A DNA stretch of 63,270 nt, the filler included, from Basidiobolus meristosporus CBS 931.73 (taxonomy: Eukaryota > Fungi > Basidiobolomycota): NCBI GenBank assembly GCA_002104905.1. It is 3 parts of 3 records of this genome, joined end to end, with 100 filler letters (N's around TTAATTAATTAA, not from the genome) between each part and the next. Parts side by side here need not be neighbours in the genome. Positions count along the whole stretch, not along the records: positions 35,710 to 63,270 come from MCFE01000901.1; 2 more parts are not named here. One strand, given 5' to 3'. The notes below the pieces were generated by a model. That model was not told the origin of the DNA. It did no database searches and was given only the letters and a program-made list of their open reading frames with translations. Position numbers and translations under genes: made by a program. The number at the start of each line of letters is the position of its first letter. Position 1 is the first letter of the stretch. This document shows, one piece after another, positions 1-63,270 of this stretch.

Positions 1-3000
1 AAGGTTGGCGAAATCCCCTGGTTAGCCACAAGGTGGAAAGAGGACAGCACAAGCAGTCTGAAGACTTACCAACAGCACTGGGGAGGCCGGACATATTAAA
101 AGCTTGCTTGAACATTTCAGGCTTCAGAGTGGGGATGTAAGTTGAGTATGAGGCAGGGTAAAGCTCCTAATAATGATGGCCACTGTAGATAACGGAAGCC
201 AGAGTAAGGTGACCAGTCCAAGACGCAAAAAGAGAAAATTTCGATGTTCGAGCTGGGTGACAATTTGTTGGATGTGGCAGAAAGCCAACGTTTATAGCAT
301 CTCGGATAATAGCCAGCTAGGCCATCCACACCCTATCCCATAATAGGCCCCGTATCCTCATTTCTACTGGATTGCCATGCATTATAGTGATTCGTATATA
401 ATTCCCAACTGATTTGAAGGTGCTCATTTGGATCAAGGGATGTCCCTCAAAGATTTTTCGTCGCTTCCACTTCCCTCCGAAACCGGAAATTGATGTACAG
501 TAACAATTGATCGCCGATTAAAATAAAACTCCCTACTCCCCAACAGCCACAGCAGGCATCCAGAAAGCAATGGCATTGAGCACCAACGGCTCCATGCAAG
601 GTGAGTTTGCATGCGCTAGAGACTTTGTAGACATACCTCCGGCAAGTGCTGATTTTCCATTACGAATGAATCTCGGCTGCGTCCCCATCTAAAACCCGTA
701 ATCCGCCTCAGCACGACCACGGCAATAAATTAATCGACTAACTGGCCTCAGAATCATCCGATTCCGCGCAAGAAACGATGGATTAGTTGGTCACGCAGAA
801 AGCTTAAATGACTACGGTTACAACTGCCCGCATGAGTTATGCGAGGCTCAAGTCGATCATACACTGAAGAACATGATACGTTGCGTGCACCACAGCGGCA
901 TCCACCGCAGGCCATATTGGGTAAGCGAGATCTCGTTCTGCCTGTATTCCATGGCCACTCATCTTGAATATACTCCCACATAACTGTTTGGAGGTAGCCT
1001 CATGTTTTCTGTAACAGCCCCTGTACAACGACGCTATCACCGTGGCTTCTAAGCCTACGATTGCATGGCCAGATTGCCAGCAGATTATTTGTTAACCCGC
1101 GGCTCAGCAAAGCGTGGTGTAACTCTAGGTAAAACGATGTGATGGGAGATTAATCATTGAGCATCCGGCATCTTGATCAGTCAGATTTCGGGCATCTTGC
1201 AGGCCAGCAATAATGAAATGGACGTAGCTGTGTACATGGTACATGATTGGGCTTTTCATCGTGGATGGTACATATCCCAGCCAGTGGCAGATGATGGACC
1301 TCGGAGCGATTTGTTTCAGGTCGCCATCTCTAGATCGCTTCTGATGGTTGAGGGTTGGATGCGCCAGGGGGATGGCCCCATCGATCGCGTGATAAGACTG
1401 CAGACGCCGGCCATTGCTCGCCCATCGCCCTGGCCGTTGCGCTGCGAGCCAGGACGAGGACTTGCGACACCAATGGGTGCCATTCGCTCAGCGCTGATGG
1501 AGATCTGAGGCACGAATCATTACCGGTTCAGTAAATTGGATTCCCAAAGTGCTCTCGGAGGTGTCACCTGAGCCACCCGAATCTGCACTGGATCCCAGCC
1601 GCCCCAAATCACCTGGGAAAAGCATGCTACTGAGGCCGGGCTTTGTATTGCGATTACTGGGCTTAGGTGGCAATCATGGCGACAGTATCGGTGGAGGACC
1701 CGTTGTAAGGAAGGCCCAACGGTTGGGTCGCACCCGATGGAAGATGCTCTGATGCAGGAGGACCGGTATTTGCTCCTTATGGCAGTCTAACACCATTGCC
1801 TATTTGGGCCTTGGTGGGTGTTTCAGTCGTGTGGTTCTTGCTGGCGTCCACGCAACCGATCCAAAGCCACGGCCATTTGCCCCAGGAGCCCGCGGATTGG
1901 CTTGAACCACCGAAAATGATGCGGGATCAGGAACCTTGGCCGATACAGCGGCGGAAAATGATTGCACAGTCATCGGCAACCAGTCCAAGAGCGATTTCTC
2001 CGCTCCCAGTTGGTGGAGGCTACCCATCTACTCGACTTTCCGGTATCAACCAGTGTGCGGATGGATTGGGACTTTTGGGGTTAGTGTGTGAATCAAACTT
2101 GCGAAGAATTTGGGAATGCGCATTCAACCTGCTTAAAGCGGTATATATCCTTATTGTTCAGCTGCATTCCGCTATTCCGCACTTGATGATGAGGCCTATC
2201 TGCAATCATCGAGCTGGTGCGGAGGAGCTCGGTACGTTCCCTTGAAATACCTTTAAGGCCGTTGATCTATTATTTCTCAGTTGAGATTATCTCCAGATGA
2301 ACGTCTGCCAACCTCTATCCTAACGGGGGACGGATCATGCTCATACATCGAAAATTTCCCTATCCCATGCCTACGCTAGCCAACATGTTGGACCGCCCCT
2401 TGGTGAACAGTAGGCTGGCGATTGCCTCAAATAATCAGTTTCATATGGGGTCGGGTGGAAACAATTCTCTCGAGAGAATCAAAAGCCTATGGGAACTTGT
2501 GTACCGGATCATTAGATGCAGATGTTGTATTTACTTGAATTCGAAATCCAGTCACAAGAATTGGCTTCAGTACAAATAATTTGCACCAGAGGCAAGTGCA
2601 GTAAGCCAATAAGTGACTGGCAACTGAGAGAATATGATTAAGTAGATATGGTGTAGTGTAAAAGCAGCATGTGCACCGGATAGATATCCGTAAATCTATT
2701 GGCTTGTGTGGTGGAAGGTATGGAAAAGTTGCGTGCACGGTTGGGGGGTTTTGGACAACTGTATATCTTCAAGTCGCAGCAATCATGGAAAATCATATGT
2801 TAAGAAATCAATCACCACAGAAACCATCCTTGGGAAGTCAAGCTATATGGCTAACTAGTTACCAAGCTGATTGCTGCAACCCGTTTTTTATACCCCCCCC
2901 CACTCAGCTCCTATTCCACCACAGATCCAATTGCTAACAGTGTACAACATTCAACATACCTCTTCCTCATAACCATATCAATTTATTACTACTGCCAACT

Positions 3001-3928
3001 CTAAATCTAGCCTTCTCATGATTCAATCTGGTGCTACTTGCACTATATTCAATTCATACTACTAGCCTTTACTAGGGTAGAACTGATTATGAAGTGTATT
3101 TAAGATAAACCTCACCATTGTGCTCATGACTGAACGCTTTGCAATTGCAAGGCTTGCGTGTTCACTACTGGAGTATGCTATATCTCAAGTGCACATACAT
3201 TGTACATACATCGCACAGATCTGGCTTTAGCAACAGGGCTACCAAAGCCTCATCAAACACACCTGGAAATCACCATATTTGTAAAGTTAAGAAATCCAGA
3301 TCCGGCACGTGAGCCTGCGAAAGCTGTCTTTAATATAAAATGGGTAGCGTACGTGCCAAACCAATTTTCTCGGCGATTTCATATTTAATTAAGCTTACCA
3401 CGCCTCATCGGTTTCAGTGAGATTATTCAGGCAGCTGCGGCGCGATAGCAAGACCCAAACAAACGTGGATGGCTGCTGCACTAGTGCAAAAAGCCATCCA
3501 TTTAAACCGCACTATGCTCGCTGCACTCTGCAACCTGATCTATCACCTGACTCATCTGTGCCACGGCCAACCCTCATGTAGTCCAATCAACTGAGTAGCT
3601 AATATCGCAAAGCCAAGTTACTCACGACGCCTTGGGCCGAACTCGAGTCGCCCCAAACACCCAAGTGAAACTATCCCACGGCCCGACAGATTCGAAACAA
3701 CGCCCTGAACTGTTACGGATTAAATTCGGCCGAATTGCTAGACTTACTAGTTGTCTGGGATAATCCATTTACCCCCATGTAGTTTATTATTTGTTGGATA
3801 TTTTTTACAGTATGATGCATTAAGATAGTTAAGTGAAAAGACGCAACCATCTGGTTGCATGAAAATCTTACAATAAAATAAAGGAGCGACTTGAAACAAC
3901 GCCGAGATCAGTCTTGGTTAGAAGGTAA

Positions 3929-6247
3929 CTACATATTGCTGGCCTTTAAACATAAGGTCAAGATGGCAAATGTACCTTCACCCAGTACGAATCCCGAAGC
4001 CACAACGATGGAGAGGATCTGCACCAAGCGTGGTCGGTCGCTCCATCTACGAATTATCTCCACTGCTAGGGCACCAATCACACGAGGGAGAGTATAGTTT
4101 GGTGGGTTGTAAATGCCGATGGCGAACGCTATGCCGGACGGCATGTAGCGGATAAGCTGAGCGTGGGGGTATTTCGCCTCCAGTACGGGTGGGATCGCAA
4201 AAACAAGCCCGAAAATAAGAATAAAGGGTAGAACGTTTGGTGGAAGAGGATGCCCGTTGACAAGTCGGGACATATCAAGCCACACTAGGGCAGTGGGTGC
4301 TTGGAATACCGGGCCAGGTATGGAGTAAACACTACTGTAGAGCTGATAGGCTCCAACGGCAACGAAGACCGAAACAAACGAACCGATTAGCTGTCCAAAG
4401 AATTGCGCACGAGGAGACGCACGTAAAAGGTGGCCAGTTTTCATGTCTGACAGAAAAAGGTTAGGAGGTGGTTCCGAAATGTTGCTTGGCTAGAAACTTA
4501 CCTTGCATCAAATCACCAGCTTGTTGTGCTCCCGCTTCGGCAATGCCACCTGCCACTATGTTCGCTGCTATTCCGCCAGGAATGACACCGGCAAATACGA
4601 CTTGTGAGATCTTCCCAATGCCGCTGACGGGGTTCAGGTCGGTTTCTCCGAGCGCACGGACAGCCAGAATACTCAAAAGACAAGCAAGAAAAACGGACAG
4701 AAGGGTTGCATATATCGGTATGCCAAACAGAACAGTGACCGCCACTACGCATAATATGGAGGAGAAGGCCAAACCCCCATAAGTCACCCACGATGGCACC
4801 AACTGCTCCGGAGGGCACGGCTCTTCATCGTCAGAATCCTCCTCGTTCTCATTGTGGTTGTTGTGGCTCTTCCAACGTTGGTTAAGCTCCTTCACCACGA
4901 CCATAAATAAACCAACAATACTCTCGGATATCATGACCGCAAGAGATACCCAAAGTATCCAGCCACGGGCTCCGGTTTGCGCATCATCGATTGGGCCAGG
5001 CGCCCAGCCATTGAAATAACTAATCGGGGACAAAATACCCCAGCCAACAATAGCACCAACAAGCATTGCGAGCGTAGTTGGCAGACCCATAATGATTCCT
5101 TGTCCCATATACGACAATGCTAGTATGGCAAATAATTAATGGACTGAACCAGCTGGCAGTGTTGTAGATAGGAATTAATACTAACATGGCGTCAGGAACC
5201 AATTCCATGCAACCGCCTGTTGTCCAAAGATAGGCAAGCGAGAGAGTATGGGGAAGAAGTAACTGGAGAGAGTATACGCTCCAGACGCCAAAAATGAGTA
5301 AAACAAGCACATCCACTGTCTGTGCCAGTTTACTTGCTCATCGGTGAACATTGGCTTCTTGTGTAAGACACTGATCATCTGTGCAGTCGCGGTTCCAGAG
5401 GGAAAACGTAATTTTTCCTTAATGATCTAGAAGTCACTAAGGGTTAAACCATGTTCCAGCAAGTATCACTCAAACTCCATCAATAACTTACTGTTTGTTT
5501 CCGCAGCGGAACAGCAAAGAAAACACCAAAGAAGGCAATTCCAAGTCCCCACAAAATCAATTCGTAGCTGCTCAATACAATTGGCCCGCCTTCTTCCGCG
5601 GTCAGTAGACTAAGCGCTGGGATAATTCCCACAAAGCCTAAGGAAAGATCACAAGTTAGGATATCAGACACAAACTCCGACGCAATGGTTGCGCTTTACC
5701 TCCTGCTAATGGCATGGTGGCGGTAGCCACTGCGGTGGTCTGTAGAATAACATTCTCGGTTACTCCAAACCGAATCTGCATCCATCGGTGAAATGGCTTA
5801 AAGAGAACAAAGCCTAGAAGCGAGGATTGCAAGGACATCATAGATATCCACCCAGTTTGAAGTCCAAAGTACATGTTACTGAAGCAAAGGATAGATCCGA
5901 TTGCTAGACCCACGATGATAGCGCGGAACTAAACTACTTGGTTAGCATAGGGCCACTGAAAAAGTGCTAGTTGGATAAACTCACTGTGAAATGAGGTAAA
6001 TTTGCTTCGTCTTGTGTCGAGTCGGTCGATGAAATAGAAGAGATATCGTCACCTTTTTCTTTATCTTTTAACGCAATTGGAAAGGAAGTTAATTAGACGG
6101 AACAACCAAATACTCCAGCAATAACTGTTTACCATCAGTTTTATGTATAGACAAGTAATCGTTTTGCCGCCGCTTACTAGTCGAGGCCGGCATGGCGGTT
6201 CTAGTTTTAGATAAGGATTCTTCGGACAATAAAGGTTTGTGTTCCAT
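3929..6247 (-). CDS. OPT-family (YSL/YGL114W-like) oligopeptide or metal-chelate transporter, multi-exon
   Basis: GT-AG spliced exons join into one frame: MEHKPLL...PHFT|FRAIIVGLAIGSILCFSNMYFGLQTGWISMMSLQSSLLGF...|IIKEKLRFPSGTATAQMI...|SYMGQGIIMG...ETDLNPVSGIGK...AGDLMQ|DMKTGHLLRASPRAQF...stop at 3929. These are characteristic OPT motifs, with many hydrophobic segments. Confidence 0.9.
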
Positions 6248-8537
6248 CGTGCGGTGCGGTTTCCCAAGAAGCGCGGGCGAGAGAGAGGGGATAAGAGAAA
6301 CAAGGATTTGACGAACTATAACTTTGTTAATGTACTGTACAAGAGCAGGAGCCGTGCTCAAAATCCACTATAAGAGGAATTGTAGCAAATCAATCAATAT
6401 AGAAAATCGAAATTAGTGCGGGCCTCTCGTGGTTATGTAGTCGTTATAAAAACAATGTTGATTTGTCATAAATAGCAGTCATAGGATTTGGTGGTGGAAA
6501 TAGATCGGGTAATGCAATGGCTCCGTGCATTAAATTCAGCACCAAAAAGGAAGTGGGTGTGGTCATGTGCTGCACAGTACAAATTGCCTCATTTTCCACG
6601 GTGATGAGGACATTGATGACTAATATGATCGGAAACAATTGTTATTTGCAACCAATTGATGCACAGTAATGAAATCCTTGCGGGGTATCATTTGACGAGG
6701 AATCTAGTAAAGCAGTAGGCGAAATAGATAGATGATTCTCACCAATGGGCATACCGGAATTTTCGATAGAGTGCAAATATATGTAGAAGAAAGCTGCAGC
6801 AGATCCGCAGCAAACTATTACGAAAAATTTCAGCTTGGAACAGCCTTTCACGTGACAAGCGTGGAAGTAGTGTTCAAAGGGTGCAAATCACCTCTTTGTG
6901 CGTAATGATGCTTAAATCTATGTGATTGCAAAGACCCATCAAGCCTTGTGCATTTTAGACTGAAGATTGCTTATTCATCAATACTGGCATCAATCACTAG
7001 CTTGTATCTTCAATGTTGCAGTCGACCAATTCTGCCCTTAGGCCAAAGTTGCGGGGCTTGTTGTGATTTTAAATACTCCATTTCATCACCATCTCGTTGC
7101 TATATCAAAGCCATGAGTAAACTAAAGGAGGAACCAGGCTAGAATATAGACGTTGTAGTTTACTTTAGACAGCCTATAGCTTTGCATCCTATGCGCATTA
7201 CGGAGTGAAGTATATAACGACTTCCGTTCTCTTTCACTTGGATATAAGTCTTTGGGTGAATCAAGGGAAGATTGTGCCGAATAGTTTCTTAACTACAACT
7301 AAACTGAAGCTGAAATCCGGATTTCTTTCACACAGATATTGGAGTAAGGTCTGCTCGGCCTCCAGGATGCAAAGAAACCTGACTGGCGTGTTGTAATTCT
7401 TGTATTTCAGGCCGATAAGTGATGTAGTATGCTCTACGGTGGACAGATCATCAAAGGATACTACACTGGCTAGTAGATAATCTAGTGGAAGGTGTGCTTC
7501 CTGTAGGTGCAACCTGTTTCTCAAGTAGCACCTTTACCGGATAGTTTCCTCCAGTGCAAATCCAGCACCACCATTATGTGGCAAAGGAGCTTGATGGCGC
7601 GGACCTAGTGGTAAAGTCGAAGTATTAAAATACTTTGCTCACATAAAGCATACACGGTGTTCAAGCCAGTGGGCAGAGGTGTTATATTGTGAATGTATTT
7701 TCATCTTTTACATTACTTTCTTGTGTTTGTATTGCCGTCCAGCTAAGCAAACCTCATTTCAGATTAAATCTATCCTTATTTGGGATCCGCATTGTGTAAA
7801 ACTTCTACAGGTCTGAGCTTTTAGATGTTAATCACCAAAAAATAAAGCTAGGATTACTGAAGTCAGCACCAAAATTATTCACGCATCACAAATTGCCACT
7901 TGGGAAACCTTGTTTGTACAGAATGGACGGAAATCTTCAAACCTGCCCAGATGACTCCAAACTTTTTCTTATCAGAAGCCTTTGATATATAGTAGGCATC
8001 CAACCTGTAACAAGCTTATAGCTTTTAAAGAATCAGGATTAGTGTCTACATTTAATAATGGTACTACTGGCAATTTCTAGGCACCAACAAACACTGTTCC
8101 TAAACAGAGCATGGACCCAACTGCTAGCTTTCCAAAGAGCTTTGGGTAATACAAATATATGGCTGTATTTGGGGTAAGCAATGAACAGTGACAAAAAATC
8201 CAAGAAAAATGCAATTTTGATGCTTCTGATAGGGCTTGTATTGAGAGTGGCAGTGGAAACGTGGAAGTGATATGAAGTATTTCTAGAAAATTGCGAGGTT
8301 TATCATCATTATTTATTGAGCTGAAATGATGCATTTATACGTCGTGTTTTGAAATATAATCTTCAAAATAATTTGAAGAACACAGAAAGGTCTTTTGAAT
8401 GAGTGTGAAAAATATGATGACCTCTAGCATTCTCACAATCTCCTCGAACTAGTGGGTGACATATGTCTTTGGCAAGATTAATGTCACAATCAAGCAAGTG
8501 CCATATCTATAGTATGCAGATAATCAGGTGCTAGGCT

Positions 8538-8780
8538 TATAAGGATATTGAAGATATCGGAAGTGATTGGGAGAAGTAGATTATTCGGCTTTCACTTGAT
8601 GATTTATCGGGGGTAAAAGATGTATTTATACTTTTGCATGATCTTGGCAAGACAAACACGTAGAATATGTTCGAGAAGACTCTAAGAGCATATGTACAAA
8701 GTTTAGGGTCTTTTGGTCAACTTTGCAAAATATGATATTCTGGGTACCTGACATTTCGGTGAAAATGTTCTTAGTAAACC
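8538..8780 (-). repeat. Degenerate family-B copia LTR remnant
   Basis: Aligns by eye to the LTRs at 13700-13992 and 39105-39454 (ggaagtgattgggagaag ... gtatttatacttttgcatg ... tctgggtacctga). Confidence 0.55.
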
Positions 8781-10630
8781 CGGAGAGAATTTGCTACCGG
8801 GTGCGAATATGTTACATGATTTATAGGCTCTCAGCCAATTCTGCAAATGAATGCCGGAAGTCATCGCAATATACAAGCTTCTCCAAATAGCCCAAATTCT
8901 GTACTTTGCTTCATGGAACCTTCGCAAGGTTATATACATTCCCATCAAGTGGTATTCCAAAAAGCATATAACTATGTGCAAAATTTTGCCAACCTCAGCA
9001 ATGTAACCTTCCCAGAGAATTAGCCAATTTCCTAATAAGCCTAATTGACGGTCCATACATGATAGCCCAATCAATTGCAATCTCATACTTCATGAATATT
9101 GTACGTCTAAGCACAATAAACGCTCACCGCATCAACATGCTAGAAATAAATCTTACCTTCAAGCCAATTTTTATACCATTTCCATCGGTTGACCAGAGAT
9201 GTAAAAACAATGGGGCAACAATAGCACACCAACAATCCTGGGCGTCTAGAGATTAGAAATAATGATCTCAACTTTTCAAAGTCGCAAGCACAACCATGTT
9301 TCCTTCTAACTAGAAGAATAGTGCTTCAAGGTCCTGTTCCAACAGCCTAAAGCATTACCAAGGTTTGTTCCATTTCAGAAGGCCAGCGTAACTATAGAGC
9401 GATCTATCTGGCTATGATGTATGTTAATATATATTCACCAAGGGTTGGTGAGAACTGGTCTGGTGGAGTTCAATTGCTGGCTGGGAAGGTGCCAGCGCAG
9501 TACTTCGAACGTGCAGAAGAGATTTTTCTCGTATTGACCGACAAAAGCGATGGTGGCTGATTCATCAGGCAAACACTAATCATTTAGAAATGGGGCTTTA
9601 ACGCTAAGGCAACAATCGCTATTAAACTGCATCACAAAATCATCAAATTTCTATCGACGTAGCCAAGTAAATTTCGAATCCACGCATGCGTTCACCAGGT
9701 GCAAACCCAGCACTAAGGTATGGTCGTGCCAGATAGAGGTTGGTGTAATTAATACTGCATTTGGAGTACCTCGTCCCTGTGATGGTGTCAATGGGCAGTA
9801 GCTAATCGAGCAGAACAAGAAATCGGTTGTACCGAAGCGCGAGGCGGATTTGGAAAAATATCGAGTGTCCCTCCAACCTTTCCGACAATGGCGCCACGTG
9901 CTACGTACCACAGGCTCCCTAGGCCGCTTTTTCGGTTTCGCCAACGCCATCCCAGACTGTTACTACTAGGGGAAGGAATCCAGGCATGCGAGTTCCTGGA
10001 GATCGCCACGCAAGTAGTGAAGATTCACATTGAAAATCCATTGCAGAAAATACCGGATCTGACCCCAGCCTAGAGGTGCGAAGAATGATCGCTGTCTAAT
10101 GACCCTGCTGCTTCGATGACACTTCTATCGAGACTTCGCTTGTCTGGACCTGCAAAGTCCATGTCAATGGCAATTCCCAAAACGCAGTATATCGCCCACA
10201 GGTACGTGCTCTTTTCCGGATGTTCCATCATGCGTTCAATCCCTCCCAACTTGCTGCACTCAACGCAACAACGCGTCGGATGAGGGTGAATGGCATGGAT
10301 AGTGAAGAACGGGATCAATCGCAACCAATGTTCCAATGAGTCAGATCACGTCTTTCATTGGAAAGCATTTTTTACGCAGAGCTGCCCAACCTAACCATCT
10401 TGATTGTTGCTGCCTCTGGAGTAACCACGCATGTATGCTTGGCTGAGAATGGTAATGGCCAGATTGCTGTGTCTCTACGCACGAATAGAAGCGTAGAGAG
10501 GCTCTCATTCGTAGGGCATTCTCGCACAACCCTAAGTTGCCATTTTTGTCGACCGGGCGCAATATATCACGGACCTGCCGTTTGGACTTTGCCCACTGCT
10601 TTTCCCGATTCTCATTTTTTTGAAGCACTA

Positions 10631-11837
10631 ATGTACTTTGCGAACCAAAACAACCCCTGTGCTGGTTTACCGGTTCATAAGAGCTCCGACGAAAGGGTCT
10701 CGGTGACGAACTCTGGACATTGGCCTGTATTCTATGCAAGACCGTGGTTCTCCAAATGGTGGCGTCGATACAAGTGGTATCTTGTGATGTTTGTCCTGAT
10801 TGCGCTCTATACCATGCAGATGCGCCACTCCCCAGCTCCCATGCAAGTGCATGGTCTCTATAGACAGCCCAATGATCCTCACATGACCATTTTTATGCTC
10901 ACCTCAGAGGCAACATTCCATGACCGCGGACGTGCTGTGATGGACACTTGGGGGAAGCGGGCGGAGGAGCGCGGCATTCCGGTCTACTTCGCCTCATCTG
11001 TTGTGCCAGCAGAGAAGCATGGATTTCGCATACTTGATATAGCCGAGACTGATTATGAGCACATCTGCTAACGGACGTATCGCGCGTTGGAGTATTTTTA
11101 TCGGTTGAATTACTACGACTGGATCATGAAGGTGGATGACGATACCTACGTAAATATTGATCAACTACTCAGCGGGTTCAAAGAGGAGAACCCGAACGAG
11201 CTTCGATTACTAGGTCATATGGACTCTGGCCCTGTCACCCGTATTCACTCCTGCTTCGGCGGCTCTGGATATATCCTAAGTAGGAGGCTGCTGAGAATGG
11301 TTGGCCCATTCCTTGCCCAGTGCCGTCTTTCTGTGAACATGGGTGCTGAGGACGTATTGTTAGCTGATTGCATTGGCCGGAATAAGCCGCCGTGGTTCGA
11401 TGGCTGCTTGCCGTTCAGGAATGATGTCAAGGATATGGTGGAGGATTTAACTGGAATGCCTGTTGATGGACAAACGAGTGTGAATGAGTTAATGCCGCCC
11501 ATAGGTGAGGTAAGTTGGATGTCTTTGATCTCATCTGGGGGTGCCCTCCCCCCCAAAGCGTATTATAAGGGCTGCTAGCAATAATGCGACCCAATACATT
11601 ACAACATTTAGCCCGCGGCTATCAGAGTTCCCATATGCTCCATTGCTTGAGCGCTTTGTTGGATTGCCTGAAGCTAATATTGAGGCGTTGATTCGTTCTG
11701 ACCAGGCCTCGAATCAGCGACGATGGCATACTTATTACTTCAGGTATTGGCCATTGGAAGAAGCATATACTTTTCATAAAGTACTACCGAGGCAAATACT
11801 TCAGTTGCGCAACATATACCGAAAAATGTCTCGCTAA
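10631..11837 (+). pseudogene. GT31 (Fringe / core-1 beta-1,3-galactosyltransferase-like) type II membrane glycosyltransferase with a single in-frame TAA
   Basis: N-terminal TM segment WYLVMFVLIALY, DTWGKR, catalytic WIMKVDDDTYV, GGSGYILS and EDV motifs. TAA at 11069-11071 lies in frame between the two ORF halves (HIC*RTYRALEY). A probable intron at 11510-11558 joins to the last exon ending at 11837. Confidence 0.75.
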
Positions 11838-13029
11838 TACCCACAAATGTATATACATGTAACGTAATAATTAAATGGACTGAGCCGAGCAAGGAGATAA
11901 ACTACTACTGCACAATATATTATAAAATAATACATGCTAACTAAGATATCGGCTTTTGTAAGACTGGTGCATCATACGGAGTTGTGTGCTCTATAAAGAG
12001 CCACAAAGGTATGCATTTGCTCTGTCGATTCTTCTGGCAACTAAACCCTAAAAAAAAAACTAATTAAAGGTTATAAGAATTCTATTGTAATATCAGCTGA
12101 ATTCGAAATTTTTCTCAACTTACAAATCTCAACATCTCAGGTACCAGCTATTGGGCAGACACATTTTCTAGGAGGGCACTAGGCCAACTAGAATTCATAC
12201 CAAACTTGGTTATCAGCCAATCACAAGTTCCAACAGGAGTTGCAACTAAAAACTGGAAGAAAAACACCAGCTAAATGCCAGCAAAATACCATTACAATAC
12301 CATTTGAATACTAGCAGAATACTAACAGAATACCAGCAGATAATCATATGAAATCCAAGTATGAGGTTGCTTGCAGGGTAAAGTACAGATTGTCTATGGA
12401 TCTTGAGGAAGTCTATATTACAGCATAAGCCAAATGTTAGGAATGCTGCTAATCACAAAATGTTGCAAAGGTTTTAGGTACAGCATAATCTATATCATAG
12501 TTACAGTTTTTCTCACTGATTTAGAGATTATTAGTTGTAATATATTCTCAGTAACACTGACCAGCTCCTGAATACAATGAGACACTAAAGTATTATATTG
12601 ATCTAGCTCATCCCAATGATTATGCACTTGTAGCTCAGCTACCTGGGGCCCTCCTCAGAGCCTGCTTATGAGTATAGGTACCAAAGCTCAGCTCAAATGG
12701 GCTATAAGTGAGAAAATAAGCTGCAATATACCAGAGCAATTCCAAGATATCCATATTACTTTCAGCAAGCAAATGCCTATATGAACAAGTCAGCATGTTA
12801 CAATTGGCTAAGACACTTAACACCCAAATATGGCTGTTTATGAGAAGAACAGGGCAGATGGATATTGAATATGTAATACTATATTGCTTCCACAAGTGCA
12901 ATCCAACTACCCTACATATAGCTGATATGGCATATTATGAAAACTATTGCTGGGGTGCAGGCATTTGTTTACATATTAAGAACCTGCTAAGCCAATGAAG
13001 TGTTACCTTAAATGAAGTACACTTAGTGT

Positions 13030-13190
13030 TGTTGTAAGAGTGTTGAGATATTGAAAGTGACTGAGAAAACAAGCAGATTGTATAGTTTCACTTCATGACT
13101 TGTTGTATGTGAAAGTAATGCTCATGCATTATATGTTTTGGCAAGAACAGTGTCTAGTACATTATCAGAAAGGTCTCAAGAGCACATTAC
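13030..13190 (-). repeat. Degenerate family-B copia LTR fragment
   Basis: tgttgtaagagtgttgagatattgaaagtgactgag... matches the start of the 39105 LTR (tgttgtaagagccttggagatattggaactgattgggag). Confidence 0.55.
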
Positions 13191-13699
13191 AATATTGATA
13201 GTACTTGGTCAACTTATCCAGATATTATGAGTACTTGATATTATGACAGAATATTGTCAGTATGCCCAGACTAGAAGTCTAGAGAAGACACTCTGAGCAC
13301 TAAAGAGTATGAGCCAAGTAATCAGGTACAAAGTTAATAGTATATCAAGGTATTACTATTGAGTCTAAAATAAAAATAAGCATTGTCCTAAATACCAATC
13401 AATTAATATTTTCATACCAAAATTAGCTTAGATGGCTTCTTCAAGTGAGGAGATAATCCTTTACTCATGTGTTGAGTAATGTATGTGAAGTTTGATTCAC
13501 AATTGGTCTTCAATTAGAGATGAAGTTCTTCAAAATTACAATGGAGCCTGCAGAGTAGTAGCAATTTTTGATTTGTCACCTTAGTTAGTCACTTTGTAGA
13601 TTGTCAAAGCTGTAATTCCACTGGTGAAATAAGTGCAATGCAACTTTAACCTATTCAGGATGCTTGATAAGTATCATCAGTGCCTAGATAATGAAAAAA

Positions 13700-16017
13700 T
13701 GCTGTAAGAGTCTTGGAGATTTTGGAAGTGATTGGGAGAACAAGTACATTAGGTGGTTTTTACTTAATGATTTATTGAATGTAAAAGTGGTATTTATACT
13801 TTTGCATGGTTTTGGCTTAAAAAGCATGTAGAATAGGCTCAAGAAGGTCCCAAGAGCATGTGTGCAAAGTTTGGGGCTGTTTCTAAGTAAATCCATCAAG
13901 GAATATGGTCAGTATACTCTAGGATTTGAAGGTAATGATATATATGACTAAGTTGGGCAAGTATTCAGGTGGAATCACAAATTATTACAACACACCCACT
14001 CAACTAAATGTTCATACTGACTAATTCTAATTTTGACCTAAGATATTCAAACTTGTCTCTAGCTATTGGTTTGGTAAATGTGTCTACAATCATTTCATCT
14101 GTGGGGCAGTAAGCTAAGTTAACTAAGTAATTCTCTTTAGCTTCACATATGAACTGATGTCTAATATCTATGTGCTTAGTTCTAGCATGAAAAGTTGGAT
14201 TTCTACCTGTTTGTAAACATCCTTGATTATCTTGAAATAAGGTAATAGGTATTTTTTGACATCAGCCTAAATGCTTAAAAAGCTTCCTTAACCAAATTAC
14301 TTCTTTTGTAGCCTCACAGGCTACCATAAACTCTGCCTCTGTGGTAGAAAGTATTACAATTGGTTGCTCTCTTGAATTCCATGAAATTGCACCTTTACAG
14401 TAAGGAATGGTGCATCCTATGGTTGATCTTCTGTCTTCTTTATTTTGTCCCCAATCAGCATCAGAGTAACCCACAAGATCCTGTTCTGAAAAATTATAAG
14501 TATATCTTAAGCATATATTGGTAGTTCCTTTTAGTTATCTAAAAATATGCTTAACTGCTGCACTACAATCAAATGCATAGTTCTGATTATGCTGGCTGAC
14601 AACTCCCACAAAATATCAGATATCTGGATATGTTCAAAGCATGATATACATCAGACTGCCACCCATAAATTGCTAAGAAGACTCAGGACTTTCAGATGGC
14701 ACCAAGCTCTTGCAATTTGGTAGTGTCTGACCAAGTTAAGGTTTGTCTACATTGGGGTAGCTGCCAGTTTACAGTTTTCCATTTGGTACTCTTTAGTATA
14801 TGTTGAGTACACTTCAATTAGCTTAGGGTGATAGTGTGGGTACTTCTGCCTATGGGGAACTTAATCCCCAGGTAGTAACTGAGTTCTCCTAGACCAGCTA
14901 TCTTGAAATCTTTAGCTATGCTGGACTTAGTTTCTTCCAATGTTGCTAGGTTATTGATAGCTATTATAAGATTATCTACATATAGAGCTAATAAAAGTGG
15001 ATTTGATCTATCTGGCTTGTAGTAAATATGCTAGTCAGCATTACTCCTTTTGAAACTCAAAGATTCCAAGTAAGAATCTATTTTGCAATTCCAGGCTCTT
15101 GGTGATTATTTGAATCCATATAGAGAATTTTTAAGCTTGCAGACCAAATGGGGTTGTCTTGTTCAACAAACCCATTAGGCTGGTTCATATACATGTCCTC
15201 ATCAAGTTCTTCAATCAAAAATGCAGCTTTACACCCATTTGATGAATAAAAAACTTATATTTGGCTGCAATAGCTAATGCTAAACTGGTGGAATTAAATG
15301 TATCTACTAATGCATAGGTCTCAGTATAGTCAAGTCCTTTTGTTTGAATGTATCCTTTGGCCACAAGTTGTGCTTTGTATCTTTCAGTTGTACCATCAGC
15401 CTTGTATTTTGTCTTAAAGACCCATTTGCATCCAATTGATTTTTGGTTGATTGGTAATTTGACTAAGTCCCAAGTTTCATTTTCCATTAAGATATCATAT
15501 TCTTCAGTCATTGCAGATCTCCAAAACCTTGTCTGAGGGCTATTTAGGGCCTCTTTTACAGTCTGGGCTCATCAATATAAGCTAAGTTTGTGCCCTAATT
15601 GATATTGTAATTTGGGCTGTTTCTTGTATGGTTGGATCTCTAAGCATTTGAGACTGGAACAATCACTTCTGGGATATTCCTGTGCACTGATTCAGGCTGA
15701 ACTATGGTTGTAGAGTCCTATGTAGTGAAAGAGCTCTCATTGCTTTGCACTGATTCAATCCTGACAATTGGTGGACTCAAGATTATATTTTGTCATCCTC
15801 TGATGTCATTTTTTGTGAAAATTTTGAACTTGCATCATACAGCACATCCATAGAGTTGATCTGCTTCTTTGCTTTGGTACTGAGGAGTCTGTATGCCTTA
15901 CTCTCACTGAAGTAGCCCAAGAATATGCATCTTACACTTTTTGGCTCATATTTGACTGATTTCTGGGCAGTTTCTTGGCATATGCTGTACACCCAAGTAT
16001 TCTTAAATGTTCTGCAC
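13700..16017 (-). mobile_element. Ty1/copia retrotransposon family B, copy B1: 3' half (integrase C-term, RT, RNase H, PPT, 3' LTR 13700-13992), decayed
   Basis: RT motif NETWDLVKLP..KSIGCKWVFKTK..RYKAQLVAKGY, RNase H motif GYSDADWG..DRRST..STTEAEF, and a purine-rich PPT at 13993-14005 next to a TG..CA LTR. Many stops and frameshifts. Confidence 0.9.
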
Positions 16018-17904
16018 TATTTTAAAATTTGTAGTTACACCTAAACATTCCTCTAACTTTGTCACTTTGATCATTACCTTTAAATCCTAGAAAATACTGA
16101 CTAAATTCCTTGCCAAGATTTACTTGGAATATTACTACCAAAACGCCTGGTACCCAGAGCATGAAAATTCTCAAAGCTGTCTAAACCATCCAAGCTTTGC
16201 ATACATGTTCTTGTGACTTTCCTTAGACTATTCTACATGCTTGCAATGCCAAGACAATGTAAAGGTATAAGTATCACTTTTACATTCAATAAAGCATTAA
16301 GTGAAAACCACTTAATCTACTTGTTCTCCCAATCACTTCCAATATCTCCAAGGCTCTCACAACAGGTTATGAGCCCAGGGCTGTCACTCTCTGCAATGTC
16401 TACTACTACTATTACTAGAATTCTTCCCGCTGCTGAAAAGTTGGATGGATCTAATTACCAAGTGTGGAAGGTGAAGATGAAGATGCTGCTACAAGAAAGT
16501 GGCCTTTGGGATATTGTCACAGGAGAAGAATATGCTCCTAAAATGTGGGAGAGAAAGCCTTGAAGTACCAGAAGAAAGAGCAAAGTGCCTTTAACTGCAT
16601 TTGCCTTAATGTCAAAGCCAAATTGCTTATTCAATGCTCAAGAGCAAAAACAGGAAAGAATGCCTGGAAGGCATGAGAAGACACCTACCAGTCATATTCA
16701 GCAGCTAAAAAAATGTATCTTAGACAAAAATTTTTTACCATCAAGATGCTTCCTGGAGCAGAAATGACAAATCTAATTAACAGAAATACCTTGCTGGTGG
16801 ACAAGATGGAATCTGTAGGCATACTACCTACTGATGAGAATGTGTTAGTAATCATCCTGAATAGCCTGACAGATGAGCTTTAGGGCCTTCTATCAGCCTC
16901 AGAGTCCAGCATTGAATAATTGACCCTAAATAATGTATATGGAAGGTTCCTGGATGAAGAATTAAGAAAATCAAGCACCAATAAGAAGGAAGAAGAAAAT
17001 TCTTTAATAAATAATAATAACCAATGTAGGAGACACCAAAGACCTTTCAAAGGCAATAGCAACATGTTTTTAACTATTGTAAAAGGAAAAGACACACATC
17101 AGACTTGTGCTTGAAAAAGAGAAATAGTCAGCAGAAAAAGCCTGAATATGGCAATGCTGCAACACCTGAAGATGGACTATGCAAATCAGCACTAAATATG
17201 ACCACAAACAAGGATTCTCAAATGTGGTACATTGACTCTGGAGTATCTCAACACTTTAGACACCAAAAAGAACTTTTTACCCAATATCAAGAAATTCCAA
17301 GTAAGAAGATTTTCATTGGTGACAATAGAATACTTGATGCAGGGGGAGAAGGAGCTAGCCAAGTAAATCTTAAAAGCAGTGAAGGAAGCCATACACTGAC
17401 CTTTAAAGAAGTACTTTATGTGCCAGAAATAGCTAAGAACCTACTATCTGTAAGCAAGGCCACATCAGAAGGACTCAGTTTCAGCTGTGACAATTCTGGG
17501 TGCAGAATCACTGATCAAAATGGTGCTCATATTGCTTTTGGTATCAGAGATCAGAATCTGTATATGTTGACCTATATTCCAGCATATATGGAAGCCAATA
17601 TAAGTAACTCAAATGAAGAAACACCAATGCTTTGGCACAGGAGATTTGGACACAACAAATTTTGATTATTTATGCAAAGTGCTCAAAGATCAGCTAATTT
17701 CAGAATTAGAAAGTGATCCCCAGATAATTTGAGCCCTGTGAAGCCTGCATATAAGGGAAACAAGCCAAACAACTGTTCACAAGCTCTGGGTTGATCAAAA
17801 CTAAGAAAGAATTAAATTTAATTCACTTAGATCTGTGTGGACCTATCAGAACTTAGCCTTAGGTGGAGTGAAGTATCTAATCACTTTTATTAATGATGGT
17901 ACAC
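16018..17904 (+). mobile_element. Ty1/copia family B, copy B2: 5' LTR (16018-16364), PBS, gag, protease, GAG-pre-integrase and integrase start; truncated by telomere repeats
   Basis: LTR ends CACAACA followed by PBS GGTTATGAGCCC. gag ATG at 16396 (MSTTT..EKLDGSNYQVWKVKMKMLL), protease WYIDSGVSQH, LWHRRFGH, integrase HLDLCGP..GGVKYLITFIND. Confidence 0.9.
16365..16376 (+). promoter_or_regulatory. Primer-binding site of Ty5/Drosophila-copia type (internal half of initiator tRNA-Met)
   Basis: GGTTATGAGCCC immediately 3' of the LTR. The same 12-mer follows the family-A LTR (reverse strand 25625-25636), with variants near 26132, 31438 and 33942. Confidence 0.8.
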
Positions 17905-18121
17905 TTAGGGTTAGGGTTAGGGTTAGGGTTAGGGTTAGGGTTAGGGTTAGGGTTAGGGTTAGGGTTAGGTTAGGGTTAGGGTTAGGGTTAGGGTTAGGGT
18001 TAGGGTTAGGGTTAGGGTTAGGGTTAGGGTTAGGGTTAGGGTTAGGGTTAGGGTTAGGGTTAGGGTTAGGGTTAGGGTTAGGGTTAGGGTTAGGGTTAGG
18101 GTTAGGGTTAGGGTTAGGGTT
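17905..18121 (+). repeat. Telomeric repeat array (TTAGGG)n, about 36 units, one TTAGG variant
   Basis: Near-perfect 217-bp hexamer array. The G-rich strand runs 5'-3' toward the contig end and gap. Confidence 0.97.
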
Positions 18122-18221
18122 NNNNNNNNNNNNNNNNNNNNNNNNNNNNNNNNNNNNNNNNNNNNTTAATTAATTAANNNNNNNNNNNNNNNNNNNNNNN
18201 NNNNNNNNNNNNNNNNNNNNN
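18122..18221. other. Assembly gap (100 bp of N with TTAATTAATTAA spacer)
   Basis: N run with palindromic six-frame-stop spacer at 18166-18177. Confidence 0.97.
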
Positions 18222-18535
18222 TGTTCTCTCTATGGGAAGTTGATGTTCTTAGTGTTGTTGTTTAGGTAATAATAACATGTGAGAGTTATGGAGTAAATTC
18301 TGTGGGTCTCACACATTTGACAGCAATACCATCCATTGTGCCCAAAAAAGCTGGCTATCTTGTTGATGGCTGGGGCATCTCCAATGCAGATAGTAATTTG
18401 TGCTTTGACATGAGAGCCATTGTGTATAATACCACTAGAAAGTATATAAAACTTATTCAGCAATGGATACAGGTAGCTATCCAGGCTGGATGGACATTTA
18501 GGCAAAGATGCCAGTAAGACTACCATCAGATATTA

Positions 18536-19890
18536 GACTTGTTCTGCTGGATAGTGCCATATTGAGCCATGAGTGCCTAATGATAGTTGAAATATTTGAC
18601 TATTTGGTATCATTCAGCAGCTAAAAATTTGCTTAACAGTTCTGGACTAGTCTTGGTCACTGTGGGACCAACTTACAGCTCTAGCCTTGCTACTTTCTTC
18701 AGATCTATGATCTTATGATTATTCCCCTATTGTCAGGATCAAATTAGCACTATTACTAAACATTATGTACTAACCCTGAAACTGTTACAGAATGCTCCTG
18801 ACTATTGAGAAACCCTCATTACTTAGTGTTCCAGCTGTACTACATCTATAAAGGTATAAATACTGAGCTTCTTTATTAATAAACAGCAGTTCAACTATTA
18901 TCACTATTTCTTGATAAGTTCCTTGTATCCAGATCACTTCTTAAGTTGAAACAAATAACATATACATCGTGCAAACATATGCATGGTTGTTGGTATCACT
19001 GCCATGAATACTTCCTGAATATCTGCAAAGAGTTTCTTGGTATTTAGCCAATATATTCCTTCTCACTGCTGGATTCTAGTCCCCCTGATAGGTGCTCTCT
19101 GGCTCTTGTTTATGTGAATTACAATAAGAATGCCATAGTGTGCCATGGAGACCAAGTAAGCCTATACTTGGCCACAAAGATTAATATTTAAATATAGTGC
19201 CTGATGGTACCAGTGGACCAAGATAGTGCCGTGCATTTATGTGACATGAAACAACCTACAGGAGCTAGATTCAGTGTTCCATGGATGTCAAGTACTGCTG
19301 AATTATTAGAGAAATATATTGGAAGTGAATTGGAGAATTAGAAGATTTACATGATATTCACTTGTTGTTTTATTGAGTTACAACACAGTATTTATACTAA
19401 TTGCAGAACTATATAAAATATAACTATTTGGTAACTGTTATGGGAGTCTCAGGAATACATGTGTCAAGTTTCAGCTCATTTGGACAAGTTTCAAATTTGC
19501 CTAAAATTCTGTACTTCCCTGATTCCTAAAAATTAGCATATATCTTACAAACATTTCTAAAGTTAATAATCTGAGATGCATCACTTAACTTGTGCTAGTT
19601 CATAATACATTATCAATTAGGTGGATTCCTAATTATTTCAACAAGTATCAGGTGCATATCTTCAGCCCTTCTGTGCTCTTACACATCCTACCCAACATTG
19701 ATCCAAAAAAAATTGTTAAAAATGGATTTTCTCCAGTACAATGGGTGAAACACAGGGGCTGCTTTGCATGAAGATGCAAAGCTATGTTTCACACTCTGTA
19801 GCCAAGTATAGGCTCACTTGGCCTCTCTGGCACACTATGGCATCATTTGGCACTCATGGCTCAATGTGGCCCTATCCAACAGAACAAGTT
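18536..19890. mobile_element. Non-autonomous TIR element (about 97-bp TIRs, TATTA flanking direct repeat), left TIR itself interrupted
   Basis: Right TIR 19794-19890 is the reverse complement of 18536-18584 joined to 19132-19179. TATTA occurs at 18531-18535 and 19891-19895. No coding capacity inside. Confidence 0.8.
18585..18953 (+). repeat. Solo family-A copia LTR (369 bp)
   Basis: Full-length match to the reverse complement of the 25637-26005 LTR; no PBS or PPT adjacent. Confidence 0.85.
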
Positions 19891-21085
19891 TATTAGCTCT
19901 GATACTGTAAGCTGGGTGGCAGATTCAGGTTGAGGAGAATCAGTGGCCAGTAGGATTTGCTGGAAGGGTACATGTTCAATAAGTATCCATGAAGTGCCAA
20001 GGCATATTCATGGTAATACATACCTTCAAAGTAGCCCTTGCTTCTTGCTGTTTGTTATTTTTGCCATCAAATTTATCAGATATATTTGCACTTGATTGAT
20101 ACTGAGTGCAGTGCTTTATAGCTTTGTGGTATTTGTTGGACTGCATGAGCTTCTTTAAACAGGGTAACACTGGAATATATCCAGAGTGTGAATGATGTTT
20201 TCCCTCAATGGAGGTGGATTCCTGACAATTTGGACACATTGCAATAGTGGCATTTTTGGATATGAATGCTATACAACTGTAACCACAAGCTGGAATCAGG
20301 ACAGTGTCTGGGTCATATGTTGCCAGCCACATGACATTTATCTACTTGTAGCATGTACATGGTAAGTTGCATCCCAGGATGATCTTGGCAAGAAGTAGTG
20401 GTAAATCCTCAAAGCCCCCATTACTGATATTAGTAGAAATGTGCCACTTCTCAAGCCACAACATCACATCATTTACCAGTAGATGGATTACTGGACTCAC
20501 TTGATTCCACAAATAATCCTTGACATTCTTTTGAGTGGGTGCTGCTGCATTGCCTATTAGGGTTTGACTGAGCTCATGGCTGGTATTGTTGTTAGGGGTG
20601 ATAGGCTCACAATCCATCAATGAGCCTTCTTTGTCAGAGCTATCACTCTGTGTGCCATATTCAAAAGACTGAAGTGTGCCTAAAGGTGTTACAAACTCAC
20701 CTGACTCAGTTTGCGCAAGGTTACAAAGATGGCCAGATGCCAATATGGAGGTATCAACTGGCCAGCAGCAGAAGAGCAGTTGGACAACAACTTGCTTTGA
20801 CATTTAGTGTAACAAGTGAGTCTACATCCAACCAAGGCCATGTTGACATTGTGCCCACTGAAAGTAATAATGCAGACTCCTCAGGCCCTCAGTCAAATAG
20901 GCAAATAGAACCTCTGCAGAGCCTCAGGCAGACTGTTATGCACAGGCAAATGAGAGTGTAGCAAACACAGTACCCTCTGTTGAAGATCAGCAAGTGGTCA
21001 TGATAACATTGCCACCACCCATATCAGCAAGTATGTTGTAAGCTCATACCAAAGCATAAATGAAGCAATTAGGTGCAGTGGTTGA

Positions 21086-24000
21086 TGTTGAAATATTCAA
21101 CTATTTGTTATCATTCAGCAGCCACAAATTTACTTAACAATTCTGGACTAGTCTTGGTTACTGTGTACAGCTCTAACTTTGCCACTTTCTGCAGATCTAT
21201 GATCTTATAATTATTCCCTTATAGTCAGGACAAGACCAGCACTATTACCAAACATTAAGTACTAACCCTGAAACTGTTACAGAATGCTCCTGAATACTGA
21301 GAAACCCTCCTTACTTAGTGCTTGTTGCAATTTAAGAAGTGATTTGGATATAAGGAACTAATCAAGAAATAGTGATGATAGATGAACTGTTGTTTATTCA
21401 TAAAGAAGCTCAGTATTTATACCTTTGTAGAAGTAATACAGCTGCAACACTAAGTAGGGAGGGTTTCTCAATATTCAGGAGCATTCTGTAACAGTTTCAG
21501 GGTTAGTACATAATGTTTGGTAATAGTGCTAATTTGATCCTGACTATAGTGGAATAATCATAAGATCATATATCTGGAGAAAGTGGCAAAGTTAAGGCAG
21601 TAAATGAGTCCTACAGTGACTAAGACTAGCCTAGAATTGTTAAGTAAATTTTTAGCTGCTGAATGATACCAAATAGTCCAATATCTCAACACTCCCCCTG
21701 AACTAAATAATTTCTTAATCCCAATTTCTCTCTAAGGATCTCAAACTGTGGCCTAGCTAGTGGTTTTGTCAATATGTCTGCCACCATTTTGTCAGTTGGG
21801 CAGTAAACCAGCTCTACTAAGTTATTTTCTACAGCTTCCCTCACAAAGTGATGCTGTATATCAATGTGCTTATTTCTGGCATGATTAGTAGGATTTCTAG
21901 CTAATGAAATACAACTTTGATTAACCTTGTAAATATATGTTGGTTCACCTGAATTAAAACCTAAGTCTTTGAATAATTTTTGTAGCCATATAGCCTCCTT
22001 AGTTGCTTGACATGCAGCCATATATTTGGCTTCAGTTGTAGATAGTGCCACAGTTGGTTGTTTCTTGCAATTCCAAGTAATAGCTGCACCAGCATAAAGA
22101 AATACATAGCCTGTGGTAGAGCGTCTGTCAATCAAATCCCTACCCCAATCTGAATCACTATAATCATCAAATTTTTGCCTATTAGCTGCTCCAGAGTATT
22201 CCAGTACCATATTTATGGTACCTTGTAGATATCTGAAAATCCGCTTAACTGCTGCAATTTGATCTGATCCATAATTCTGCATGAATTGACTGACTATTCC
22301 AAATGCTACTGCAATATCTGGACGTGTAGACACCATCAAGTACATTAGGCTACCAACCATTGATTGATAGGGAAAGTTTTGGTCCATATTTGAGCCGTTT
22401 TCATCTATAACTGGCTGAGATTTGCTTAATTTCAGGTTATTGTCCATAGGGGTTGCTGCAGGTTTGCAATTTTCATTTTGAAGCGTCTAAGAATGTCCCT
22501 GATGTACTTAGACTGATTCAGCACAATTTTCTGCATAGGTATGTCAAATTTGACCTCAATTCTAAGAAAATAGCTCAATTTTCCAAGATCTTTTATCTCA
22601 AACTTGCTGATGAGATCTGATTTTGTCTGTTTAAGTGCCTCTTGATCACTTGTAGCTATAATTAGGTCGTCCACATAAAGAACTAGGATGATCACACCCT
22701 TTTTGAGCTGTTTCACATATATACTGTGATCTGCAGTGCTACAAGAGAACCCAATTTCCTCTAGATATGTGTCAATCTTGTTATACCATGCTCTGGGTGC
22801 CTGCTTAAGCCCATACAATGATTTTCTAAGTTTGCACACCTTATGGGGGCTTTTTGGATTGGTAAAACCTTCTGGTTGCTCCATATATATAGTTTCTTGC
22901 AAATCCCCATTTAGAAAGGCTGTTTTGACATCCATTTGGTGTAGATCTAGACTGTGTACAACTGCCAGGGCTAGAACTGTCCTAATAGAGTTAAACTTGG
23001 CAACCGGAGCAAATGTTTCCTTAAAGTCTAGTCCCTGGATCTGGGAAAAGCCTTTAGCTACTAATCTAGCCTTGTACTTATCAACGGCAACATTTGAGGT
23101 TATCTTGATCTTGTAGACCCATCTACATCCTATTGGCTTTCTCCCATTTGGTAAATCTACCAGTTCCCACGTTTTTGCCTTGATCAGTGATTGGTACTCC
23201 TCCTGCATGGCTTGTTGCCACTTAGTAGCATCTGGACCTTGCATTGCCTGTTCCAGATTCTGAGGTTCGGCACATAAGGCAAGATAAGCTTCTTCATGAT
23301 CATTGAATGTCAGCCACCAAGATCCAGGGGCATTTCTTATTCTGGTAGATCTCTTAACTGGGATAATCTGTTCTGATCTGGAACTGGTAGAAGTATCTTC
23401 CATCTCTGGCTAGATTTGGTACGTATCTTCTTCATTTGTGTTGATTGCATCATCAGGCAGCTGTCCAATGATTTCTGTGGCTTTCTGATCTGAATTCTTC
23501 TCAAATACAACGTCCCTGCTCTTGATCAGCTTCTGAATTTTGCCATCATACACTCTATACCCTTTAGTATCTTCACAATACCCAAGAAAGATCCCTTTTC
23601 TACTCTTTGGTTCCAACCTTGAGCGTTTTTTGTCAGGGATGTGATAAAAAACATCACTGCCAAAGATCCTGAGGTGCTGGAGATCTGGTTTTTGCCTGTA
23701 TATGCTTCAAAGGGTGTAGAATCACGTAGTGCTGTTGTTGGGCATCTGTTCTTGATGTATACAGCGGTAGCAACAGATTCAGCCCAAAACTTGTAGTCCG
23801 CTCCCTTATCATGTAGCATAGAGCTTCCCAGCTCTACTATTGTTCTATTTGCACATTGTGCTACTCCATTTTGCTGTGGTTTATGAGGAGCAGTGGTCTG
23901 TTGAAGTATACCAGTAGACAAGCAGTATTTTGCAAACTCCTTTGAGCAGTATTCTCCTCCATTGTCACTTTGTAGTACCTTCAATTTACACCCAGTTTGT

Positions 24001-26399
24001 GTTTCTGCCATGTTCTTGAAGTGCTTGAATGTATCTAAAGCTTCATCCTTTGTTTTGAGGAAGTACACCCATGTATATCTTGTCTTGTCATCAATAAACG
24101 TCATAAAGTATCTCTTGACTCCAAAGGACAGTGTTCTCATGGGGCCACATATGTCTGAGTGTACAATAGCCCATATTTTGGTGGTATTGATGCCTTCTGA
24201 GCTCTTGAAATGTTGCCTAGCTTGTTTGCCATATGAACATCCCTTACAAACATTCAATTTGATCGGAATTGAGTATTTTAGGCCCAAAACAAGCTGATTT
24301 TTCACCAATTGGCCATTTTCTGTTCCCCTATGTGTCCTAGCCTCCTATGCCATGACTCCCAGTTGGTTTCATCAGTTTCAGTAATGTTGACATACTTGGG
24401 TACAATGATCTTGCATTGCAACTTGTATATATTGTGATCTCTGATTCCCAAAGCTGATTTTTGTCCATTTTCACTCAATATTGAGCAGCTCAGCTTAGTA
24501 AAAACAAACTTCAGTCCCTGAGTAGTTGCTTTACTGACTGAGAGTAGGTTCTTAGCTATTCCAGGTACATAGAGTACGTCAGTCAGTTTTGCTGTTGTTG
24601 CCCTTGAGTTATCACTCATATTTAGTTGTATAGACCCACTGGCAGTAGCTTCCAATGCAGAGTTATCTCCCAGATAAACCTTTCTTACGGGAATAGTCTT
24701 TAAGTTGCTTAACCAATCCTTTATACCACAAATATGCTGTGATGCTCCAGAGTCAATATACCATTCATTACTTTGGTTACTTGCACTCTCTTGTACAGTG
24801 ACAAATAGCTGTTCATCAGTAGTTATATGGTTTGCCTGCTCTAGTTTCCGTTTTTTGTCTGCTTGTTTCTTCTTGCATTCTCTTGCCCAGTGTCCTGGCT
24901 TCTTACAGTAGTTACAGCAGCCAGGTTTTCTTCGGTTTTGTTGCTTTCCCTTCTTTTCTGTATGCCTTTCTGAGCTGAATGAAGCATTATCTTCAATTTT
25001 CTCTGCTTGATCATTACATCTGAGTTCTTCATGGAGAAGTCTTCCTTTGACATAGTCTAAAGTCAAGTTGTCTTCTCTGCTTTCAAAAGAAAGTATGAGT
25101 GGCTCATACTTGTCTGGTAGGCTGCAAAGCAGACAGAGTATCTTTTCTTCATCATCTACACCAGTATTAATACTCTAAAGCTCTTCTGCAAGTGTCTCCA
25201 TTCTGGTAATGAGTTGTAGCATGTCATCATCTGGCTTTTTTCTCATGTTGAAGAACTTTCGTTTCAAATAAAGCTTGCTTGATACTGACTTTGCTCTAAA
25301 GATCTTCTCTAAGGATTCCCATGCTGCTTTGGCAGTATTTGAAGCATGGATTTGTCCAATGAAGGAGTCTTGCACATTGATGCATATTGCATTGAAGGCC
25401 TTTCTCTCCTTCTCTTGAAACTCCTCCTCATCTTCTGCTGTTCCTTTGGGCGCAACTTCCTTTCCTGTTACTATGTTCCAAAGCTTTCTTTCCTCAAGGT
25501 GGATCTGCATCTTGATTCTCCAAAGTCTGTAGTTCTTCCCATCAAACCTCTCCTTTACAGGGAAGATGTTGGTATTGCTTTGTTTGCTGGTAGAAGTCAT
25601 CTTTAGAATAGATTAAGGCAATTGGGGCTCATAACCTGTTGCAATTTAAGAAGTGATTTGGATCTAAGGAACCTATCAAGAAATGGTGATAATAGTTGAA
25701 CTGTTGTTTATTCATAAAGAAGCTCAGTATTTATACCTTTGTAGAAGTAATACAGCTGCAACACTAAGTAGGGAGGGTTTCTCAATATTCAGGAGCATTC
25801 TGTAACAGTTTCAGGGTTAGTACATAATGTTTGGTAATAGTGCTAATTTGATCCTGACTATAGGGGAATAATCATAAGATCACATATCTGGAGAAAGTGG
25901 CAAAGTTAAGGCAGTAAATGAGTCCTACAGTGACTAAGACTAGTCTAGAATTGTTAAGTAGATTTTTAGCTGCTGAATGATACCAAATAGTCCAATATTT
26001 CAACAGTGCTGCAGCTGTATTACTTCTACAAAGGTATAATTACTGAGCTTCTTTATTAATAAACAACAGTTCAACTATTTTCACTACATCTTGATAGATT
26101 CCTTATATCCAAGTCACTTCTTAAACTATAACAGGCTATGAGTCCTGATTGCCTTTATATACTCTAAAGATGACTTCTATTAGCAAACTAAACAGCACAA
26201 ACATCTTCCCTGTAAAGGAGAGGTTTGATGGGAAGAACTACTGACTCTAAACAATCAAGATGCCGATGCACCTTGAGGAAAGGAAGCTTTGGAATATAGT
26301 AACAGGAAAAGAAGTTGAGCCCAAAGGAACAGCAGAAGAAGCAACGTTTCATGAGAAGAAGAGAAAGGCCTTTAATGCCATATGCATTAATGTGCAAGA
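21086..26399 (+). mobile_element. Ty1/copia family A, host copy A0: 5' LTR split (21086-21322 and 26006-26131), PBS variant, gag 5' fragment (26169-26399)
   Basis: The LTR halves join seamlessly once A1 is removed. ggctatgagtcc PBS follows, then ATGACTTCTATTAGC.. gag homologous to 25600 (reverse). Confidence 0.85.
21323..26005 (-). mobile_element. Ty1/copia family A, copy A1: structurally complete (4683 bp, two 369-bp LTRs, GTGCT TSD), ORF broken by several stops and frameshifts
   Basis: LTRs at 21323-21691 and 25637-26005 differ at roughly a dozen positions by eye. PBS 25625-25636, PPT 21692-21704. gag (CNYCKKPGHWAREC), protease (WYIDSGASQH), integrase (HSDICGP, SDNGGEY, QNGVA), RT (YVDD), RNase H (SDSDWG, KHIDIQHHF). 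Confidence 0.96.
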
Positions 26400-29300
26400 T
26401 GTTGCAACTTAAGAAGTGATTTGGATATAAATAACTTATCAAGAAATAGTGATAATAGTTGAACTGTTACTTATTCATAAAGAAGCTCAGTATTTAGACC
26501 TTTGTAGAAGCAATACAGCTGTAGCACCTCTGTAGTTGCTTGACATGCAGCCATATATTTGGCTTCAGTTGCAGATAGGGCCACAGTTTGTTGTTTCTTG
26601 CAATTCCAAGTAATAGCTGTACCAGCATAAAGAAATACAAAGCCAGTGGTAGAGCATCTGTTAATTAGATCCCCACCCCAATTTGAATCACTATAACCAT
26701 CATGTATTTGCCTATTAGCTGCTCCAGAGTATTCCAGTACCACATTTATGGTACCTTGTAGATATCTGAAAATCCGCTTTACAGCTGCAATTTGATCTGA
26801 TCCATAATTCTACATCTTGAGGTGCTGGAGATCTGGTTTTTTGCCTGTATATGCTTCAAAGCAAGTAGAATCACGTAGTGCTGTTGCAGAGCATCTGTTC
26901 TTGATGTATAGTGTGGTAGCAACAGATTCAGACCAAAACTTGTAGTCCATTCCCTTATCATGTAGCGTACATCTTCCCATCTCTACTTTTGTTATATTTG
27001 CATTTTCTGCTACTTCATGTTGCTGTGGAGTATGAGGAACTGTGGTCTGCTAAAGTATATCAGTATATGAGCAGTATTTTGCAAACTCTTTTGAGCAGTA
27101 TTCTCCTTCATTGTCACGTTGTAGTACCTTCAATTTGTTGCAGTTTAAGAAGTGATTTGGATATAAGGAACTTATCAAGAAATAGTGATAGTAGTTGAAC
27201 TGTTGTTTATTCATAAAGAAGCTCAGCATTTATACCTTTGCAGAAGTAATACAACTGGAACACTAAGTAAGGAGGGTTTCTCAATATTAGGAGCATTTTG
27301 TAACAGTTTCAGGGATAGTATATAAAGCCTTGTAATAGTGCTAATTTGATCCTGACACACAGGGAATAATCATAAAATCATATAACTGGAGAAAGTGGCA
27401 AAGTTAAGGCAGTAAATGAGTCCTACAGTGACTAAGACTAGTCTAGAATTGTTGAGAAATATTTAGCTGCTGAATGATTCCAAATAGTCCAATATTTCAA
27501 CACTCCCCCTCAACTAAATAATCTCTTAATGCCAATTTCTCTCTAAAGATCTCAAACTGTGGCCTAGCTAATGGTTTTGTCCATATGTCTTGCACCATTT
27601 TGTCAGTTGGGCAGTAAACTAACTCCACTAAGTTATTTTCTACAGCTTCCCTCACAAAGTGATGTTGTATATCAATGTGCTTAGTTCTGTCATGATTAGT
27701 AGGATTTCCAGCTAATGGAATACAACTTTGATTATCCTTGTAAATACATGTTGGTTCACCTGAATTAAGACCTAAGTCTTTGAATAACTTTAGTAGCCAT
27801 ATAGCCTCCTTAGTTGCTTGACATGCAGCCATATATTTGGCTTCAGTTGTAGATAAGGCCACAGCTGGTTGTTCCTTGCAATTCCAGGTAATAGCTGCAC
27901 CAGCATAAAGAAATACATAGCCCGTAGTAGAGCATTTGTCAATCAGATCCCTACCCCAATCTGAATCACTATAAGTATCAATTTCTTGCCTATTAGCTGC
28001 TCCAGAATATTCCAGTACCATATATATGGTACCTTGTAGATATCTAAAATCTGCTTTACAGCTGCAATTTGATCTGATCCATAGTTCTGCATGAATTGAC
28101 TGACTATTCCAGCTGCTACTGCAATATCTGGACATGTAGACACCATCAAGTACATTAGGCTACCAACCTTTGATTGATAGGGAAAGTCTTGGTCTATATT
28201 TGAGCCATTTTCATCTATAACTGGCTGAGATGCGCTTAATTTAGGTTATTGTCAATTGGGGTTGCTGCAGGTTTGCAATTCTCCATTTTGAAGCGTCTAA
28301 GAATGTTCCTGATGTACTTAGACTGATTCAGCATAATTTTCTGCATAGGTATGTCAAATTTGACCTCAATTCTAAGAAAATAGCTCAGTTTTCCAAGATC
28401 TTTCATCTCCAACTTGCTGAAGAGATCTGATTTTGTCTGTTTAAGTACCTCCTGGTCACTTGTAGCTATAATTAGGTTGCCCACATAAAGAACTGGGATG
28501 ATAATACCCTTTTTGAGCTGTTTTACATATATACTGTGATCTGCAGTGCTACAAGAGAACCCAGTTTCCTCTAGATATGTGTCAATCTTGTTATACTATG
28601 CTCTAGGTGCCTGCTTAAGCCCAAACAACAATTTTCTAAGTCTGCACACCTTATGGGAGCCTATTGGGTTGGTAAAACCTTCTAGTTGCTCCATATATGT
28701 AGTTTCTTGCAAATCCCCATTTAAAAAGGCTGTCTTGACATCCATTTGGTGTAGATCTAGACCGTGTGCAGCTACCAGGGCTAGAACTGTCCTAATAGAG
28801 TTAAACTTGGCAACCGGAGCAAATGTTTCCTTAAAGTCTGGTCCCTGGATCTGGGAATAGCCTTTAGCCACCAATCTAGCCATGTACTTATCAATGGCAC
28901 CATTTGAGGTTATCTTGATCTTGTAGACCCATCCACATCCTATTGGCTTTCTCCCATTTGGTAAATCTACCAGTTCCCACATTTTTGCCTTGATCAGTGA
29001 TTGGTACTCCTTTGGCATGGCTTGTTGCCACTTGGTAGCGTCTAGACTTTGCATTGCATGTTCCAGATTCTGAGGTTTGGCACATAAAGCAAGATAAGCT
29101 TCTTCATGATCATTCAATGTCTGCCAGCAGGATCCAGGGGCATTTCTTATTCTGGTAGATATCCCAACTGGGATAATCTGCTCCAATCTGGAACTGGTAG
29201 AAGTATCTTCCATATCTGGCTGCATTTGGTACGTATCTTCTTCATTAGTGCTGATTTCATCATCAGGCAACTGGCAAATGATATCGGTGGCTTTCTGATC

Positions 29301-32300
29301 TGAATTCTTCTCAAATACAACGTCCCTGCTGTTGATCAACTTCTGAATTTTGCCATCTTACACTCTTTATCATTTAGTATCTTCACAATACCTAAGAAAG
29401 ATCCCTTTCATACTCTTGGGTTCCAACTTTGAGCGTTTTCTGTCAAGGATGTGTTAAAAAACATCACTGCCAAAGATCTTGAGGTGCTGGAGATCAGGTT
29501 TTTTGCCTGCATATGCTTCAAAGAGTGTAAAATCATGTAGTGCTGTTGTTGGGCATCTGTTCTTGATGTATAAAGCAGTAGCAACAGATTCAGACCAAAA
29601 CTTGTAGTCCATTCCCTTATCATGTAGCATAGATATTCCCATCTCTACTATTGTACTATTTGAACGTTGTGCTACTCCATTTTGCTGTGGTGTATGAGGA
29701 GCAGTGGTCTGTTGAAGTATACCAGTAGACAAGCAGTATTTTGCAAACTCCTTTGAGCAGTATTCTCCTCCATTGTCACTTTGTAGTACCTTCAATTTAC
29801 ACCCAGTTTGTGTTTCTGCCATGTTCTTGAAGTGCTTAAATGTATCTAAAGCTTCATCCTTTTTTTTTGAGGAAGTACACCCATGTATACTCTGTCTTGT
29901 CATCAATAAACATCATATAGTATCTCTAGGCTCCAACGGACAGTGTTCTCTTGGGGCCATATATGTCTGAGTGTACAATAGCCAGTATTTTGGTGGTATT
30001 GATGCCTCCTGAGCTCATGAAACATTGCCTAGCTTGTTTGCCATATGAACATCCCTTACAAACATTCAATTTGATCAGAATTGTGTAATTTAGGCCCAAA
30101 ACTAGTTGATTTTTCAACAATTGGCTCATTTTCTGTTCTTCTACGTGTCCTTGTCTCCTATGCCACATCTCCCAGCTGGTTTCATCAGTATTAGCAATGT
30201 TGACATGCTCAGGTACAATGATCTTGCATTGCAACTTGTATATATTGTGATCTCTGATTCCCAAAGCTGATTTTTGTCCATTTTCACTCAATATTGAGCA
30301 GCTCAGCTTAGTAAAAACAAATTTCTGTCCATGAGTAGTTGCTTTACTGACTGAGAGTAGGTTCTTAGCTATTCCAGGTACATTCAGTACGTCAGCCAGT
30401 TTTGCTGTTGTTGCCCCTGAGTTATCACTCATATTTAGTTGTATAGACCCACTGGCAGTAGCTTCCAATGCAGAGTTATCTCCCAGATAAACCTTTCTTA
30501 CGGGAATAGTCTTTAAGTTGCTGAACCAATCCTTTATACCACAAATATGCTGTGATGCTCCAGAGTCAATATACCATTCATTACTTTGGTTACTTGCATT
30601 ATCTTGTATGGTTACAAATAACTGCTTATTAGTAGGTATATGGTTTGCCTGCTCTAGTTTCCATTTTTTGTCTGCTTGTTTCTTCTTACGTTCTCTTGCC
30701 CAGTGTCCTGGCTTTTTACAATAGTTGCAGCAACTAGGTTTTCTTTGGTTTTGTAGTTTTCCCTTCTTTTTTGAGTGCCTTTCTGAACTGAATAAAGCAT
30801 TATCTTCAATTTCTCTGCTTGATCATTACGTCTGAGTTCTTCATGGAGAAGTCTTACTTTGACATAGTCCACAGTCAAGGTATCTTCTCTGCTTTCAAAA
30901 GAAAGTATGAGTAACTCATACTTGTCTGGTAGGCTGCAGAGCAGACAGATTATCTTTTCTTCATCATGTACACCAGCATTAATACTGTAAAGTTCTTCTG
31001 CAAGTGTCTCCACTCAGATAATGAGTTGTAGCATGTCATCATCCTGCTTCATCCTTATGTCGAAGAACTTTTGTTTTAAATAAAGCTTGCTTGATACTGA
31101 CTTTGCTCTAAAGATCTTCTCTAAGGATTCCCATGCTACTTTGGCAGTATTTGAGGCATGAATTTGTGCAATGAAGGAGTCTTGCACATTGATGCATATG
31201 GCATTGAAGGCCTTTCCCTCCCTCTCTTGAAACTTCTCCACATCTTCTGCTGTTCCTTTGGGCTCAACTTCTTTTCCTGTAACTATGTTCCAAAGCTTCC
31301 TTTCCTCAAGGAGGATCTGCATCTTGATTTTCCAAAGTCTGTAGTTCTTCCCATCAAACCTCTCCTTTACAGGGAAGATGTTGGTATTGCTCTGTTTTTT
31401 GGTAGAAGTCATCTTTTATAATAGATTAAGGTAATTGGGGCTCAGAACCTGTTACAATTTAAGAGGTGATTTGGATATAAGCAACTTATCAAGAAATAGT
31501 AATAATAGTTGAACTGTTGTTTATTCATAAAGAAGCTCAGTATTTATACCTTTGTAGAGGTAACACAGCTGTAACACTAAATAGGGAGGGTTTCTCAATA
31601 TTCAGGAGCATTCTGTAACAGTTTCACGGTTAGTACATAATGCCTGGTAATAGTGCTAATTTGATCTTGACTATAGGGGAATAATCATAAGATCATATAT
31701 CTGGAGAAAGTGGCAAAGTTAAGGCAGTAAATGAGTCCTACAGTGACTAAGACTAGTCTAGAATTGTTAAGTAAATTTTTAGCTGCTGAATGATACCAAG
31801 TAGTCCACTATTTCAACACTGTTTACACCAAGTCTGTGTCTCTGCCATGTTCTTGAAGTGCTTAAACATCTCTAAAGCTTCATTTTTTGTTATGAGGAAG
31901 TACACCCATGTATATGTTGTTTTGACATCACTAAAGGTCATTAGGTATCTTTTGGCTCCAAAGGACTTTGTTTTCATGGGCCAGATATGTCTGAGTGTAC
32001 AATAGCCAATATTTTGGTGGTATTGATGCCTTCTGAGCTCTTGAAACATTGCCTAGCTTATTTGCTATATGAACATCCCTTTAAGACATTCAATTCGATC
32101 AGAATTGAGTATTTTAGGCCCAAATCAAGCTGATATTTCACTAATTGGCTCATTTTCTGTTCCCCAATGTATCCTAGCCTCCTATGCCATGTCTCCCAGT
32201 TGGTTTCATCAGTTTCAGCAATGTTGACATACTCAGGTACAATGATCTTGCATTGTAACTTGTATATATTGTGATCTCTGATTCCCAAAGCTTTTTTTTG

Positions 32301-34030
32301 TCCATTCTCACTCAATATTGAGCAGCTCATCTTAGTAAAAGCAAATTTCAGTCCCTGAGCGGTTGCTTTACTGACTGAGAGTAGATTCTTAGCTATTCCA
32401 GGTTTATAGAGTACGTCAGTGATTGTTGATGTAGTTGCCTTTGAGTTATTGCTCATATTTAGTTGTATAGACCCACCTGAGGTAGCTTCCAGAGTACGGT
32501 TATCTCCTAGATAAACCTTTCTTACGGGAATAGCTTTCAGGTTGCTGAACTACTCATTGATACCACAAATATGCTGTGATGCTCCAGAGTCAATATACCA
32601 TTCATTACTTTGGTTACTTGCATTCTCTTGTACGGTTACAACTAACTGTTGATCTGTAGTTATATGGTTTGCCTGCTCCAGTTTCTGTTTTTGTCTGCTT
32701 GTTTCTTCTTGCATTCTCTTGCCCAGTGTCCTGACTTTTTACAATAGTTGCAGTAACCAGGTATTCTTAGGTTTTGTTGTTTTCCCTTCTTTTCTGAGTG
32801 CCTTTCTGAGCTGAATAAAGCATTATCTGTGATTTTCTCTGCTTGATCATTAGGTCTGAGTTCTTCATGGAGAAGTCTTCCTTTGATATAGTCTAAAGTC
32901 AAGTTGTCTTCTCTGCTTTCAGAGGAAGGCACAAGTGGCTCATACTTGTCTGAAAGGACGCAATGCAGACAGAGTATCTTTTCTTCATCATCTGCACCAG
33001 TGTTGATACGTTAAAGTTCTTCTGCAAGTGTCTCCATTGTGGTAATGTGAGTGTAAGGCTCCAGAGTCAATATACCATACATTACTTTAGTTACTTGCAC
33101 TCTCTTGTGCAGTTACAAATACCTGTTCATCAGTAGTTATAAGGTTTGCCTGCTCTAGTTTCTGTTTTTTTGTCTGCCTGTTTCTTCTTGCATTCTCTTG
33201 CCCAGTATCCTGGCTTTTTACAGTAGCTGCAGCAATCAGGTTTATTTTGGTTTTATGGCTTTCCTTTCTTTTCTGAGTGCCTTTCTGAACTCAACAAAGC
33301 ATTATCTACAATTTTCACTGCTTGATCATTATGTATGAGCTCTTCATATTAGTAGTCTTCCTTTGACATAATCTAAAGTCATATTGTCTTCTCAGCTTTC
33401 CAAAGAAAGTATGAGTGGCTCATACTTGTGTGGTAGGCTGCAAAGCAGACAGAGTATCATTTCTTCATCATGTACACCAGCATTAGTACTGTAAAGTTCT
33501 TCTGCAAGTGTCTTCACTCAGATAATGAGTTGCAGCATGTCATCATCTGGTTTCTTCCTCATGTTGAAGAACTTTTGTTTTAAATAAAGCTTGCTTGATA
33601 CTGACTTTGCTCTAAAGATCCTTGCTAAGGATTCCCATGCTGCTTTAGCAGTATTTGAGGCATGGATTTGTCCAATGAAGGAATCTTGCACATTGATAAA
33701 TATGGCCTTAAAGTCCTTTCTCTCCTTCTCTTGAGACTTCTCCACATCTTCTGTTGCTCCTTTGGGTGCAACTTCTTTTCCTGTTACTACATTCCAAAGC
33801 TTCCTTTCCTCAAGGTGGATCTGCATCTTGATTCTCAAAAATCTGTGGTTCTTTCCATCAAACCTCTCCTCTACAGGGAAGATGTTTGTGTTGTTCTGTT
33901 TACTGGTAGAAGTCATCTTTTAGAATAGATTAAGGCAATCAGGACTCATAGCCTGTTGTAGTTTAAGAAGTGACTTGGATATAAGGAACCTATCAAGATG
34001 TAGTGATAATATTTGAACTGCTATTTATTA
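26400..34030 (-). mobile_element. Ty1/copia family A, copy A3: internally deleted, truncated LTRs (26400-26520; 33954-34030), gag C-terminal segment duplicated, hosts A2
   Basis: RNase H piece 26527-26810 and integrase piece 26811-27135 continue at about 31824. Protease and gag at 32058-33916. Direct duplication of about 470 bp (about 32580-33045 vs 33059-33520). Confidence 0.85.
27136..31818 (-). mobile_element. Ty1/copia family A, copy A2: full-length, both LTRs (27136-27502; 31450-31818), more decayed than A1
   Basis: All copia domains present in gag-PR-INT-RT-RH order. LTRs about 90% identical by eye. Flanks CAATT / CTGTT (degenerate TSD). Host integrase sequence resumes after 31823. Confidence 0.93.
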
Positions 34031-34039
34031 ACAAGTAGA

Positions 34040-35609
34040 GATTAGCCCAATTGGACCAAATGGTCCGATTGTATTTAAGTTATTTTGACCTCATAGCAAG
34101 GATATATGAAGTCTAAATGAAGTTTATGAAATCTCTCTGGTATGCACTTTGTGCTGGTATTTTGATTTTTTCAAAATGGTTGCAAATACTTTGTCTTATA
34201 TTGCCTTTACTGAAGCAACTTTTGGCAAATTTTAATTGGACCAAATGGTCTAACACTTCATTGATGAATTCATGGGTATGGCTTTAAGCAATTATATTTC
34301 AAACATTTAATAGCCAATCCTACTAACTGCAAAGAATTATTGGGCATTATTTGTTTTTTCATATACCACCTTCAAGTGCCTGGTATAGCAGTCTTTACAC
34401 ATTGGGTGGCCAGGGTTGCAACTGCATGAAAACTCAACCTTAGTGCCTGTAACATGAGCGGCAGTACAGGTTTTGCAAGCTAATCTACGGCTCTTTGAGC
34501 CATAACCTTTACTCATCAACAGGTAAGTGTGATTTTCATCACTTCTGAGGTGCCTCTGACTACCCAAGGGCCCCTTGATGTCTGGACTGGCCAAATTCTT
34601 ACAATATTGCAAGAAATTGTATGCTAAAATATCCTTGAAAGAGAAATGAGATACGCCACACTTTTGGTAAGAAAATGTACGGTAAGATCTATAGGCATTG
34701 GCTTTGCAAATACCCAGGATGAAGCCGTAGAAACGCATCACCCATCTTTCTGTAGATATAACATCAGGATAAGATGTCAAATTATCTTGAAGGTTATTGG
34801 CAGCATCAACCAAACCTACAAATATAGTAAATGGAGCACATGTTGTTTCTTCAAGACAGGATTCTACTTACTTTTATGGGTCTCATATTCTTCAACCACT
34901 TCCGGTTGCTGAGTGGTTATCACCTCACCATTGTCCCCTACAAAAGTTCTCCGTCCAGTAAGCCTTGTTGTGCTGCAAGAAGAAATAAATGCTTTGATCT
35001 TGTAATCACAGTAGGCGCAGACAAAGATTCTTGCGCTCCTTGTTGTCTTGTTCATAGTAAAGTGAGCACCATACAAGTTGCCAACACTGGCAACAATATT
35101 GGTGGTGGGCATACCGCATGGCCAGTAGCAGCGCTTAGTCACTTGCATAATGGAATACAGACTAAGTTCAGCCAGCATCATTGTCATATTTGGGGATCCA
35201 AACCAAGAGTCAGCAATAACGGTACGGCCAGTACCAAACCAAGGCTTGACTAATTGCTTGACAGTGGAAGTTAACTTGGACATACCAGGATCATTGTCAT
35301 ATTCCTTCTGTAACCAATCACTCACTGTATCTATTCTCAGGATACAAGAAGTGTGAAGGTCTGCTGAAGTCTTGAACTCCTGTCCAATGGGATGCGGCTT
35401 CCTTGGAACTTTCTTAACATTGGGCAAACCAGCTCCTAACCATTGATTCATTGATTTGTCAATGACTAAATACTTGCAGGGCTCTAAACAAGTTTTCATG
35501 TGTTCATTAAAGGCGTCAATAGTTGATCTATTTGATAAAGAGCATCAATTTCTTGATGTTCTTGGGAAGGGATTTCAAGAACGTGCATTTTCAGAATCTC
35601 TTTAAATCT
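34040..35609 (-). mobile_element. piggyBac-like DNA transposon (DDD transposase plus Cys-rich C-terminal domain), 5' part lost in gap
   Basis: LVIDKSMNQWLG..RKPHPIGQEFKT..LVKPWFGTGRTVIADSWFGS, C-terminal CKTC..CSC..CKDCYTRH. Repeated subterminal ttggaccaaatggtc at about 34053 and 34237. Confidence 0.85.
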
Positions 35610-35709
35610 NNNNNNNNNNNNNNNNNNNNNNNNNNNNNNNNNNNNNNNNNNNNTTAATTAATTAANNNNNNNNNNNNNNNNNNNNNNNNNNNNNNNNNNN
35701 NNNNNNNNN
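35610..35709. other. Assembly gap (100 bp of N with TTAATTAATTAA spacer)
   Basis: N run, spacer at 35654-35665. Confidence 0.97.
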
Positions 35710-35995
35710 ATATAGGCGGGGTAATCCTTTTTAGGGAAGTGAACGCATAAGAATGAGCACATCTGCCTGTGGGTGTCACTGTGACCCCACTACAACGTGT
35801 AGAGCAGTCAATATCCCAGGTAGAGAAAGCAGTATTTTTGCTGCAAAGGAACTCAAGTTGCTCAATGTTACAGCCAAGAATTGAGCCTCTCTTGATATAA
35901 CAGCAGAGGAACACTGTACAGTCTTTGAAGCACAACAACAGTGCCCAAAGATAAAGCCCACAGAAAAACCTATCACTGCATGGGAGGGAGACAAT

Positions 35996-37295
35996 GTGGT
36001 GTTTAAACCAAAGCCTATAAATCAAAAGACATTGAAGATCCATGAAGCTGTTGAGTGCAATAATGAAGAGTGGGCTAATATACAAGAGGCTGTCAGAAGT
36101 CTAGCACACCATCACCTTAAGGCTGGCATACCATGGGACCATCAGGAACTCAAGGCCAAGCAGAATGCACTTGACTTGTTCCATGAGCATTATCCTGGAT
36201 TCAAATGGGCAAACAGATTTTGGGCCAGCATTGGTATGCTAAGAAAGTATCTTAAGAATAGCAGAAACTATCAAAGGCAGAGAACAAGGGTGCTATGGCT
36301 AAAACCAGCGGCTTTCTCAAGAGCCTGTTACAAGCAGGGCTGAAAGCTCCAGACAAGCATCAAAGAGACGTCAGGCAGCTGGAAGAGTGCCAATTGAGGA
36401 CAAGCAGGCAGACATGGATGCACCAGCACAACATTTATCAAGGAAAAAGCGTAGTACCATTCAAGAAGCACTCAGTCAAAGTAGCAGTGAAGGACCTGGC
36501 AGTGATAAAAACCAGCTGCTTTTACAGGAGCCTGTCACAACTACAGTTGAGAGCTCAAAACAAGCTGAAAAGCAACATCAGGTTCCCAGAAGAGTGCCAG
36601 CAAGGGACAAGCAGGCCAAAACAGATGTGTCAGAGCAGAATTTATCGAGGAGAAGACGTAGTTCTTTACAATAAGCACTCAGACAAAGTAGCAGTGGAAG
36701 ACCTGGCAGTGATAAAGGAAAAGGTAAAGGGAAAAATGTCTACCAAAGCCTGAGACAGGGAGGCATGCAAAAAAAACTGCAGTTGTTGCCAATTAGCACC
36801 ATAAGCCTGGAGCAGACTGAATCCTTTTGTAGCCATGTAGAATTACTAACAAGAAAACAACTATTTTCACAAGAGTAGGAAGCACAGCCAGTTGAGCTAC
36901 ACTCCAGCAAGGTAGATGTGTTTGCAGAAAAAGCCAATTTGTCTACCACAGCTTCCACATCCCTCATTGTTAACAGAGTGGAGATCCCACTGACAGACAA
37001 GGCTACAACATCAAGAACTCAAAATACTATCACAATGCCTTCAGTGGAATTTTGGAGCATCAATAGGCACCCCAAGAAGTTGCAGCACTTCTTCATGAGC
37101 AGCGTTCAAGAAAACGCACTGGAATATTGCAAGGATTTATTGCAGAGACTGGCAGATGAGGTGCTAGACCTTGCAGTACCGGCTGAGGACCAGGATGTGT
37201 GGGAACCAGTGAATGAACAGTGGCATAAAGTTGTTGGGTTCCCACCAAAGTTGTGGAACCAAAGCATTACAGCAGAAATACTTATTGAGTGGTAG
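35996..37295 (+). pseudogene. Frameshifted unknown ORF (possible transposon accessory gene) with 207-bp tandem duplication
   Basis: Protein-like segments (W..Q..P.F.WA..FWASIGMLRKYLKNSR; low-complexity middle; C-terminal WEPVNEQW) lie in shifting frames. 36321-36527 is repeated at 36528-36734. Confidence 0.4.
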
Positions 37296-37869
37296 ATTTT
37301 AATGGAGTTACTTGTTGAGTGTGGGGTTGGGCTTAATGTTAGTGTAGGGTATAGAGACTTGTATAGGTCAATACAATTGGCAATTGAGGTACAACTGAAG
37401 TTTTAACGGAAATAAATCAATTTGTACACATGAAAAGTAAGAGAAATGGTTGAGTCAGGAAGTAAGGAGTGTGAAAAAGAGGCAGTAGCCAATCAATTTG
37501 CACAAGCATAGGAGGTGGTAGAGTGTCTGGCATCAGAAAGTAAGCAAATTGGCAGGGAACTAGTCAAAAGCCACTTATACATTGTTGTGATGAAAAATTT
37601 TGACTAAGTTTTTTGTGAAATCTGGGGTGCAATTATTTTTCAACAGTCTCTGGATGGTGTCCCGACAAGATCAGTACCTCTTAGTCACGGGACTTTAGCT
37701 TTGTGATGGCCTTTGGATGGGATCATCCTAATAATTTTTCAAAGTAGCTGGGGGATCAATTTTTGCTTCAGAAATCACCTGATCTTTGATCATTTTGCGC
37801 AAATAATCAAAATTGATGTGTCCAAATCTCCTGCGCAAAAACATTGGTGTTTCTTCATTTAAGTTACTT

Positions 37870-39454
37870 ATGCTGGCTTCCATGTAGGATGGAATATACG
37901 TCACTTGTATAGATTCTGATCTCTGATACTCAAAGCAATATGGGCACTATTTTGATCAGTGATCCTGCATCCAGAATTGCCAAAGCTAAGCTGAGCCCTT
38001 CTGCTGTGGCCTTTCTTACAGATAGTAAGTACATGGCTATTTTTGGTACATGGGGTTCTTCTTCAAAGATAAGTGTGGGCCTTACTTCACTGTTACTAAG
38101 GTTTACTTTGATAGTTTCTTCTCCCACTGCATTCAGTGTTCCAATTTCACCTATGAAAGCCTTCTTGATTGGTATTTCTTGATATTGGGCAAGAAGTTTG
38201 TTTTGGTATGTAAAGTGTTGAGATGCTCCAGAGTCAGCATACCAAGTCTGAAAATCCTTGTTTGTGGTCATATTTGGTGCAGATATGAGTAGTCTATCCT
38301 CAGTTGCTGCAGCAATTCCATATTCACGCTTTTTCTGCCAACTATCTCTCTTTTTGAGGCATTGGTCTGATGTGTGTCCCTTCCATTTGCAGTAACTGCA
38401 AAACAAGTTGTTATTTCCTTTAACAGGCCTTGGCTACCCCCTTTGTTGGTTATCAACACTTACTGAAGTATTTCTTCTTCCTTCTTATTTGTACTTGATT
38501 TTCTTAATTCTTCATCCAGGAGCCTTCCATATATGTAAATTAAGGTCAAATCTTCATCTTTGGACTTCAGGGCTGATAAAAGGCCCTGAAGCTTGTCTTT
38601 CAGGCTATTTAGAATGGTAACTATCACATCCTTGTCAACAGTTGATAAATCCACAGATTCCATCTCATCCACTAGCAGGATAATTCTGTTAATTAGATTT
38701 TTCATTTCCTCTGCTGGCAACATCTTTGTATTAAGAGATTTTTGTCAAAGATACATTTTCTTAGCAGCTGGATATGAATGGTAGGTGTCTTCTAATGCCT
38801 TCCAGGTATTCTTTGCAGCTTTTGCTCTTGAGCATTGAATTAGCAATATGTGTTGAACATTTAGGCAAGTGCAGTTAGAGGCACCTTGATGATTCTTCTA
38901 GTACTTTAAGACATCCTCTCCCACATTTTTAGTAGGGCATCTTCTCCCATGACAATGTCCCAAAGGTTGCTTTCTAGTAGCAGCATCTTCATCTTCACCT
39001 TCCACACTTGGTAGTTAGATCCATCAAACTTTTCAGCAGAGGGAGTAATTCCAGTAATAGCAGTAGTAGACATTGCAGAGAGTGACAGCTTGGGGATCAT
39101 AAGCTGTTGTAAGAGCCTTGGAGATATTGGAACTGATTGGGAGGATAAGTAGATTACAAGGTTCTCTCTTAATGATTTATTAAATGTAAAAGTAGTATTT
39201 ATACTTTTACATAGTCTTGGCATAACAACCACATGGAATACGTTTAGGAAGGTCCCAAGAGCATGTGTGCAGAGTTTGGGGCTGTTTGGACAACTTAACT
39301 GATTTCCATGTTCTGGGTACCTGATATTTTGGTGATAATATTCCAAGTAAATCCTAACAAGGAATTTGGTCAGTATTCATCAGGATTTATAGGTAATGAT
39401 CTAAGTGACCAAGTTAGGTGAATATTTAGGTGGAATTCCGAATTTTTTACAACA
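37870..39454 (-). mobile_element. Ty1/copia family B, copy B3: 5' LTR (39105-39454), degenerate PBS, gag (ATG 39073), protease; 3' part missing
   Basis: EKFDGSNYQVWKVKMKMLL, CSYCKWKGHTSDQC, WYADSGASQH; homologous to B2. Confidence 0.9.
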
Positions 39455-39967
39455 TATCTAAGCACATGCATACTTGATATCATTTCATCTGGGAAGCTAT
39501 ACAGGATGCTTAACTATGTTGATGTATTGTTCTATTGGCAAAATGACTGCAGATGTATTCACAAAACCGTTAGCTGGTGACACATTTCAATATTTTAGAT
39601 TGCAATCCAGCCTGGCTAATGTGGAAATTTAGTTGAGTGGGAGTATTGTGGGGTTTGTAATTACACCGGAATATCTGCCACTTGAATCACAGGATATCAT
39701 CTTAGAGTATTCTGCCCAAATTCATTATTAGGACTTGGAATACTCCACCAAAATATTGGGTACCCGGGACATGCGAACATCTCGAAGTTGTCCAAAGACC
39801 TCGAAACATTGCACACATGCACTTGGGACCTTATATTCGATGTGCTTGTCTTGCCAAGACCAAGTAAAAGTGTAAATACCTCCTTTACATTCAATAAATC
39901 ATGAAGTGAAACCACATAACCTCCTTGTTCTCCCAATCACTTCCAATTTCTCCAAGCTCTTACAACG
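39455..39967 (+). mobile_element. Ty1/copia family B, copy B4: RNase H C-terminus, PPT (39631-39643) and 3' LTR (39644-39967)
   Basis: KHMH.*YHFIWE..YCSIGKMTADVFTKPL then agttgagtgggag PPT and an LTR matching 16018-16364. Confidence 0.8.
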
Positions 39968-39989
39968 GAGGCTGGTGTCTGTCTGGATG

Positions 39990-40900
39990 TGATTTGCTAC
40001 ATAAATCGTGAAGCAACTAGATGAGTGACTAATGCACACGCAGCAAAATAATTGGGAAATCCGACTGGAATATGTTTGCAATTGGGCTCCTAAGCACCTC
40101 ACTGGCCTTGCACCAGATGCGCCTATTGCCTCAAGAACCAATGGCCCAAGAATAGTTTGGAATATTGCACCGAGTGCCTTCTTGTCGATGGTCAGGACGT
40201 GTTGGTGAATGGCTGCTTTCAATCGGAATATCCTATGAGAATCCAGGCCTAAGGTGAGACACTACCACAGGTGTATTGTCATGATACCCTTGATCATCTC
40301 TAGAGTGGAGTTGGTACTGGACAGGCATGGAAAATATGACCAAAATCTGATTTCAGTCCAAGTCACATCCCTTGCTGATATGATTTAGAGGGGCATTCAT
40401 GGAGCGGAACCTTCCAACATGCTCATAGACTACCAGTGACACTGGCCAAAGCGGCCATTTGAAAACTCGAATTCTGGCCAAGTGACGGTAAAAATGGGAA
40501 TTTGTCAGCATGAGAAGTGGAAAAAGTAGGGAAACCCATTGCAAAGCATGAAAAATCCAGGTTGGCAAAAGATGAGCCAGGCTCCTTGCACAAACTACCG
40601 ATGGAGGGTAAGGTTTGTGGAGGATTTGTTTGGCATCAACTAGTCATACCGCGTCCAAAGTATAGTGAAGGTGGCCTTTCCTTGACTCATCACAAGCAAG
40701 AGACAACCCATCAGAAACGATATCGATCACATCATATAGAGTCCCCCCATCTACGTTCATTACGGCCCACTCAACAGGTTGGATTTCCTATTCAAATTAT
40801 TCATAGCAATGTTGATCACCTACTATGGGCCAGGATCAGGGGCCCAGGTACCTAGCTGACCAAAATATTGGAAAGTGATTATCAACCTTGATGGATGTCG
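39990..40900 (+). mobile_element. Highly decayed L1-like non-LTR retrotransposon RT region
   Basis: In order: VLVNG..GLR.(G)D, then FVWHQLVIPRPKYSEGGLSL, resembling the L1 RT motifs VLVNG..RQGDPLSP and W..V..PK..GGLG. Many stops. Confidence 0.5.
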
Positions 40901-41993
40901 TGAAGATCACACAAGTGCTCTGCCATTTTCGATAGCACTGGTGCGCACGGAAAATGACGACCGCACCATTTGGTGCCACTAGCTCGTTCACTTATCCACC
41001 TCCCCAGTAAGAAGGGATTATGGCTAGATCCAGATGCTAGACCCAGACGTAGCCGTAGCCGTAGCCACACAACCGGGCCATTCCGGCAAATGGAGGGCCA
41101 ACTTTGAGTAGGTCGCGGAGGGTACGGCTGGACCCGCCTAACCACCGATTCGTAGGAAGTGGTATTGGGAATGCTAATTCCACCCATGGATCCCTGTCCC
41201 ACCCAAATGAGCCCACGCCAAGATTCACTCATTTACATTCAGGTATCCCGCTGTGATGCATGGCAGTCTAATCCCCCCTCTCCCTCGAGAACCTCAATGT
41301 CTTTCAAGGCGGGCGGCCATTGGCATTTGAATCCAAGTCATGTGCTGAGGCAGTGCACCGATCCGACACCGGTCGTAGGGAGCCTTCTAAGGATTGTCTA
41401 CTGAACAATCCAACTGGACGGAATCCGGTTTCACAGCCAAGAGCGGTGTCACTAAGCCTGATGCCTAGCTCGAATAGGCATCACTTCGTCTTTCACTAGA
41501 TCCAGCAGCAGCCACCAATCCTGACCCGGAATGCGTGTCTGGGGTGGCAGTTCCTATCCCGTAGCCCAACCCAGCAGTGTGCCTCTTCAACTGTTAGCTT
41601 TATATCCGCACCAACCTCCCGCATTCCCTACCCGCCTTGTAATTAGTCACCCGCTCATTTTTGTTGGACAAGTTTTTGGAAGCCACCGTGTACATTACCA
41701 CCCTAACCTTACCCTAAACTTACCCTTACCCTTGGTGTCAGTCCGCTGCTTGTCGCTCAACACCACCTTTTTGTGAAGACCCCCCCCCCTTAATGAAACA
41801 ATCGCTGCTCTGTGCCTAACTGCAGATCGACTCGACCATAATTCTTGGTAAACTAGTATAGTCTGTATTTGCGCGGGTTGCCTAGAGGCCCTTGTAGAAC
41901 ATTTGCTCACCAGACGACTTCGAAGCGTTTGCGGTGCTACCTAACTAACAAACCCTTATCCCCTCGACTCCACCGTCCGCGTCAAACGGAACT

Positions 41994-43874
41994 ATGAAGG
42001 TGGACTACCCACCCACCCCCAAAAGCTCTGCCGGCGAGTTCACGACCCCCTCCGTGGTCGTGGAAGAAGCACCCCCAAAGGCCATAAAACAAGCCAAACT
42101 GGGCATGGTAAGCACCGTTGCACTACCCCCAGGCAGCCATCACTTCGTCCTAATCCCTGCGGTAATTTAGGGGTTCTCCGTCCTCTACGAGGATCGCAGT
42201 CAACTGGTCAAACTGACCCGGTATTCTCAGCATTTCATAGAGCTGGATCAGAAGGTGAATAGGCACTTCCCCTCGAATTATTCCTCCGACCAGCCCTTAA
42301 CCACGCTTCAGTTTAAACAGGGGTTTCCGAAGAGCCGACCTCCACTGCCCCCTCTGGAAGAACGGAAGAACCTGATCTCCCGACAATACATCCGGAAGAA
42401 ATCCAACGTCGGAAAGCTCCACGACTATCTGAATCGGGTGGTTCACGACCCGAGGCTTAGGGCCTCCAAGGTTTTCAAGGAGTTCCTTTCACTGCAACAA
42501 GATGGCGACAGCAGACACAAGAAGGAGCTGAGCATCTCTGAGGAGCTCTCCTCCGATGAAAGCCTGACCACATCACTGGCGGCCACAATGGGAGCCAAGC
42601 TGACTTTGGAGGACTTCCATCTGATCAAGGTCATAGGCAAGGGTTGTATGGGAAAGGTAAGCATTCCACTGACCCCAAGAGTCGTCAGAATCTAAGCCTT
42701 CTCTCCAACCAGGTTTTACTGGTCCGTGAGTACGCCACAGGAAAGTTGTTGGCATTGAAGGCGATCTCGAAGGAATGGGTGATCCTACACCGGGAGGTGG
42801 AGCATACCAAGTCGGAGCGGAACATCCTGGCCACCGTCACCTCGGTTCAGCATCCATTTCTGATCCGGCTGCATCACTCGTTTCAAACGAATTCCCAGCT
42901 TTTCCTCGTGCTGGATTACTACCCTGGAGGGGATATCGCTACTCAGCTGGGGAAGTGGCACTCGTTTTCCCCGGAGAGAAGCAAATTCTATGCTGCCGAG
43001 ATAGTTCTAGGTATTCAGGAATTGCACCGTCTTGGGATCGTCTACAGGTGAGCGCCGTTTCTACAACCTTAGGGCCCGGAGCCATCCATGCACTCCTCTA
43101 ACCTGATTAAGGGATTTGAAACCAGAGAACATCCTCATAGCCGACGACGGGCACATCGTTCTTACGGACTTTGGCCTCTCAAAGCAACTCTCCAACAGCA
43201 ACTATCAATTCAACCCCCCTACCACAAATACCTTCTGCGGCACGGCGGAGTATCTGGCACCTGAGGTGTTAAGAGCCGAGGACTATGGGTTCCCAGTGGA
43301 TTGGTGGAGTTTAGGAACCTTGCTCTACGAGATGCTCACCGGGATTGTTAGTATCCGGATAAAGAATAAGCTTCTATTTGAGGAGTTCGCCACTAATCCT
43401 GTCTGTTTGCAGACGCCGTTTTGGGCAGAAAACCATGCCCATATGTATCAACGCGTTCTGCAGGATGAGCTGGAGTTTCCAGAGGAGCTCGAGGAGTCGG
43501 CGGTGAGCTTTCTTACCGAGGTAAGTCCAGGCCGTGTGGATTCCCGCCTTATCCGTAACCTGACCCCAGCACCTTGCTAGCTACTGCACCGAGATCCACG
43601 TAAGCGACTTGGGGCAAACGGTGCGGAGGAAGTCAAGTCACATCCCTACTTCGCCGATATCGACTGGGAACGACTGTACAATAAGCAGGTGGCCAGTCCC
43701 TATGCACCACCACTGAGTGACGAGCAGGATCTGTCGAACTTCGACGAGACGTTCCTGGAAATGACGCCGCGCCTTTCCCCACCAAACCACCACCTGAGCT
43801 CCAGTATTCAGGATTGCTTCTCCGGGTACTCCTTCACCGCAAACCACCCGCTCCAGGAAAAGTACCCGATTTAA
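41994..43874 (+). CDS. AGC-family Ser/Thr kinase with N-terminal PX-like domain (SGK/Ypk-like), six exons
   Basis: PX-like segment [48 protein letters not shown]. Kinase motifs GKGCMGK|V, ALK, YR|[28 protein letters not shown]-tail PYAP..DLSNFD and hydrophobic motif FSGYSF. Five GT-AG introns keep the frame. Confidence 0.92.
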
Positions 43875-45121
43875 AGTGAACGAAGCCAGGCACCATGCAC
43901 TCGGCCCTTCCGTACGAACGAATCGCCTTGGTTTGATACGTTTGGTCAGCCTTATTCTTCCTGCCGGATAGCCATACCACTAGTCTATACTTGCCTTCCA
44001 ACTATGTTTAACTGCCTTTTAAGTCATGAATATTATGTACCATGTAACCTGTAACTAGCAAACTCGGCTGAACGCCGTTCATTAAAATCCCCCTTGAACA
44101 TATTGATTGCTCTGGCGGCCTTCCATGGAATTGGCATCAGCGAGCGATGACCAGATTTACGTTACGGAATAAGGCGGCCTCGGATATCTATTTCGGAACG
44201 ATCTGGCTCTGGTACTATCGGTTCCCAGCAACTCCGTAGCGATCGGCTCCTAAGAGAATTGGACCCGATCAACAACCGGAATTGGGATCCGATTCCTAGA
44301 ATGACCGACTGATCAAGCACACCCACGCTTCGCCTAATATGGCAATCCATTGTGGCTGAAAAGAACACCAATGAAGGCAGATGGCCGTACGGTGAGGTCA
44401 ATCCAACATGTCAGCCAACCCATCGATGCATCAGCCTCCAGACCCTCGACTGTTTCCTGAGGCAGGATCGACTACCCCGTCGGCATTTCACCCACAAGGC
44501 TGGAGTGGACTCACCACCGCTTGGCCCCAGCCCGCAACTGCTTGGACGCCAGGAACTTGACCTCTGCGACGATCAACCCAATACCTCTCCTGCACTAACA
44601 CCACCCAAAGCGACCGATCGGCTACCGGACACCCTCCCCACCAGCCAGGATGACACAAGGAATCCCCACCCCCCTAACGTTGTCGCTCGGCAGTCCCACG
44701 AGCACCTCACGGATCATTGGCCAAGTGGATGCGAAGGGCTGGAAGGCGGCCATTGGAGACAGTCGCCGGGTAGACGGTAAGGGGGGATGGGATTGGTGAG
44801 TATTTCGGGATGCTGGAAACTACACATATACATTTTTATTTGGAGAATAGGCAGAGATTAGTGGACGCGATCCATGGGATGTTACAAATTACATAGTGGG
44901 GTAAGATTAGTGTGACGGGGCGGGTCGGGATGAATGGATGGCAGAAGGACATGACCACCGAATGCGGAAGCGGTGCCGATGCGGAATGAAGGCAGGGTCG
45001 ATGGGAAGAATGCTGGGTGCGCTGGGTGCGGGTGCGGGTGCGGGTACAGGTAAGGTTGCCATGCGAATGTCTGGTTGGGTGGTTGCCGGCGAGGCTCTAC
45101 ATGTGAGGGGATGGTGGCTGC

Positions 45122-46575
45122 TCAAAAGGTAAGGGAAAGCGCAATGGGGTCGGACACCTTGGCGATCTTGGTGCTGGTCATCTCTTTGCCTTCGAACGTC
45201 TTCGTCTCGATCACATTCATGGAGATCAGGTCTAGGTAGGACACAAGGCTGTGTGCGGTAATCTGGTCTCCGTTGTCAGCTAGTGGGATAGGGGCGCTCG
45301 TCTGCTCCTGACTACTTTCAATGTACTCTTGCCACTGGCCGCTCTCGAACTTCTCCCGGGGCATTTCCAGGCATCTCCCATGCTTCTTCATCATCTTCAA
45401 CAGACCGGGCTCCTCAATAAACTGGGGTCTACTGACGTAGAGGAATGGCTTCTTATGTGCGATGCATTCGGAGCATGTTCCGTAACCCTAGAAAACCATC
45501 CATGAGTACCGACAGATCCAACCAAACAACACCACTGCGCATGCTTACCAATTTACCCAAGACGGCGTCTGCAGCGTTGGTGAGATCTGGAACAAAGGCG
45601 CCCATCCCTGCGTCGTAGAAGTTCGCGGGCAAGGAGTTGGGTGGCAACTTCAGACCACACACAACACCAATCCAACCGTCAGGCAGGGAGTCTTTCAAGG
45701 CCTCCTTGCCCATATGCTGCCCGCCAAACGAGACCAGCAGGACCTTTTTGGTGTGGATCAGGTTGTCCGGGATCCCTAGACCGCGCAACACTTCGTGCCG
45801 TGGGGTAACGGCTTTGCGAACCACCAAAGGCACATCCACGATCAAGTTGGTGCGGTTCGAGCCGTTCTTGATATAGCGCCAATTCCCGTCAAACGACGGG
45901 ATGGGGATATGTCCGGGCAGGCGAAATAACACGTTGGCTTTTTTGTAGTCCTCGACAGCGATGCGCACCAGCTCTTCGATCGTCTGGTCCAACTCGTCAC
46001 CTTCCCGTAGCCATTCGTACACCATGTCAAATGTGAAATTACTGATAATGCAGGTGGGGATATTTAGGGTGGATGCAGCCGCGCTAAAAAGCCTGGGGTT
46101 AGCTTCTCAGTAGGACACAACTCGCGACAGAACACTTACCATGGAATAAAGGGTGCGTCTACCAGCACGCACTGGGCACCCACTGATTTGAGCCAGGCTG
46201 CTTCGCTCTCAACAATGCCCTCTCGGGACTCTATCAGAGACTGGAGGTCCTGGATGGTTTTTTGACGGTCAACCACGTATGGCAGCGGCTGCGATACTGT
46301 GGAATCGATGAGGGCGTTACGATAAACACAACGTGTGGGGGCTATTTGTATGGTGGACTCGAAAATGAATCTGGGTGCGTGGGAAACGATATAGACCCGG
46401 TGGTTGCGGGAGGAGGAAAGTAATTGAGAGATGATTTGACAAACTCGAGTAGCGTGGCCGTAACCTAAACAAGGAATCAATACCGAGCCTAGCCCAAACG
46501 CATCTCCAGCATAGACTTACCGTGTCCGGAAACGTAGTAGCAAAAAGTGTATGAGTAGGCTTTAGTGTTGGCCAT
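45122..46575 (-). CDS. GT-B-fold protein resembling the N-terminal domain of plant L-arabinokinase (no GHMP kinase domain), four exons
   Basis: YYVSGH|GYGHATR, DAPFIP|C, SNFTFD, LLVSFGG, KL|GYGTCSEC, FIEEPGL. Three GT-AG introns join in frame. Confidence 0.82.
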
Positions 46576-49500
46576 GGCGTTGGGGAGATCACTGATGGTT
46601 GCAGGTAGCAAGAGGTGATCAGTGAGAAAGGGGTGAGCTGGGTGGAGAATACTACAATGGAACAAAACAGAACCGAGGAGAGAGATGACTGTTGGATGCG
46701 ACGAATGGTTTATGCAATCGGACAAAGGGCGAACGAGTTTCTATAAACCAACCAAATACTGATGGAAAAGCAAGAATCAGAGGTTGGATATATATTGGGC
46801 ACACTCTTGCCATTTATTTGCTTTGAAACAAATTGGATCTGATCTCCTTACGAATGGATTTCCTTAATAGTCCAGATTACCTCGCCTCTCACCACTTTTC
46901 ATTAATTTCGGGACGGGCGATTGGCGGAATCTGTCGAGACAGATCTATTACCTTGTCGTATGATAAGTGTATTTTTAGCCAAACAGGAAATCATTTGAAT
47001 GTGGAGGGAGCAATATACATTCCGCTGGATATGGTATGCGACTGGCCCTATAACTGTCCCATTCATGGCTACGGGCCAAATTGAAGTGGATTATCGACTC
47101 GGAAGAATGTTCGAAAGTTTGATCGCTTGTGACTGATGGTAGCAGGGTCGGAATCGGCCAATGGCACCCTCGCCCATATGTGGCCCATATGTGGTTTGAT
47201 GAATTAATTAAATGAGCGCCAAATCGGATTTTCACGTTTCTTGGGATTAAGAATAATACCAATTGCAGTAGCTCACTGGATGTTGGCTTTATTGCCTGAC
47301 GGATGAGCATAGATAAGCATTCTCTGTCTTCGGGCCACCGACTGTCTTGGCATCAAGGCATACGGCGACCTCATGAAGGCCCATCGCTTACCGCACCGTA
47401 TCCCCATTTCATACCGGAATGGTGCTGACTGCTGCGACACCAGGGAAGGATTCCCAACGGCGTAGCCAGTTGAGTCAACCAGAGGCCCTCTAAAGAGATG
47501 CATGCTGGACTAGATCACTATCCAGGTTCATATCGCGGTATGTGAGCTCCAGCTTTCCAGAATCGTCACAACCCAGCTCGACTGCATCGATTAGGGAAGC
47601 TCCGCCAACCCTCCATCCAGTACAGTGGGGTTTATTTTTAAATCTCCCGTTTGGCCAACCTGTTCAATACCGTCCCCAATCAGGCAACATCTCGGTATCA
47701 GCCACAACCTAAAAATAACCCACTGCGAGGTGGTTAATTCGTCATTACAGTGCCGGGACTACGTGTGCGCCCTCAAACATACGGCTTGGTGATCCATCAG
47801 CATATGACCACAGCGAGAATCAACCCGACGCTCAACTGCATTGGCCGACTGCAAACTGATGTAGGAAGCTGATAAGGAGGGGTGGGTGGGGTGTCGAGTT
47901 GGCGCTTACTTTATATATATAAGTATGCATACACACCTCTTACCTTACATACTCCAGAGAGCATCGGCAAGGATTCTGACGTCATGCCCTCGATCGCCAT
48001 GTTGTAAGCTATTCGTTGGTTACTCGCCACGTATCTGGTCAGGTCCAGGGACGCCAAAAAGAACAATGATGAACTTTACCGACGAGCTCCGTAGTACCAA
48101 ACACAGTCTATATGAGGAGTTGGGTTCAGAGGGTGACCACACACGCTCTCTACCCATCCGCCTTTCAACCAAAGGGGTTGCAAGCTAGCAAGGAGGGAAT
48201 CCCGCCGATCCATATCTGGATAGCTCGATAAGCGCCAATCTGATTTAGAATTGTTGCCTCACACAACCTGATTGATTAATCTGGATCATACAGCCGTGTT
48301 ATTCAGGAGCTCTACAATCATCCACATCTTCGATAAATGGATGTTGATGGTGGATTATGAACCGACATCCGTTACGAGATTTGGATCGCGGTAACCAACA
48401 TCGATGAGACTGGCTTCGGACTTCTTGGTGGTTCATAGCACTCTTTGCGGAGCCAAATCGGCGTTGCACAGAACGTGATGTTTATAATGGGTGGAGTCTG
48501 CGTGATAAATATCTGTGTTGGGACCAGATGCTCTCTACCGGAGAGCATGTCAGGAGACAGTGATATCACTTTCGGTAAGCATTTCGTATGGATCATTCAA
48601 CTGCCATAAAAAATGGAGCTTTGGAAACTAGACCCCATTAGCCACGAGGCTACAACATTGCAACTGGTTCAAGTGACATGAACGGTCCCCTATCCCGTCT
48701 GAGGATAGGCGAGATGCTATTTGGCTCTGACTGTCGTCTTAGCACGTTCGCCAACCCTGGTTCAAGATGGCATAAAGGGCATTTACAGTGGAATCGTCTT
48801 CAGCAATGTCTACTATATAAACACTGTATGAACACTTGCTCCCCATCACAACATCGTAGCACAATTGTCAAAACCTAGTTTACTCGGATGATTAGCTAGC
48901 CAGCTTGGCCTATTGCCAACGTTGCAATGGCTCTATTTAAGTTTGTTTCCCGCAGCCTGCCCTCCCCCTCCATTTGTGACACGGGGCGGGACTTCGGGAA
49001 GAGTCGCCACTGCCAATTGGAAATTACTTACTTCGGGAGTTGAATATAGTTAATGTGTGATAAGATGGTGAGGTAGAGCGGAAAACTTAATCCTCACCAA
49101 TCTCCGATACCATCGAGAGATGGGAAAGTGTTCCAATTCCGACCAGTCAATTCATTGCTGGGTGCTGCTGGGTACCTTCTTAACTCTGTCAACCGTGGTG
49201 GTACAAATGTCGAAGAAAGCCAATCAGCTCTCCGGAGCGGGAGAGGGAAATTTCACGAATTGCTATGCGTTCATGGTGGATGGTCAGCCTATGATGTTTG
49301 GTCCTGGAGGCCTTCCCCCCAAATCTAGGACTACTGTGTTTGTTTAATAACCAGATTTAAATATTGTGCCCTGAAGTCACAGGAAATCCGCAGGATGTTC
49401 AACCCAAATGCGACCAAGCTCTTCTTCAGAAAACTCGAATGTAGTGGCCACCGTACAACGGAATGGGTTGGGTGGATCCCTCAGAAAGCTAAGGCGTGTT

Positions 49501-49619
49501 TACCGTGTAGATACAGAGGATTGCGATGTGGGGTACACTCGACGGATCCATTATCGCTAGATCAGATTCACCAGACATAGTGGATTAGAATCTCCAAACT
49601 CATGATCTATGAAATCGCT

Positions 49620-50000
49620 GCCTGTCCCGTCCTCATTGCCGTATTTGCCACTCTTCGTGTCATTCTTCACGTGATCGAGGTCATTCTACGCGCAAGCATC
49701 TACCAGAGAGATTGGATTTGTCAGAGTCCTCGCTGACTAATCGGATTCCGCTACACCGTAAGGAAATAGTCAAGGAGAAGGAAAAACTGTCGCTGCGTTC
49801 CAAGAAGTCGCCGCAGACACGTGACCAGGTTGGGGGCTTCCGGCAATCCCAAACCCAACTTGCGCACAGAGGTACATACGCACCAAACACCGGCGCTCGA
49901 ATAGGTGGCTGGAAATGGTGAATCCGGTTTTCGACGGATGACGCGAGCCCTTGCCCGAAGATGCCCTAAACACCTCACGATCTGAGGCAAGAGGGAGACT
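49620..50000 (+). mobile_element. Possible decayed LINE ORF1 zinc knuckle / endonuclease start
   Basis: RPHCRICHSSCHSSRD (near CX2CX4HX4C) followed in frame by ARIGGWK, similar to the APE N-terminal LRIGSWN. Weak. Confidence 0.25.
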
Positions 50001-50730
50001 TCCCTCTACACAAGGGATGCTCGGTCTAGATGGGCTTACTACCAGCAATTTTCACTGATTCGGAGCGACGTAACACACACCGCATTTGCCCTACGACGTC
50101 ATCCACAGACATCGGATTATCATAAGAGATGATCCTTGTGTAATCGTCAACAACAACCTGGAAAGTAGTTGGGAACGGAACTCAAGGATTTACGGAACTC
50201 AAAAATCCGGCAGCTATTCGATGTTTCTCCAGAAGCACAGCCTCGCATGCTGAAGATCGCAGTCGTTTCGGGGCAGGAAACAGGTGACAACGCCCCAGTA
50301 CGTATGTCAAACAGGATATCCAACCCTACCGAGGGGTGGGGTAACTATGGCGGGGAGATGGCCACCCCAATTCACACTCGTCCAGCAATATCAGGAGTGC
50401 GGGCGGAAGTCGGCTTGTTGGTGAGTGCTCTTCATTAGCTTGATTTGTCAAGTGGAGTTTTCTCGCAATTCCAAAGAGTATTCGAGTGCTCGCTTAATCT
50501 CCCTACTTTTACCCGTAAGCACCCCCAAATCAATCCGTGGTGCAGTTGTATTACATAGTGTGGTTAGGCCGATTAGTTGGGTCAACTCAAAGCCATCCTT
50601 CGCCCTTAATTAGTGCGACGAGGGATGGATGTGGAATTAGATCATATTAAGGCCTGGGGTGTGATGGCCATATCGAAAGATATAAAAGTCCAGGCGGATA
50701 TCACTGCTCTCACAAATCACTCCTCACATA

Positions 50731-51919
50731 ATGGCTGTCACCACCACCCCTCAACAAGACAAAGAGACCTCCATCAAGCATCACGGAGAAGATGTTATTG
50801 TTGAAGAGCGTAACTTGCTCAAGAAATTGACAACCAAGGACAAATCCCTCAATAAAAACGCGGTGGATGAGTACTACAAATACTGGACGGAGGATGAGAA
50901 GAAAAACTTGGACACCTATGACGAGCACGTCGAGAAACGTCGTGCTGACGCCTCCTACCTCACCAACAAGTTCTACGATTTGGTCACCGATTTCTACGAA
51001 TACGGCTGGTGCGAGTCCTTCCACTTCGCACGCGCCTTCAAATGTAAGATCCGTCCCGATGGTGATTGTTGATGACGTCGCAAACCCTCTAACCTTTCTT
51101 TCAACCCTAGTTGACAAATTCACTGACTCCATCAAGCGTCATGAGCACTACATTGGCTTGAAGCTTGCGTTGAAGCCCGGTATGAAGGTTCTGGATGTGG
51201 GTTGTGGCGTCGGCGGTCCTCTCCGTGAGTTGGTTCGCTTCACTGGTGCACACATCACTGGGCTGAACAACAACGACTACCAAATCGAACGTGCCCAGAA
51301 GTACAGCGAGAAGTGTAACCTCCAGGAGTTGACTGCTTATGTCAAGGGAGACTTCCTGAACATCCCCCTCAATGATAACTCCTTCGATGCTGTCTACAGT
51401 ATTGAAGCTACCTGCCACGCTCGCAAGCTGGAGGATGTCTATGGGGAAATCTTCCGTGTTCTGAAGCCAGGATGCCAGTATGCTTGCTACGAATGGTGCA
51501 TGACCCCCAAATACGATCCTACCAACCCCGAGCATAAGCGCATCGCCCTTGCCATCGAGGAGGGCAACGGTATCTCCCATCTTTACACCACCGAAGAGTG
51601 CCTTCAAGCGTTGCGTAACGTCGGCTTCGAGGTTATTGAGTCTGAGGATGTGATCAGCCCCAAGCCCTCTGATGAGCCATGGTACAAATGGTTAGAAGGC
51701 TCGGCATTTTCCAACTTCCGTATGTCATCTGTTGGAGCTTGGTGCACCATGAATATGGTGAATGTCCTGGAAAAGGTTGGCTTTGCCGCCCCTGGTTCCA
51801 CACAGGTATCGAAGCTGTTGTATGAGGCCAATGTTGCTCTTCAAAAAGGTGGCTCGCGTGAGTTGTTCACCCCCTCTTTCTTGTTCGTGGCCAAGAAGCC
51901 CGAGCAAGCTTCTGCCTAA
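50731..51919 (+). CDS. ERG6: Sterol 24-C-methyltransferase (SMT), two exons (intron 51044-51110)
   Basis: YDLVTDFYEYGWCESFHFA, RHEHY, SAM motif VLDVGCGVGGP, GLNNNDYQ, YSIEATCHA, EIFRVLKPG, YEW, IEEGNGI, C-terminal LFTPSFLFVAKKP. Confidence 0.96.
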
Positions 51920-52549
51920 AAACCTCGTATAGCTAGCTCTTCGTAAAATGTATCATCTAGTACTGTGGTCTCACTCCCCCAAACTCTTCTAATTTACCCC
52001 TCGTTTTCATTAAAAGCCTTTTAGCATCACAACGAATTTCATTCGCGGTGAGGCATTCGTGGACACCAACCTTCGATCCAGCCCTCACGAGGGTACTTCG
52101 GATGTGCAACCGTACCAGACATACTAGCACTGGCGGTGTCGTATCAAGAAGTGGCACGGGGTTGGACAATTTCGCTATTAGGCGGTGGTGTGGGAATCTC
52201 ACCAGGGACAATGGAATATCATGGAGCCTGTACGTGCGAGGTGTAGTTGGCACTGTTACCCAACTCCAATGGGCTACCGTCGTCTTATGCAGCTTCAGCT
52301 TAAAACGCCGCTGTATCAAGAAGCCCCTTACAACTACAACTATTTTTGGTGTGCGTACAACCCTCCCAAAACACTAGCATGTGTACATAGAATCTACCCA
52401 AATCCTACCCGATTAACCAAGGTCTGTCCAAATCTGGCCCAATGATCAAGGCTACACACCTCACAAACCGGTGAATTTAATATACTTGGTATAGAGCAAT
52501 GCAGCCAGGCACAGGTATTAAACATAAACCAATATCTCAGCCGAGATGC

Positions 52550-53281
52550 TTAGGAATCTTCTCTTCGGAAAAACCAACTATCCAAGTCATACCCGTCATT
52601 CCCAGCGTTCATATCCACCGTGGCATATAATCGGTAACCAGCACTCCGAAGACCGCTGATAAGTCTCATCAACAACACGCGAATCTGCACAGTGTCGCTG
52701 CCTTGGGCCATCCAGGGATTCCCTAGAAGTTTGAACTCAAAAGCAGTATTGTAGTTTCTTTCGTCCTGTATTTTCCACAACCCTTGGATGATACTTCGCA
52801 CCAACTTGGGAACGTCGGAGGGAGCCTCGATGATTCTCAAGCGATCGGTTTGATTCAGAGAGATGGAGAAGATGGTAGGGTTGCAAACAATACCGGTGAA
52901 TTCGAAGAAAAGAGAATCCTTATCGCAGCTTTTCTTGCTGATATCGATGGAGGTTAGGTGTCTCCACCCATGCTGCTCCATCAGCCGTAAGATTCCCACC
53001 ATTAGAACACGGCTGTACACGGCTTCCTCGCCCTGCCCTAGCCAGGGATTTCCTCGTAATTTGAATTCAGGGTATCCGTGGTAATCGCGCTCGTCCTGTA
53101 TCCCTTGAAACCAGGCCCGCTTAAGCATCTCACGAAACGAATCCCTCAACTGCGGAGGAGTCCCAATGAGCCGAAGCCTATCGTACCTGTTAAGCGAAAT
53201 ACAGCATATATTCGAAGTGACGTCCAAGGTCGATTGATATGATGGAGGTGCTGGAGTTCCGATGTTCGAGTATTTTTCCAT
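52550..53281 (-). CDS. Uncharacterised 243-aa protein with two tandem ~105-aa domains and an N-terminal PPSY motif
   Basis: Intronless ORF. Both halves share ISLN..DRLR.I..P....W.IQDER.Y....EFKL.GNPW..QG...V..R.L...G.R....D......D..FF. Confidence 0.85.
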   Translation of the reverse strand: MEKYSNIGTPAPPSYQSTLDVTSNICCISLNRYDRLRLIGTPPQLRDSFREMLKRAWFQGIQDERDYHGYPEFKLRGNPWLGQGEEAVYSRVLMVGILRLMEQHGWRHLTSIDISKKSCDKDSLFFEFTGIVCNPTIFSISLNQTDRLRIIEAPSDVPKLVRSIIQGLWKIQDERNYNTAFEFKLLGNPWMAQGSDTVQIRVLLMRLISGLRSAGYRLYATVDMNAGNDGYDLDSWFFRREDS

Positions 53282-55867
53282 TGTGGAGGCGGTTTGAAAG
53301 AAAGGGATTGAGTTCTGCAAACTCAGAAATAGTCGAAGAGGGAGTCGACCTGCTTCTCTTGGCACGGGTTGCCTAGAATCGTTGATTGGCTAAGCGTATC
53401 CTGAGAATCGATGATGAGCGGAAGCACGATCTAGTGTTTATTATTGCTTTCCTTGATTGATTGTTCCACACAGCCCTGCCACTTGTATAATGTCGTAACG
53501 TCTTGCCACACCCGTGCTAGTGTTTGGTGAGGATTGGCATCGCTCCGAGCCTCATCCATGGTATGCTCATGACGGCCGAGAAGAGCCTCCTGACTAGCTA
53601 CGGATACAGCGTCTATACTGCCTTGTGAGGTCAGGTAGACAGCGAGTTATCTCGTCAAGGACTGGTCCAATATTTCAAGAGACGCATTATTGGGGAATCT
53701 AGTGTGGCTTCTCTCGGATTGATAGCCCATGTGTAGTACAGGCACCATCATCCCTCAAGACGGATTTCTAATGCAGTGTGGGATGGGCTCAGTAGATGTG
53801 AGGTCGCTGCGGGGATGTTGATTAATCACACCGCAGTAGATGATCAGACGAATGGTGGCGTTTTTTCTGTTCCGCATATTTCGGGTGGGAGTAATGCAGA
53901 AATACTCAGATTTTGTTGAGCCTTTTGTGTCATCGCCGGGGAACATCATAGGAAACAGTCACCGAGAATCTGTATTTCGCTCTTAAGCGGGCCTTCGCTG
54001 TGTTGTCACCAAAAAGCCAAAATCTTCATTTGGAATCATTCCGGCATGTGCATCGTCTCCCACTGTACATCACAGTCGGTGCGACGTGGGGTCTGAATTT
54101 CACTCAGCCGACATCCTCAAAAATGAAATATGGAGTAAAGTATCCATTGTTCAACCTATTGCGGTGCTGCTGTGCCTTATGAGTTTAGCATAGCGATTTG
54201 GCATGTGAATTAGGTTCACTGCAATTTAGTTGAGCCATCGCTATTACCAGTTGATTGCTACCTTTCAACAACAGGCTTAATTTCTCGACACTAGAATGCA
54301 GTGTAATCTAGATAGGGTGAAGATTGGCTGCTTTGTTGTATGACATGAACTCGCCTACAACGTAATACTCCGCCTTAATATGCCCATTCCAAGCATTGAC
54401 CGGTATATGTTTGAATTTGCATGGATTGGCAAGTATCTACTATACATCTGAGCCATATTACTACTGCAGTAACCAGCCGCATTGTTTTCAACGTATTACA
54501 GGATGCCAATGGATAGCAATCACTGGGATCTACCAACTCCTGGGTTTTGTCTAGCAATATGATGGGCTGGTCGCTTGCTTTGAGCGTTAATTGTCGCGTC
54601 AGTATTCTCCATTCTATATCAAGGCCACCCCCAAGAAGTTAAAGCTACGATACTTGGAATCCACTACGGCTTGCGTTAGATGGACGGATTTGTGCTACGC
54701 ATATCCACGGGAATCATCTAAACATTCAACTGTTGCCGCATTGAGTCTTCCGTAAGTTTGGCATTGTTCATTCACGCCAGGGGAATCTTCGATACTGTAG
54801 ATCTCTACCACGGGTTCGGTATTGCCCATTTTGAGAGGACCGCATCACCATACAGAGACAGCAAGAATTATGTTCTGAGGACTCAACTCCCCTGACGTGC
54901 TCAGTGACATTCTTGCTGATACCGGCTGATGGTTTAGGGGATAGTGCTTACATTAGTACAAGTAGCTTTATGCAACGAAAGGATTTAGCTTGCATTGAAT
55001 ACCATCAGGACTGTTGATGGATGAATGGGTCAGGTTTACTTGCTCGATTGTAGCATGGCTGGGGTCGGATACATTTGCATATTCTGGATGTCAAGGCTGC
55101 TGTTGTGGTCGATGCTCACCAATTAAGGCTGAATTTTTACCAACAGGCCGTTGAAGGGGATCATTTTGGTGGAACAACCATTCACAAATTCAAAGCCGAT
55201 GTCTGGAGCGTACCATAACCCGCCACTGTTGACATTCCAGCCAAAGGAGACGCACCTACCTATGTTGTACAACAGTTGGCAGTTTCGTATGTAAAAGCCA
55301 GACTGGGAGATGTTAGGGATTAATTTGGGAGACATATTAGCCTGTACTGTTACGAGCAAGCATGCCGCGGATTTCCAAATGTGTTTATTTCTTATTCTTT
55401 ATCTGCTGTGCATTGTCTGAACTGCCTAATGTATGAATATCTGATTCTGGAACCCATATGGAGTACAGCTTCACGTGCAATTATGGTGCTAAAAGAAATA
55501 TTTGACCTGGCGAGTAAACCACATCACATCTGTTTCTATTGTGTTGATTGAAAACGCCCAATCAAATGTGAGCTGAATGCTGTGCAATCCAAGCTAGATT
55601 CTAGCTTATGCAATTCATAACCCATTGCTGAATAGAGTGGTTGCTCATGACGGTCTTCCCGGCTAAATGCTAATTGGACGAAATGAGATTTGTTTTGCAG
55701 TGATCGATTGATGTATCCATCCATAATATATGTGATAGACGAAAATTAGCAGTATGGCAAGACTTCAGAGTTATTCATTAAGATGATACCACCACCAAAG
55801 GTTCAAATTTACAATCGTTTCTATGAGACCAATTAGCTTTAATATTGATGACATTTGGTAGAACCCA

Positions 55868-58800
55868 CTAATTCCAATCGCAAATAATGGAATTGTCAAA
55901 CGTTTTACAAACAGTGCCAACTGCACAATGGTTCTTGACCAGTCTGCCGTTGTCACAGGTAAAGAATACCGATGATATTCCAGAATCCAAACATGTGTAC
56001 TGACCCGGAGTACATTGTTTCTCGGGACTTGGTTCGGGCTGATTGGATTCTTCAGGAGCATTCACAGTGTGGGTAATTGTTACTGTTTCGGGAATACATG
56101 TTGGCTCATGAGCGGCTTTAGTCCGGCCAGTAAGTATTGTATCCACCGTAGTAACAGTCTCGGTGACGCGTGCTGTCTGTACAATCGTAATGGTGGATTC
56201 AGTACCAGCAGCAGACTCACTACCCTTAATCGTAGCACTAGATTCTGTATTACCCACGCCTGATGGCTTATCAGTAACAATTACGCGCTCAGTGGTTGTA
56301 TGCGCGGTGTCGGTCACGGTTTGGGCAGTTACAGTGGCATCCACATTAACGGTGGGCCTGTCCGTACCTTGGCCCGAGGCCTTCTCAGTATTAATTACAT
56401 GCTTCATAACAGTATGTGCCATGTCTGTCACAGTTGGGAAAGTACGAGTGCTATCCACGTTGATAGTAGGAGTAATAGTGCCCTCAACTGATGACTCATC
56501 AGTGACAGATGCATGATTCAGAACTGTGTGTGCTTTGTCTGTTACAGAGGTGGCAGTAACAGTGGGATCCCTGATAATGGTGGGGGTAACGGTAGCTTCA
56601 ACAGGAGTTTTGTCAGTACCGGTCGCTTTAACAGTCGCGGCTGCAACCGTTTCAGTATTGGCTTTTTCATTTAGTGTAGATCTATCCCTCACGGTTGGCG
56701 TGACAATGATCTCGAGGGATGCTTTGTCGGTAATGAAAACATGTTCGGTCTTTGCACGCACTGTATCCATGACGGTAGACTCGGTCAGAGTGCTACTTTC
56801 TCTAAGGGTTGAAGTGGCAGTAATATTAAGTGATGGCATGACAGTAACAACAACACGTTCAGTCATTGCTCGAACTCTGTCTGTTGCGGTAGGCTCAACA
56901 AGAGTGCTACTCTCCCTGACGGTTGGAGTGAGAGTAACCTGGAGAGATGGCTTGTCAGTAACGTCAACTCTGTCGGTATATGCGTCAGCAGTGTTGGTAA
57001 TGGTAGGCTCAGACAGGGAAACACTATCCCGAACTGTAGGAGTAACATTAACCTCAAACGATGGCTTGACTGACAAAATCACATGGTCGGTCACTGTATG
57101 ACCTGTTTTGACGAGAGTACGCGCAGGCAGAGTTCTACGGTCCGTGATTGTTGGAGTGACGGATACCTCAAGCGATGGCTTGTCAATTACTACCACATGG
57201 TCTGTCACTATAAGAGCAGTCTTGGTGATGGTTGCCTCAACCAGAGTATTACTGTCCTTGAGTATGGGAGTGACAGTGACTTCAAGGGATGGCTTGTCAG
57301 TTACTATTGCTTGGTTGGTGACTGTGCGAGCTGTGTCAGTATTGGTCAGCTCAGTTGATGTACTACTGTCCTTAACCGTAGGAGTGACAGTGACCTCTGG
57401 GGATGGCTTGTCAGTTACTATTACATGATCTGTGACTGCACGAACTGTTTCGGTTATGGTCGGCTCAGTAAGAGTACTACTTTCCTTGATCATAGGGGTG
57501 ACAGTGTCTTCGAGGGATGGCTTGTCAGTAACGATGATATGGTCGGTCACTGCACTAGCTGTGTCGGTGATAGTCTGCTCAGTCACAGTACTACTGTCCT
57601 TGACTGTGGGAGTCAAAGTGACATCGAGGGATGACTTGTAAGTAACGATAGTATGGTCGGCCACTGCACTTGCTGTGTCGGTGATAGTCGGCTCAGTCAG
57701 AGTACTCCTGTCCTTGACAGTAGGAGTGACAGTGACCTCGAGAGATGGCTTGTCCGTAACAATAATATGGTCCTTCACGGTCCTAGCTGTGTCGGTAATA
57801 TTCGGCTCAGTCAGAGTACTACTGTCCATGATTGTAGGTGTGATAGTGACCTTGAGGGATGGCTTGTAAGTAACGATAATATGGTCGGTCACTGCACCAG
57901 CTGTGTCGATAATAGTCGGCTCAATTAGAGTACTACTATCCTTGACTGTAGGTGTTTCAGTGATCTCAAGGGATGGCATGTCAGTTACTACAACATGGTC
58001 GGTGACAGTACTAGCTTTGCCGGTTATGGTCGGCTCAGTTAATGTACTACTGTCCTTGATCATAGGTGTGACAGTGACCTCAAGGGATGGTTTCTCAGTA
58101 ACGATAATATGGTTGGTCACTGCATTAGCTGTGTCGGTGATAGTCGGCTCAGTCAGAGTACTCCTGTCGTTGACTGTAGTTGTGATCGTAACTTCGAGGG
58201 ATGGCTTATCAGTTACTATTACATTGTCGGTGACTGGACGAGCTGTGCCGGTTATGGTCGGCTCAGTTATTGTACTACTGTCCTTGATCGTAGGAGTGAA
58301 AGTGACCTCGAGGGATGCATTGTCAGTAACGGTTATATGGTCGGTCACTGCATTAGCTGTGTCAGTGATAGTCGGCTCAGTTATTGTACTACTGTCCTTG
58401 ATTGTGGGAGTGACAGTGACCTTGAGGGATGGCTTGTCAGTAACGATAATATGGTCGATAACTGCACTAGCTGTTTCGGTGATAGTCGGCTCAGTCACAG
58501 TACTGCTGTCCTTGACGGTAGGTGTGATAGTGACCTCGAGGGATGGCTTGTAAGTAACGATAATATGGTCGGTCACTGCGCTAGCAGTGTCGGTGACAGC
58601 CGGCTCAGTCAGAGTACTACTGTCCTTGACTATAGGAGTGACAGTGATCTCCAGTGATGGCTTGTCAGTTACTATAACATTGTCGGTTACTGCACGAGCT
58701 GTAGCGGTGATAGTCTGCTCAGTCACAGTGCTACTGTACTTGACTGTCGGAGTGATAGTGACATCGAGGGATGGCTGGTCAGTTACTATTATTTGGTCGG

Positions 58801-61800
58801 TCACTGTACGAGCTGTGTCGGTGATAGTCGTTTCAGTCGGAGTACTGCTGTCCCTGATTGTAGGAGTTACTGTGACCTCGAGGGATAGCTCGTCGGTAAC
58901 GATAATATGGTCGGTCACTGCACTAGCTGTGTCGGTGACAGTCGGCTCTGTCAGAGTACTGCTGTCCTTGACTGTAGGTGTGATAGTGATCTCCAGGGAT
59001 GGCTTGTAAGTTACTATCATATGGTCGGTGACTGTACGAGCTGTGTCGGTGATGGTCGGCTCAGTAAGAGTACTACCATCCTCGACTGTAGGTGTGACAG
59101 TGACCTCGAGGGATGGCTTGTCAGTAACGATAATATGGTCGGTAACTGCACTAGCTGTTTCGGTGATAGTCGGCTCAGTCACAGTACTGCTGTCCTTGAC
59201 GGTAGGTGTGATAGTGACCTCAAGGGAGGGCTTATTAGTTACTATTACATTGTCGGTGACTGCACGAGCTGTGTCGGTGGTGATCGGCTCAGTCAGAGTA
59301 CTACTGTCCTTGACAGTAGGAGTGACAGTGATCTCATGTGATGGCTTGTCAGTTACTATCACATGGTCGGTGGCTGCACGAGCTGTAGCGGTGATGGTCG
59401 GCTCAGTCAGAGTATTACTCTCCTTGACTGTCGGAGTGACAGTGACATTGAGGGATGGCTTGTCAGTTACTACTACATGGTCCGTGACTGTACGACCTGT
59501 GTCGGTGATGATTGGCTCAGTCACAGTACTACTGTCCTTGACTGTAGGGGTGATAGTGACCTCGAGGGATGGCTTGTAAGTAACGATAATATGGTCGGTC
59601 ACTGCACTAGCTGTGTCGGAGATAGTCGGCTCTGTCAGAGTACTGCTATCCTTAACAGTAGGTGTGATAGTGACCTTGAGGGATGGCTTGTCAGTAACGA
59701 TAATATGGTCGGTCACTGCACTTGCTGTGTCGGTGATAGTGGGCTCAGTCAGAGTACTACTGTCCTTGATTGTAGGGGTCACAGTGATCTCCAGTGATGG
59801 CTTGTCAGTTACTATCACATGGTCGGTGACTGTACGAGCTGTGTCGGTGGTGGTCGGCTCAGTTAATGTACTACTGTCCTTGACTGTAGGTGTGACAGTG
59901 ACCTCGAGGGATGGCTCATCAGTAACGATAATATGGTCGGTCACTGCACTAGCTGTGTCGGTGATAGTCGGCTCAGTCACTGTACTCCTGTCCTTGACTA
60001 TAGGAGTGACAGTGATCTCCAATGATGGCTTGTCAGTTATTATCACATGGTCGGTGACTGTACTAGCTGTGTCGGTGGTGGTCGGCTCAGTCAATGTACT
60101 ACTGTCCTTGACTGTAGGTGTGACAGTGACCTCGAGGGATGGCTTGTCAGTTATGATTACATGGTCGGTGACTGTACGAGCTGTGTCGGTGGTGGTCGGC
60201 TCAATCAATGTACTACTGTCCTTGACTGTAGGTGGGACAGTGACCTCGAGGGATGGCTTGTCAGTAACGATAATATGGTTGGTCACTGCACTTGCTGTGT
60301 GGGTGATAGTCGGCTCAGTCAGAGTACTCCTGTCCTTGACTATAGGAGTGACAGTGATCTCCAATGATGGCTTGTCAGTTATTATCACATGGTCGGTGAC
60401 TGCACGAGCTGTAGCGGTGATGATCGGCTCAGTCAGAGTATTACTCACCCTTACTGTGGGAGTGACAGTGACCTCGAGGGATGGCTTGTCAGTAACCATT
60501 ATATGGTCGGTTACTGCATCAGCTGTATCGGTGATAGTCGTCTCAGTCACAGTACTACTGTCCTTGACTGTAGGAGTGACAGTGATCTCCAGGGATGGCT
60601 TGTCAGTTACTATCACATGGTCGGTGACTGCACGAGCTGTCGCGGTGATGGTCGGCTCAGTCAGAGTATTGCTCTCCTTTACTGTGGGAGTAACGGTGAC
60701 CTCGAGGGATGGCTTGTCAGTAACGATAATACGGTCGGTAACTGCACTAGCTGTGTCGGTGATAGGCGGCTCAGTTACAGTACTACTGTCCTTTACTGTG
60801 GGAGTGACAGTGACCTCAAGGGATGGCTTGTCGGTAACGATAATATGGTCGGTCACTGCACTAGCTGTGTCGGTGATAGTCGGCTCAGTCAGAGTACTAC
60901 TGTCCTTGACTGTCGGAGTGACAGTGATCTCCAGTGATGGCTTGTCAGTTACTATCATATGGTCGGTGACTGCACGGGCTGTAGCGGTGATAGTCGGCTC
61001 AGTTACAGTACTACTGTCCTTTACTGTGGGAGTGACAGTGACCTCGAGGGATGGCTTGTCGGTAACGATAATATGGTCTGTCACTGCACTAGCTGTGTCA
61101 GTGATAGTCGGCTCAGTTACAGTACTACTGTCCTTGACTGTCGGAGTGACAGTGACCTCGAGGGATGGCTTGTCAGTTGCTATTACGTGGTCGGTGACTG
61201 TCCAAGCTGTGTCGGTGGTGGTCGGCTCAGTTAATGTACTACTGTCCTTGACTGTAGGTGTGACAGTGACCTCGAGGGATGGCTTGTCAGTAACGACAAT
61301 ATGGTCGGTCACTGCACTTGCTGTATCGGTGATTGTCTGCTCAGTTAGAGTACTGCTGTCCTTGACTGTAGGTGTGACAGTGACCTCGAGGGATGGCTTG
61401 TCAGTAACGATAATATGGTTGGTAACTGCACTAGCTGTGTCAGTGATAGTCGACTCAGTCAGAGTACTGCTGTCCTTGACTGTAGGTGTGATAGTGACCT
61501 TCAGGGATGGCTTGTCAGTAACGACAATATGATTGGTCACTGCACTTGCTGTGTCGGTGATAGTCGGCTCAGTTAGAGTACTACTGTCCTTGACTGTAGG
61601 TGTGACAGTGACATCGAGGGATGGCCTGTCAGTAACGATAATATGGTCGGTAACTGCACTTGCTGTGTCGGTGATAGTCGGCTCAGTTACAGTACTACTG
61701 TCCTTGACTGTCGGAGTAACAGTGACCTCGAGGGATGGCTTGTCAGTTACTATTACGTGGTCGGTGACTGTCGAAGCTGTGTCGGTGGTGGTCGGCTCAG

Positions 61801-63270
61801 TTAATGTACTACTGTCCTTGACTGTAGGTGTGACAGTGACCTTGAGGGATGGCTTGTCAGTAACGACAATATGGTCAGTCATTGCACTTGCTGTATTGGT
61901 GATAGTCTGCTCAGTTAGAGTACTACTGTCTTTGACTGTAGGTGCGACAGTGACCTCGAGGGATGGCTTGTCAGTAACGATAATATGGTCGGTAACTGCA
62001 CTAGCTGTGTCGGTGATAGTCGGCTCTGTCAGAGTACTGCTGTCCTTAACTGTAGGTGTGATAGTGACCTTGAGGGATGACTTGTCAGTAACGATAATAT
62101 GGTCGGTCACTGCACTTGCTGTAGCGGTGATAGTCGGCTCAGTCAGAGTACTAATGTCCTTGACTGTCGGAGTGACAGTGATCTCCAGTGATGGCTTGTC
62201 AGTTACTATCATATGGTCGGTGACTGCACGGGCTGTAGCAGTGATAGTCGGCTCAGTCAGAGTACTACTGTCCTTGACTGTGGGAGTGACAGTGACCTCA
62301 AGGGATGGCTTGTCGGTAACGATAATATGGTCGGTCACTGCACTAGCTGTGTCTGTGATAGTCGGCTCAGTTACAGTACTACTGTCCTTGACTGTAGGTG
62401 TGACAGTGACCACAAGGGATGGCTTGTCAGTAACGATAATATGGTTGGTCACTGCACTAGCTGTGTCGGTGATTGTCGGCTCTGTCAGAGTACTGCTGTC
62501 CTTAACTGTAGGTGTGATAGTGACCTTGAGGGATGGCTTGTCAGTAACGATAATATGGTCGGTCACTGCACTTGCTGTAGCGGTGATAGTCGGCTCAGTC
62601 AGAGTACTAATGTCCTTGACTGTAGGAATTACAGTGAATTCCAGTGATGGCTTGTCAGTTACTATCATATGGTCGGTGACTGCACGGGCTGTAGCGGTGA
62701 TAGTCGGCTCAGTCAGAGTATTACTCTCCTTTACTGTGGGAGTGACAGTGACCTCAAGGGATGGCTTGTCGGTAACGATAATATGGTCGGTCACTGCACT
62801 AGCTGTGTTGGTGATAGTCGGCTCAGTTACAGTACTACTGTCCTTGATTGTCGGAGTGACAGTGACCTCGAGGGATGGCTTGTCAGTAACTATTACATGG
62901 TCGGTGACTGTCCGTGCTGTGTCGGTGGTGGTCGGCTCAGTTAATGTACTACTGTCCTTGACTGTAGGTGTGACAGTGATCTCCAGTGATGGCTTGTCAG
63001 TTACTATCACATGGTCAGTGACAGCACGAGCTGTGTCGGTGATAGTTGGCTCAGTCAGAGTATTACTCTCCTTTACTGTGGGAGTGACAGTGACCTCAAG
63101 GGATGGCTTGTTAGTAACGACAATATGGTCGGTCACTGCACTTGCTGTGTCGGTGATAGTCGGCTCAGTTAGAGTACTACTGTCCTTGACTGTAGGTGTG
63201 ACAGTGACATCGAGGGATGGCCTGTCAGTAACGATAATACGGTCGGTAACTGCACTTGCTGTGTCGGTGA
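55868..63270 (-). CDS. Giant Thr-rich tandem-repeat cell-surface/secreted protein (3' part; 5' end outside window) with C-terminal six-Cys CBM19-like chitin-binding module
   Basis: No stop for more than 2460 codons up to the window edge. 38-aa repeat TDHIIVTDKPSLEVTVTPTVKDSSTLTEPTITDTASAV. Ends CTPGQYTC..FFTCDNGRLVKNHCAVGTVC..SIICDWN. Confidence 0.9.
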   Translation of the reverse strand, partial: TDTASAVTDRIIVTDRPSLDVTVTPTVKDSSTLTEPTITDTASAVTDHIVVTNKPSLEVTVTPTVKESNTLTEPTITDTARAVTDHVIVTDKPSLEITVTPTVKDSSTLTEPTTTDTARTVTDHVIVTDKPSLEVTVTPTIKDSSTVTEPTITNTASAVTDHIIVTDKPSLEVTVTPTVKESNTLTEPTITATARAVTDHMIVTDKPSLEFTVIPTVKDISTLTEPTITATASAVTDHIIVTDKPSLKVTITPTVKDSSTLTEPTITDTASAVTNHIIVTDKPSLVVTVTPTVKDSSTVTEPTITDTASAVTDHIIVTDKPSLEVTVTPTVKDSSTLTEPTITATARAVTDHMIVTDKPSLEITVTPTVKDISTLTEPTITATASAVTDHIIVTDKSSLKVTITPTVKDSSTLTEPTITDTASAVTDHIIVTDKPSLEVTVAPTVKDSSTLTEQTITNTASAMTDHIVVTDKPSLKVTVTPTVKDSSTLTEPTTTDTASTVTDHVIVTDKPSLEVTVTPTVKDSSTVTEPTITDTASAVTDHIIVTDRPSLDVTVTPTVKDSSTLTEPTITDTASAVTNHIVVTDKPSLKVTITPTVKDSSTLTESTITDTASAVTNHIIVTDKPSLEVTVTPTVKDSSTLTEQTITDTASAVTDHIVVTDKPSLEVTVTPTVKDSSTLTEPTTTDTAWTVTDHVIATDKPSLEVTVTPTVKDSSTVTEPTITDTASAVTDHIIVTDKPSLEVTVTPTVKDSSTVTEPTITATARAVTDHMIVTDKPSLEITVTPTVKDSSTLTEPTITDTASAVTDHIIVTDKPSLEVTVTPTVKDSSTVTEPPITDTASAVTDRIIVTDKPSLEVTVTPTVKESNTLTEPTITATARAVTDHVIVTDKPSLEITVTPTVKDSSTVTETTITDTADAVTDHIMVTDKPSLEVTVTPTVRVSNTLTEPIITATARAVTDHVIITDKPSLEITVTPIVKDRSTLTEPTITHTASAVTNHIIVTDKPSLEVTVPPTVKDSSTLIEPTTTDTARTVTDHVIITDKPSLEVTVTPTVKDSSTLTEPTTTDTASTVTDHVIITDKPSLEITVTPIVKDRSTVTEPTITDTASAVTDHIIVTDEPSLEVTVTPTVKDSSTLTEPTTTDTARTVTDHVIVTDKPSLEITVTPTIKDSSTLTEPTITDTASAVTDHIIVTDKPSLKVTITPTVKDSSTLTEPTISDTASAVTDHIIVTYKPSLEVTITPTVKDSSTVTEPIITDTGRTVTDHVVVTDKPSLNVTVTPTVKESNTLTEPTITATARAATDHVIVTDKPSHEITVTPTVKDSSTLTEPITTDTARAVTDNVIVTNKPSLEVTITPTVKDSSTVTEPTITETASAVTDHIIVTDKPSLEVTVTPTVEDGSTLTEPTITDTARTVTDHMIVTYKPSLEITITPTVKDSSTLTEPTVTDTASAVTDHIIVTDELSLEVTVTPTIRDSSTPTETTITDTARTVTDQIIVTDQPSLDVTITPTVKYSSTVTEQTITATARAVTDNVIVTDKPSLEITVTPIVKDSSTLTEPAVTDTASAVTDHIIVTYKPSLEVTITPTVKDSSTVTEPTITETASAVIDHIIVTDKPSLKVTVTPTIKDSSTITEPTITDTANAVTDHITVTDNASLEVTFTPTIKDSSTITEPTITGTARPVTDNVIVTDKPSLEVTITTTVNDRSTLTEPTITDTANAVTNHIIVTEKPSLEVTVTPMIKDSSTLTEPTITGKASTVTDHVVVTDMPSLEITETPTVKDSSTLIEPTIIDTAGAVTDHIIVTYKPSLKVTITPTIMDSSTLTEPNITDTARTVKDHIIVTDKPSLEVTVTPTVKDRSTLTEPTITDTASAVADHTIVTYKSSLDVTLTPTVKDSSTVTEQTITDTASAVTDHIIVTDKPSLEDTVTPMIKESSTLTEPTITETVRAVTDHVIVTDKPSPEVTVTPTVKDSSTSTELTNTDTARTVTNQAIVTDKPSLEVTVTPILKDSNTLVEATITKTALIVTDHVVVIDKPSLEVSVTPTITDRRTLPARTLVKTGHTVTDHVILSVKPSFEVNVTPTVRDSVSLSEPTITNTADAYTDRVDVTDKPSLQVTLTPTVRESSTLVEPTATDRVRAMTERVVVTVMPSLNITATSTLRESSTLTESTVMDTVRAKTEHVFITDKASLEIIVTPTVRDRSTLNEKANTETVAAATVKATGTDKTPVEATVTPTIIRDPTVTATSVTDKAHTVLNHASVTDESSVEGTITPTINVDSTRTFPTVTDMAHTVMKHVINTEKASGQGTDRPTVNVDATVTAQTVTDTAHTTTERVIVTDKPSGVGNTESSATIKGSESAAGTESTITIVQTARVTETVTTVDTILTGRTKAAHEPTCIPETVTITHTVNAPEESNQPEPSPEKQCTPGQYTCLDSGISSVFFTCDNGRLVKNHCAVGTVCKTFDNSIICDWN
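56200..63270. repeat. Coding minisatellite, 114-bp unit, about 60 copies in window
   Basis: Strict 114-bp period with substitutions but no frameshifts. Copies are most diverged toward 56200-57400. Confidence 0.95.

Follow-up and report, generated by a model that had tools for sequence, protein, structure and literature searches.

The window, the whole 63,270-nucleotide stretch of DNA from Basidiobolus meristosporus CBS 931.73 that was analysed, contains at its far end the 3' part of a repeat-encoding gene. The structure of this gene end is established by translation: a minus-strand frame is open from 63268 to a stop codon at 55868-55870, a length of 2466 codons, and the remaining two minus-strand frames are rich in stop codons. 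The frame leaves the sequenced piece at 63270, so the gene is truncated at its 5' end and 2466 codons is a lower bound. An earlier note on this DNA had described more than 7.4 kb of open frame, about 60 in-phase repeats of 38 amino acids, and a linker followed by a six-cysteine domain at the very C-terminus, and all of these were recovered: 62 units lie in register without insertions or deletions, and after the linker the protein ends three residues past its last cysteine. The features are as follows.

56657..63270, minus strand: core tandem array, units 1-58 of a 114-nucleotide (38-residue) repeat, from TRF and an in-register listing, with the consensus TDTASAVTDHIIVTDKPSLEVTVTPTVKDSSTLTEPTI
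56201..56656, minus strand: degenerate units 59-62, in the register of the array, with 12-19 of 38 consensus matches
56015..56200, minus strand: Thr-rich linker of 62 residues with an extra cysteine and then a short TVT-type strand, from translation
55871..56014, minus strand: C-terminal six-cysteine module of 48 residues, assigned to the CBM19/CBM14 (chitin-binding type-2) clan from Pfam, phmmer and AF2
55868..55870, minus strand: stop codon immediately 3' of the module, the protein ending in ...CDWN, from translation

TRF reported a single array at 56901-63270 with a period of 114, 55.9 copies, 82% matches and 0% indels, and all 62 units stay in register when the protein is cut every 38 residues. 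Each of units 1-58 agrees with the consensus at no fewer than 19 of the 38 positions; the degenerate units 59-62 have 54-64% DNA identity to their best partner unit. No two units are identical, the mean DNA identity between units is 84%, and the most homogenised units are those closest to the contig edge. Third codon positions vary most, and the pN/pS of the array is 0.32. With units that are about 84% identical at the DNA level and under purifying selection, the array belongs to a real gene, and selection on the repeat is established by these values.

The composition of units 1-58 is 25.8% Thr, 8.9% Ser, 7.3% Pro, 13.3% Val and 8.0% Ile; in these 2204 residues Gly occurs six times, Trp once and Cys not at all. 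The near-absence of the last three had been remarked upon earlier and holds; the estimate that Thr makes up about one-third of the array has to be lowered to 26%, Ser and Thr together reaching 35%. At 30 of the 38 positions, one residue is found in at least 44 of 52 units. The length of the unit is invariant, Pro17, Pro25 and Pro36 are conserved along with positions occupied by His, Asp and Lys, and Val, Ile and Leu (26% of residues) follow a strictly alternating pattern. The repeat also contains trypsin sites (Lys/Arg). The array, with Pro, Thr and Ser at 42%, does not display the dominance of these three residues, the scarcity of hydrophobic residues or the low positional conservation of a mucin-like PTS region, and the 38-residue repeat is too hydrophobic for a mucin.

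The repeat appears to have no detectable relatives and to be previously undescribed. Pfam, applied to 400 residues of the array, returned only noise, with no match to Candida_ALS or Flocculin at E<=1. A word search with 16 repeat units among proteins of 334-1064 aa yielded no relative, and neither did one with the tail of the protein among proteins of 1357-4317 aa. An HMM of the repeat gave no significant match among the 38 relatives of the tail described below, the ESM Atlas gave no usable match for the repeat, an exact 26-nt repeat word had no match in metagenome contigs, and the literature yielded no paper describing the repeat or these Basidiobolus proteins. The earlier impression that the repeat falls outside the described families is sustained by Pfam, the two word searches, the atlas and the repeat HMM. 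A BLASTP similarity between the degenerate units and the closest relative of the tail (P0001) reached only E 0.012 and was rejected as homology.

Prediction of six units with AF2 gave a best model that is all-beta, with a pLDDT of 82 and a pTM of 0.79; the pLDDT values of the five models were 82, 72, 37, 34 and 32, only two of them being confident, and for repeats AF2 has a known tendency to over-predict solenoids. By VIA, the nearest neighbours of the best model are parallel beta-helices of the SufD/SufB type (Z 12-13, rmsd 2.5 A over 172 residues, a level that the tool itself notes as borderline for repeat folds), followed more weakly by curli CsgA (Z about 10) and by VacA and UpaB (Z 8-9). 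Foldseek found only beta-helix matches, with TM <0.2. A beta-solenoid is the most likely fold of the array, at the moderate confidence of the AF2 models, and these models suggest that the array is rod-like. The fold class would be shared with the fibre and adhesin proteins that form beta-solenoids (SufD/SufB-type, CsgA, autotransporter passengers), but their identity to the repeat is 5-10%, which is no sequence relationship, and the likeness, drawn from one AF2 model, may reflect only a common arrangement of repeats. The stalk that was proposed earlier is not supported in a disordered, O-glycosylated form, the composition not being mucin-like and AF2 modelling a folded beta-solenoid. An ice-binding reading of the TxT ladders, resting only on the weak fold neighbours MpAFP (Z 7.6) and Rhagium AFP (Z 6.3), was set aside.

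The six cysteines of the C-terminal module are residues 2419, 2426, 2438, 2448, 2454 and 2463, with the spacing C-x6-C-x11-C-x9-C-x5-C-x8-C. A seventh cysteine, Cys2391 (nucleotides 56096-56098), lies in the linker 28 residues upstream of the module and, in MAFFT-aligned tails, is shared by most Basidiobolus paralogs; it is absent from the earlier description of the tail. Mean hydropathy is 0.04 over the last 25 residues and stays at or below 0.64 in every 19-residue window of the last 150. With such low hydropathy, the absence of a GPI or transmembrane tail, which had been proposed earlier, is established: no hydrophobic tail following an omega site was found at the C-terminus.

Scored against Pfam, a 70-residue tail matches CBM_19 (PF03427) with 16.7 bits and E 0.0072, under the gathering score of 20.1, and a 100-residue tail matches it with 13.8 bits and E 0.06; the match of the tail to CBM_14 (PF01607), 13.7 bits and E 0.07, is under that family's gathering score of 22.1. 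A phmmer search with the tail against 1.84 billion representatives matched 38 proteins, including P0003 (E 3.2e-14), P0004 (E 1.4e-13) and P0018 of Massospora cicadina (E 1.2e-6), and the UniRef names of the relatives are "Chitin-binding type-2" or "CBM family 19 domain-containing". Two matches, P0005 and P0016, are unrelated repeat proteins that align only with the Thr/Pro-rich linker and were discarded. The CBM_19 cut-off is passed by P0004 (42.4 bits), P0018 (30.4 bits), P0017 (21.7 bits) and P0003 (20.4 bits); among the 27 aligned relatives, 14 match CBM_19 and 4 match CBM_14 at E<=0.01. In this 27-sequence alignment (A3), there is little or no variation at the six cysteines and at G26, G45, G55 and T56. 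Tyr2424, Phe2436 and Trp2465 are conserved aromatic residues of the module. In the PDB, a profile of the family matched nothing but chitin-binding modules, namely the CBM14 region of an insect chitinase and a chitin-binding protein from squid beak. P0018 has a Glyco_hydro_18 domain (4.6e-76) and several copies of the module, placing it on a chitin-active enzyme; in the available part of the window's protein, no catalytic domain is visible.

AF2 predicts the module with pLDDT >90 throughout. Foldseek places the CBM14 domain of human chitotriosidase (CHIT1) at the top of the matches to this model (5hbf, probability 0.99; 6so0, 0.85), and VIA aligns it to 5hbf with Z 4.7, rmsd 2.0 A over 47 residues and 28% identity, followed by Der p 23 (Z 4.5), Blo t 12 (Z 3.6) and Avr4 (Z 3.5 and 3.1), with tachycitin also near. 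All of these Z scores are below 5, a level to be expected of so tiny a domain (48 residues) but formally within the range of chance arrangements. Homology of the domain is established through its relatives, and membership in the CBM19/CBM14 clan is supported by sequence, profile and predicted fold. The part of the earlier note that called the module chitin-binding-like stands as far as clan membership goes; the module's own score remains below the CBM_19 and CBM_14 cut-offs. From homology and predicted fold, the module would be expected to bind chitin, and it probably tethers the protein to chitin in place of a GPI anchor.

The closest relative is the B. ranarum protein KAK9679752.1 (P0001), with 63% identity over the last 87 residues (tblastn E 1e-36), a tail that can be aligned with the linker as well, and a frame that likewise leaves its contig inside a repeat array. 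In B. ranarum the family numbers at least 12 distinct proteins (<50% identical), many of them consisting only of a signal peptide, a Thr-rich region and the module. The complete relatives P0008, P0009, P0013, P0015 and P0017 have hydrophobic N-termini that resemble signal peptides, and each ends in the module; in complete small paralogs, a signal peptide is present and a head domain is often absent. Thr-rich repeats followed by the terminal six-cysteine module are common to the paralogs of B. ranarum and B. meristosporus, and membership of the protein in this family is established. The repeats themselves differ: those of P0001 are about 118 residues long, and those of P0002 and P0010, with 37-44 residues, have a different sequence. 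The known Basidiobolus paralogs are all <500 aa, compared with >2466 aa here. The protein is the largest known member of a family, expanded in Basidiobolus, that combines a signal peptide, Thr-rich repeats and a C-terminal CBM; judging from the signal peptides of the complete paralogs, it would be secreted.

The reading preferred here, which is considered somewhat probable, is that the locus encodes the C-terminal part of a very large, chitin-tethered surface protein with a rod-like array. At least 62 Thr/Val/Ile-rich, beta-strand-forming units would build a long rod, most likely a beta-solenoid and possibly also O-mannosylated where Thr ladders are exposed; next to the rod would come a short linker containing a single conserved, putatively free cysteine; and the CBM19/CBM14-type module, with three predicted disulfides, would bind chitin non-covalently and thereby tether the rod. 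The target would most probably be the fungus's own chitin-containing wall, the module replacing a GPI or Pir linkage.

The chitinase Cts1 of Saccharomyces cerevisiae consists of a GH18 domain, a Ser/Thr-rich region and a C-terminal CBM19. In both Cts1 and P0018, a C-terminal module of the CBM19 type after a Ser/Thr-rich region serves as a non-covalent chitin tether without GPI, as proposed here. Both are GH18 enzymes, whereas the window's protein has no visible catalytic domain and a module below the CBM_19 cut-off, and its spacer of 62 repeats (about 2350 aa) is predicted to be structured, unlike the short low-complexity linkers of Cts1 and P0018. Long Thr-rich, beta-prone repeat stalks on the fungal surface are likewise found in the Als (36-residue repeats), Flo, Epa and Candida glabrata Awp adhesins, and the A-domains of Awp1 and Awp3b are weak structural neighbours of the AF2 repeat model (Z about 7). 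In contrast to these GPI adhesins, the window's protein has no GPI signal, no Als or flocculin match in Pfam and a predicted lectin-type tether, and comes from a distant taxon, Basidiobolus being an early-diverging zoopagomycete and not a yeast with adhesins of the Als/Flo type. Arthropod peritrophins and intestinal mucins, the CBM14 of CHIT1 and Der p 23 are predicted to share the six-cysteine chitin-binding fold class of the module; the tail has weak but significant phmmer matches to P0019, P0022, P0031 and P0038 of this group (E 1e-6 to 1e-3), and arthropod peritrophins and mucins also pair Thr-rich regions with chitin-binding modules. The animal proteins usually have many CBM14 copies amid PTS mucin domains, whereas here, in a fungus, one terminal module follows a hydrophobic, non-mucin repeat.

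The same chitin tether might instead carry an extended, heavily O-mannosylated, largely unfolded spacer of the mucin type, which is possible, if unlikely. Ser/Thr-rich regions of secreted fungal proteins are commonly O-mannosylated, the array has 35% Ser plus Thr and 7% Pro, and three of the five AF2 repeat models have pLDDT <40; but Pro, Thr and Ser stay at only 42% and the hydrophobic residues alternate strictly, the conserved His, Asp, Lys and Pro together with the pN/pS point to residue-specific constraint, and the best AF2 model is confident and all-beta. It is improbable that the module targets foreign chitin, in which case the protein would act as an adhesin by which cells or conidia attach to the cuticle of insects or to chitinous food particles in the gut. 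The fold of the module is nearest to animal CBM14 domains that bind exogenous chitin, a related module occurs on the entomophthoralean GH18 chitinase, and Basidiobolus is associated with insects and the guts of insectivores and is rich in chitinases (PMC8042737). Nonetheless, a module C-terminal to the rod has the geometry of a tether, as in Cts1, and not of a distal adhesive tip, and the sequenced part of the protein shows no second anchor.

Quite improbable is a chitin shield, in which the family would coat wall chitin against the chitinases of the insectivore gut, the giant array providing steric cover. Avr4, a CBM14 protein that protects chitin against plant chitinases, is among the structural neighbours of the module, and the many B. 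ranarum members with little besides the module would suit such a role, but the case is purely inferential and shields of the Avr4 type are small single domains. It is highly improbable that the locus is no functional gene, whether it is taken for satellite-like repeats, for an error of assembly or for the fragment of a decaying pseudogene whose frame is open by chance: the contig breaks off where the array is most homogenised, the protein is absent from the searched collections (1357-4317 aa for the tail, 334-1064 aa for the repeat) and one-step mutation to a stop is rare for ACN-rich codons, but 7.4 kb are open in one frame only with the pN/pS given above, the array is in frame with a conserved linker and a domain that keeps all the invariant residues of the family, and the units are divergent enough for unique assembly.

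Anchoring of fungal wall proteins is known almost wholly from Dikarya, through GPI remnants on glucan, Pir linkages and disulfides. In an early-diverging lineage that is at once a symbiont of insectivore guts and an occasional human pathogen, this locus and the Basidiobolus paralogs point to the recurrent use of a lectin-type tether; the predicted tether consists of one C-terminal CBM19/14 module, next to which lies a conserved free cysteine. A broader proposal, rather doubtful as a whole, is that Basidiobolus, and perhaps other zoopagomycetes, may have an undescribed surface architecture of lineage-specific Thr/Val beta-solenoid fibrils hooked onto wall chitin by such modules, possibly cross-linked through cysteine, in a coat that might act as a chitinase shield or as glue. 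If so, a fibril of at least 62 units would measure tens of nanometres when folded, the conserved cysteine beside the module could cross-link fibrils, and the coat of a gut-dwelling, insect-associated fungus could keep host chitinases off its chitin or fix cells to chitinous surfaces. The 38-residue unit, a clean, selected repeat with a predicted solenoid fold, is tractable for structural work on Thr-ladder beta-rods. As this locus shows, genes of this kind lie where contigs break, and annotation overlooks or truncates them, so that in Basidiobolus genomes both their size and their number are probably underestimated.

Beside the gene, a 243-residue ORF had no record in an exact look-up. No related gene lies within 10 kb of ERG6 in either B. 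meristosporus (L002) or B. ranarum (L003), a point against the preferred reading. The product of the neighbouring sterol methyltransferase gene (ERG6) is 91% identical to that of B. ranarum and 89% identical to that of B. meristosporus, which puts the piece in Basidiobolus, the next best match being 55%.

The repeat gene is one minus-strand frame of 2466 codons, with codon phase from 63268, that is uninterrupted from the edge of the sequence piece to the stop codon at 55868-55870; the adjacent minus-strand frame has stops every ~10-20 codons. Most of the frame consists of a single feature:

56901-63270, minus strand: tandem array (Tandem Repeats Finder: period 114, 55.9 copies, 82% matches, 0 indels)

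Sliced at 38-residue steps, the protein gives 62 successive units in register, of which units 1-58 agree with the consensus at 19-38 of 38 positions and units 59-62 show a decaying match. Because the contig ends within the array, the number of units is at least 62, and the protein is longer than 2466 aa with its N-terminus beyond the contig end. The open frame and the approximately 60 in-phase repeats that an earlier note had read from the sequence are thus borne out, as is the near-absence of three residues (0 Cys, 6 Gly and 1 Trp in the 2204 residues of the array); Thr, put there at roughly a third, measures 25.8%, a third being the figure for Ser plus Thr (Ser 8.9%, Pro 7.3%, Val 13.3%, Ile 8.0%). 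Many long plus-strand ORFs lie antisense to the array (56163-62647), the longest of 639 aa (59613-61532); they are a side effect of the repeat codon pattern and give no evidence for genes.

The array is followed by a linker of 62 residues and a six-Cys module of 48 residues (C-x6-C-x11-C-x9-C-x5-C-x8-C), the last Cys of which is three residues short of the stop codon. A search for a hydrophobic C-terminal tail found none, in keeping with the earlier description of a short linker and a terminal six-Cys domain with no GPI anchor or transmembrane segment. The suggested carbohydrate-binding match is not reached by the module of this protein alone, which scores below threshold against both Pfam CBM_19 (16.7 bits, E 0.0072, cut-off 20.1) and CBM_14 (13.7 bits), but it holds for relatives and agrees with the predicted fold. 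A phmmer search with the last 110 residues against 1.84 billion representatives returned 38 proteins (P0001-P0038) at E<=0.001, 10 of them at E<=1e-10. The CBM_19 cut-off is passed by P0003, P0004 (four tandem copies of the module), P0017 and P0018 (a GH18 chitinase of Massospora cicadina), and 14 of the 27 relatives in the alignment reach E<=0.01 against the same profile; weaker matches include arthropod peritrophin-type proteins (P0019, P0022, P0031, P0038). In the PDB the family profile matches nothing but two chitin-binding regions, one in an insect chitinase (3w4r, E 0.01; its C-terminal CBM14 part) and one in a chitin-binding protein of squid beak (7bwe, E 0.05). With the family alignment as input, AF2 gives pLDDT >90 throughout the module, and the nearest solved structure is the CBM14 of human chitotriosidase (Foldseek probability 0.99; VIA Z 4.7, rmsd 2.0 Å, 47 residues, 28% identity), followed by Der p 23, Blo t 12, Avr4 and tachycitin. 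Each of these lines of evidence is individually weak because the module is tiny, but all agree, and by sequence and predicted fold the module falls in the CBM19/CBM14 chitin-binding clan as a divergent member, from which chitin binding may be inferred.

The closest relatives of the tail are all from Basidiobolus, and UniRef names them as either "Chitin-binding type-2 domain-containing" or "Carbohydrate-binding module family 19 domain-containing". B. ranarum alone has at least 12 family members, pairwise <50% identical; the assembly GCA_040143965.1 is that of B. ranarum AG-B5 (bioRxiv 10.1101/2025.03.31.646025). The complete relatives P0008, P0009, P0013, P0015 and P0017 have a signal-peptide-like N-terminus, assorted Thr-rich repeats and the module at the extreme C-terminus, and some have no further domain. 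P0009, P0013 (two copies) and P0017 of B. ranarum also have an N-terminal Cys-rich domain of ~90 aa, which has no Pfam match at E<=0.1. P0011, a 63-aa module-only gene model of B. meristosporus (MCFE01000542.1, locus positions 6483-7087), seems to be mis-modelled. The ORF upstream of it (6483-7019) codes for both a signal peptide and an N-terminal Cys-rich domain near-identical to that of P0017, so that the true gene probably unites the two. The closest relative, P0001 (KAK9679752.1 of B. ranarum), has the module and linker in common with the repeat protein (63% identity over 87 residues) and a repeat of ~118 aa that is unrelated to the 38-aa unit, which implies that the anchor is conserved and the arrays turn over fast. 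Its frame is open to the edge of its 3.4-kb contig (positions 1-1512), so the annotated 473-aa protein is a truncated model from an internal Met.

A seventh Cys of the repeat protein (residue 2391, 56096-56098) is 28 residues upstream of the module. Most Basidiobolus paralogs likewise keep an odd Cys 20-45 residues before the module, with a TVTVT-type strand after it; the Cys is present in P0002, P0003, P0006-P0010, P0012, P0013 and P0020 and replaced by Tyr in P0001. Unpaired and conserved beside the tether, this Cys is a candidate for intermolecular disulfide cross-linking.

The 38-aa unit is of no recognized family, as the earlier note had supposed: only noise was found in Pfam, no relative in word searches of proteins of 334-1064 and 1357-4317 aa, none among the repeats of the tail paralogs with a unit HMM, no usable match in the ESM Atlas, and no match to a DNA word of the repeat in metagenomes. 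The unit (P+T+S 42%, V+I+L 26%, hydrophobic residues alternating with Thr) is unlike mucin in composition; His10, Asp9/15/29, Lys16/28 and Glu35 are near-invariant, and of the prolines at positions 17, 25 and 36, Pro17 and Pro36 are spaced exactly 19 residues apart. A single AF2 run on a six-unit block, aligned with nine further blocks of that size, predicts an all-beta fold (best model pLDDT 82, pTM 0.79; 2 of 5 models confident) that resembles right-handed parallel beta-helices of the SufD/SufB type (Z 12-13, rmsd 2.5 Å, 172 residues), curli CsgA (Z ~10), and autotransporter and adhesin helices (Z 7-9), with Foldseek TM-scores <0.2. AF2 is inclined to draw solenoids for repeats. A folded beta-rod, possibly glycosylated on Thr ladders, appears more likely than the alternative of a plain disordered, glycosylated spacer. 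To an order of magnitude, a solenoid with one or two 4.8-Å coils per unit would make 62 units ~30-60 nm long, and a fully extended chain would reach several hundred nm.

The most likely mechanism is a four-step wall tether, in which the protein would be secreted (as its paralogs suggest), the module would bind chitin non-covalently (as homology and fold suggest), the free Cys may add further fixation, and the repeat rod would jut from the wall. The C-terminal module being the only anchor in view, the arrangement would be like that of Cts1, tethered to the cell's own wall. Alternatives to the wall tether are adhesion to foreign chitin, such as insect cuticle or food particles, and an Avr4-like shielding of wall chitin from the chitinases of an insectivorous host gut. 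Proteins of this kind are already known, since Cts1, peritrophins and Avr4-type proteins likewise combine a Ser/Thr-rich region with a CBM19/14 module, and automated annotation already recognizes the module in Basidiobolus relatives; a literature search found no paper describing these Basidiobolus proteins. What is new is the scale of the repeat protein, the undescribed and strongly conserved 38-aa unit with its predicted solenoid fold, the extra Cys conserved in most paralogs, and the view that an early-diverging fungus has an expanded family of repeat proteins that are putatively tethered to chitin.

DNA identity among units averages 84% (range 73-99%), no two units are identical, and most differences are at third codon positions (pooled pairwise pS 0.32, pN 0.10, pN/pS 0.32). 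The repeat gene is real and evolves under selection, which, together with the tail being intact and conserved, makes a non-functional array unlikely. Close to the contig edge, units have partners 95-99% identical that lie 3-5, 11 and 14 units away, a sign of recent block duplication there; towards the C-terminus the units are older and have diverged further. Living tandem arrays usually show such divergence together with block duplication, which also explains why the assembly breaks inside this one.

The neighbourhood of the repeat gene contains the following features:

37930-39346, minus strand: Copia-type retroelement fragments (Pol_BBD and DUF4219 matches)
42255-43580, plus strand: AGC-type Ser/Thr protein kinase exons with short introns between them (Pkinase matches 2e-16, 2e-26)
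50731-51919, plus strand: sterol 24-C-methyltransferase (ERG6-type), two exons
52553-53281, minus strand: ORF of 243 aa with an apparent internal duplication (DER-Y...F-KL-GNPW motif in both halves)

A methyltransferase exon has 91% protein identity to B. ranarum and 89% to B. meristosporus (next best organism 55%), and the ERG6 loci of both published genomes have 75-80% DNA identity to the window; the flanks of the methyltransferase gene are non-syntenic with both, and no related gene is near either locus. Together with the relatives of the tail, this assigns the window to a Basidiobolus genome, as another species or strain or as a paralogous locus. The 243-aa ORF matches no Pfam family, and an exact look-up returned no recorded sequence. 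DNA beside the Copia fragments (39105-39966) is 73-87% identical to several sites in the B. meristosporus contig that carries ERG6 and to the end of the B. ranarum contig that carries P0001 (JASJQH010009396.1), and thus belongs to a repeat family common to Basidiobolus genomes.
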